DNA of 64,000 nucleotides, taken from the NCBI GenBank assembly GCA_965112155.1, contig OZ218101.1; one strand, given 5' to 3'. Of this stretch, positions 1 to 64,000 are shown piece by piece. The translations under genes were made by a program, and so were the position numbers. This DNA is from Podarcis liolepis. Lineage: Eukaryota. A model generated the notes under the pieces. The model did not search any database and was not told the DNA's origin. It saw only the letters and a list, made by a program, of their open reading frames with translations. Numbering within the stretch: the first letter of the stretch is position 1; every line of letters begins with the position of its first letter.

Positions 1-960
1 GCAGTGTGTACCGAACTTTTTACCCCTCTCCGGGAGAATGTAAAGCAAAGGGAAGGATATTCCTTGGTGGGGTGTGTGGTTTTTTTTGGGGGGGGGTAGG
101 TGGGAGTAAGTAGGGCGGGAGGTTGCGGATTGAATTGTGCGTAAAGTTTAGGGGTGTGCGCGTTTGGAGAGGCTTTCTCCAGGACGCGCTACTGGTGTGG
201 AAGGCGCCTTCGCGGTTGTTTTGGTTGGAGAAGCGGTTTCCTTGTTAAAACGCCGTGGGTGGTATGGAGAGGAGCCGCGATGGATCGCCTCTTCCAAGCC
301 TGCTCTCGCCTCCCTCCTCCCTCCCCACCTGCCTCGGGATCCACATTCCCGCGAGCCCGGGGCCCAGGATGTGACTTTACCGAGCAGGATCGCGCCAACC
401 CGAGTGGTTTTCTGCAGGTGGAATGGCTGAGCGGCGGATAAGGCGAAGGCGCCTGGTCCGATAGAGGGGTCGGGCAGGGAAGGCGGGAATCGATACCTAA
501 TCGCATTGGGAAGGTGAAAGAGGAGCGGAGGAGGGGATCCAGCGCTGGAGGATAAGCAAAGGGGTCCGGGCGGGGGGAGCAGGCATTTTTCAGCTCGCGA
601 CTACTCCCTGTGCGACGAGCGAGCTGCCTGACCCACTTTTCTTGCTGATGCTGGAGACTTAAGGGAGGGGGCTCCTTCGCAGCAGGCTAGCTCCTTCTGC
701 CTGTGCGTGAAGGCGTGAGTCTCCAAAAGCGTTTTTTCTCCTGTGTAGAGAATGGACGCACAAGGTGACCATTACCAAAGCAGATCTCCGTCCCTCGTTA
801 CTTGGCTTCCCGCTTCGCCTTCTGTGGCAGCTCTTCGTGGTTTTTCTGGGAGGTTGCCTGCCTGATCGGTGTCTTGAAGTGCCTTCAAGGAGGCGATGAT
901 GGAGGGGGTGGGGCAGCTTTGAGGGATTCCTCAGGCACGTCTCTGCATCTCGCTCTCTGA
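1..960 (+). promoter_or_regulatory. CpG island, promoter-proximal or start of first intron of an unidentified gene
   Basis: High GC with dense CpG dinucleotides compared with the CpG-depleted remainder; GC boxes GGGCGGG near 113 and 568; G-runs on + strand at 66-122; candidate 5' splice donor GGC|GTGAGT at 715. Strand is inferred from G skew. Confidence 0.75.
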
Positions 961-1513
961 TTCCCCTCCCGCTTAGATTCCCCCACGAAATACCCTTCTC
1001 CGCCACCCTCTTTAAGCTCTCCCCATCAACCATCCTTTGAAGACTTGAAGTGGTGCAGGGTTCATTGTTAAGGCCAAGGTGGGTGCCTTGATTTTGGGCG
1101 AGCGACTGGCTGGCAGCTGCCTTAAGGAGGGATCTCTGATGTTGTTTTCAAGTGAGCTGGTGGCTCTCAACATATGTGCTCATCGTTCACAGCGACAAGA
1201 GCAAAAGGCAGGCACAGGACCTCCAGACGTTGCCAACATCTGGATGTGGCTTGCGGAACAATTGATGCCTGCAGGTTGGGTCCTCATTGTGGATCCTCCT
1301 TTGCAGCAATTTCATGCTAGTGGTTTTATCTTTATAGAGCAAGCTTTGGGTCGATGTTATACACACAAAACAATGATTTCCTACACACCCACTTTTGTAA
1401 AGGAGCATAGCTGCAGAATGATGATCTAGGCTAGATGATAGTCGCTCTTGCTCTTGTAAATGTCTACAGCCATTGTGATGAAACACAGGAGGTGAGTCTC
1501 CACTGAGAGGTAC

Positions 1514-2103
1514 CAGGGCCATCTTAAGCATATCCGGCGCCGTGGTGCAAAGATCCTTCCGGTGCACCCCCATTTCCCAGAAGCCTCTTGGGATGGGATG
1601 GCACTGCTGGCGACATGCCCAGCTTTGCGGGGGCTGGAGGAGGCGGGCTCAGCTGGTCACTTCGTGCCACGGTGGCCACGGCAAGCGGAGGCTCCGGGTG
1701 CGGCGCTGCTTCGGCGCATCATGATTGAGGCAGGTGAGGGTGGCGAGCAGGCTGGGGGAGCCAGCCCCGTGGAGATCCATGGTGCCTGATGCCTTGCTCG
1801 AAGATGAAGATGGCTAGCAGGAGGGGCGCCGTGCGTGCCTGTGCCTCAACCCCTTGAGTGAGCAGGGGTGCGTGCGCCACTCCTACCAAGTGTTGGCTCA
1901 GTTTTTTCCCTTTTAGCCTTCTGGCGCCCCACAGAATTCGGCTAAAAGGGAAAAAACCAAGCCGACGCTCCGTGGGAGCAGTGCATGCACCCTCGCTCAC
2001 TCAGCGTGCTCATTTGGTGTTCCCCGGACTCTCGCCTGGTGCCCTCCAGAACGTGGTGCCCCGGCACCCCGCACCACTAGTGTCTATGGGTAAGACAGCC
2101 CTG
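1514..2103. mobile_element. Non-autonomous hAT (Tip100-like) DNA transposon, 590 bp
   Basis: TIRs CAGGGCCATCTTA (1514) and TAAGACAGCCCTG (ends 2103), 11/13 match; perfect 8-bp TSD AGAGGTAC at 1506-1513 and 2104-2111. Confidence 0.9.
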
Positions 2104-2644
2104 AGAGGTACAGAAATGTGTACTTGAGTTCCAGGGCTGCTTTCCTGGCCCACACCTTCCACTCTGTGGCCACAGGCAGTTTGTGGCCATTCAATGAAAG
2201 CGAAAGCTTACAGAGAGAGTGAGAAAGAAACCCTCTCACTAACATCAACTGTTCACGGGGCTTTTCCTGACCTGAAACATCAACCAGCATGATCTGAGGA
2301 AGTGCAGGTTCTTTGTGTGCTAATCAGCAGAATATAATTGAGCATTAATGTAAGGCAGATAAGCTGTGCAAGTTGATTAGAGCTTCAGGCTCTGCTTTGT
2401 AGTCTTGCAATGTGGTACCATAACAAATGAGAACTAGCCTTATTTTTTTTTAGCTCTTTGTAGTGCCACCTAAAGTCTTTGCAGGAAATGTCTATGTGCA
2501 CAACAAACTTAGGTTGGTTTCATACCAGTTTGAATGGTGTTGCTTCCCCCAAAGATCTGAACATTCTCTCCTGAAGATGTCTGTTCCAGAACTATGGTTC
2601 CAAGGGCCCCCTGGGCAGAGTGACTGATTTTCATATCCAGTTTA

Positions 2645-2797
2645 GGCTGCAACTCAGTGGTAGAGCATTGCATGTGGAAGGTCCCAGGTTCAATCCCTGA
2701 ATTCTCCAGGTAGGGCTGGGAGAGAGCATTGTCTGTAACCCTGGAGAGCCTCTATCAGTCAGTGTGGACAACACTGAACTAGAATAGCCCATGGTCT
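2645..2797 (+). mobile_element. tRNA-headed squamate SINE with CR1-type 3' part (Squam2-like), decayed
   Basis: A-box-like CTCAGTGGTAGAGC, B-box GGTTCAATCC, body AGGTAGGGCTGGG...CCCTGGAGAGCC...CAGTCAGTGTGGACAACACTGAACTAGA. Family name recalled, not searched. Confidence 0.75.
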
Positions 2798-2824
2798 CCC
2801 GGGCCACAATCCAACACTCTAAGC

Positions 2825-3092
2825 CAGTGGTTCTCAAAGGGTGTGGCAGGAGAGGATGGCAAGTGTGGTGGGGAATATTCAAGGACAATCAAAGAAACAA
2901 TTAAACATTTCAGAATAGTATATTAAAGTATCAAAAATTATTATTATTTAATTTGTAGAATAAATAGAACAACTGCCAGAAGTTTTTTTGTGTGTGTGTT
3001 TTCCCAATGTATTTCTTATCAATTAAAAATTTGGCACAAGCAAATTTTTATGCTGAAAGTGTGGCCCAGAGAAAACAGTTTGAGAACCTCTG
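2825..3092. mobile_element. hAT-Charlie-type MITE
   Basis: TIRs CAGTGGTTCTCAAA and TTTGAGAACCTCTG; degenerate 8-bp flanks CTCTAAGC / CTCCAACT. Confidence 0.7.
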
Positions 3093-3618
3093 CTCCAACT
3101 ATTGCACTACACTGGTGTTTAACTGCATGCACACACCATTTTTGGGATGGAGTGAGCTGCCTCCTTTGTGTCATAATGGAGTTACACCAAAAATGGAAGG
3201 GTTCCCAACTCCTCAACCTGGAGAAGAACTCTTTTTTTTAAATGGACTGTGGTAGAAACATACATGGCAACACAGCATCCATTTTTAAGTATCACAAATG
3301 GGAGGCAGCCAGAACATGCTATGAAGTGACTGTACTCAAACCTGATTCTTCTGGCACATGTAACATGCGTCATGATAGGCCAAGGAAAATGGAAATGAAT
3401 CATGTCTCACCAGCTGGGAAGGAAGCCAGTATTTGCCACCCTGGTGCCCTCCCCTCTAGATGTTATGGCTTATAATGTCAATGGTCCCAACCAGTGGCAC
3501 ACTCCAGATGTTTGGAATGACTACTATCAGCCTCAGCCAGCACATTTGTACTGGGTGAAACTGATGGGAATTGCATCTGAAGGGCATCCAACTGGTAAGA
3601 CTGCCCTAGACTCACACA

Positions 3619-3994
3619 CCACATTTTTCCTTGTACAAGATGTTGATTTCCCCCCATATTTTTTTTTGTTAAAAATTGGGGGTCGTCTTATACATGGATT
3701 TATACAGTAAGCCTTGGGTGAACTGGTGGCTCCTGAGTCACCAGTGCTGTGGAGCTGGTTGGAAAGGTAAGATGGTGCCAAGATGGTGCCGAGGCGAGGA
3801 GGGAACTTGGCCACGATTCTGTCAGTTCTCACCTGCTGTGCCAAAGCACGGGGGATCACACAAAAGCTCAACAATTTTTTTGGCGATTTTCCAAAAAACC
3901 CCCAAAACTTTAAAATACCGATTTCTTAATTTTGGGCTCCCCAAAGTAGGGTTTGTCTTATACATGGGGTCGTGTTATACATGGGGAAATGCAG
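3619..3994. mobile_element. Tc1/mariner (Tc2-like) non-autonomous element
   Basis: Ends CCACATTTTTCCTTGTACAAGA and GTGTTATACATGGGGAAATGCAG followed by TA; internal repeated GGGGTCGTCTTATACATGG motif typical of this class. Confidence 0.65.
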
Positions 3995-4110
3995 TATATT
4001 TCCAAATCGCCACTAAACTCATGTTTCCTGCTGAACGTCCTGTGCTATAAAGTTATTTGGTTATATTTCCCAAGGCACTGAGGAATAATGTTTTTAATTG
4101 AAGCTGCAAG

Positions 4111-4131
4111 CACACACACACACACACACAC
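4111..4131. repeat. (CA)n microsatellite
   Basis: Direct reading. Confidence 0.95.
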
Positions 4132-5502
4132 CCTTCTCCCCCCCCCCCATATTTTTAAAAATGTGTTATTAAGTCATTAGATTGTCACTGTTGCTGTAAA
4201 GACAATTGGTGCTATTTCACTCCAAACTGCAGCACAGGGAGCTGAGGATATTTTTTTTAAAAAAAACCAGCAGTGCTGCTGAGGATACTTAGAAATCTAG
4301 TAATGCTGTATCTGAGCCCTCTCCCTCTCATACTGAATACTTAGTTAGATAGATTTAATTAGGAAAATTTAATTCTTATTATTGTGTGTCCTTGTCCACG
4401 CATGTTGAGGAATGCACATGTACGAGACGAACACTTGTTCAGATCTTTAGTTTGAGTGACAGTGTGAGATGGGACGAATTATACACTTAAACAAGGGGCA
4501 GATGAGCAACACAACAACAAATCGCAGTTCAGAAGCGGTATGCTGTTTCTCACAAAACACAAAGATCAATTAATTACAAAGGCCTGCTCAGTACTGGGGC
4601 AGCAATTATTTGGCTAAATACAGGCAGTGAGAATTACACAATGGTCATGATACTAAATATAGGAAGGAGAGGATGATGGGTGCTTGATAGGTTAGGTGTG
4701 GAACTGAACCAGGCTAGGTAAGGAAATTTGGGGTGTAAGTGCACACTGCTGCAAAACAGCACCAGGTACCTGCATGAGAAGTGAAAGAGAGGAACCAGGT
4801 GCAGATATTGCCTATTCCAAGGCAAGAGGAGTGGGGAAAGGCTTGTCTTCAGGTGGCTGCAGTGAATCAGCAGTTGCCCTCAACACTCTGACACTGGTGG
4901 TTGCTTGGAGCTGCTCCATGCGACTTCCCAAGCCTGGTTCTTGGAGAACAAGGTGCCTTGTTGGTGAACAATTGGGGAAAAGGCTGTGATGGAAGGCTGA
5001 GGATACCTCATAGGCTTCCTTGAGCTCAGTATGGTACGAAACTGCTTCAAATGCTTTGTGTCCTAACTTTAAACATGTAAGAAAATAGCAAGGATGTAGA
5101 AGATGGAAGGGATCACTAGGGGAAGAAAGTAGGAACAGCTGCTGAGCTAACTAGGAGAGAGGAAACAGACCAGTCTCCTGTTCACCATGGCTGAATGAAC
5201 TGGGCTTGGCTATGGTAGAACTGAACGCTGAGGGTTTTGAAGAGAAAACTCTCAGAGACTTTGTATACAAGGGAGGGTTTTCTTCCAGAGCGAACAAAAA
5301 AGAGAAGGTGGATAAGATGTCTGGAATATTAGTGGACCTAAGCTTTCTTCCCATGGTTTCTGAGTGCAGAAGTGTGGAGTTCAAAAGCTGCAGTGTGCAT
5401 CATATGGATCCAGTTACAGATAGGTAGCCGTGTTGGTCTGCCATAGTCAAAACAAAAAAATTCCTTCCAGTAGCACCTTAAAGACCAACTAAGTTAGTTC
5501 TT

Positions 5503-5542
5503 GGTATGAGCTTTCGTGTGCAAGCACACTTCTTCAGATACC
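5503..5542 (-). ncRNA. Minimal type I hammerhead ribozyme motif (PLE-type), core intact
   Basis: Minus strand reads GGUAU-CUGAAGA-A-GUGUGC-UU-GCACAC-GAAA-GC-UC-AUACC. Stem I is GGUAU/AUACC, the core boxes are CUGANGA and GAAA, stem II is GUGUGC/GCACAC, and palindromic AGCU replaces stem III with a UC cleavage site. Confidence 0.75.
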
Positions 5543-5552
5543 TTCAGATACC

Positions 5553-5592
5553 TGTATCTGAAGAAGTGTGCTTGCACACAAAAGCTCATACC
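5553..5592 (+). ncRNA. Minimal hammerhead ribozyme motif with mutated core (GAAA to AAAA)
   Basis: Plus strand UGUAU-CUGAAGA-A-GUGUGC-UU-GCACAC-AAAA-GCUC-AUACC; position 5580 is A where the mirror copy has G. Confidence 0.65.
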
Positions 5593-5859
5593 AAGAACTA
5601 ACTTAGTTGGTATTTAAGGTGCTACTGGAAGGAATTTTTTTGTTTCATCATATGGATGTAATGGATGTTCACGCGTATTTCTATGATGTGTCTACTGCTG
5701 GCTTGCAGTATATCAAGCGTAGAGTCTCCTCTGAATAATGTTCCTTGAAGGGTTTAATTAGGTTAGGAAGCAGGTAAAGAGGAAGACATTTGCTGGTCTT
5801 GGGAGTCTTGGGCTACTGTGCCTAACTGGCCAGAGTCCCTCCTTTTAACTGATGTAGGT

Positions 5860-5953
5860 CAGCCTTTGCCAGTCTGGTTCTGGTTGGCTCTGATGACAGT
5901 TGTGGTCCAAAATGGTGGTCCTGGTGTGGAGAGCACCAGGTTGGCAAAGGCTG
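5860..5953. mobile_element. Short hAT-type MITE
   Basis: TIRs CAGCCTTTGCCA and TGGCAAAGGCTG; 8-bp TSD ATGTAGGT / CTGTAGGT (7/8). Confidence 0.75.
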
Positions 5954-8900
5954 CTGTAGGTAGAGGTTGGCACGGGCACTTTGAGCCTAAGTTTTTCCTT
6001 AGCCATCCACCCCCATGCAAACCTGTGTCCCTCTGTGTGTGGATTTCGGGGTGGGGGTAGATTTCAGAATTGAGATTTTCGCAGCAAGCTCAAAATTATG
6101 CTTCCTCGGTAACACCCCATTCAGGCAAAAGGCAAGCGACCTTGAAATGGAACCTGTCCATGATTATATTGACAAAGTAATAATAGCTTTGACCTAACTC
6201 TTCCTTTCCCTACCTGCACCAGTTGTTTCATTGAAGGACAGTACAACATAGCTTAATGCGACTTCTAACTGCTGCTACCCTCCGTGCTGAACTAATTCTA
6301 TAGAAATTAGAAATAACTAGCTCTGTTTGGTCAAAGGGAGAGCATGCATCTAGCTGTCATTATATTGTCATAGCAAGCCCGTCAAGAATTGGCTTGACCT
6401 AATTTATTTACCGGTCAGAGTATTAGGGCTGCCTTTCCTTTAATCCTCCCAGTGGCTTCCCATCCAAATGGTTGACACAGAAAGAAAGCAAAGGGACACG
6501 GTGCCATGCTCTGTTTTTCAGTGCACAGCTGGGTCTTGTCTCTAGCCACATGCGGATTCACCATTGTGCTAAGTAAGCAATGGAGTGTGGCCCCAGTCGG
6601 AGGAGAGGTCCTGCTCTTGCAGTGCATCCCCCCTAGATGTGCCCTTTTCCCTACAATGGGAAATCTAGGCTGTGTACGCACTCCCATTTATTCCTCATCC
6701 ATTGTGTTCCCACTGCTGGTTTGGCAAGCAGCATAACCATGACATTAGCCACATTCCATATCTAGCCTGTTGTTTCTTAGGAGATAGTGTGTTTGGATGC
6801 ATTTCCCTCCAAACCAGCTTCGATCCAAACTGAGAAAAAGAATGACAGATAGCTGTGTTTTAAAGCTTTTAGCATGTACACAGCTTCTGTCTCTGAGCAT
6901 CCTTATGCTGAACTTCTAAGTAGGAACAGGGGTTTTTTTTTGGGGGGGGGAGGTTAATTTGTCGTGTGAAAAATGAGTTAGGTTGATCCATGGATAGGTG
7001 GTTCAGCCAGTAGTGAAGCACTAGCAAGATGGTTTCAGAATAAATACAACTCAACACTTGTTTTAGTACTGATCTATACATGAAGAACAATTCCATAGTA
7101 CAGTGATTCCCCACCCCCACCCCGGACCATAATATATCAGACTGACAGCAGGAGACAACTAAAAACAAATCTGCGATCATAGAAAACCAGGATGTCTGAA
7201 AGAAAGAGGTTAGGCTCAAACCATATTCTCCATGACATGTGTGAATTTTGTTCACAGGAAGTATTTTAATTTTATTTTACTTTGGTGGGTGGACACTCAA
7301 ACTGTGTTTGCTAGCCAAACCTACTTGAAGGCTGAATGGCCCTGTTGAGAAACATCAAGTGATTCTGCTCCCTGTGTAGACCAGCCGCTATTTACATATT
7401 CAGCATCTGCGAAGGAGCCCCTGGGAATGTTTGTGCTTAGCCCTATTCCCTCAATATTACCCCAAGAACCAGCAAGTGCACTCCAGTTGATGCGTTATTG
7501 GTGTCATTCAGAAAGAGACTACTTCTACATGCCTAGGCTTTCCAATATGGGGATGGTAAACCTGATCCATTAGACTTTCTCTCTCTTCAGAGAAAACCTT
7601 ATACATGTAGAATATACCCCCTTAAGACTGATGCTGATACAGTCCCTTTCCCCGGTCCATTCTCATGCTTGGTAGTAAAAAGTTCCAGACCCCCTTCAGC
7701 ATTTTGTGGCAATGCAGTAAATGTGGCTTGCAGTGACAGCAATTTGGATGGGAGAGTGGATACTTATGACCCTGTCACACGGTGAAGATTAAGGAGCACA
7801 ACAACAAAGATTAGAGCAAAGACATTATTCTGAGAGTCTTAGCCAGTTCAGCTGACAGTATAACTCTTGGAGCATTGGGTAATAAACATCCATGGCCCCT
7901 CTGCAGTTCATAACCTCCATTCATGAAATGGTATCCACCTGACCTCGGTCATTCCTGGGTCAAATGGAGGAGATGCTGTCAGTCATTGAGGATGCCTGAT
8001 TTATATGCATGCCTCTCTGTCTTGTATTTAGTGTCTTGATCCAAGTTGGCTGCAGCTGAAGCTGGAGAGGGATCATGCCCCGAAACAGTCTGAAATTGTT
8101 CATGCAAATAGGATGACACTAGTGTAGCCAGTTAATGATTGAAGAGCATCTCTATTTCTTTTCCTGAGTTGCATTCTGTAACGCAGCCTGGACAGAATTG
8201 GGCTCCTTTGCACGCAGTAAATAAACAATGATATTGTCAGTTAAAGAGTTACAAAGTGAGAAATTTGCTGGAGAATGTTTTTGTACAAAACTTATTCCTG
8301 TCATTTTGCTAGGTAGTTTCAAAACCCTCCTGATTCCACATTTACTTTGGCTGATCCCTGGGTTAGGCTGGCCTGGGGCAGGTTTCAGGCCTGTGAAAGT
8401 GACTTGAGGATTACTTACAAAACATCCAAATGAAGAACATAGCTGTAAAACCAAACTACCAGAGTTCGATTTAATTAATTTCAAAAACTGACAAGATAAA
8501 GCCTCCTAGCATAACAATGTTAACTTAATGCTACGATTTTCTTTCCAGCCTTGTCTTTCCTGTAACAGACAAAACCTCATAAAGAACTCATGGCAGGTTT
8601 AGCTTGTTTGTTTATTTTTCCATTTAAACTTGAACTTTCCTTTTGTACTGAAGCAGCTTCCCTTCTTTTATATTAAGAATTTGGAAAATCCACTGGACTC
8701 TTCTGAGCCAGAAGATTAAACCTGAAAGACATGGGGAAAGGTTATTGATCCGGAGCAGGAGAAAAATGTATTTCCATCCGACCTCATGCAGACTCGGGGG
8801 TGAGGTGGGGGAAGCAGGGATTTGTGTCTGTGAGGCTTTCTGCCTAAGCACATGTTGTTGCTATAATTCTTTTTAAATGAAGGTTTGCATTTTTGCACAT

Positions 8901-9753
8901 ATTGAAGTCTTGCTTGCCAACTTTCCTGCTTAATGCTGGCAGTATTAAGATTTTCTGAAGTGGGCACTAAGGTTTATTGATACCCTCTCACCAACCCAGA
9001 CCAAAGCATCTAGAACTGAAGAACTGGGGTCAGCTGGAGGCCGTGTGGGAAAGTGGCTGCTGCTGCTGCTGCGCTACCACATGCATTAGCTGTTAGACGA
9101 GGAGGCTGAGCAGCCTAAACTAAACCCTGCTGCGCCTCTGGTCTCTTCAGGGCCTTTTCCGCCTTCACAAGTCCCCTTGAGGCTCCAGGAGGGTCTCCAT
9201 GTGAGCCATGAGGTCTCTCCCGCCATTTCCTGGTTTGATTTAATTTCCTGGCACTGCATGTATACGTGGTCGAGGGGTGGGGAGGATACCTGTACACCAT
9301 CAAAAGAAGAAGAGGGTGCAGACTGTAGCTGCTTGAAATGTTTTAGTTGACATATGTGTCTGTCATGTGCTCCCCCCCAAGTGATTTGTGAAACAGCCTG
9401 AAAGAGCTAGGTAAAAACCTTCATTGTTTTTATAGGAGCAGAACTGTGTGAAAATGTTATAACCTGCAGTACTTTGCTGAGCAAGTTTCTCTCCATTTCT
9501 GCTGTTGTTGCTGGATTAAGAAATAAATACTCATGGGATTTCTCTTGCTCTGCTAACTTTCCCATGGCCGAAGCCTCCACAATGTGTTCTGCAACTCCTG
9601 CAGGGACACAAACCCCGAGGATGAAATATGTCACCCAGCATGTCCCTAGTTATAGCCCATGGTGATTTTCAGAATTATGACCACAGAGTTGCTGTTTATT
9701 TGGGAATGCTTGGGTTATACTGAGTGACATTTTCCTGTCTTCTACATTGCCAG

Positions 9754-9861
9754 GAGCATTAAAATGACAATAGTCAGATTGGGACATAATTTGTGAAGAT
9801 GCTTTGGGCTTTATGCTTCAGCCCATAGTGGTATAGGAACCTGTCACTGCTTCATACCAGC
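9754..9861 (+). other. Candidate non-coding or alternative exon (108 nt)
   Basis: Acceptor TTTTCCTGTCTTCTACATTGCCAG|G and donor AGC|GTAAGT; stops in all three frames; no transcript evidence. Confidence 0.3.
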
Positions 9862-12199
9862 GTAAGTGAGAAAAGGGATTCACTGTGGTACGGCACGTGA
9901 TAATCCCATGACAGATGCATATGGAAAAATGATGTTGGAACTGCCTTTACCAAGATGATTCCTTCAGCGGGATACTGAATTTTGACCGGATATTCTTAAT
10001 GGAATTTTTTCCATAATGTTGCATGTATAATCATTTATAATGTATGTACAGGGAACAATTCAGCAGAATCAGACCAGAATTTAAATTCCTTTTGACTGTT
10101 AGAAATATGATTTCTGTATGATTTATGGCTGCTGTAAAAAGCGATTAAGACTAATATGCATGAACATGCATGTTATAAATTGTTTTCATAATATCTCTTC
10201 TTATTTCTGTCTCTCCCAGTATGATTCATTTACAAGACAGTTTAGAGATAAATAATCTCAGTGTGAGAAAATGTAGTGTGCAATTTATCATGTGACTGCT
10301 ATGTTGTTGCTAATAGAGCAAAATAGGCTTTGGGATTATTTTCACACATAGTTTGCATGAATTGAGACTCTCCCTCCCTTTCTACGATGAGATTATTTTT
10401 ATATAGGAAAAATGTGACGTAACACACTACGTTGGTGGGATTCCTTTTTCTAAATAATAAATGCTTTAGCTTGACTTTTTTGGAAGAAATTGGAAAGGAG
10501 AAGTGTCTGGAATATTTCCAAAAACTATTGTTTAGTATGAGCTGGGGCTGAAGGAATGGACTATTTGGGGGAAATTGTGAATATAAAACGTAATTATGCC
10601 TTTCAAACTCTGCTCTTGTTCAAGTGAATCGGATTTTGTTGACATTTCTTGCATAGTCTGTCTTGTGATTTATACTCCCAAGGATTAGATTCTGTCTGGC
10701 CCTTAACATAGGTATGCAAAGGTATGGGTGAGAAAGGAATGAGAGTAACAAATCACTTTGGCTCTGTGAAAGAATGGGATGATGTAAGGAGGTGGTGGTG
10801 GTGGGGAGGAGTTGTGTTTAGAGAAATGGAATAGTTTCCCAAATGAGAAGCTGTGATTTTGAACCTAAAGAACTGTGTTGACTCATGAAAGGGGCTTGTG
10901 CTTGCCCTGTGGAGTTTCTGCTACCCCTCTTTTCAAATTGCAGCCTCCGTTGCAGATCACCAGTGAGTTTCTAAAGCATCTTGCCATGCCGTGAGTGGAG
11001 CAGAGACAATTCCCATTCTCAGGGAACACGTTGCACTGTCTCTTAGAGCCTGTTTGTGCTATTCCAAACACATTCCTTACTGCTCTGGAGACTGTAATGA
11101 GCCTGGCTGCCCAGATCTCCTTGCTCCACCCGTTTTTATGGCCTGTCCAATGATGACATCTGACAACTGTCGGGATTACCACTCCCATGGCAATATTTGA
11201 TGGCCATGTTATGATGCCTAAAGAAGAGCAAATGCAATTGATTCTATCAACTTTTTTTTTAAAGGCAGGCTTCTTTCCCAAAACCTGTGCTTTTATATCC
11301 TCTAACCAAATGTCAATATAAAAACTTTCCGCTGGAACTGCACCAGCTATTAAACCCAAGCTATTAAATGGAGAAGATGAACTCTCTCAGCATATCTGAG
11401 TGGTAGATAGGCTGTGCATGATGCGGTCTTTGATCCCTTTGATGTAATTAGCATGAAGCAAGATTAGCAGTGTTTCTAATTGCCTCAAGATTTGGAATTT
11501 TATACACAAATTTCTATGTGTTCAAGGGGAGACGAGTGAAAATGTAAGGAAATTATAAGCGTATAATGTGCAGAGAAAGGGCAAGTCACAGCGTTTCTGT
11601 ATGTCGAAAATAGTGTTTTGCTGATAGTTAATTTGGTTCGCAGCAAATATGTATATATACTTGTAATATTTCAGAGCAACTAAGTAGGTGCATGCGGACC
11701 ATGTTTTAACTTGGAACTTCACATGGTCATGTAGGACAGCTATATTGAGACTGGAGTGCTATGCCCATTTATCTATCAGTAAGTGCCACGGAACTCAATG
11801 GAATTGAACGTATTGCTGGGTAGACACACATAGAAGGGGTAGACAAGAGTTAAGTGTTGCTGGATCTACTTTGTTTTGACTAGAAACCCAAGATCTACCA
11901 ACCAGGAGTGACCAACTGCATGCCAACAGCTAAGAGTTGAAAACAACAGGATGCCTCTGAGCCTGGGAGTTTATATTCTGTCACAGAAGTGAACTGAGGT
12001 CACATCCCTTTCCCACGGAAGTTAGCTTTCTTCATTTCAGCAGCCTGATTAAGGAAGAAAAAGTTGCTTTGCTGTTGTTAAAAAATTAGGAGTCAGAGAC
12101 CCTTGCCGATCTACTGCAAATCAAACGAAGATCTACCAACAGATTCTAATCTACCCTCTGCCCATCCCAGTATATGGGACTGCAGTGTCACCTGTTAAG

Positions 12200-12380
12200 T
12201 AGGAAGCCACCTTACCTTGGACTGTTTGACTTTTGTAGTCTATCATTGCCAACTCTGACTGGTAGCAGCTCCCTAGGATTTCAGACTTTCACCACCAGCT
12301 TACCTGCTCCTTTTAACTAGATATGCCAGAAATTGAACTTAGAACTTTGCATGCAGAGTGCCCCATCTCAGAGCTAATAG
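12200..12380 (-). mobile_element. Decayed tRNA-headed SINE (Squam2-like)
   Basis: Reverse complement resembles the 2645-2797 family (ATGCCAGAAATTGAAC...TTTGCATGCAG; TCTGACTGGTAGCAGCTC; AGGAAGCCACCTTA tail). Confidence 0.55.
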
Positions 12381-14260
12381 TTAGCTTCCCCAATAGTTAT
12401 TCTTCTGTTCGTATTAGGGGGCCTAGCTACATATTATGTTAATTGACGTGGTTAGCATTCACGTGAGTTGTCTAATATGAAACACCAAGGATGTGTTTGG
12501 TGGGTGTCATTGTCTACACCACAGGGCATGGGGAGGGGAGTCTTAAGTCCTTTGTCTCCAGCCATGATTTCATTAAATATCCCCTCCCCATGCAGCAGTT
12601 AGCATTAGGCAAAAACCACACTAGTGCCAATGAGAGTTTCTCCTCCACCACCACAAAAGCTAGTTGTGTAGTAGGGGAGATATTGCAAGATCGCAGCTTG
12701 AGGTGGACAACCCACCCCCCACTTGCCTGATACAGAATTTAAGAAAAATCTCACCACATGTTTGCAGATCATGCTACCAGTGTAATTCCAGTTAGGCACT
12801 CAGTTTGTCACATTGTTAAACTTTGTTTTATCAAAGTTATTGGAGAAAAAGCAACTGTGAATGGAAATCAAGTGGTAATCAGGTGTCTTTTAAGGGAAAA
12901 ATATGTTTCGTGTAAGCTTAGATTTGTATTTCACTTCTAACCACCTTCTTTACTGGAAAGTAGACCCTGGTGAATTCAATAGAATTTTCTCCCTAGCAAT
13001 GATTGCCTACTATTGTGAGTTTAAGCGTGCTTAGTTGGGAGAATCATTCATCAGCTTCATTCAGTTGCGTGGAAATGTGCTTAGAATCTGATTATAATTA
13101 ATGAGTATGGTAGACTGTAAGGGAATATTTACTTACGAGTGCTGTACTGGGCATCCTGTACAATGTACATCTGCACTGGTCATGGTGGTGCAAGCAGCGA
13201 CGACCTCTGCTGAAGCAACCTCCATGGTCTAGCTAGCAAGCTCCCTGCCACTCTCTCCAAGCACTTTCCTGTAGTATGTGTTTTCATTTACCTGTTTGTG
13301 TCATCTGTAGCAGTTCACTCTTCAAGCACCTGACGGTAGTGGATCTTGAAGCCAGGACTGTGTGTGTTGGGGGACAATGGGAATGTCTGGCTGGTGCAGT
13401 GTCCCCTCTTGGTCTCCTACCACTGTTGGGCTGAAGGAAGATGTGTAGCATTATAAGTGTGTGGAATATTTTGAAGGCACAGTTTCTGTCCTGGAAACCC
13501 ACTTGACTCTATGAGAATATGTAAGCCAACCACTTCCACCCCTCTTAAAATCTGTCATGTTTGCTTTTCACCCAGGAATCTCTGAAAACTTGGGGCATAG
13601 TTCTCTGCTGGTGTGGACAACATGGAACTGAAAGGCCCCATGGATCTGCACAGCAGGAGTATTGGCAGATGTTCATTTTCATAACCCATGGTTTTGCAAC
13701 TCTCCATTGTTTGATTAAAAACAGAATTTCTGCTTCACCTATTAGTGCTAAGCTGAGATTCTTTGAAAGTAAACTTAGCAGACTGTCCTCCCAACTGCAC
13801 AGGAAGAGGAGAGATTGGGAGGGGAGGAAGCTCGCCCAGTACTTTGCTCTGGTTGATGAAGGCTCATTCACATGGCACTAAACTATGGTTTAGGTCTGCA
13901 TGCAAACATGGCAGTGCATGGAAGGCCTCAGCCAATCTAAGAAAAGTCCAAATTGCTGACTTATGATGAAATATAAACTCTCTGCTATAGTTTTGTTGTT
14001 ATAGTCAGTTCTTTACATTTGTGATGAGTGGAACGGTAACATTTTCCTTCTAGTCAGGGCTTATTGAAAGGTTTTTAAAAAATGAATGATACATCTAACC
14101 ACCATTATTTTCATTACAACCCTTGAAAAAAAATCAGTTTTCTCAAACATATTTACAGCTTCATATAAGTTCAGGTGTGAAATGCCAGAGAGGGAATGGG
14201 TGCAAGAAACTCTCTTGCACTGGAATCTGTTTTGCCAAGTGTCTTCCATTGCAACAATTT

Positions 14261-14415
14261 CCAGAAAGGTAGCATTGTTAGTCTGTTGCAGCAAAAGCGA
14301 CAGAGTCTCATGACTACCACATTTGTTAGTCTGGGGGCTGTAGTCCCCGAGAGCATGTGCCATAACCAATTTGTTAGTCTTTGAGGTTCCACAGAACTGT
14401 TTGTCACATTACTGC
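14261..14415. mobile_element. Older, decayed Penelope-like terminal remnant
   Basis: CCAGAAAGGTAGCATTGTTAGTCTGTTGCAGCAAAA...TTTGTTAGTCTTTGAGGTTCCACAGAAC resembles PLE ends; no ribozyme core retained. Confidence 0.55.
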
Positions 14416-15912
14416 GGATATTCTCAGCATTTTGATTATTCAACAATGCCTTTGCCTTCTGCTAGTCTAAATGCAAACTGGGCACAATCCCACAGAGCAG
14501 TCTGCTGCACCATAGAAACGAATGGAAAAACTTATGCAAATACACGTGTCCTGTTCATCTCAGTGCAGCCTGACCAGCAGAAGTTTCCATGGTTTAGTTT
14601 TGCCAGCTCCTCGTGATTTTTAACATCAAGTAATCTCAAATCCTTTATATTATATTTGTGTGTGAGTGAATAGACATTCAGTTTTCATTTTTAGGGCTTG
14701 CTAGTTTGGTTCATTATTTGGCTGTTATCAGCCCCACCTTCTTTCAGTTATCCTCTGTTTTCTGTATGCCTCCTTCTCTTCCCCACCTGTACCTATTCCA
14801 TCTGTTGCAATTTTTTGATCTCAGGATGGAGGAGCATCAATTACTCTGATTTCTAAGTGCCTCCAGTTCTTGACGTGGAGGTGGTTAAGGTGTGAGTGGT
14901 ATGACTGACATGTGCTAAATAAAACTATTTGTGAGGCCAAACACCTGAGGTTTGAATTCTGGAGGCCATGAATCTGTAAAGGGTAACTAAACTCAAGAAT
15001 TAGCTCATTTTCCTCCCTAGTGTTTATTACAGCATATAATCAAGGCTGGCCTAGATATGCAGAATCATTACTGGTGTTCAGCAAAGTCTCCTCCTGGATG
15101 TAGTGTGATCTAAGTACAGTTATATTTATTGATTAAAGTTTTCACACCCTGTGGGCTGTACTAGTTTACATTGAGTTAGAGTGCCAATTTAGGCTAAGCA
15201 CCATTATATTTAACCCTCCCAAGTATATCTGAGCAAATGAAATGCTAAAATAAAGGATTGTTCCTGATACTGCCGGAGTGGAAGATGAGCCTGAGCTATG
15301 GATCTTCCTTTATCCGCCTTCCTGTGCCCTCTACCCACTGAAAAGCCTCTCCAGAGGGGAGGGAACCTTCTGGACTTCAGATTGTGTCTCACAGGGCAGC
15401 CTTGGGAGGAGAGTTTCCTCAAACCTGGGAATTGTTTCAGGCAATTTCATGCAGGATACTCTTGCCTGCTAAAATGCAATTCTGGTATTGCTACTTTACT
15501 GGAGTTGGCCAACAGTTTTGTTTGGTGTGCCTATGGGGTATTTCCATGCGTTTGATAAATGTACATCCTGCTTTTTAGAGGATTTCTCTAACCTTGGTTC
15601 TGAAAACTGTATGGGATTCTGACAGTCCTGAATTCCTTACTTTCTACTTATGTGTGTGTTACTTTTGCAGTTATAATTTTCACAGCCAGCCTAGGGATTA
15701 GGAAGAATTATAACTCTCTCTACAGCTCCTGATTCCCATCTATGCTAATTCTTGTGCCTTGATTGAATGTACTGCCCTCTTGAAAACAGGGGAGATGGAG
15801 CCCGTAAAATGCTCGGCGATGGATGAGAGAGACTTCCTGGCCATAGCAATACCTTTGGATTGGGGTTGTCTGAGTAGTGTAGTGAGCTGATTGGCCAGAG
15901 AATGGGATAGAC

Positions 15913-16159
15913 CAGGAGTAGGCAGCCTAAGGCCAGGGGCTGGATGTGGCCTAATTGCCTTCTCAATCCGGCCTGCGGATGGTCTAGGAATCAGCATGTT
16001 TTTACATGAGTAGAATGTGTCCTTTTATTTAAAATGCATCTCTGGGTTGTTTGTGGGGCACAGGAATTCGTTCATCCCCCCCCAAAAAATAGTCCGGCCC
16101 ACCACATGGTCTGAGGGATGGTGGACTGGCCCACAGCTAAAAAAGGTTGCCGACGCCTG
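15913..16159. mobile_element. hAT-Charlie-type MITE, 247 bp
   Basis: TIRs CAGGAGTAGGCAGCCT and AGGTTGCCGACGCCTG (13/16); perfect 8-bp TSD GGATAGAC at 15905-15912 and 16160-16167. Confidence 0.9.
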
Positions 16160-17709
16160 GGATAGACCAGTTGAAATAGAAGGATATGATTGGGGCTGTG
16201 GGGCAGTGGGACAGAAATAATGTGGCTTTGAGATTCTGGAGGAAACGGTGTGAAACTTTCTATGTAATGAACCTTAGCAGAGAAATATGCAAGCGCCAAT
16301 CAGAACGCATTTAGATGCATTAGTCCGTTGGCCTGCGTGGTACCAATCACTTCTTAAGAGGCTCTCTCTATGGAACTGAATATACTCAGTGGGTTGCCAC
16401 CTCTCAAGTGGCAATGGTGAAATTTTTATTTTTAAAATAGCCGTGTGTTTCCAGTTACTGCATAGCCCTAACGGGTTTGAGCATATGACTGGGACACAGG
16501 GATGTGATGACTTTCATTCCTTTCGCAAGCAAGCAAGCAAGCTTATTATTGACAACAACTGAATCCCATCTCTCAAGGGCAAAAAAAAACTAAAAAAAAA
16601 ACTGTTGTTTTCACAGTGATGGCACACAAGTCTTCCAAACTCTCCATGAGGAAGACTGGAAAGAAAACTGCAATACTCATCTCCAGTGTTATGGACCACA
16701 TGTGCTGTTTTAATTACAGTCACATTGAGATGAGATGGTGCCATGGGAATTAATTTATTTTTAAAAAAAAACAGTGACAAAAAGTATATTAAAGATCTGA
16801 TGTAGGCTATATGATGGCTGACGTGCTGTTTTTAGGAGACTTTGATCTCGTGTCAGTAAAAAGCAAACAAACTTCAGATTCAAAGGACTGGACAGGAATA
16901 CTAATTGTAGACTGGCTGGTCCAGTTGTGTTTTGTTTTGTTGATTCAGATTTTCATGCTACCCCATCACATCTGTCTCACATTGGGTGTTATTGAAAGAA
17001 GCACATGTTGGCTTGGTTCCAAATGACTATCCAAAGAGAATGGTTTTGCATTGCCTATATTTTTTAATCAGCCGTCACAAATACATTTTTGCTAGGCCAG
17101 AACCACCTCAAGATGTTTTGCTGCCATTGATGCACCACTGGCCTGCAGCTTCTGGTAGGATTCCAATGTGGGAATGTGGCTCTTGAGTTGACAAAGATTC
17201 CCCTGTCTGGACCGCATAGGATGGATGGAATACCTCTTTTGAGTTTGGTCAGCCACAACACCATTGGAAGCATAGGGGGTGCCATGTTTCTTTCCCCTGA
17301 ACACGTTTGAAGGACAATTTAGGTTCACTCTGAATGCAGTAGACCATGAAGAAAAAGTCCATAGAAAGACAAGGTTATTCACTGTAAAAGTTTTCTTTTT
17401 TACAATAAAATTTGATCAGGGTATGAATTACCACCCACAGGTGGCTTGTAAATTGTCATGAGATCATTGTTATGCATTCATTTCTAGCTTTGATCCCTTC
17501 AAAATATTATAGTTGTAGGGCAAAAATTGCCTGGGAGTCGTTGCTTAAGATTATATCATGTTTCCATCTGAAAATTTAATCAGGACTGAGACGACAATTC
17601 AGATATTAGCTCTGTTTACCTGGTGAGGTGTTTGATTTCCCCCCTCTTCCTCCCCTCCTCTGAAAAACCCAGGGCACAGGGCGATTTGCTTTTGAAAATT
17701 AACACAATT

Positions 17710-18090
17710 TTAAAAGACCATCTCACCCCTTATATGTCCAACTAATCACTGAGCTCTGCAGGAGAGGGCCTCTTGCAGATACCATCCCATCAGGTAGTTA
17801 TAAGGACCAGAGCTTTAATATGGTGACACCTACTTTTCCAAGCTCTCTCTTGTTACATGTCAGACAGGCACTGTCTCTGTTGCTTTCCTTTTTTCCAGCA
17901 AGTCTTCTAAGTGGAATTTTTTTTATCTCAATCTGTATCTCTATTAGATTTGAAAATGTTTTTACAGGCAGAGTTGTTGTAATTGTTTGTATATATGGAA
18001 CTGCTTTTATTGTTGATGTTTTTGCTGTGAAAACGCTTTGGGGTGTGTTTTATAGGAAGCGATTCATAAACAGAATCCAATAAAAAAATG
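17710..18090 (+). mobile_element. L2 LINE 3' fragment, decayed
   Basis: L2-like ORF2 end (AAAGACCATCTCACCCCTTAT...GAGGGCCTCTTGCAG...GTCAGACAGGCAC), T-rich 3' UTR and tail GGAAGCGATTCATAAA. Confidence 0.6.
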
Positions 18091-18510
18091 AAAACCATGT
18101 GTAATGTGATACTTGGTGTGAGGGCTTCAGTTTAAAGACATCCAAAGTCTGCTTGGTCCATGCAAACGTTTGGCTATACAAAGGTTTATAGGTTTGGGGT
18201 GCACAATAGACTCAATTGCCCTTTTCCTCCCAATATAAGAGAAATGGACATAGCTAAAGGACTGCTTATTCTATGGTATTAACTCCTTCATGCATTAATT
18301 CAACTTAAGCTTGTTGGTTATATGAGGCTGGTTATCTCATATGAATTGCAGTGAACTGGGAAGTCCATTTCCATGCAAGGGCTCTGTGCATTAGAGCACA
18401 CTTGAGATTCTGGAGTATAATAAATACAGTATATGGTCCTGGAACCCTAACCTGTAACAGGACCCTGAATCTGTTTCATTTGCTCTGTTACTAGTCTTGG
18501 CCCTAATTTA

Positions 18511-18597
18511 CAGCACAATCCCATAGATGTCTTCTCAGAAGTAAGTCTGCATTTAATGAGATTCACTCCCAGATAAAGTGTTTGTTGATTGCAGCTT
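18511..18597. mobile_element. ~85-bp palindromic Harbinger-like MITE
   Basis: CAGCACAATCC...CTCAGAAGTAAGTC...GATTGCAGC flanked by TTA; same family recurs throughout the window. Confidence 0.55.
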
Positions 18598-18956
18598 TAA
18601 TTTTATGAGTTGCTTTTATTGGATTCGACCAAAGCCTACCCTTGAAACCTCTCCGGGCACAATTTGTTGGCTCAGAAATTTGTCAGTTCTCTTTGTGTGT
18701 TGCAGGCTTCTTGTAGAACCTGTGTTGTGTGTTGCTTTTAGAAAGTAACCTATCAAGCAGACTAAGTACTGTAGTTAATGACGGGACCGTTGTCAGATTA
18801 CCACAGCACTGAAAGAATGCTTAATAAAACAAACCAGAATCTGATCTTTAAAAAGCATTTAACAAGAAAGGGAAATACTGTTTATTTTGGAAAGATTTAT
18901 GGGGATGACATAATGTAGGTTTTTTCCTTCTTATCTCCTCACCTGTTTTTCCTCAG

Positions 18957-19192
18957 GGAGACTATCAATTTTTATTAGCTTTCTAGAGCCAGAAAGATGA
19001 AAAATGATGGACAAATTTTAAAATAGGATAAAAATGCTGAAAAGATATGAAAGATATCTTGGGGAAAATCCTCTTCATGTAATACCTGTTGAAGTTGAAT
19101 TGAAAGAGAGAGCAACTTCACGAGAGACAGACGATCTGATAATAATAATTTTTTGTGCAATCGGAATCCTTTGTAACAGAAGAATGTGCAAG
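18957..19192 (+). other. Candidate 5'UTR-type exon (236 nt)
   Basis: Strong polypyrimidine tract with branch-like CTCAC (TTTTTCCTTCTTATCTCCTCACCTGTTTTTCCTCAG|G), purine-rich body, donor AAG|GTTAGA; no transcript evidence. Confidence 0.4.
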
Positions 19193-19446
19193 GTTAGACA
19201 GACATTGTCCTACACTGGTCCCATCTAGAAGGACATCCTTTGAACTCCCAAGGTGTGCTTTACTTTAATTCCTTAAGTAATTCAAAAAGGGGTGTCATTA
19301 AAAAAACCACAACCCAATAAAATGGTTTTTGCAGACATAAATACAAAAGCATAGCTCTGAACTTTTCATCATCATACTCTTAATTTTACACTCAAGATCA
19401 CTTACCTGGGATTAATTACTATTTAACACCCTTTAACCTCCCCATA

Positions 19447-19839
19447 GAGACACACGGGTGGCAGTGTGGTCTAAACCACTGAGCCTCTTGAGATTGCCGA
19501 TCAGAAGGTCGGCGGTTCGAATCCCTGCAACGGGGTGAGCTCCCATTGCTCAGTCCCAGCTCCTGCCAACCTAGCAGTTCGAAAGCACGTCAAAAAAGTG
19601 CAAGTAGAGAAATAGGTACCACTCCAGCGGGAAGATAAATGGCGTTTCCGGTTGCTGCTCTGGTTTCGGTGTTCCGTTGCGCCAGAAATGGCTTAGTCAT
19701 GCTGGCCACACGACCCAGAAAAACTGTCTGCTGACAAATGCCGGCTCCCTCGGTCTGTAAAGCGAGATGAGCGCTACAACCCCAGAGTCAGCAGCAACTG
19801 GTTTAACTGTCAGGGGTCCTTTACCTTTACCTCTTTTTT
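19447..19839 (+). mobile_element. Sauria SINE (Squam1, lacertid POM-type), full length
   Basis: Head CGGGTGGCAGTGTGGTCTAAACCACTGAGCC, B-box GGTTCGAATCC, CCTAGCAGTTCGAAAGCAC, AAATAGGTACC, tail CCTTTACCTTTACC; 15-bp TSD TTTAACCTCCCCATA (19432-19446) / TTTAACCTCTCCATA (19840-19854). Confidence 0.93.
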
Positions 19840-20099
19840 TTTAACCTCTCCATATGTACTCAAAATCTGGGTGGGCACAGCTAAAGAGTAGGTTTTCTAT
19901 TCTTTCAGTGTTTCTGAGTGAAGTTGGCCTTCTAGTCTGTGCTTGTGATTTGGGTGTGGTAACCTGGCAAGAGGATGTAATAAAACCCTTGTCATTTATA
20001 TAGTAAATGAGAATGCTTGAAATGCTTAATGTATATAATATCAGAACCCTTGCAGCAGCCTTGTAAGGAACAGGCATGTGGTAGTATTGCTGCAGATAG

Positions 20100-20336
20100 C
20101 AGGATCGGCCCATGACATCTTGCTGCCTGAGGTGGAACAGAAAATGCCCCCTTCCCAGATCGAGGCGCATAGCATGAAAGGCCACCCGGGCTATTTTGGC
20201 ACCCTCAGCACAAAATTCCATAAATGGTTCTTGTGGGATTAAAAAATACAATAAGAATAAATCAAAAAGTAACAATTCTTTGGCCTTCCACAATACCCAA
20301 AGTCAGCTGCCTTAAGGTAGTTGCCTCATGTTACCT
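20100..20336. mobile_element. Decayed hAT-Tip100-like element
   Basis: Left end CAGGATCGGCCC followed by GCTGCCTGAGG subterminal motif, repeated near 20305; interrupted by the MITE at 20337. Confidence 0.45.
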
Positions 20337-20436
20337 CAGCCTTCAACCTGCGTATGTTGTTAAACTGCATCTCCCATCAGCCCCAGCCAGCCAGCAGTCC
20401 CACAACATCTGGAGAGCATCAGGTTGAGGAAGGCTG
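20337..20436. mobile_element. Palindromic hAT-type MITE
   Basis: Ends CAGCCTTCAACCTG and CAGGTTGAGGAAGGCTG; internal CTCCCATCAGCCCCAGCC...ACAACATCTGGAG. Confidence 0.65.
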
Positions 20437-20584
20437 CCTATTGGTAGACCTGCATGGTTGAGGAGTGTGATGTTCATGGCAGAAGTCTGAATTGGAGGCT
20501 GTTCTGATTTATTTCTACTATTACGATTTGCATGCAACCTTCTAAGAGTAACAGCCCTGTCCAGTTTATAGATCAGCCTCATGT

Positions 20585-20671
20585 AGCCTAATCCTATGCA
20601 TGTCTACTCAGAAGTAAGTCCCAGTGAGTTCAGTGGAACTTACTTGCAGGTTAATACGGCTAGGATCTCAG
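20585..20671. mobile_element. ~85-bp palindromic Harbinger-like MITE
   Basis: AATCCTATGCATGTCTACTCAGAAGTAAGTCCC...GGAACTTACT...TAGGAT self-complementary structure. Confidence 0.6.
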
Positions 20672-23463
20672 AAATAGCTATTACATTACAGCAGTTCATC
20701 CTGTGTTCTGCAAAGCAGAACACTTAATGTCTCAACAAATGAAACTGACCTGTAGAAAATGTAACTTGAAAAAAGTGACATTGCACGTACTTTTGTAAAC
20801 CAAGAAATCTTTAATAAAAATACATTAAAAATAACAGTGATAAAGAAAGCTCACCTGAACACTCACAAAGTCATAGAGATAAATGTTCAAAATTAATGGC
20901 ATCTTTGAACTAATGGCTCACTTTGTTATTTCTATGAATAAGAGAAAAATACATTTTTGTTTAACAGTTAGGTATATACTGCTGATGTTCCTCATAATTG
21001 TTTTTGCTTGCCCTAACCATATTGACGCTGCCTGCTTTGCTTTCTGAGTCAAAGCTGAAACAACAAACGTATATCTAGTACTGACATAGGAACATTTGTC
21101 TGCGGTATTAGCTCCGCTCTAGAAAATTGCAGACCATAACTGAAGAGGCAAGAATACAAATTCTGCAGCGTGAGCCAGTTATACAAATAAGCACACTGTA
21201 GTTTCCGCTGATAGAAACACAGACATCAGAGAGTCACAATCATATGTTGACGTGATGTGAGGGAGGTCTGTTTGTTTGGATATCAGACTGAATTCCCTTT
21301 AAAATAAAAGAGAAATATTTTTCAAATGAAAACAGTTGGATATTTAGGGAGAGGCAACAAAAAATTCACTAGTGCCAATGAATTTGATGCTGGACATGAA
21401 AGTCCATGCCAGCAGTTATCTGTGTGTGTTTTTTCACTATGGAAAAATCATCTACTCAGATGTGCACATCTACTCAGATGTAAATTCCACCAAGTTCAAT
21501 GAGACTTACAGTCAGCAAGTTTGCACAGAGTTGTTGCCTTAATCATTCGAAGTCAATTTCTTAATTTTTATATGGACGTCTGTCATATAGTTTCTCCCCA
21601 AATTTCAGGTTTTCCAAGTGTTTTGATTTTTTTAATCAAAAAAATGAGTTGAAAAGGTAGGGAATATTATTAGGAATATTGAATGATGAATAATGAAATG
21701 AAATCCTTTAAGTTTGTTCAGAATGCCTTTCTTTTGCAACAGAGTAGTCATGAGCTACTTCCTTACATTTGGAGACCTGGGTCTGGGGAAGAGCCTTATT
21801 GTTGGAAGGCAGGATCCTAATACCCAGCATGCCTTGCTTTAGAAATGAAGCATTTGCCAAAGAGGCCGCCTGTTTCTTCCAGCCTTTCCCAGACACTACT
21901 AGTGTGGTTGCTGTCTTTCAGGTCACTTGTCAGAAAATTGAAGGGGAAATGTTGGGTCTTGCCTCCCACCCTCACCTAGCCATTTTGAAAGCTGTGTAGG
22001 TTAGATAGCTTTTGCACAGGACTCAACTAGGTGCTGGTACCAGAAGAAGTTCCATGGTACCAAACATTCTCGTTTTAAATTATTTTACGTTTATTTTAAG
22101 CAGATTTAGACGCCGCACAACACAAATTGTGGGAAACTAAGTCTTTGAGGGTTGCTTAAATGAAAGTTGATTCACACAGTGCCAAACTATGCTTGTGCTG
22201 TACTCGACATAAAGGGATGTAAGCCTACTAGATAGAGATCAGGTTTTCCAGTAGTGACGTGCCTTCTAACACAGGCAGTACAGCTGCTGCTTTGCCAAGT
22301 GGGGTGGGTGGGGGCAACAGTGAGGTTGGGGCCACAAAGCAACATTGGAAGGGACTGTGCCTAGTACACTCTTGGATCTCAATACGTGTCTAGTAGCTTA
22401 ATGGGAGACGTGCCCAGTAGTACATGCAATGGGGTGTGGGACAACTGGCTGCTTTTTCTTCCTGTCACATCCCTGGCTGCTCATCATGGTGACACCAGCC
22501 ATTCTAGAAGGGAAAATGGTGGAAAGGACTGGGGCAGGGGTGTCGCGGTGCCAATAGGACAGTTTGTGTTTTCCTCAAATCTCTCCCCCTCTCCTAGCCA
22601 GAGTTCCTTAGCTGTCGTCTTTGGAATGGAGGTCTTTGCTCCATGATGATGTGGAAAGGCTGGGTCGTAAGCTGTGTGGGCCCAACAGGTGAGACCCAGG
22701 CAGCAACAGGGAGCAGATCTAAAAAGGTGATCTTGCAACGCATTGCAGAACTGGGAAGTTTGGGCCTATTGCATTCTGAAGGTGTAAGGAAGCGAGTAAA
22801 ATGTTACCAAATCTTTTTCAATAAAAGCACCAGTATAACTGAAACATTTGTTTGGGTTGGGGGAGTGTTCATTGGTTAGGATTTATAGATCTAGATAAAT
22901 GTGGAGAGGCTTTGAAACTCCCCCCATTTACAACAGTATGCCCCATTTCCAGTTGACCCTAGCTGCTTGGAGACTAGAACAGATTGGAAAAGGGGTTCAT
23001 CATTCATCACTGCCATCACCAGCCTTCAGTTTTTCCCCTCATTGCCAGTAAAATGCCTTACCTTTGCAAAGGGGGAGCTCATATGCAGGTGCTTCTATTA
23101 AAATGGCACTCCTGAGCATTCTCAGGAATATCAGTTCCTCCTGCAATCATGGAGCTTGTCGCTCTGAAGGAAGTGATATCAATGCTTGGGCGTATCGTTT
23201 TCAACTGAGAATCAGACAGGTGCCTCTCTGTGAGCCCCTCCTGGCACCAGTTACCCCCCTCCCCATTTGAAAAGGCATTTTGTTGTTGAAGGGGGAAACA
23301 ACCAGGGGTGGTGGGGCTGTACTGAAACCGTTTGGAGTTTTCAAATCTTTCTTTTCTGAATGTTCAAAAGGTGGAGGTTTTTTTTTGGCGAAATAGTCTA
23401 TGACATTAAGGCTTATCTCTCTCCCTCCCAACCCCCACCAATTCTCACACACCACTAGATATA

Positions 23464-23705
23464 CAGTGGTACCTTGGTTGTCAAACTTAATCCAGTCCCA
23501 GAGTCCGTTCGACTCCCAGAACCGTTTGAAAACTAAGGCACGGCTTCCAATTGGCCGCAGGAACTTCCTGCACTCAATCGGAAGCCGTGTCGGATGTTCA
23601 GCTTCCAAAAAACATTCACAAACCGGAACACTTACTAATGGGTTTGCGGCATTTGGGAACGGATCTGTTTGAGAGCCAAGCCATTCGAGAACCAAGGTAC
23701 TACTG
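23464..23705. mobile_element. Tc1/mariner (Tigger-like) MITE
   Basis: TIRs CAGTGGTACCTTGGTT and AACCAAGGTACTACTG (15/16); TA duplications at 23462-63 and 23706-07. Confidence 0.9.
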
Positions 23706-23707
23706 TA

Positions 23708-24010
23708 ATTTTATTTATTTACATTATTTTTATCATTCTTCATTAAAATCTCAAAGTGGTGTAAAATGTCAGAAATGAAATTCCAGTGGAACCAGCACAT
23801 ATGCAAAAGTAATCATGAAAAGGAAGAACAAACTGGTATTAACTGGCAGCATAGGCAGTTGGGGAAATAAAAATGGTGGAAATGTTGGCGCTTGCCACAA
23901 CTCTGAGGGGAGCTTGTTCCCTAGAAAAGGCACTCAAACAGATAACGCTCCCCCCTTGCTGGTGTCTACAAGATGGTAGCAGGACAAGGAGGGAGTCTTT
24001 CACTGATCTT
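23708..24010 (-). mobile_element. L2 LINE 3' fragment, decayed
   Basis: (TTTA)n tail and L2-like segment GGGAGCTTGTTCC...GGCAC..AACAGATAACGC in reverse orientation. Confidence 0.4.
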
Positions 24011-25494
24011 CAGTAACTAACAAGGTGATAGGGGGGAAAGTGCTCCCTAAGATTATTTAAGGCTGTGGAACAATGCCCTCCTAAAAAAATCTTCCAACCT
24101 TTCAAAGTGAACCAGGGTGTGTGGTTTGTGGATACAACTGGTGCAGCGCGCTGAAAGTCTCCTGTGTAAATGTGGTACGTTGTACAGGGTGCTTTTGATT
24201 CCAGGCTTGTGCATGCGAGAGGGACTGAGGAAAAGACACAACACATTCAGGGAATTGGCAGAACTGGCAGCCTTCTCTGTGACACAGAGTTTTTAATGAA
24301 TGTTCAAGAGGTGCGTACAGTGCCACTGAGATTTCAGTCTCAGAAGGGAGGGCCATCCCATCATTAAGACAGTTGCAATATAATGAAAGTAATAATCCAA
24401 AGGCAATCTTTCAGTGGTCCTTCCTCTTAATGCCTGTCCTGCCAATATTAAGAATTTCCCCGTAGTGCAGCTTGATAGCTTAGCTACACTGTTGTCTTAG
24501 TTCCTCCCTTCACGGGGAGCAAAACAAGACTTTCAAAGTGTACAGTTAGAAACCGGTGAAGTGTGCAGAAGAACACGGGAGTGAAAACAGGGACTTGGTT
24601 CCCCCAAGACCCCAACAGCTGGGGCAATTTGCTTCTCTTGATTGTGTGACCTGATTTTTCTTTTGCAAACTACACACGGCCCAGACTTTTAACAAGGACT
24701 GGGGGGGGGGGGAGAGGGCTAGTCTTAAATCTACACATAATTGCATGGCAGGAGTCTCTCTCGAATGTAAATGTCTGTGAAATTATTAAGCAGCAGAAAT
24801 CTGTTACAAACCCTTGAACTCTCTTTGTTGTTTAAATGACCACCTACAGAACCACTCGGAGAGGCACAGCAGCAGTACAGTGGCCTCCTTTATGTGAAAA
24901 GCTGTGTGCGCTGAGAAATTTCTTTCAAGAATTCTGAAACCAGAGCTGATTCCGTCCGTACAATAGAGGACACTAATTATAGACCTTGAAGATGTCTAGG
25001 CTGCAGAGTAGGAAAGATAGGCTGGTGGATGGCGATAATCAGGGCTACTGTTGCAGAACCTAAGAACAGTATTTCCTTTCTTCTGTTAACAATACTGGAT
25101 TGTTAGTTGTTTCCTGTCTGTATGACAGTGTCATTTTATTTTTTTTCAAAAGCTAATTTAGGACACCTATGTAATGTGGTTATTGGTGTAAAGAGTCGAA
25201 ACATCCCTTTCCCGTGTATAAAATGGCAGTCTGGTGACGGCACCATTGCACTCCATGTGGGCTCCAGGATTGTTTGCTGGAGCAAAGGCTCGTTTAAAAG
25301 GGGGATTTCATGTGCCAGCTGTCAGACAAAACACTGTGCAAGGAGAGGGTTAAAAGCGACTAATTATTCCAGCTCTGGAGGGTTAACTGTATTGTCCCTT
25401 TATTTTCCTATGTCGTCCCATGGGAATTGTTTTGGTATCTCAGATGTGGATCATGGATAGTTTTCAAATTGTGTTTTAGGGGTAAATTCGGGCT

Positions 25495-25680
25495 AGGGAT
25501 GGGGGAAGAATTTAATCCAGTTTGCATTTAAATATGAACTTATTGAATTTGTACTTTCCAAAACAAAATGAGAAGCAAAATTCAGTCAACTTTTGAAATT
25601 TGCACTTAATCTGAATCTTGTGATTTATTGTAGTTGCACAATGTTCACACACAAAAAATCATTAAGATGCATAAAAGAGA
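25495..25680. mobile_element. Squamate hAT-Ac-like DNA transposon fragment
   Basis: Starts TAGGGATGGGGGAAGAATTT...TTTGCATTTAAA...GAAATTTGCACTT, matching a recalled common squamate repeat. Confidence 0.5.
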
Positions 25681-27439
25681 TTAAGGGCACATTGTATCCA
25701 GGCAGTTCTCTGGAGAAGGAGGCAAAGCAGGGTTGGTGCAGGGTGTGGCCTAGGGAACAGTCCTGAAAGCCAGATAGAGGGGACTAGAAGGATCATGTAT
25801 AACCTTTGGGTGTGAGGTTCCCCATTCCTGGTCCATTTGTTCAGGAAAGGCAAAGGTGCTAGGTTTGGTTGCAAACTAGATAGATTTCTCTCCAATACAT
25901 ATGAGGAAGACTAAAGAGGATTGCAGCCTAAATATGATATGAAATGGAAAGGTTGATTGTATTAGAATTGTTACCTTTATATATAGAATCAGTTGCTTTA
26001 ATACCCATGGCATGACTGTAAAAATACAGAAAGTTATATGTTTATCTGGTTCAGTACCACGCAAAAATCTTGATCCCTTGATGTGTTTTTATTTTTAAAA
26101 ATCCAAGCAAACAACTTGATGCCAGCTGCTAACAGTAACAACACAGAATCTATTTTTGCATTTGATGGGAACGTATTTTAGCTGGCATTGGCAAGATCGC
26201 TTTTGCTCTCTCTTCCTAACCCATAATTATTCCCTGCTCACTCCTTTCTTAAGCTTTATTATGAATGTCAAAATATAGCCAAATATTAATGTACTGATTA
26301 ATATACCCTGTAGTCATTGGGTATAATATTAAGACTTCTGGGGTTTTAATCATAATTATAGCCCATAGTTCAATTCACAAAAATGCCTGGAAGGTTGTCT
26401 AGGTACCTCTGCCCACACTTTTTGCAGTCATCTTAGGATAATGTTAATTTGTGTTTTTTAAAAAGTTTTAACAGGGTTGTTGTTTTTTTTTAAAAAATTG
26501 CAAGTGGGTGGGAGGTAGATTAGAAGCCATTAGGATTATTTATAATTAAACTCCCATGGTGATATCCACAAAGCCCTGTTGCTATGCATCTTCTGCTCAT
26601 GCCATTGGGGGCTGTATAACAACAGTAAATCAGCCCCCCTGGAATAGATGGCCAGAGGGCCGCAATCAGGCATGATGCTCACAAGACAGAGCAAATAATG
26701 TGTCCAACCCACAGATCAGTGATGCTTGGGGTGGGGGGCTTAGTCATAATTTTCATGACTTGTAGAAGTTCAGCACAACCCTGAACTTCTATGAAGGAAA
26801 ACCTGAAAAACATGAAGGATGTTTTTAAGGAGCAAGCAAAACGGAACAAAAATGGTTTGTGCATTTTCTCAAAGGTGTTTGTCAAGCTTAAAATGTGCCA
26901 TATACAACGAGGGAGCGTATGAACTTTCTGTTGCCAGTGACTCATCTTTCTGTTGAAAAGGGAGTTAGCTTTCTCATAAGACTGGCCCACAAACTTCCAG
27001 ATTTGCCACTCAGTAAGAAGCAAGTAAATATGTAGCCACATTTTTCACATGGCAGTTAACGAGTTCTTAATTTAGTGGCTAAATTTTAGCCCCTTGCATG
27101 TGTCTGCCTACAGGACGAAGCTGGCAAACAGCCCTTCATAGCTGACATTCTCTAGTTGCCAGGGGCTCAGCGCTGGTATTTCAGCGTTAGATGAAGAGAC
27201 ATTTTTAGAATGATGTTGTGATTAGGAACATTTCCACATAATCTCCCTTGATAGCTGCTTCACTCACTTTCCAGCAGCTGTGCTATATTACAATAGGGGC
27301 TATGGACTCAAAAACTAAAGTTCTGGACTCACTTATCTCCTGTTAACTTTAAATTGGATGACACCATATTGAGCAGATGCAAGATTGCAGTTCTAATGTC
27401 CTATATACCTAACTGCCCCCCTTCAAAATACTATCTCCC

Positions 27440-27458
27440 GTGTGTGTGTGTGTGTGTG
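27440..27458. repeat. (GT)n microsatellite
   Basis: Direct reading. Confidence 0.95.
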
Positions 27459-28566
27459 AACATTTTGTGTTGATCTCTCTGGGATGATTTCACTAGCAGT
27501 TGTGTGTGGGTCTCTGAACTAATTAAAGGCAGCCTGAATCTCTTAATATGAGTGTAATTCCTCCCAGATTGTGTCAAATGATACAAGCAATGATTTATTT
27601 TTTTTAATGATGTGTTGTGGGTGCCAACACAAAATGGCTACCATGGTGGTGGTACTCTGTGTTGGTGAGTCCTGTCACAAAAGAAGCCCTGTGCCATTAT
27701 CAAACAGTTGCAGAATTTATCTTTGTTGACCACTTGAATGGAGAAAAGAAGGGTTTCTGTACCTTTCAGGAGCTATGCAGAAGAGGCTGTGCTACACAGG
27801 CGAAAGACTGCACGTTCTGACATTTTGTTAAGGGTACAGGAATAGAGTTGTCTCCCACCATCCCACCCTATCTCTGTGCATCTGGCTGCTCTGTTTACAG
27901 TTTGAACCTGGGCACGTAATGAAACTATGATTTACAGAAATTGTCAAATCCAGAGCACAGTATTGCTCACATACATAATCCTTAAGCACCACATTTGACT
28001 TTGTAAGTGTTAGGCTGATGTATAGTCTGTAAATGTTTAACCCAATGTGGAAGCCTTCATGCTGACTGTGTCTTGAGGGATGTCTTTTGCTTCATTGTTT
28101 ATCATTTTCTAATGTTCCTGTTCCTCTGGTCACAAATGCCAGCAGGTAGCTTTCCTTTCACAACTGAATATGCCTGAAACGTACCAAACTAATGGTCAAA
28201 ATTTGGCCAGATAAAGAGGATCTCTTCACTCCATGTGTGCATTTTGATTTAGTATGGCCCAGAATTTATGACCTCATTCTGAGCTGAGAGCTGTTATACA
28301 CATTATGTAGAATAAGGTAGTAGAATTCTGGGTGGTACCACATCAGACCACAGATAGAATATTGTAAGCTTTTTATGTTTCTTGTACAGGGAAGACTTCC
28401 TATGAGTCATGAATTAGCAAGTCAAAGACAGGACTACCTTGCACTTTCTCTCCAATGGAGTATTCATGCCACAGCCTACCACTGTATTCTGCACAGTGCC
28501 TTCAACCCAAGGCGTGCCTTCAGGCATGCCTTGGGTTGAAGACACATGATGCAGTAACCATGCTAC

Positions 28567-28672
28567 AGCTAAGTGCATCTGGGTCTCGTCAGTGCCTGAA
28601 TGGGATTTGGGAGTCCCATGTAGGCGGGCAGCCTTGAGGTCCATGATGGAAGACAAGTGGGATAGAAATAGA
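28567..28672 (+). mobile_element. SINE fragment with 5S rRNA-like segment and L2-type tail
   Basis: AGCTAAGTGCATCTGGGTCTCGTCAGTGCCTGAATGGGA resembles 5S AGCTAAGCAGGGTCGGGCCTGGTTAGTACTTGGATGGGA; tail CCTTGAG...AAGTGGGATAGAAATA. Confidence 0.5.
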
Positions 28673-30004
28673 TTGAAACAGGCAAATTTGATCAGCGCCA
28701 CTTATGGGAAGGCTATATTTTTTCAGATTCCAGAACCATAGCCAAGTTCTGCCAAATGTACAGTGGCAGAATAAGCATATCGCAGAATGAGGTGGTAGAA
28801 TCAAAATGTAGACGGGGGTGATACAGATCTGTTAGGAATGTCCCTCAATGGAAAACTAGCACACCAGTGCTTCAGGTCTATTTTTTCTGCTTGCAGGGGT
28901 ATATTTCTGAAGGGGCAGCATGCAGAAAGGTGATCTCTCACCTGCAGTCTTAAGGGGTTTTGCCTATCCTTCTACCACATTTCCACTTTATTCTGGTGCA
29001 TGAGTCCATCCTTCCTAACCTACTTTTATATTCTCTGGAACAAATCACACACCCACACAAATATGTAAACTTAAGTTATTTATGTAGCTTAGTCTGAACA
29101 GCATGGTATTTCCTGTGTTGGCTTTGCAAGGGGCGGGGTCTCCAGCCAATGTAGACGAGGTATGGCTGCCCTTGTGGGCTTGACCTGCTCCCCCTGAAAG
29201 TCCACTGGGAACTACGCCTCCTTGTTTCTTGGCATGGCCCCCTGCTGCTATTGCTGGCTCCAGCATTGCACTTAGGAGTCTTATCTGTACTTGGACAAAA
29301 GTCACGTTCCCATGGGTTTGACAGCCACAGTATTGCCAGATACACAATCACCCACCAGAAGATTCCAGTCCCATCCTAAAATGGAGATGCTTAAAATAAT
29401 GTCGTCAATCAAGAAAAAAGCAAATTTGTTTGTGGTTAGGATTAAACTAGGATGCCCCGATTGGAAACAAAGCTCTATTATATGATCAATGTAACAGACC
29501 GTCCTCAAGGGAAATCCATAAAATCCCATTTATCCCACCAGCTGGAAGCAGTTGGATGTACTAACCAAAAATTGTGTTAGTCTGGGCTACAAAACGCTCT
29601 CTACAAAGTCTGCATTTCTGAGCTAACATTTGGACCTTTTGATCTAACCAATTTTAGTTTCCTTTTTAAAGTTTATCTCTGCAAGAAACAGCTTGGTTTA
29701 CCTTGGCTTCATTCTAAATTTATATTTGAGGCTGCCCAGAGCCCCCGGCTCTTAACGAGAACAACATTCCATTACAGACCATTTGCATAGACTTAAGTGC
29801 AGAGTCTACCCAAGTTCTGCATGTATGCATATTTCATTTTTCTTCTTCAAAAATTGCTCATAGCTTGCACTCCATTCAGCTGGAATAAGGACTCATTAAT
29901 GAGAAATTTTAATGGGAAAGTAAAAGTTTGGCCTAGAAATACACCATATTCACTTCAGACTTTAATTATTAAGTATATATATTTATTTATGCTAGTGTAA
30001 TATT

Positions 30005-30094
30005 CAGTGCAATCTTAAAACATGTTTACCCTGAATTAAGCCTTACTGAGTTGAATATGGGCATGCTCCCTGATGAGTGCGCTTAGGACTGCAG
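30005..30094. mobile_element. ~85-bp palindromic Harbinger-like MITE
   Basis: CAGTGCAATCTTAAAACATGTTTAC...TTAGGACTGCAGC. Confidence 0.5.
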
Positions 30095-30936
30095 CATGGG
30101 ATGCATTAAAAGCAGCGACTGAGATGAATACTGCCAATGGCACGGGGATATCCACAACCACTTCATCCAATGTGCAGAATAACACTTTGCATGTATACTT
30201 TATCGCACTTTATAGCAATCAAAACACTTCACCTCTATTGTCTCAGAATTCTTGCAGCCACCTTGCTATAGTGTGTGTGTCTGTTTCTGAGATTGAGAGA
30301 TAGCGGTTGGGCTAAAGTAATCTAGGAAGGCAAGTTCTAAACTTGGAACTTGCATCGGCCCATTCTTATCACTCTTGCACCAGTTGCATGTTGAAGTCTA
30401 AGTTGTTTGCAATTTTAAAATGGTATGGAACTGTATTCCTGGTTGCATTATTTGTCAGGGAGAGCTTCCATTTCCTCATGTGAGGCATCTCCTGATGTGA
30501 TACTCACACACATCTCACCACAGTGGAGGGCAAAAAGAGATGTGCAGCTTTTCCTTTAGCTATTACACCAGAAAGCAGAAACAGGAAAAGTGAAATCATA
30601 AATTGCTTGTTCATACACTTTGCCTGCTTCAGAGTAATGTCTGAATTTGCTGTTAGAAATCTAAATGCAGAATCGGGACCAGAAGCACAGTAGTCATATT
30701 CAGGGATTCTTCACTACCATGCCCAGCAACACAACAGCAAGACATGTTTGGGGGGGTGTCAGTCAAGCCAAGTTTCCCTATTCCAATTTGGTGCACTGCT
30801 CCCCAGTGTACACTTGTACAGTGCAAAGGTCTGTAGGGAGAGATCATTTCACACCTAGAGTGCTATGTGCAAATGCTTCCATGGAATTTGGAACGCTGGT
30901 TGTTCAGGCTTCCAGATTCCGGGGAGTTTTTGTGCA

Positions 30937-30943
<7 letters not shown>

Positions 30944-30979
<36 letters not shown>
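30944..30979. repeat. (AC)n microsatellite
   Basis: Direct reading. Confidence 0.95.
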
Positions 30980-30981
<2 letters not shown>

Positions 30982-31922
30982 CTCCAGAGCAATTTCCACT
31001 GTATGTACAGATGTTGTGGAGGAGGACCTAGATAGAGTGTATGACATTGGAGGCAGGACTACTAAGTATATCCCTACTGTTTCTTCCTTTTGGGTGAAGG
31101 GCAAGAAATAAATAATAAACTTACTGAAAACAAGAGTGAAAAAGTCATGCATAGGGCTAAGTAGAACAGCAAGTTAAACAACCCTCTGCATTCCACCTGC
31201 TTCCCATCTTCTGCGGCCCTCTTTTTAGGTCCTCCCCCTCCCCTACAAAGATGTTTTGTGCCTTTTGCAAAATGGGGAGCTCCTCTGAGCAGGCGGGCAC
31301 CTCTGTATTGTTTCTCTGTGGCCCTGTTGTGTCTGCAGTCCTGTTGGCACTCGCCAGCTGAGTGTGCTTTTAGGTGGAGGGTTGATTGTTCAGGACAGCT
31401 GTGTGTCTGCATTCTGGAGCCAGTGTAGCTCCCTTTATGCATCAGGCTTTGAGTAACAGCACTGTCTGCCATAGCATTACTTGTTTATAAGAAGAGGTTG
31501 TCTGATTATTCCCCCAGATAGTGCTGCTGTTGCCTCCCTTTACAGGAGTATGAAAGGATTTGTTCCCATTTCTACTATCTGACTGGGCTTTAATGTTCTT
31601 GATTACCAGTGACCCAAAAAGTCTGCTGAGCGTGGAGTGTGTGCCGGCAAAGCTTGAAGTCTTTCCTTCCCCCTAGGCTTCACTCTGTTATTGTGTCTAG
31701 TCTGTCAGCTGAAATGCTGTATTTCGTTCATTGTGCTTTGCAGGGAAATGCTTGATCTAATAATGTTTTGAATATTTTAGAAAGGTTTCGATATCAGAAA
31801 AGCCAGGAATATTTGAAAAGGTTGGAAGCTTTGCAGTGCATGTTTTTCATCATTCAGAGCTTCTAGTTCTGATTTTCCTCTTAAACTAGTTTCTTGCTCC
31901 CCCCCCATACAATCCATGAACT

Positions 31923-31924
<2 letters not shown>

Positions 31925-31962
<38 letters not shown>
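31925..31962. repeat. (AC)n microsatellite
   Basis: Direct reading. Confidence 0.95.
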
Positions 31963-31964
<2 letters not shown>

Positions 31965-32060
31965 TATTGTATGAAGGTGCTTGAAAGATACACCATTGGA
32001 AAGAGAAAATAGTTAACTGACTGAATCCCAGTTTCCCCCATCCCAGGTCCCCAGTTGCTA

Positions 32061-32121
32061 GCATCATAGAATTGCAGAGTTGGAAGGGACCCAAGGGTCA
32101 TCTAGTCCACCCCCTGCAATG
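32061..32121 (-). mobile_element. CR1-type 3' tail fragment
   Basis: CATAGAATTGCAGAGTTGGAAGGGACCCAAGGGTCATCTAGTCC is the reverse complement of the CR1 3' end. Confidence 0.75.
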
Positions 32122-32739
32122 TTGTTGGCCTACAATCCCCTCCTCCCATTATCTCCAAATACCGTGATGAGAAGTCCAGGAGTTAGAGTGCAATGACATC
32201 TGTTGACCAAGGGTTGGGGAAGGCTGCTCTAGAAACATCTGTTTCAGGCTGAATGGCTTCCATATGCCTGTCTCTTCCTCAGGAATCCCATGGGCCTGCC
32301 ATTCTGAAGTAGCTGAGCCTTCAAAGCATGAATTTGGAAGTTTGGATTCACAGTGGGGGGTGGTGGACATCCTTCAGCTCCTTCTCTTCCTTCATATGTG
32401 CTCACAAACCTGTCATGAGTTCCCCCCGGTTGCAAATATTGATGTAAGGCAGAGGAGACGGCCAGATGAAGCCCAAGGGCCCAGCCTCATCTGGCCTTCA
32501 GCAAAGCCCCCAAAACTTCTGCTTTCTCAGATACCTCAGTAGCTTTCTCACAAGCCAAGCCATAGGCAAAGACTTATTATTATTCCTATCTGGTTTCCAG
32601 CATCTTCTGAAATAAGGTAATCATGCTTAGCATATTTTCAGATTAAAGTAATGGGCACTTTTCACTCTACATGTCTTCCCTACATTCCCCATAGCGTGGC
32701 TTTCTGAGATGGCTACGGTAATATTGTCAATATCTAAAT

Positions 32740-32878
32740 CAGGTGTGGAGGACATTTTGCCTTCCAGATGTTTCTGAACTACAACTCCCATCAGTCTCAG
32801 CAAGCATGGCCAATGGCCAAGGATGATAGGAGTTGCGATTCAGCAACATCTGGAGGGCCAAAGGTACCCCCACATCTG
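32740..32878. mobile_element. Palindromic hAT-type MITE (URR1-like)
   Basis: CAGGTGTGG...CCAGATGTT..GAACTACAACTCCCATCA...TGATAGGAGTTG..CAACATCTGGAGGG...CACATCTG; TSD ATCTAAAT / ATCTAAAC (7/8). Confidence 0.85.
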
Positions 32879-33964
32879 ATCTAAACTATACAAAAATCAA
32901 CAGGCCTTTTTATATGTAGTTCAATTCAGGCAACCCTTCGAATGGGGTTAAAAGCAGTGGGCAATTTCTTTCTAAACCATACAAACTTTTTAAAATAGAA
33001 AAGCTATTCGTTTCATTAGAGGTGAAATGAGGAACCATTTCAGTGAACTTCTTTAGGATTTTAGAATTTATGATAGAAAGCTGGACATCAGCTGTGCTGC
33101 TCTTTGTCAGTTGGAATCAGTAAGCAATCTTGTTTTTGTTCTGCTGAATAACTTAATATCAATTCAAGCAACTGTGGTTCTTCCCAATAACTTTCCTGTT
33201 GTTTTTAACTGAAGGGAACATTGTGCTGCTTCAGGAAGATAAGGCTGACAAGAAGAATGAGAAACTATTTACTGAGAATGATCACTTGTTATTTTTTTCT
33301 AGTTATAAAACTGCAGAGAATAGTTTCATTGACTTCTTATGTTTGGGAACTGCTCAGTAGTTAACAAGGTGTTAATAATGTGTTTGTTCAGTCCCTTCTG
33401 GACAACCTGGACCATAGAAATAAAAGTTCTCTTATTTTATTTGTTTGTTTTAAATGTCATGGTTTGGAGAAGGCTAAAATTCTATCCTATCTGTCAATCA
33501 ACCAACCACAATATTTATCTGGATTAGTCAACATTCACCAGCTTTCAAAAAGAAGACGTTAAATTTAGCACCTGATAAATACCTTAATCCTAAATGCATT
33601 TGTTTGGAAGCACATCCCATTGACTTCAGTGGATATTTGTTTTCAGTAAGTACAGTTCCACTGTGGGAAACATTGATGTTTCTGGTAGAAAATGCATAAA
33701 ATGTGGGCATCATACAGGAATCTGGATTACACTGGACATCCGTGTACCCTATTAACTGTTTACATGCTTGCTGCCTTCAGTGGTGAAAAGTAGAAATTCT
33801 GCTGAAACTGCCCAGATAAAAGTTCTAAAGAAGAGATGAGCATTACAGGCCCTCTGAATTCTTCCTCTCAGATTAAAATCTGAGCCAGATAAGAATTCCT
33901 GGTTGACTGACTGTCCCTACAACTAATTCCTCCTTCCACATTTCCCTTCAGGCTGTATGTACTT

Positions 33965-34228
33965 TGTTATGTACTGAAGTTCTCACCCTGGGCCAGCAGA
34001 GCGATACTGTAGATAGTTTTCACTCAGGTCCACATATGCAAATAAGGAATTGAAAGTGACGTTCAGTGATTGGATAGTTACAGAAAGTTGTTACTGTTGC
34101 ATTGTAGTGGAGCTCTATATAAGCAGGCTGGCTGAACCCTTCAGTTCAGTTCTGTTCTGACCTGTGAATAAACAAGAGCTGTCTGAAGAATCGTTGTATT
34201 GTCCGATATGTTCACCCACAACTTAACA
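33965..34228 (+). mobile_element. Solo LTR of an LTR retrotransposon, 264 bp
   Basis: TGTTA...TAACA termini; perfect 5-bp TSD TACTT at 33960-64 and 34229-33; TATATAA at 34116-22; AATAAA at 34167-72. Confidence 0.88.
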
Positions 34229-34943
34229 TACTTGACTGAGTTAGTGGCAGGAGCAGCGACTCTCTGACCTTTCTAGCCAGCTGCTGCATTGACTCCAGTG
34301 GCTCTTGGGGAAACCCAGTTTTTGAAAGACATTCCCTGAAGGCCTGTCCTGGATGCCAGTTCTGCTACTGGCCCAGCCAACAAATGTGATTTGCAGGAAA
34401 TACGGAAGGGGTGTTTGGGTACCAGGGTTAGGTGCAGTGGAAGGAAGTTTTTGGAATGGCTCGGCTTATTTCCAGTCTAAACTTGTTTCGTCCATATACG
34501 CGGTTCGTTGTCCACACAAAGAGCATGTTCAAATGTTTATCTTTAAGGTGACTTAAATCTCTTCCAGGTGTAATATAAAGAAGCAAATCAGATTGAGGCA
34601 GGAGAACTAGAAGGAGGATTGGGGTGGGGGAAGAGAGAGACATGATTTTGGCTCCTCCTGCTCAGGGCCCTAAATTACATTTTGGCGCATTTCTCATATT
34701 CTTTAATTTGTTCTCCTTCCGGTGCCCTCGGTTGGGAATTTTAAGTGTTTGTCATTTTGTTTCAAAGCCAGGCTTCTTTTCCCTTTGAACTTACATAACC
34801 ACTGCCTGCTCAGGTGGACTTGGCTTCACTCCCATTTGATAATCTTCCAGGTCTGGCCAAAGGAAAGGAGAAATGTGTGAGTGTGTTCACAGAGAGGAAA
34901 GAGCTGAGGCAGAGAAAAGAAAATGGGCTACATAAAAAGCCTT

Positions 34944-34986
<43 letters not shown>
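34944..34986. repeat. (TC)n(TA)n compound microsatellite
   Basis: Direct reading. Confidence 0.95.
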
Positions 34987-34987
<1 letters not shown>

Positions 34988-35210
34988 TTCTACTACCTTG
35001 GCAAAGTAAGATAAAAATAAAATTGAAGCTATGTGCTGTGCTCCAGGGTCTTTCCTGGGCATGAGATGTACCGGTAACTTGATGATGTTTTTTATATACG
35101 TATATACAGAGAGTGCCCTGAAAGGATAACGGGAGCAGTGTTTCACAACAGGGTCTTATTTATTTCCTTAACCACAAAATTTATGTACTGCTTGATTGTA
35201 AATGGGAATT

Positions 35211-36056
35211 GTTGTTGTTGTTGTTGTTTAGTTGTTTAGTCGTGTCCGACTCTTTGTGACCCCATGGACCAGAGCACGCCAGGCACTCCTGTCTTCCACT
35301 GCCTCCCGCAGTTTGGTCAAACTCATGCTGGTAGCTTCAAGAACACTGTCCAACCATCTCGTTCTCTGTCGTCCCCTTCTCCTTGTGCCCTCCATATTTC
35401 CCAACATCAGGGTCTTTTCCAGGGAGTCTTCTCTTCTCATGAGGTGGCCAAAGTATTGGAGTCTCAGCTTCAGGATCTGTCCTTCCAGTGAGCACTCAGG
35501 GCTGATTTCCTTAAGAATTGATAGGTTTGATCTTCTTGCAGTCCATGGGACTCTCAGGAGTCTCCTCCAGCACTATAATTCAAAAGCATCAATTCTTCGG
35601 CGATCAGCCTTCTTTATGGTCCAGCTCTCACTTCCATACATCACTACTGGGAAAACCATAGCTTTAACTATATAGACCTTTGTTGGCAAGGTGATGTCTC
35701 TGCTTTTTAGAATGCTGTCTAGGTTTGTCATTGCTTTTCTCCCAAGCAGCAGGCGTCTTTTAATTTCGTGACTGCTGTCACCATCTGCGGTGATCATGGA
35801 GCCCAAGAAAGTAAAATCTCTCACTGCCTCCATTTCTTCTTCTTCTATTTGCCAGGAGGTGATGGGACCAGTGGCCATGATCTTCGTTTTTTTGACGTTG
35901 AGCTTCAAACCATATTTTGCGCTCTCCTCTTTCACCCTCATTAAAAGGTTCTTTAATTCCTCCTCACTTTCTGCCATCAAGGTTGTGTCATCTGCATATC
36001 TGAGGTTGTTGATATTTCTTCCGGCAATCTTAATTCCGGCTAGGGATTCATCCAGC
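35211..36056 (-). mobile_element. BovB (RTE clade) LINE, 5'-truncated, 846 bp
   Basis: RT motif LRYADDTTL and BovB C-terminus (KAMVFPVVMYGSESWTIKK, LEKTLMLG..EG.RRRGRQR.RWLD); (CAA)n tail; 9-bp TSD ATGGGAATT at 35202-10 and 36057-65. Confidence 0.96.
35228..36055 (-). pseudogene. BovB ORF C-terminal reverse transcriptase fragment with one premature stop
   Basis: ORFs 35573-36058 and 35228-35440 are in the same frame. They are joined by a stop-free segment CWRRLLRVPWTARRSNLSILKEISPECSLEGQILKLRLQYFGHL after a single TAG at 35573-75 (expected TGG). Confidence 0.9.
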
Positions 36057-36317
36057 ATGGGAATTACTTATAAGTAAACATGTATAGATTTGCAGTGTTA
36101 GGTCAAAATTCTTGGCACACTTACTAGTGAGTAAGCCTATATAAAGTACTATGGGAATTACTGCCAAGTAAGCCTGAAGATAGATAGATAGACAAACAGA
36201 CCATTATATTAGGCCATTATAAGTTTCAGTGCAATCCTGTGTGGATCTAGTCAGACCTAAGTCCCACAGAGTTCAAAGGAACTTATTCCCAGATTAGTGT
36301 GTATGGGATGGAAGCCT
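36057..36317. mobile_element. Cluster of about three decayed palindromic Harbinger-like MITEs
   Basis: Partial copies at 36057-36098 (interrupted by BovB) and 36102-36175, and a fuller copy at 36227-36317 (CAGTGCAATCCTG...GTATGGGATGGAAGCC). Confidence 0.5.
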
Positions 36318-36988
36318 TAAAATGTTGAAGTGAGAAATCCTTTTCTTGACAGCAAATTAGAATTAAGGAACAGCTGCCAGAACGAAATGATGGAGGGGAA
36401 GTCCAGTTTACTCCATTATGAATTTTGCTCTCACCCTATCATTGTTTTTATACATCAAGCTACTTCAGACCTGCAATATTATCACGGTGCTTTAATGTTT
36501 AATTCACTTTGATTTGGTCCACAGAAACAGCAAGTGTTTCTTCAGGCAAATCCAAGGCATCTAAGAAGCCCTGCTGAGAATATAACTCTCTAGAAAGAAC
36601 CGCAGAGAAAACAGGAGGAGGAGAATTTATTGGGTTTTTTTATTTCAGTCGTGAAATTGAAAACTTCTTAAAAATTATTTTTGGGGAAAGAAGGTAGAGT
36701 CTCCCCACCTACCATAAAATAACTCCTTCATCTGCTGCACATGTGACCTCTCTTGGGAGAACTGGTAAAATAGGCAGGTGTGTAATTTTGGGAGAGGAGA
36801 AAGAAACCCTTCAGTGTCTAGAAAGTGCAGTGGAAAATGAAGACTTAGGTGTGAAAGTGTCTGTGCTGGTAGCAGCTCATTAACAAACTTAACATGAGGA
36901 TTATTCTCACAAAGAGCTGCAATTCTAGGTGGCAAGTCCCTGTGAAATCAGTGGGACTGGCTTTTGGGTAAACATCACCTGTTTACAC

Positions 36989-37125
36989 CAGGTGATGGGG
37001 AACCTGTGGCCCTCCAGGTGGTGTTGGACTTTTAACTCCCATTGTCCTCAGCCAACATGGCCGATAAGGATGAAGGGAGTTGTAGTCTAGCAACATGTGG
37101 GAAGGCTACATGTTCTCCACCTCCA
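36989..37125. mobile_element. Palindromic hAT-type MITE (URR1-like)
   Basis: CAGGTGATGGGGAACCTGTGGCCCTCCAG...AACTCCC...GGGAGTTGTAGTC..CAACATGTGG. Confidence 0.75.
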
Positions 37126-37194
37126 CTTTGACATTATGGCCGAAATGGAGAGGGTGTGTCCAGGAGTTATTTAAAATAGGAAAGTTCACATGCT

Positions 37195-37335
37195 ACATAC
37201 TTTTTTTCAGGGGGAACTCACAGGAACTCAGTCCCGGCACCTCGCAGGTGGGTGCCATTGCCATTCTAAGAGAACGAGGAAGGTGTTCATCACCTTCTTT
37301 TTCATCATCATTCTTCTTCTAGAAAAATAGCACTG
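37195..37335. mobile_element. hAT-Tip100-like MITE remnant
   Basis: CTTTTTTTCAGGGGAACTC..CCGGCACCTC left subterminus and right TIR AAAAATAGCACTG. Confidence 0.55.
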
Positions 37336-37344
37336 ATCAGAGGC

Positions 37345-37516
37345 TTCTAGTCATGATGGCTGTATAGTTCCCTCTAGGATCTGATGTGGCCTGGATCTGA
37401 ATATCAGTTGCTGCGCAACAGATCCGCTCATATCATGCTATCTATCTTCATCTGGGCATCTGCTTGGCCACTGTGATAACAGGATGCTGGACTTGATAGG
37501 CACCATTCTTTTTATG
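37345..37516 (+). mobile_element. CR1 LINE 3' UTR fragment
   Basis: GCATCTGCTTGGCCACTGTG..AACAGGATGCTGGACTTGATAG...TTCTTTTTATG resembles the squamate CR1 3' end. Confidence 0.6.
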
Positions 37517-38149
37517 AACCTACCTGAGCCTTATGATTGGCATCAATGACACTGGTTATTTGATAGGCACCAAAAACGCAACCTTTTTGAGGGTGGTACC
37601 CTGAAGTGGTCCAATAAGCTCTTCCTCATTTTCGGTTTAGACCGTTGTTGTTTTTATTTCAGAAGGCATTTTTATCATTGATTTCTGCTGGATGTTTTTT
37701 TAAAAAATGTTGATTCTTGTTTTATTGTATGTTTTTATATTTTTAGGATGTGGTTTATTTGAAGCGTGTATTTTTATTTTTCTATTGTGGTTTCATTTTG
37801 TAAACCACTTTGAAAAATCTGGCACTGTATAGGACAGAAAAGGGGAGCAGGTTCATTTAATTTTCTCCATGCCATTATAGGATACCCCCAGTCTGGTGTG
37901 GGTGTGAGTGGGTGTTCTGTGAAACATCATTGATGCAAGAATAGAGCATTCGTGGTGGATTTATACTGGGCTGTCCATGCATCATTTCCTTTTATTAGTT
38001 GTTCTGTGATGAGTCTCCATTGTTCAGCCAGCCGCTTGAAGCCGTTTCCTGGGGCCACTGTTGTATGCTGGCAGCTTCTAGGTGCCACACATGAGAGCTG
38101 AGTGCAGGGTGGGATCCAACAGTGGACAAACTATTATTTATTTATTTAT

Positions 38150-38335
38150 TTATTTATTTAAATTTGTATACCACCCTATACCCACAGGTTTCAGGGCGGT
38201 TCACAGGATAAAGTTACAATATAAAAACACAGAATACATAATCAGAATAAAAACAGAAAGAATCAAACAACCCTCCCACCAAAAAAAACTCCACACACTT
38301 TTAAAAAGGAGACTGAACATACAAACCAGTTAAAA
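38150..38335 (-). mobile_element. L2-type 3' tail
   Basis: (TTTA)n followed by AATTTGTATACCACCCT...CAGGGCGGTTCACA and an A-rich segment. Confidence 0.55.
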
Positions 38336-38616
38336 ACAAATGATTTTTTAAAAGAAAATAAAAAATAGAAAAACAGTTTAAAAGAATGTAAACTACCCCA
38401 GAAGGGAGCATGTTTTGTTCTCTACCAAAAGTACTACCCCTTCCCTAAACCCCCCACCCCTTTCAGATAGTAAGCAATTGTAAAAACAGGAGTCGGAAGG
38501 TAAAAATAAGTGGGCAGTTTTTCCTAATGGGAGAAGTGGGGGGGGGGAGTGAAGATTTATCTGTATTTTTCATAATTCTGTTAACTTAATGATTGGACTA
38601 GGCAGCGCACCACAAA

Positions 38617-38712
38617 ACAGCCAAGTCTACAAATGGCATGAAATCATTTAGGATGGTGAAATCCCAGGCACTTTGTGAAGAGTTCCAACGGATCTCTCCA
38701 GACTGGGAGACA
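38617..38712 (+). mobile_element. CR1 ORF2 (RT) fragment, decayed
   Basis: Translates TAKSTNGMKSFRMVKSQALCEEFQR, similar to the CR1 motif VAKFADDTKLFRMVK..ADCEELQ. Confidence 0.55.
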
Positions 38713-38753
38713 AGGAGGATTCTGTGTCAGCAGTGTGATTCATTTTGAGTCCT

Positions 38754-38781
38754 AACAACAACAACAACAACAACAACAACA
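38754..38781. repeat. (AAC)n microsatellite
   Basis: Direct reading. Confidence 0.95.
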
Positions 38782-39554
38782 TTTTGTGTATGCACTTGAA
38801 GTAGTTTAAATTGACTGTGGGACATATTATGTGTTATGATGATCATACATTTCAAAAAGTATGCTTAAGCTAGCCACTTTTACTTAGAAGGGAAAGTGAT
38901 TCAAATTGGGAGCCCATGCCAATTGCCGGCTGGCTGCTCATTGTTTCTGAAGGTACCATTAGCATTAACCAGCTCTGCTGGGGGCTGTTTGGGCAAAAAA
39001 GTGTTGTGGGTCCTGATTCAGATTGACAGCACATTCTGGATTGGGGTCCCACATAGTTGCTTCTCTTTCAAAATGTAAGTAGATAGCTCAAGCACAATCC
39101 CCCCCCCCAAGAATAATGTTATGTGTAGTTTGTAACATCTGACCACTCTGGAAAGAGACCTAGTAGTTTGTGGTTGAAAGGCTATTGGAGGTGTCCTCCT
39201 TGGCAATGGGAGTAATGGGGTATAACGCAATGTGACTGCTCGGAATGCTTTTGACAAAATTCTAGTCTCATTGGAGCCATGGCTACCTTTGTTGCCCTAC
39301 TTGCAACCAATATTTCACCCCTTTTGGGGTAGCATTCCATTATTAAGGATACATGGTAGGACATTTAGAACATAACGAAATTGACTGCTAAAGTAGTTGA
39401 TTTATGAAGGGAAATTACTGAGTGCTTATTAGCTAGGTGCTTTATTATCAACAATAAGGCTCTGCAATTACTGCTGTTTCTTTTATTAAAAATCATGATG
39501 GGCCTGTTTTATTTATGGAACATCAAGAATGTGTTAGATTCCTGTGAAATAAAG

Positions 39555-39710
39555 CTTCACAGCAGGCCGACAAGGGAGGCAATTATTTTTGCATGTCTCT
39601 TGCAGATGAGTAAACAGCGCAAGTGACTTCTCCGTGGTGACACAATAAGTTGTAGGCAGAATGGCGATTTGTATGTAGGACTATTAACTCCTTGACCTGT
39701 GCTCTAAATT
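39555..39710 (-). mobile_element. Ancient MIR/CORE-SINE remnant
   Basis: TTGCAGATGAGTAAAC...AAGTGACTTCTCCGTGGTGACACA...GGCAGAATGGCGATTTG...TGTGCTCTAA aligns by eye to the MIR core ACAGATGAGGAAAC...AAGTGACTTGCCCAAGGTCACACAG...GGCAGAGCTGGGATTTG. Confidence 0.6.
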
Positions 39711-40844
39711 GTATGACAACAATACCATTTGCCTGAACAAAGGTCTGTTGAAATCCATGAACATTTCTCTCTGATTGAGGACGTCAATACTTGTCAACCG
39801 GGTCACCAGTAACAAGTCGGTCATTTATTTAGCCCATACAAGATGTGCATTGTCGACTCCAGATGAAATCAAGAAAATGCAGAAAGCTCTTTTCCTCTTG
39901 AGATCTCTTGGTATTGTTTCCTTTCTGTGCTGTGGCTATCCCATCCACACCATAGTATTTGGCATTGTATTGTCCAGGTCTATTAATAATGGACTGCTGT
40001 TCTATAGGTGGAACAGTTTTCTCATTGAATTCCAAGAGGGGAGGGGGAATAGCTGTATTTTGGAGCAGGAGCAAAATGATGGAATGATGTGGCACCTCAA
40101 AGACTAAGTGAGTCCCTCTGGAATGTGCTTTCGCAAGCAGTGGCATCTGCTTGCAAGTGAACAGTGGAAAAATGAGAAGGAATGATGAATTTACTTTGCC
40201 GAAATGCTTTCAGAAGTCTGGGCACTGCTCTGAACCTGCTCAAAGAGGAAATGTTTTAGCTCGGGATGACTCACTGCCAACTCCATAGAGATGCAAACGC
40301 CAGTATTCTTCCATCTTTTTGAGGATGTGATCAAACACAGTGGTTTCGCAACCAATGTCCAGTCAATCCTGTGACTGTCAGTTGAGAGGATCAAAGTATG
40401 ATCTATGACCAGGCATGATGGAATTTGTAGTCCAACCAGGACCTAAACCTAAATTTCCAAAACTGTTATTCTGACATGTGAGAGGTGCTGAGATTGCAGT
40501 CATGGAAAGGAAGTAAGAGGCAACAGAGTACAGCTAATTCCATTCAAATATTGCAGTGGTTCAGTCACATAATTCTATGCGTATCTTTGTGGCTTATTTT
40601 AAAAATTAATTTGCTTATGGGGCTTGAAATTAGAAGTGTGGTAAGCATATAGTAAACTACCAGAAGACCTTAATTTCACATCTGGTGGAAAGTTGCATAG
40701 TATAGAAGATGATTACTTTGACTCTGGGCCACCAAATTCAACACACAGCTAGCTGCTCTCAAGAATATACCAGGTAGCAGTCACCACCCTGCCTGTGCTC
40801 AAATTTTACTTTTCCCACCCATGATGACTTTTTTAAAAAATACA

Positions 40845-40968
40845 TTTTTATTAAAAAAATGTCATCCTTCCTCTAAAGAAGGAACAACCATGCATGGGAG
40901 GTTAAGATGAGAGAGGTTGTCCCAAGACCACCTAATGAGCTTTATAGCTGAATAGGGACTTTACCAGG
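40845..40968 (-). mobile_element. Decayed MIR/Squam3-type SINE
   Basis: ACAACCATG..GGAGGTTAAGATGAGAGA...CCCAAGACCACCTAATGAGCTTTATAGCTGA is the reverse complement of the Squam3 body. Confidence 0.5.
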
Positions 40969-40972
40969 GGCA

Positions 40973-41201
40973 AGAGCCACTGTGGTGTAGTGGTTAGAGT
41001 GTTGGGCTTGGTCCTGGGAGTCCAGGATTCAAATCCCCACTTGGCCATGAAGCTCACTGGGTGACCTTGGACCAGTCGCTGCCTCTTAGCCTAACCTACC
41101 TTCATAGGGTTGCTGTGGCAATTAAAGGAGTGGGGAGACCCATGTATGCCACATTGAGCCCGTTAGAGAAAAAATATGGGATATAAATGAATGAATGAAT
41201 G
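40973..41201 (+). mobile_element. Squam3A-like (MIR/Ther1-derived) SINE
   Basis: GAGCCACTGTGGTGTAGTGGTTAGAGTGTTGG, GATTCAAATCCCCAC, CTGGGTGACCTTGG, CCTAACCTACC, L2-type tail GGGATATAAAT(GAAT)n. Confidence 0.85.
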
Positions 41202-43297
41202 CACCCTTGCCTCCCTGGTCCTCATCTGGCACTCTTGGTTTGGTATTGTGGCAGAGTTGCTAGACATTTCAGGAGAATATCAGTCCCACTTCTCTTGATT
41301 TTTAAAATTCAACGTAATCTCTGGTTCTGTGGGGTAGTAAAATGCATCACATTTGCTTTCACAGTAGCTACTGAAGTCATGGAGGGGGAATATGACCTCT
41401 TAATAAATTTTTGAAGTCTGATCCTCCAAGTTCTTTGTTGAAGCAAGCTTTGTAGACATGAATGGAACGTGTGCCAGAAAAGCCATGTGAGGTTACGCAT
41501 CCTGGCTCCCCCTCCCCCCGCTCCCACACATTTCATGTTTTCAAAGAATTCAAGGGAGGGGGGGGGAGGGCAGCCAACACTCAACACTTCCTGCTACATG
41601 TGGCACCAGCTCAGAAAATTATAGCAGTACGGATGGAATGTGCAAGATAAGGATTCACGGAATTACTATAATTCACTTATCAACCTGATTTTTCAACAAG
41701 CTGTGCGTGCAATTAGCATGATTATACATATAGATTGAATAACTGTATGTGCAAATAGGAAACTCTGCTAATTTGCAAGCACAATTAGCCAGTTTGGGTG
41801 TGCAATCACAGTAATTGTGGGGGCCTAAATAGTTTTGTTTGTGTTTTTTTAAAAAAACAAAAAGCCCCCCAAATTTGTCTTAAGTTTATAATGGTTCGTG
41901 CCCTCAGAGAGACATCACTAATTAAATATGAAAAGCAGCACCAAGCAAGCAAGCAAGCAAGCAAGCAAGGAAGGAAGAGAAGTTCACTGGCAAAACATAT
42001 CCTTGCACGCAGAAAGCCCCAACTTCAAGCCTCAACAGCCTCAGTTAAAATGCACGCAGCAGCTGCGAAGGACAAATGCCTCTGACTGTGAGAAGCTACT
42101 ACTAGTTGGAGTGGCAGGGTTGGTCAGCGTCCCCTCAACTCCAGCCAGCATGGCCAATGCTCAGAAATGACAGCAGCTGTGGTCCAACATGGAGGGCACC
42201 ATGTTGTGTATTGTGCACTAGGGGCCCACATGTGCCACCAGTCTGGCTTGGTATACCTGCCCTAACATTGGTTTATCTCTCACACACATGTCATGCGAGT
42301 CCTCTCATTTTTCCATTGAGCGTACTATAGTTTAACATCACCCTTCCCCGTCCTTTGGTCTAAATCGCTTCTGCAAAAAAGAGATCCCAGTATTGCTTCC
42401 CAATGTCTCTGCTCTCCCCAAAGCTGTATCCGTTTCCAGTGGCTTCCAGCACTTTTGATGAATGGTGTGTTGGCCAGACTTGTTTTCTTCAAGTGGGTGT
42501 ATTGAAACTTGACTCTCTAATAGTGTTGGTGGTCTGTCAGTTCTTTATCTGAGTGGAACACAAACCAGCTGTTTGTTGCAATTAGTGGCCATCTATTCTA
42601 AAACATCCAGCTTTGGTTTCTGTCTAAGAAGCCTCTCCTTTTCACAGCGTCGTTTTCCTTTTCCTCTTTAATTAGCTATCCTTTCGTTCTGCAGCTTGTC
42701 ATTTAGCCAGTTTTTGGTGGGAGACAGGGAGGGAAGATTTATAATCGACCAGGCAGGTTTGTCAGGTATTTGGTATGTTTTATATAATGAATGTGGGTTA
42801 TGGAATTTACCCTTTTATTGTGCTTTTAATACTTTGTTGGAAGCCGCCCAGTCAGATGGGTGGCATATAAATAACAATAAATTATTCTTATTACCTAAGA
42901 ATGTGTAAGGTGTTATGGTTTTTTATTTACTCATATTTATATCTTTCTCTTGCATGACATTTACCATGCACAAATATTTATCGGGGTACACCATGACAGG
43001 ATGCAATAACCTGCTTGTCTTTGGCCTAGGATCTGATAATCAGAGACGTTTCAAGGAACTGGTATGTGTCTGTCTATATCATGTTAAATTGGAAGGGGGA
43101 CTCTTATTCAGCCCAAGGGTATAATGTCACATTTCAAGGACAGTTTTCAGCTTAGCAAAAGCACTGGAGATGAGCTTGAAGTAAGGCTGGTGAGGAATGT
43201 GTCTGGGTAGAACCTGAAAGTCTGGATAAAGAGGCAGTATCCCCCCCACCCTGATACTTGAGGTTGCCCATCCCTACATTTAATATTTAGTAGGACA

Positions 43298-43402
43298 TAA
43301 GGATGGGAAGCCTGTAACCCTCCAGATGTTGGTGGACTACAACTTCCATCATCCCCTTGACCATTGGCCATGTGGGATGGAGCAGATGGGGAACTGGAGT
43401 CT
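43298..43402. mobile_element. Palindromic hAT-type MITE, truncated
   Basis: GGATGGGAAGCCTGT..CCTCCAGATGTTGGTGGACTACAACTTCCATCATCCC..GACCATTGGCCATG. Confidence 0.7.
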
Positions 43403-43694
43403 ATCTTCATGTCAGCTGCATTTCTGTGGTTTGATCCTGTGACAACCACATATGAATGATGTTGCTGTGTGGACAGGGCAGATTGTATGGTGTTTTTCCT
43501 GCATAATTGGCAACCTCCCTCTTGGTGGGATACCAATTACACATGAACAGCCCATGCAATCTGCTTGACTCTCATAATTGTATCATAAACACAGTCAGTA
43601 GCAAGACATACAAGATTGCATCTCTCCAAAGCAATGGCAACTTGGCTGCAAGTAAAGGGACCTGATCCCGTTCGTTTCAACAGAGCTAATTGAG

Positions 43695-43900
43695 CAGTTG
43701 TAACATAGTGGCTAAAGAGCTTGAGCTGCAAGCTGGAATTTCAAACCTCACTTCAGCCATGCAAGCTGCTATGTTTTAGCCTTGATCTCCCACCCCATAT
43801 GAAACATGGAGATAATACTATGAACCACCTCAAAAGAATTGCTGCAATAATGTATATGAAGCACTTACAGATCTGTATAGTTGTTAATTAGTATTCATTC
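43695..43900 (+). mobile_element. MIR-like SINE, decayed
   Basis: CATAGTGGCTAAAGAGC...TTCAAACCTCACTTCAGCCATG...ATGGAGATAATA...TGTATATGAAGCACTT. Confidence 0.55.
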
Positions 43901-44525
43901 ATTTAAACCATACACACTTAGCTTTTTTTTGTAAATAAATATCTTTAAAGTGGATTGCAGTTTATGCTCCATAGGTTATTGTGCTGTAGCATAGCAATAT
44001 ATTAGCAAGACTATGAGGCAACAGTGATATAAATCCAATAGTTTTGTCTTTGTGCTGTTGTTTTTATTAAAACACCCATATTCTTGCTTTGTGCCATGAC
44101 AAATGCTTCTGTGTATGTATAATCACAAGGTGTTTTCACAACCTCATTTGAAGGGCTACAAAGAGAGAGAGAGAGCCATTTCCTGATGTTGAATAGGTCA
44201 CATTTTCTCAGAGGAAAAAAAGGGGCCTCATGGCTGCCTCGTTGGCAAACCCTTCTGAGACATCCTTCTCTTGGACAGCTGGTTCTTTTCACCTTGCAAT
44301 TATAAACATTTTGATAATAGGTTTCCAGTTCCCATTTTAAATAATTATCCATGCTTGTTGAAGCAGAGGCCTCAAATAGGAAGATCGTAACTTTTGATCC
44401 ACAGCCTACTGAAAGAGCCACACTGGGGTAGGTGGGTGGGATGAAGTAGCAATGCTACTCTAGAGCAAGACAAATAAAATATTTATTTTATCTCTCAGGT
44501 TAAGGGAATAAAAACCATTGTGTTA

Positions 44526-44529
<4 letters not shown>

Positions 44530-44561
<32 letters not shown>
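44530..44561. repeat. (CA)n microsatellite
   Basis: Direct reading. Confidence 0.95.
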
Positions 44562-44564
<3 letters not shown>

Positions 44565-46136
44565 GAAAAACCTGACCATCAAAAAACAGAGCTCCTAATT
44601 TCACATTTTGCTAGGTTAAAACCTTTGCCTATTAAGGAAGAAGATAAAACTATTTTTTTTGTTGGGCATTTTATTTGATAATATGGAATTTATATGTTGA
44701 TATGGGTCTCAAAATGTTTCAGGGAAATGTAACCTGCTTAATTTTTGCCAGTCCTATGAAATAGAACAGGAGCCCTGCAAGGAACAGATAGGCAGCCATA
44801 GCTGCCATAGGATTGCAAGATTAAATCTTGCTTACATGGGCAGAGCTTCACTTGCATTCTTCAGTCAAGCTAACAAAGATGAGCTGTAGACTGAGTGCTC
44901 TTGTTTACTGTCTCTTGAATAAGATTTTAGGACGGATGGATGGAGGAAGAACACATGTAAAGTACTGCAGTTTAGTTAGTGAGGTCTGTCATGTGATCTC
45001 AGAAAGGCTGGAGAACCATTATTTGTGGTGCAGAGGATTCATTTGTAGAACTCTTAAATAGCAGGGCTGGAAGATACTGTACCCGAGAGCTAGTGAGTGT
45101 ACAAATGAATGTAATGAGGGAGACATGCTGGGATCGTCCCAGTTACAGTGTGCAGCACACTCATGCCACACATGGTGGAAGGAAGGAAGGCGGACCAATG
45201 TCAAAGATGTCTCTAGGTTATGGACTCAGTTTAGTACAAAACATGCCTCCACCTTAAGCTAGGAAGCTATGTCATGGGATACAGTGGCATTTATCTAAGT
45301 ATGCAGTCATTCAGTAGCAATATGGGGATTAATATGTTGACCCTAACTATCTCTGTGGTGGCCAGCATTCCACTGCAATAACAATGATAAACTTTCAGAG
45401 CAACCCAGCTGTGTGTGTGTGTAGAAGCCATGGTGAAGCAACAGCCACTGTCTCTAGAGTCTTGCTGGCCATCTGTGGCCGGGGTGGGGCATGGGATGGC
45501 AGCTCCAGACTGGTGTAGTTTCCAGGCCTCTTTGGTGGGGGAGGGGGACATGGCAGGAGAATGTGGGGACTTGGGATCCATTGGATTCACAGCTGTCCCA
45601 GACATGCCCCAACACCCCATTTTGATCTGCTTCTGGCAGGATATCTACACACTTGGACCATTCCAGCGTGCATCCAGTGGTGTAAGTGCTGCTTTATATG
45701 GTTTAGTTGGCTGAATGCCAACCGCAGGGTTACAGCTTTAATGCAACTTGAAGAAATGGTGCCTGAACTTTCTTGTTTTCCTTTTCACACCCCATCCTTT
45801 TCTCTCTCCAGACATGCCTACTGTGTTGTTAAGCCTGGAGGCAGGGCCTGTGTTTCTATTTAATCTTTGGTGGACAGATGTACTTTATTCCCTTTTATCT
45901 TGAGTGACTGACAATGAGTTCTGTAGGGAATTGAGGCACGGCAAAACCTTTCAAAATATGCTCTGAACAAAGGTAAAGGTGCGATGGGAAAAAACGGCAC
46001 ACCCATCACTGGACATGGTGATGCAATTGCATCACCTTCACCTCTGTCTGTCACCCCCTTCCCCAAATGTTTCCAGTCCGAGTCTGAAGTGGAAGTTAAC
46101 ATATGAACCTTATCAGAGTGGGATAAATAGTACATT

Positions 46137-59510: not shown

Positions 59511-59646
59511 CAGAGTTTCCCAAACTTGGGTCTCCAGCTGTTTTTGAACTACAATTCCCATCATCACTGACCACTGGTCCTGCTAGCTAGGCATGATGGA
59601 GGTTGTAGTCCAACAACAGGTAGAGGCCCAAGTTTGAGAAACCCTG
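59511..59646. mobile_element. Palindromic hAT-type MITE (URR1-like)
   Basis: TIRs CAGAGTTTCCCAAACTTGGG and CCCAAGTTTGAGAAACCCTG; TSD CTCAAGAC / TTCTAGAC (6/8). Confidence 0.88.
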
Positions 59647-61578
59647 TTCTAGACTAAACTATAAAACCTTGGCAGTTACTGCAGGCTAGTGCTGCAGCAA
59701 CTTTTTCTTTCTGCCTCAACTGCAGGATTTCTGGTCATATTCTTACACTTTAGCCACTGAACTCTGAACCAGCAGCTCTTAACACTGTCTAGGGTCTGGA
59801 ATTTGCAGCACCATCAAACTGGCTGTGGAACCATAGTTCTGTATCTCTATCTCCCTGTCTCTTGGGCCCTCGCCTCCTCTCAGTAGCAGAGAGTATGATG
59901 GATCAAGAAATAGGGCTTTGGTTGCCATGACTAGAAGAAGCAAAATAAGTTATAAGTAAGCCCAGATATGGATGGCCCTGAAGAACTGCATAATTTATTC
60001 TAGCTGTAGAATCAATTTTACTTGGGTTTTGAGTTTGGAACAGATTTGTTTGGTTTTTTTAAAACTCAAAAGATTTGTGGAAACACTTCATTTAAACACT
60101 TTATACTGGGGAGGGTGGATGATGGAAACCTTTTAATTCATGCTACAATGGATACCTGCCCTTTGGAAGGTCTGTAAAACATTTTAATGTGGTTCTACTT
60201 TGTATCAGTATATCTGGTTCAAATTTAACAATGGTGGATCAAATTTCAGCTATTTCAATTCCCCCCCTCAAACTTTTATGGAGGACAGCACCCACTTAAA
60301 AAGAAAAAAGAAAAATAGGCCTTCACTATTTATTGTGGATGCCTTTTATTTGATGGATCTGCAGGTCTAAGGGAGCTGCGTCCTAGGGAACAAAGAATGG
60401 GACTGGCAAGAGGGAACTGAACTACCTGCTGTCATCAACATGTGTCTATTCTGGTTGGCAAACTTTTTAGTATGTTTTTTCACTGGAACAGATGGCACCC
60501 ATTGCAAGATGTATGGTATCCTATTAAGGACAAAATGATAACCAGTATGAAAATAGGAACTGCAGCTATTTCAGACTTGTATATTTGAAATGTTGCACCT
60601 GTATTGATAGCAGTTCTCCAACAATAAGGAACTGTAACTTTTTAAAGGAAGTGAGTGAAGAGCAGGAGGGAAATGTATGTGTCATCCCAGTTGTGTAAAT
60701 GGCTGCACTGCAGGACACTGAAGGGTTAATGCAGGAGAGGGCTGGAGTACCCCCTGACCAGAATCCTGCCACTCTTTAAATGATTCACATTTCGGTAAGA
60801 AGAGAAAGTTGTAACTCTTTGGACTGGGCAATAGCAGGTATAGTATGATTAGCTGCCAAGTATTCATAAGGACGTGGATAGGATTTTTAATATATTCATG
60901 CATTTGATCATTTAAAATGTGCATATGCCCTTGTACGGATTCTATTTTTTGATGTTGATTGGTTCTGGCAAAAAAAAAAAAAATGGTTGACAAGGCTCAG
61001 ATTGATAAATTTGTCACCTCCCAATATTCCCTCATCTGTGGCAGCTATTGAGACTATAGATCCATTGTGTGCCTGCACAAATTCTGGCTCTCGTTTACTT
61101 TTAGCTTGGTACTGGCAGGTTAATACAAACACTTTGGTGAGTGGAATTGATTAGATTGGCAAATGCAAAGGCACATTCAAATACCATGTTGCACACACTG
61201 CAAAATTCAATTTGCTTTATATTCTGTCCAAAGTTCAACCAAAGTTTTATATCACAAAAGGCAGAGATCTCTGTTTGGGCTGTATGGAGGGACATGAAGA
61301 GGAGACAAATATACAGTTATACTGCTTAGGTGGCCTCTTCAGATGTGATTAGCAGCCTTGTCACTATGAAGAGGAGTGGGGATGTGCTGTGTAGCTCTGT
61401 TACTGACTTCACCCACTTCTCACTGTCCTCCTTCGGATGGCATCTGTAGGCAGGGGGCCTTTGCATATACATTTATCCTCATGAAGACTTCCAAAGTATC
61501 TGGAACACTAAACAGTCAGGAGCTCCAGATTCTATGGAAGTCTTTATGTATTCCACTGTACGATTGAATACAGGAACT

Positions 61579-61926
61579 CAGGATAGCTCAGTCGACAGAG
61601 CATGAGAGCCAGTGTAGTGTAGTGGTTAAGAGCGGTAGACTCATAATTTGGGGAACTGGGTTCGCGTCTCCGCTCCTCCACATGCAGCTGCTGGGTGACC
61701 TTGGGCTGGTCACACTTCTCTGAAGTCTCTCAGCCCCACTCACCTCACAGAGTGTTTGTTGTGGGGGAGGAAGGGAAAGGAGAATGTTAGCCACTTTGAG
61801 ACTCCTTAAAGGGAGTGAAAGGCGGGATATCAAATCCAAACTCCTCCGCCTCCTCCTCCTCTTCTTCTTCTTCTTCATCATCATCATCTCAAGGTCTGTA
61901 GGTTCGAGCCCCATTGCAGGAGGTTG
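61579..61926 (+). mobile_element. tRNA-Lys-like SINE or pseudo-tRNA split by a Squam3 insertion
   Basis: Left half GGATAGCTCAGTCGACAGAGCATGAGA (61581-61607), right half ATCTCAAGGTCTGTAGGTTCGAGCCCCA (61886-61913), then a short CR1-like TTGCAGGAGGTTG. Confidence 0.7.
61604..61885 (+). mobile_element. Squam3B-like SINE, full length, young
   Basis: GAGAGCCAGTGTAGTGTAGTGGTTAAGAGCGGTAGACTC...CTGGGTGACCTTGGGCT...CTCACCTCACAGAGTG...GGCGGGATATCAAATCC followed by a (CTC)n(CTT)n(CAT)n tail. Confidence 0.9.
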
Positions 61927-63779
61927 CAGACACCTGCAGTATACATGTGGGTATTGGAGGAAGGGTTGAGTGGCTCAATCATCCAACCAGTTGGGGATGG
62001 ATGATTGCATGTTGCTCCCATGCATAGGTAATCATGCTTGATGGGAACTATGGCATCTAGAAGTCTTGTGCTGAATATAAAAGAAAACACAAAATAAGTT
62101 ATCAAGGTTTGGAATAATATGAGAATCATAAGCCGTTCCTTCAGAATGCCAAAAAAACCCAACCCAACCTGCATTCAAAAAGCAGAGATTAATTTTTCTT
62201 GCCCTGCTGGTTTTTTAAAAAGCCGTCAAATGTGAAGTGAAAGTTTAGATATATATGTGTGTGTATATATAGTGCTGGATTGAGTGAAAACTGATCAGTG
62301 CTCTCATTGCTTGTTTTCACTGGTGCTACTTGGAACCCTCCAGGCAGCGGTAAAACTGGCAGAAATGAGGTCAGTTTTAAGTACGCTGTTGCTTGGGAAA
62401 GCAGCTGCACAGAGAGAGCACTGGAGTTCTTCATTGTGCAGAAGCACCCACAGGGAAAAGCAGGGGGTGGGGACACTAGGATCCCCAACATCGCAGCAGC
62501 TACAAGAGTGGGGTAGGCAGACGAACAAAGGAAGCAAGTGCCCTACAGAGCTTGCCATGAGCCAGGAGGCTGGGCCTTGTCGCTGAAGGGAGGTCTCTGG
62601 ACTTGATAACCCCACACAAACATATGAGTGTTCTTTCTTTCTGCAGGGGGAGGGGGGAAAGGGAGGCTGTGGCTGACTTATCAGTGGACATTCTTCTGAA
62701 AGTTATCACAGGCCTCGTAGATGGGGAAGGAGTGGAGAGAAAGAAACTCTAGCTGTTAGACTGGGGGAATACAAAAAAACACCTTGCAGAAGAGAATCGG
62801 TAGCTATTCAAAAGCGTCAGAGGCTTGGGGTGTCATGCACAGCGGCGTGCAGATGGATGTAAGCAGATGGATGTGCCGTCGATGTGTTGGTTGCAGTAGC
62901 CATAGTGAGGGAAGCAGATGGATTTGCTTTGTTATTCAGTGCAGTTAGTGTGAGAACAGGCACTATATACCTCTTCCAGAGGTGCACTTGGAGAGGATGG
63001 GAGGTGAAGGTCAGGAAATGGCCAGCACACTCGTAATTTGGTGTTCTCTGGCCTCCCTAATTAGCAAATGGCTGAGGCGACTGTGCCAACATGTGCACCC
63101 AGAAAGAAGCCAAACAAGCCATCTTCAACTGGCAGCATTCAGTTAATTATGTGGCGGTTTTGTTTGGGTTTATTTATTAACAGCTTCTTGTCTTTGGCCT
63201 ATGTCTGGGTTTACGATGTGGTGGCTCTAAGTGAGTTTTTCTGCCCAGCCCGTCCCACCAGCTGCCAGCCTGAAATGAGGTTACATCCGAGTCGCTGCCC
63301 CCCAAAAGGATGACAAGTCGAGTGGTGTGTGTAACAGAATGGTACAATGCTAGCCCTCCATTGATCCTGCCAGCGTGGGTCTGGATTTGGGCCAGAGCTG
63401 CATGCGAAGAAACAAGCACTGCCATTGTCTGTTTACTGGCTGAGAGAAAAGAAGAAGAGAAAGCAACCTGTAAAAAAAATGGGTCCTGCTGCCAGCGGGA
63501 GTCCTACCAGCTGACATTTGCCTATTGGTATTTGCTGTGGGCTTTTAGGAAGACACATTTGGTGGGAAGTCATGGAGAAAGCCAGCTTCAAGAAGCTAGT
63601 GCAGGAAGAATAGCCCTCTGGGAGGCTTGCGCAACCTTAACAGTGTACATGGGGTTATTATGTCAAGGCACCCCTCATCTCAAAAGCTCTTTGCATGTAG
63701 AAGGCTAACATCATATTTTTACACACACACACCCATTTTAAGTGTTTCCAGTGTTGTCTTTAATAGAGTTACTCATTTA

Positions 63780-63910
63780 ACTTCTTTAAAGAAATGTTTA
63801 TATTGTTTCTGTGTGTTTTAGCTGTATTGGTTTTAATTCATGCTATGAGCCACCTTGGCTCCTTGGACTGGGAGAAAAGAGGGATTTAAATAAAATGAAC
63901 AAATCAATAA
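63780..63910 (+). mobile_element. L2-type 3' tail
   Basis: TGAGCCACCTTGGCTCC...GGAGAAAAGAGGGATTTAAATAAA. Confidence 0.5.
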
Positions 63911-64000
63911 CAGGTTAATGAATATCAGGGAGAAGACTGAACTTATACGTCTTCCAGCATGCCAACTTTTCCATGTGCAGGCCATTCCTCCTTTGAGTTC

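Follow-up and report, generated by a model that had tools for sequence, protein, structure and literature searches.

A likely recent Penelope-like mirror insertion with two minimal hammerhead motifs in the first intron of NHS of Podarcis liolepis

The analysis of the window, i.e., the whole 64,000-nucleotide stretch of Podarcis liolepis DNA, indicates that the segment 5410-5645 is very probably a promoterless head-to-head fragment of a Penelope-like pLTR, likely inserted recently, in which both hammerhead motifs would be passengers, buried according to the predictions, and the G12A change in one of them is likely a neutral CpG deamination. Although real, the insertion is an ordinary representative of a known kind, the mirror insertion of a Penelope pseudo-LTR that carries minimal hammerhead motifs, and at least 153 loci of the genome share its state, with G12A on one arm only. 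The thousands of mirror insertions of this family are, with a modest preference on our part, read as a fossil record of integration events in which both target strands were primed, each at one of two start sites on uncleaved RNA of sense polarity drawn from a single source, and the two cDNAs were closed at the RNA 5' end, often via the self-complementary stems of the hammerhead.

Four inverted repeats of at least 25 nt were found in the window, and the sole near-perfect long one is formed by 5450-5541 and 5554-5645 (92 nt, 98%, with a 12-nt spacer). The element to which it belongs spans 236 bp (5410-5645) and consists of pLTR sequence only, arranged head-to-head and promoterless. Based on the sequence comparison, the long arm (5410-5541, sense on the minus strand) corresponds to the 3' part of the pLTR, +1 to +132, and includes a 40-nt tail (5410-5449, minus strand, +93 to +132) that is present at one end only, as described for the tails in the available text of PMC3846280 and PMC11167929. 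The short arm (5553-5645, plus strand, the sense strand of NHS) covers pLTR 0 to +92 and ends in a T-rich tract. The junction between them (5542-5552) consists of one additional C plus 10 nt that re-copy the arm 5' end, and similar re-copied junctions occur in other loci of the family. The element is flanked by a 12-bp repeat (5398-5409 and 5646-5657, plus strand) that is present in a single copy at the empty site in contigs of three related samples (runs X3, X4 and X6), where 5397 is joined directly to 5646; the flanking repeat is therefore a true target-site duplication, and the insertion, being absent from these samples, is likely recent. The fixed, equal-length terminal inverted repeats of a MITE or DNA transposon were not found here, and the unequal outer ends, the variable centres and the linkage to an RT ORF speak against such an origin.

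The arms differ at exactly two positions, 5483/5612 and 5515/5580. Of 29 other best-hit loci, 19 contain the first 131 nt of the left arm without a single difference, while the A5612 variant is present in none of the other fetched loci, against 491 ordinary matches. Because the left-arm letters recur in other loci, both mismatches were assigned to the right arm, as private changes at 5580 and 5612.

On the minus strand, 5503-5542 is a minimal type I hammerhead motif with an intact core, in which the predicted cut falls after CUC, between 5508 and 5507; its counterpart on the plus strand (5554-5592) carries G12A (A5580, CpG to CpA). The motif scan of the window found the core on the minus strand with GAAA, on the plus strand with AAAA, and an unrelated partial match at 53939. 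All of the CUGANGA, GAAA and NUH boxes are present in the minus copy, and the plus copy departs from them through G12A. Moreover, the core boxes, the short helix I (4 bp in the family), the unpaired base 9/10.1 before helix II, the G10.1-C11.1 pair, the palindromic helix III stub (15.2-16.2, without loop 3) and the location in the pLTR of a Penelope-like element are shared with the minimal hammerheads that Penelope-like elements carry in metazoans (Cervera and De la Pena 2014; accessible text of PMC4209133), which supports the minimal type I anatomy named by the sequence-only reading. That source describes motif pairs on opposite strands 100-700 bp apart and a helix II of 7-8 bp in Schistosoma, whereas the window motifs, predicted from the sequence, lie less than 50 nt apart and have a helix II of 5 bp.

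The predicted fold of the minus strand at 5503-5542 contains stems I and II with an energy of -10.1 kcal/mol (z -1.6), so the hammerhead fold by itself is not beyond chance. The prediction for stem II is 5 bp, GUGUG/CACAC, closed by a CUUG loop, and an extra unpaired A stands between A9 and G10.1. The fifth pair of stem I (C5542) is a product of the junction, since longer copies of the family have U there and a 4-bp stem I. The sequence-only reading of this motif thus stands, based on the fold and the motif scan, as regards the existence of stems I and II, while its 6-bp stem II is corrected to a predicted 5 bp, the fifth pair of its stem I is traced to the junction, and the extra A is added. 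The change of GAAA to AAAA at 5580 in the plus copy, which it had described as one of only two arm mismatches, was recovered by both the arm comparison and the motif scan. It had also called for a hammerhead search: the scan detected the core on both strands, and the search against Rfam returned no hammerhead family at E <= 1 for the window or at E <= 10 for 5495-5548, the matches below the cut-offs being to microRNA and snoRNA models only, i.e., generic hairpin matches.

The family is abundant in the genome, in which a 30-mer across the core gave 13,097 intact matches, 763 matches with G12A and 654 with C11.1T. Its longer copies continue past CCAAT-, TATA- and Inr-like motifs and reach the end of an ORF. 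At locus L309 (4045-6288), a 748-codon open frame matched RVT_1 (E 2.9e-12) and GIY-YIG (E 3e-5), both above the cut-off, and the hammerhead core starts 187 nt past the end of this frame; locus L019, which represents the loop subfamily of the window, connects to the same ORF end. The Penelope-like origin proposed earlier is supported by this ORF, in which RT and GIY-YIG are linked to a hammerhead pLTR downstream. L309 has no upstream pLTR, and none of the seven fetched copies proved to be full-length. As in EN+ Penelope-like elements, the parent has one ORF with RT and, at its C terminus, GIY-YIG, and the window insertion has an inverted 5'-truncated copy, a one-sided tail and a target-site duplication. 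Just ahead of the GIY-YIG region, the translation of L309 contains a C-x4-C-x2-C linker that agrees with the CX2-5CxxC linker between RT and EN given for Neptune and also for Nematis in the accessible text of PMC8557442; by its linker, the family appears to be of the Neptune type.

In the pLTR of L029 (1350-1500) and L309 (6290-6475), CCAAT, C-rich, TATATAG and TCAGT motifs are spaced like those of a polymerase II promoter. From this spacing the RNA start is predicted 3 nt before hammerhead stem I, and the transcription start referred to below is the one read from the TATA- and Inr-like motifs. In the main subfamily, loop II is CAUG and makes stem-loop II a perfect 14-nt palindrome, on which many tight mirror pairs are centred; the rarer subfamily of the window has CUUG. 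Loci L310, L312, L313 and L314 are long mirror insertions with inverted ORF fragments, and their opposite-strand hammerheads lie 1.6-3.2 kb apart. Altogether, the genome holds over 2,000 mirror insertions, and a mirror partner was found for 69 of the 101 position-sampled arms, an arrangement described as typical of Penelope in the available parts of PMC3846280 and PMC8557442. The family seeds the genome with thousands of near-perfect hairpins of about 90 bp, which would form double-stranded RNA wherever they are transcribed.

The whole window (1-64000, plus strand) is part of intron 1 of NHS, with exon 1 at G000:C4:41663146 and the next matching exon at C4:41873727. The exon located 380 bp upstream of the window encodes the NHS start, with 96% identity to the Lacerta agilis protein in the homolog search; the Pfam search with NHS exon 1 returned no family. 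Exon 1 ends with a GT donor on the plus strand, and later exons continue on this strand beyond C4:41873727, so that the insertion lies about 5.8 kb into a first intron of 210 kb. The plus strand had already been taken for the host sense strand, and the position of exon 1 upstream and exon 2 210 kb downstream agrees with this; as NHS is on the plus strand, the G12A arm is the sense arm. Within 324 kb around NHS, the core motif was matched by the window insertion only. In RNA run X23, labelled as another organism, 0 reads fell on the unique flanks, and the element reads came from other copies and formed no pile of read ends.

In transcripts of either strand, the hammerhead is predicted to be buried in the 92-bp hairpin. 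Enforcing the hammerhead fold within 5300-5750 cost 57.9 kcal/mol on the plus strand and 51.8 kcal/mol on the minus strand, with predicted pair probabilities of 0.0; in the isolated minus arm the same fold cost 0.8 kcal/mol. In either direction the antisense arm would be transcribed first and would then pair with the sense arm. A cis dimer of the two motifs is excluded, as they lie on opposite strands and neither finds a tandem partner in any transcript. Given the predicted burial and the absence of a cis dimer partner, G12 is probably irrelevant at the window locus. In the predicted hairpin of the plus transcript, A5580 faces C5515. Within long double-stranded RNA, A:C mismatches are favoured ADAR sites, and if A5580 is used as such, inosine could mimic G12.

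The change at 5580 had been attributed either to selection against self-cleavage of the pre-mRNA or to neutral deamination of a CpG, and the frequencies in the family favour the latter. The opposite deamination of the same CpG, C11.1T, was used as the control. Among short mirror pairs (a gap of 32-62 nt between two 14-mers, with mixed pairs carrying one change of each kind left uncounted), 1,890 were intact on both arms, 153 had G12A on one arm (window locus included) and 147 had C11.1T on one arm (binomial p 0.77; 95% CI of the G12A share 0.45-0.57), a comparison in which C11.1T is not a fully neutral control, because G10.1-C11.1 is conserved in minimal motifs (PMC4209133, accessible text) and its change may itself impair the ribozyme. 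G12A was found on 16 long and 18 short arms. A CpG in the tail, outside the ribozyme, served as another control: across 160 fetched arms it was read as CG in 142, CA in 11, TG in 3 and otherwise in 4, i.e., it decays about as often as the hammerhead CpG (9.8% genome-wide), and as it also leans towards G>A, this lean is not specific to the ribozyme.

It is very improbable that host selection fixed G12A on the grounds that the NHS pre-mRNA would be cut by a hammerhead left intact in sense. It is true that the changed arm is the sense arm of NHS, that hammerheads with G12A are slowed more than 500-fold, up to about a million-fold (available text of PMC2553840), which bears out the importance ascribed to G12 and means that the change would cripple an active hammerhead, and that Xenopus retrozymes are under-represented in introns (accessible part of bioRxiv 10.64898/2026.07.22.740005). 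However, the one-arm frequencies are equal, the tail CpG is skewed in the same direction, and neither transcript is predicted to form the hammerhead fold. Moreover, G12 is kept on both arms in the 1,890 intact pairs, so that any intronic one carries it in sense, and at the loci of the 101 position-sampled arms G8 was intact in 78/78, C3 in 68/68 and G5 in 75/76. According to the accessible texts, single minimal motifs showed no cleavage as monomers and their dimers cleaved poorly (PMC4209133), and the related PAc hammerhead of Anolis was cleaved only with the protein of the element (PMC11167929). The excess of G12A over C11.1T across all copies in the genome (763 against 654, p 0.004) does count against the neutral reading. 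Pairs changed on both arms are also in excess, with 12 observed against 3.1 expected for G12A and 6 against 2.9 for C11.1T (12 against 6, p 0.24). Inheritance from mutated sources, mixed ages or sequence context could account for these excesses. As a side observation on the both-arm pairs, ribozyme-dead sources may still transpose, or the arms may convert each other.

Family pairs differ at 77 non-CpG sites among the 7,470 compared, and for a young copy, two private changes on the same arm are more than is typical, so that errors during insertion or assembly are possible. In such a case, which we regard as unlikely, A5580 and A5612 would stem from RT error, from damage or editing of the single-stranded cDNA, or from misassembly of the palindrome, and not from later CpG deamination in the germline. 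Both changes do fall on one arm while the other arm is free of them, the three related samples lack this copy, and the cDNA-strand context of 5580 is TTC, an APOBEC-type target; however, non-CpG changes show no arm bias in the family (39 on short and 38 on long arms), and one-arm G12A equals one-arm C11.1T, as predicted by symmetric CpG decay.

As regards the origin of the mirror structure, the 3' ends of the arms fall into two classes, at about +85-100 and +124-132. The 171 pairs, taken from loci chosen by several patterns, comprised 144 with one long and one short arm, 3 long with long, 2 short with short and 22 with an unclassified end; likewise, of the 69 partnered arms among those sampled by position, 63 belonged to pairs of one long and one short arm. 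The letters that define subfamilies rarely disagreed between arms (0/124 at +42 G/T, 1/125 at +46 T/A, 2/122 at +61 and 3/115 at +19 A/T), so both arms derive from one source, and an origin from two unrelated source elements is ruled out by this agreement. Target-site duplications of 12-14 bp were present in 82 of 132 pairs. The 5' ends of the 101 position-sampled arms were distributed as follows: 28 at or beyond -30, 10 at -29 to -6, 34 at -5 to +3, 23 at +4 to +30, 3 at +31 to +38 and 3 beyond. The arms meet mostly at the predicted transcription start and away from the cleavage site, and no peak of 5' ends was found at the predicted cut (+35). In arms ending at +1, the next letter was G in 21 of 41, which is a weak hint of an extra G derived from the cap.

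We infer that the simplest model, taken together with the in vitro data in the accessible text of PMC11167929, is priming on both strands followed by joining of the cDNAs at the RNA 5' end. There, a related element nicks and extends both strands and uses two RNA start sites, with no need for hammerhead cleavage. The endonuclease of the element would nick both target strands about 12 nt apart, and from each nick, uncleaved sense RNA of one and the same source element would be reverse transcribed, with priming at the tail end (about +130) for one nick and in the T-rich tract (about +92) for the other. Both cDNAs would extend as far as the 5' end of the RNA, for which a position 3 nt ahead of hammerhead stem I is predicted, and would be joined there.

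Self-priming, in which one nucleic acid folds back and is copied, e.g., from an antisense template (PMC3846280, accessible text), is a less probable though serious alternative for the head-to-head structure. It would also explain the shared subfamily letters and the both-arm excess, and it agrees with the existence of 373 tight pairs; of the first 50, counted by eye, 34 have their centre in the self-complementary stem II, and in 4 an arm begins at the cut site. However, in 35 of 144 pairs the short arm extends beyond the long arm at the 5' end by 15 nt or more, and the reverse holds in 10 of 144, an asymmetry not predicted by a simple fold-back copy of the long arm, although later deletions at palindrome centres could mimic such unequal 5' ends. 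Fold-back also accords poorly with the 18 short-ended arms among 101 for which no partner was detected, and with the clustering of junctions at the predicted sense start site. The origin of the Penelope head-to-head inversions is called open in the available part of PMC3846280, and priming on both strands is not stated in the titles and abstract openings of the literature searched, a scope outside which most subscription literature lies.

If true, priming on both strands would account jointly for the head-to-head inversion and the one-sided tail. Every mirror insertion would then be self-muzzling, with the ribozyme always in a hairpin, and could sit in an intron in either orientation. Because this family is young and present in many copies, with long and short ends coupled and junctions off the cut site, it makes the questions of the inversion and of the role of the hammerhead testable from genome data, and its genomic pairs can be compared with the existing in vitro system.

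To place the family among known systems, we compared it with three groups of elements, each as given in the available text of its source. The EN+ Penelope-like elements with an inverted 5'-truncated copy (PMC3846280, PMC8557442) share the head-to-head inverted pLTR, the 30-40-nt tail at one end, the target-site duplication, the TATA/Inr-like motifs of the pLTR and the order of RT followed by GIY-YIG, whereas the window insertion is restricted to the pLTR and mirror pairs are very abundant in this genome (69 of 101 sampled arms). In PAc (Poseidon) of Anolis carolinensis (PMC11167929), two 3' end classes about 35-40 nt apart and an uncleaved RNA template are likewise present; however, the PAc ORF begins in stem II, and no such start was found in the lizard family studied here. 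The accessible part of that paper gives no strand difference in the start site and leaves inverted products undiscussed, whereas the genomic pairs couple one long and one short end. The non-LTR retrozymes (PMC7229834; bioRxiv 10.64898/2026.07.22.740005) are likewise short, non-coding, hammerhead-bearing derivatives of Penelope, but they form head-to-tail tandems, in contrast to the window insertion, which is a single head-to-head pair and hence not a retrozyme.

The window contains several other repeats. At 1855-2003, arms of 64 nt with 80% complementarity and a 21-nt spacer lie in a GC-rich stretch and probably belong to a non-autonomous DNA transposon, and 3650-3995, with repeated GTCTTATA-type motifs near both ends, is likely a small derivative of a DNA transposon. 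The latter holds 14 nt (3857-3870) that match the G12A arm but were rejected as a family copy by their BLAST length. The minus-strand open frames at 35228-36077 resemble a fragment of a LINE reverse transcriptase. Two hairpins are probably derived from SINEs, one at 32767-32850, with a sub-threshold match to mir-5408 of Rfam, and the other at 54556-54627, with a 33-nt inverted repeat. Among the fetched loci, L220 (6086-9040) contains an unrelated 985-codon open frame resembling LINE ORF2, with a 347-codon frame ahead of it.
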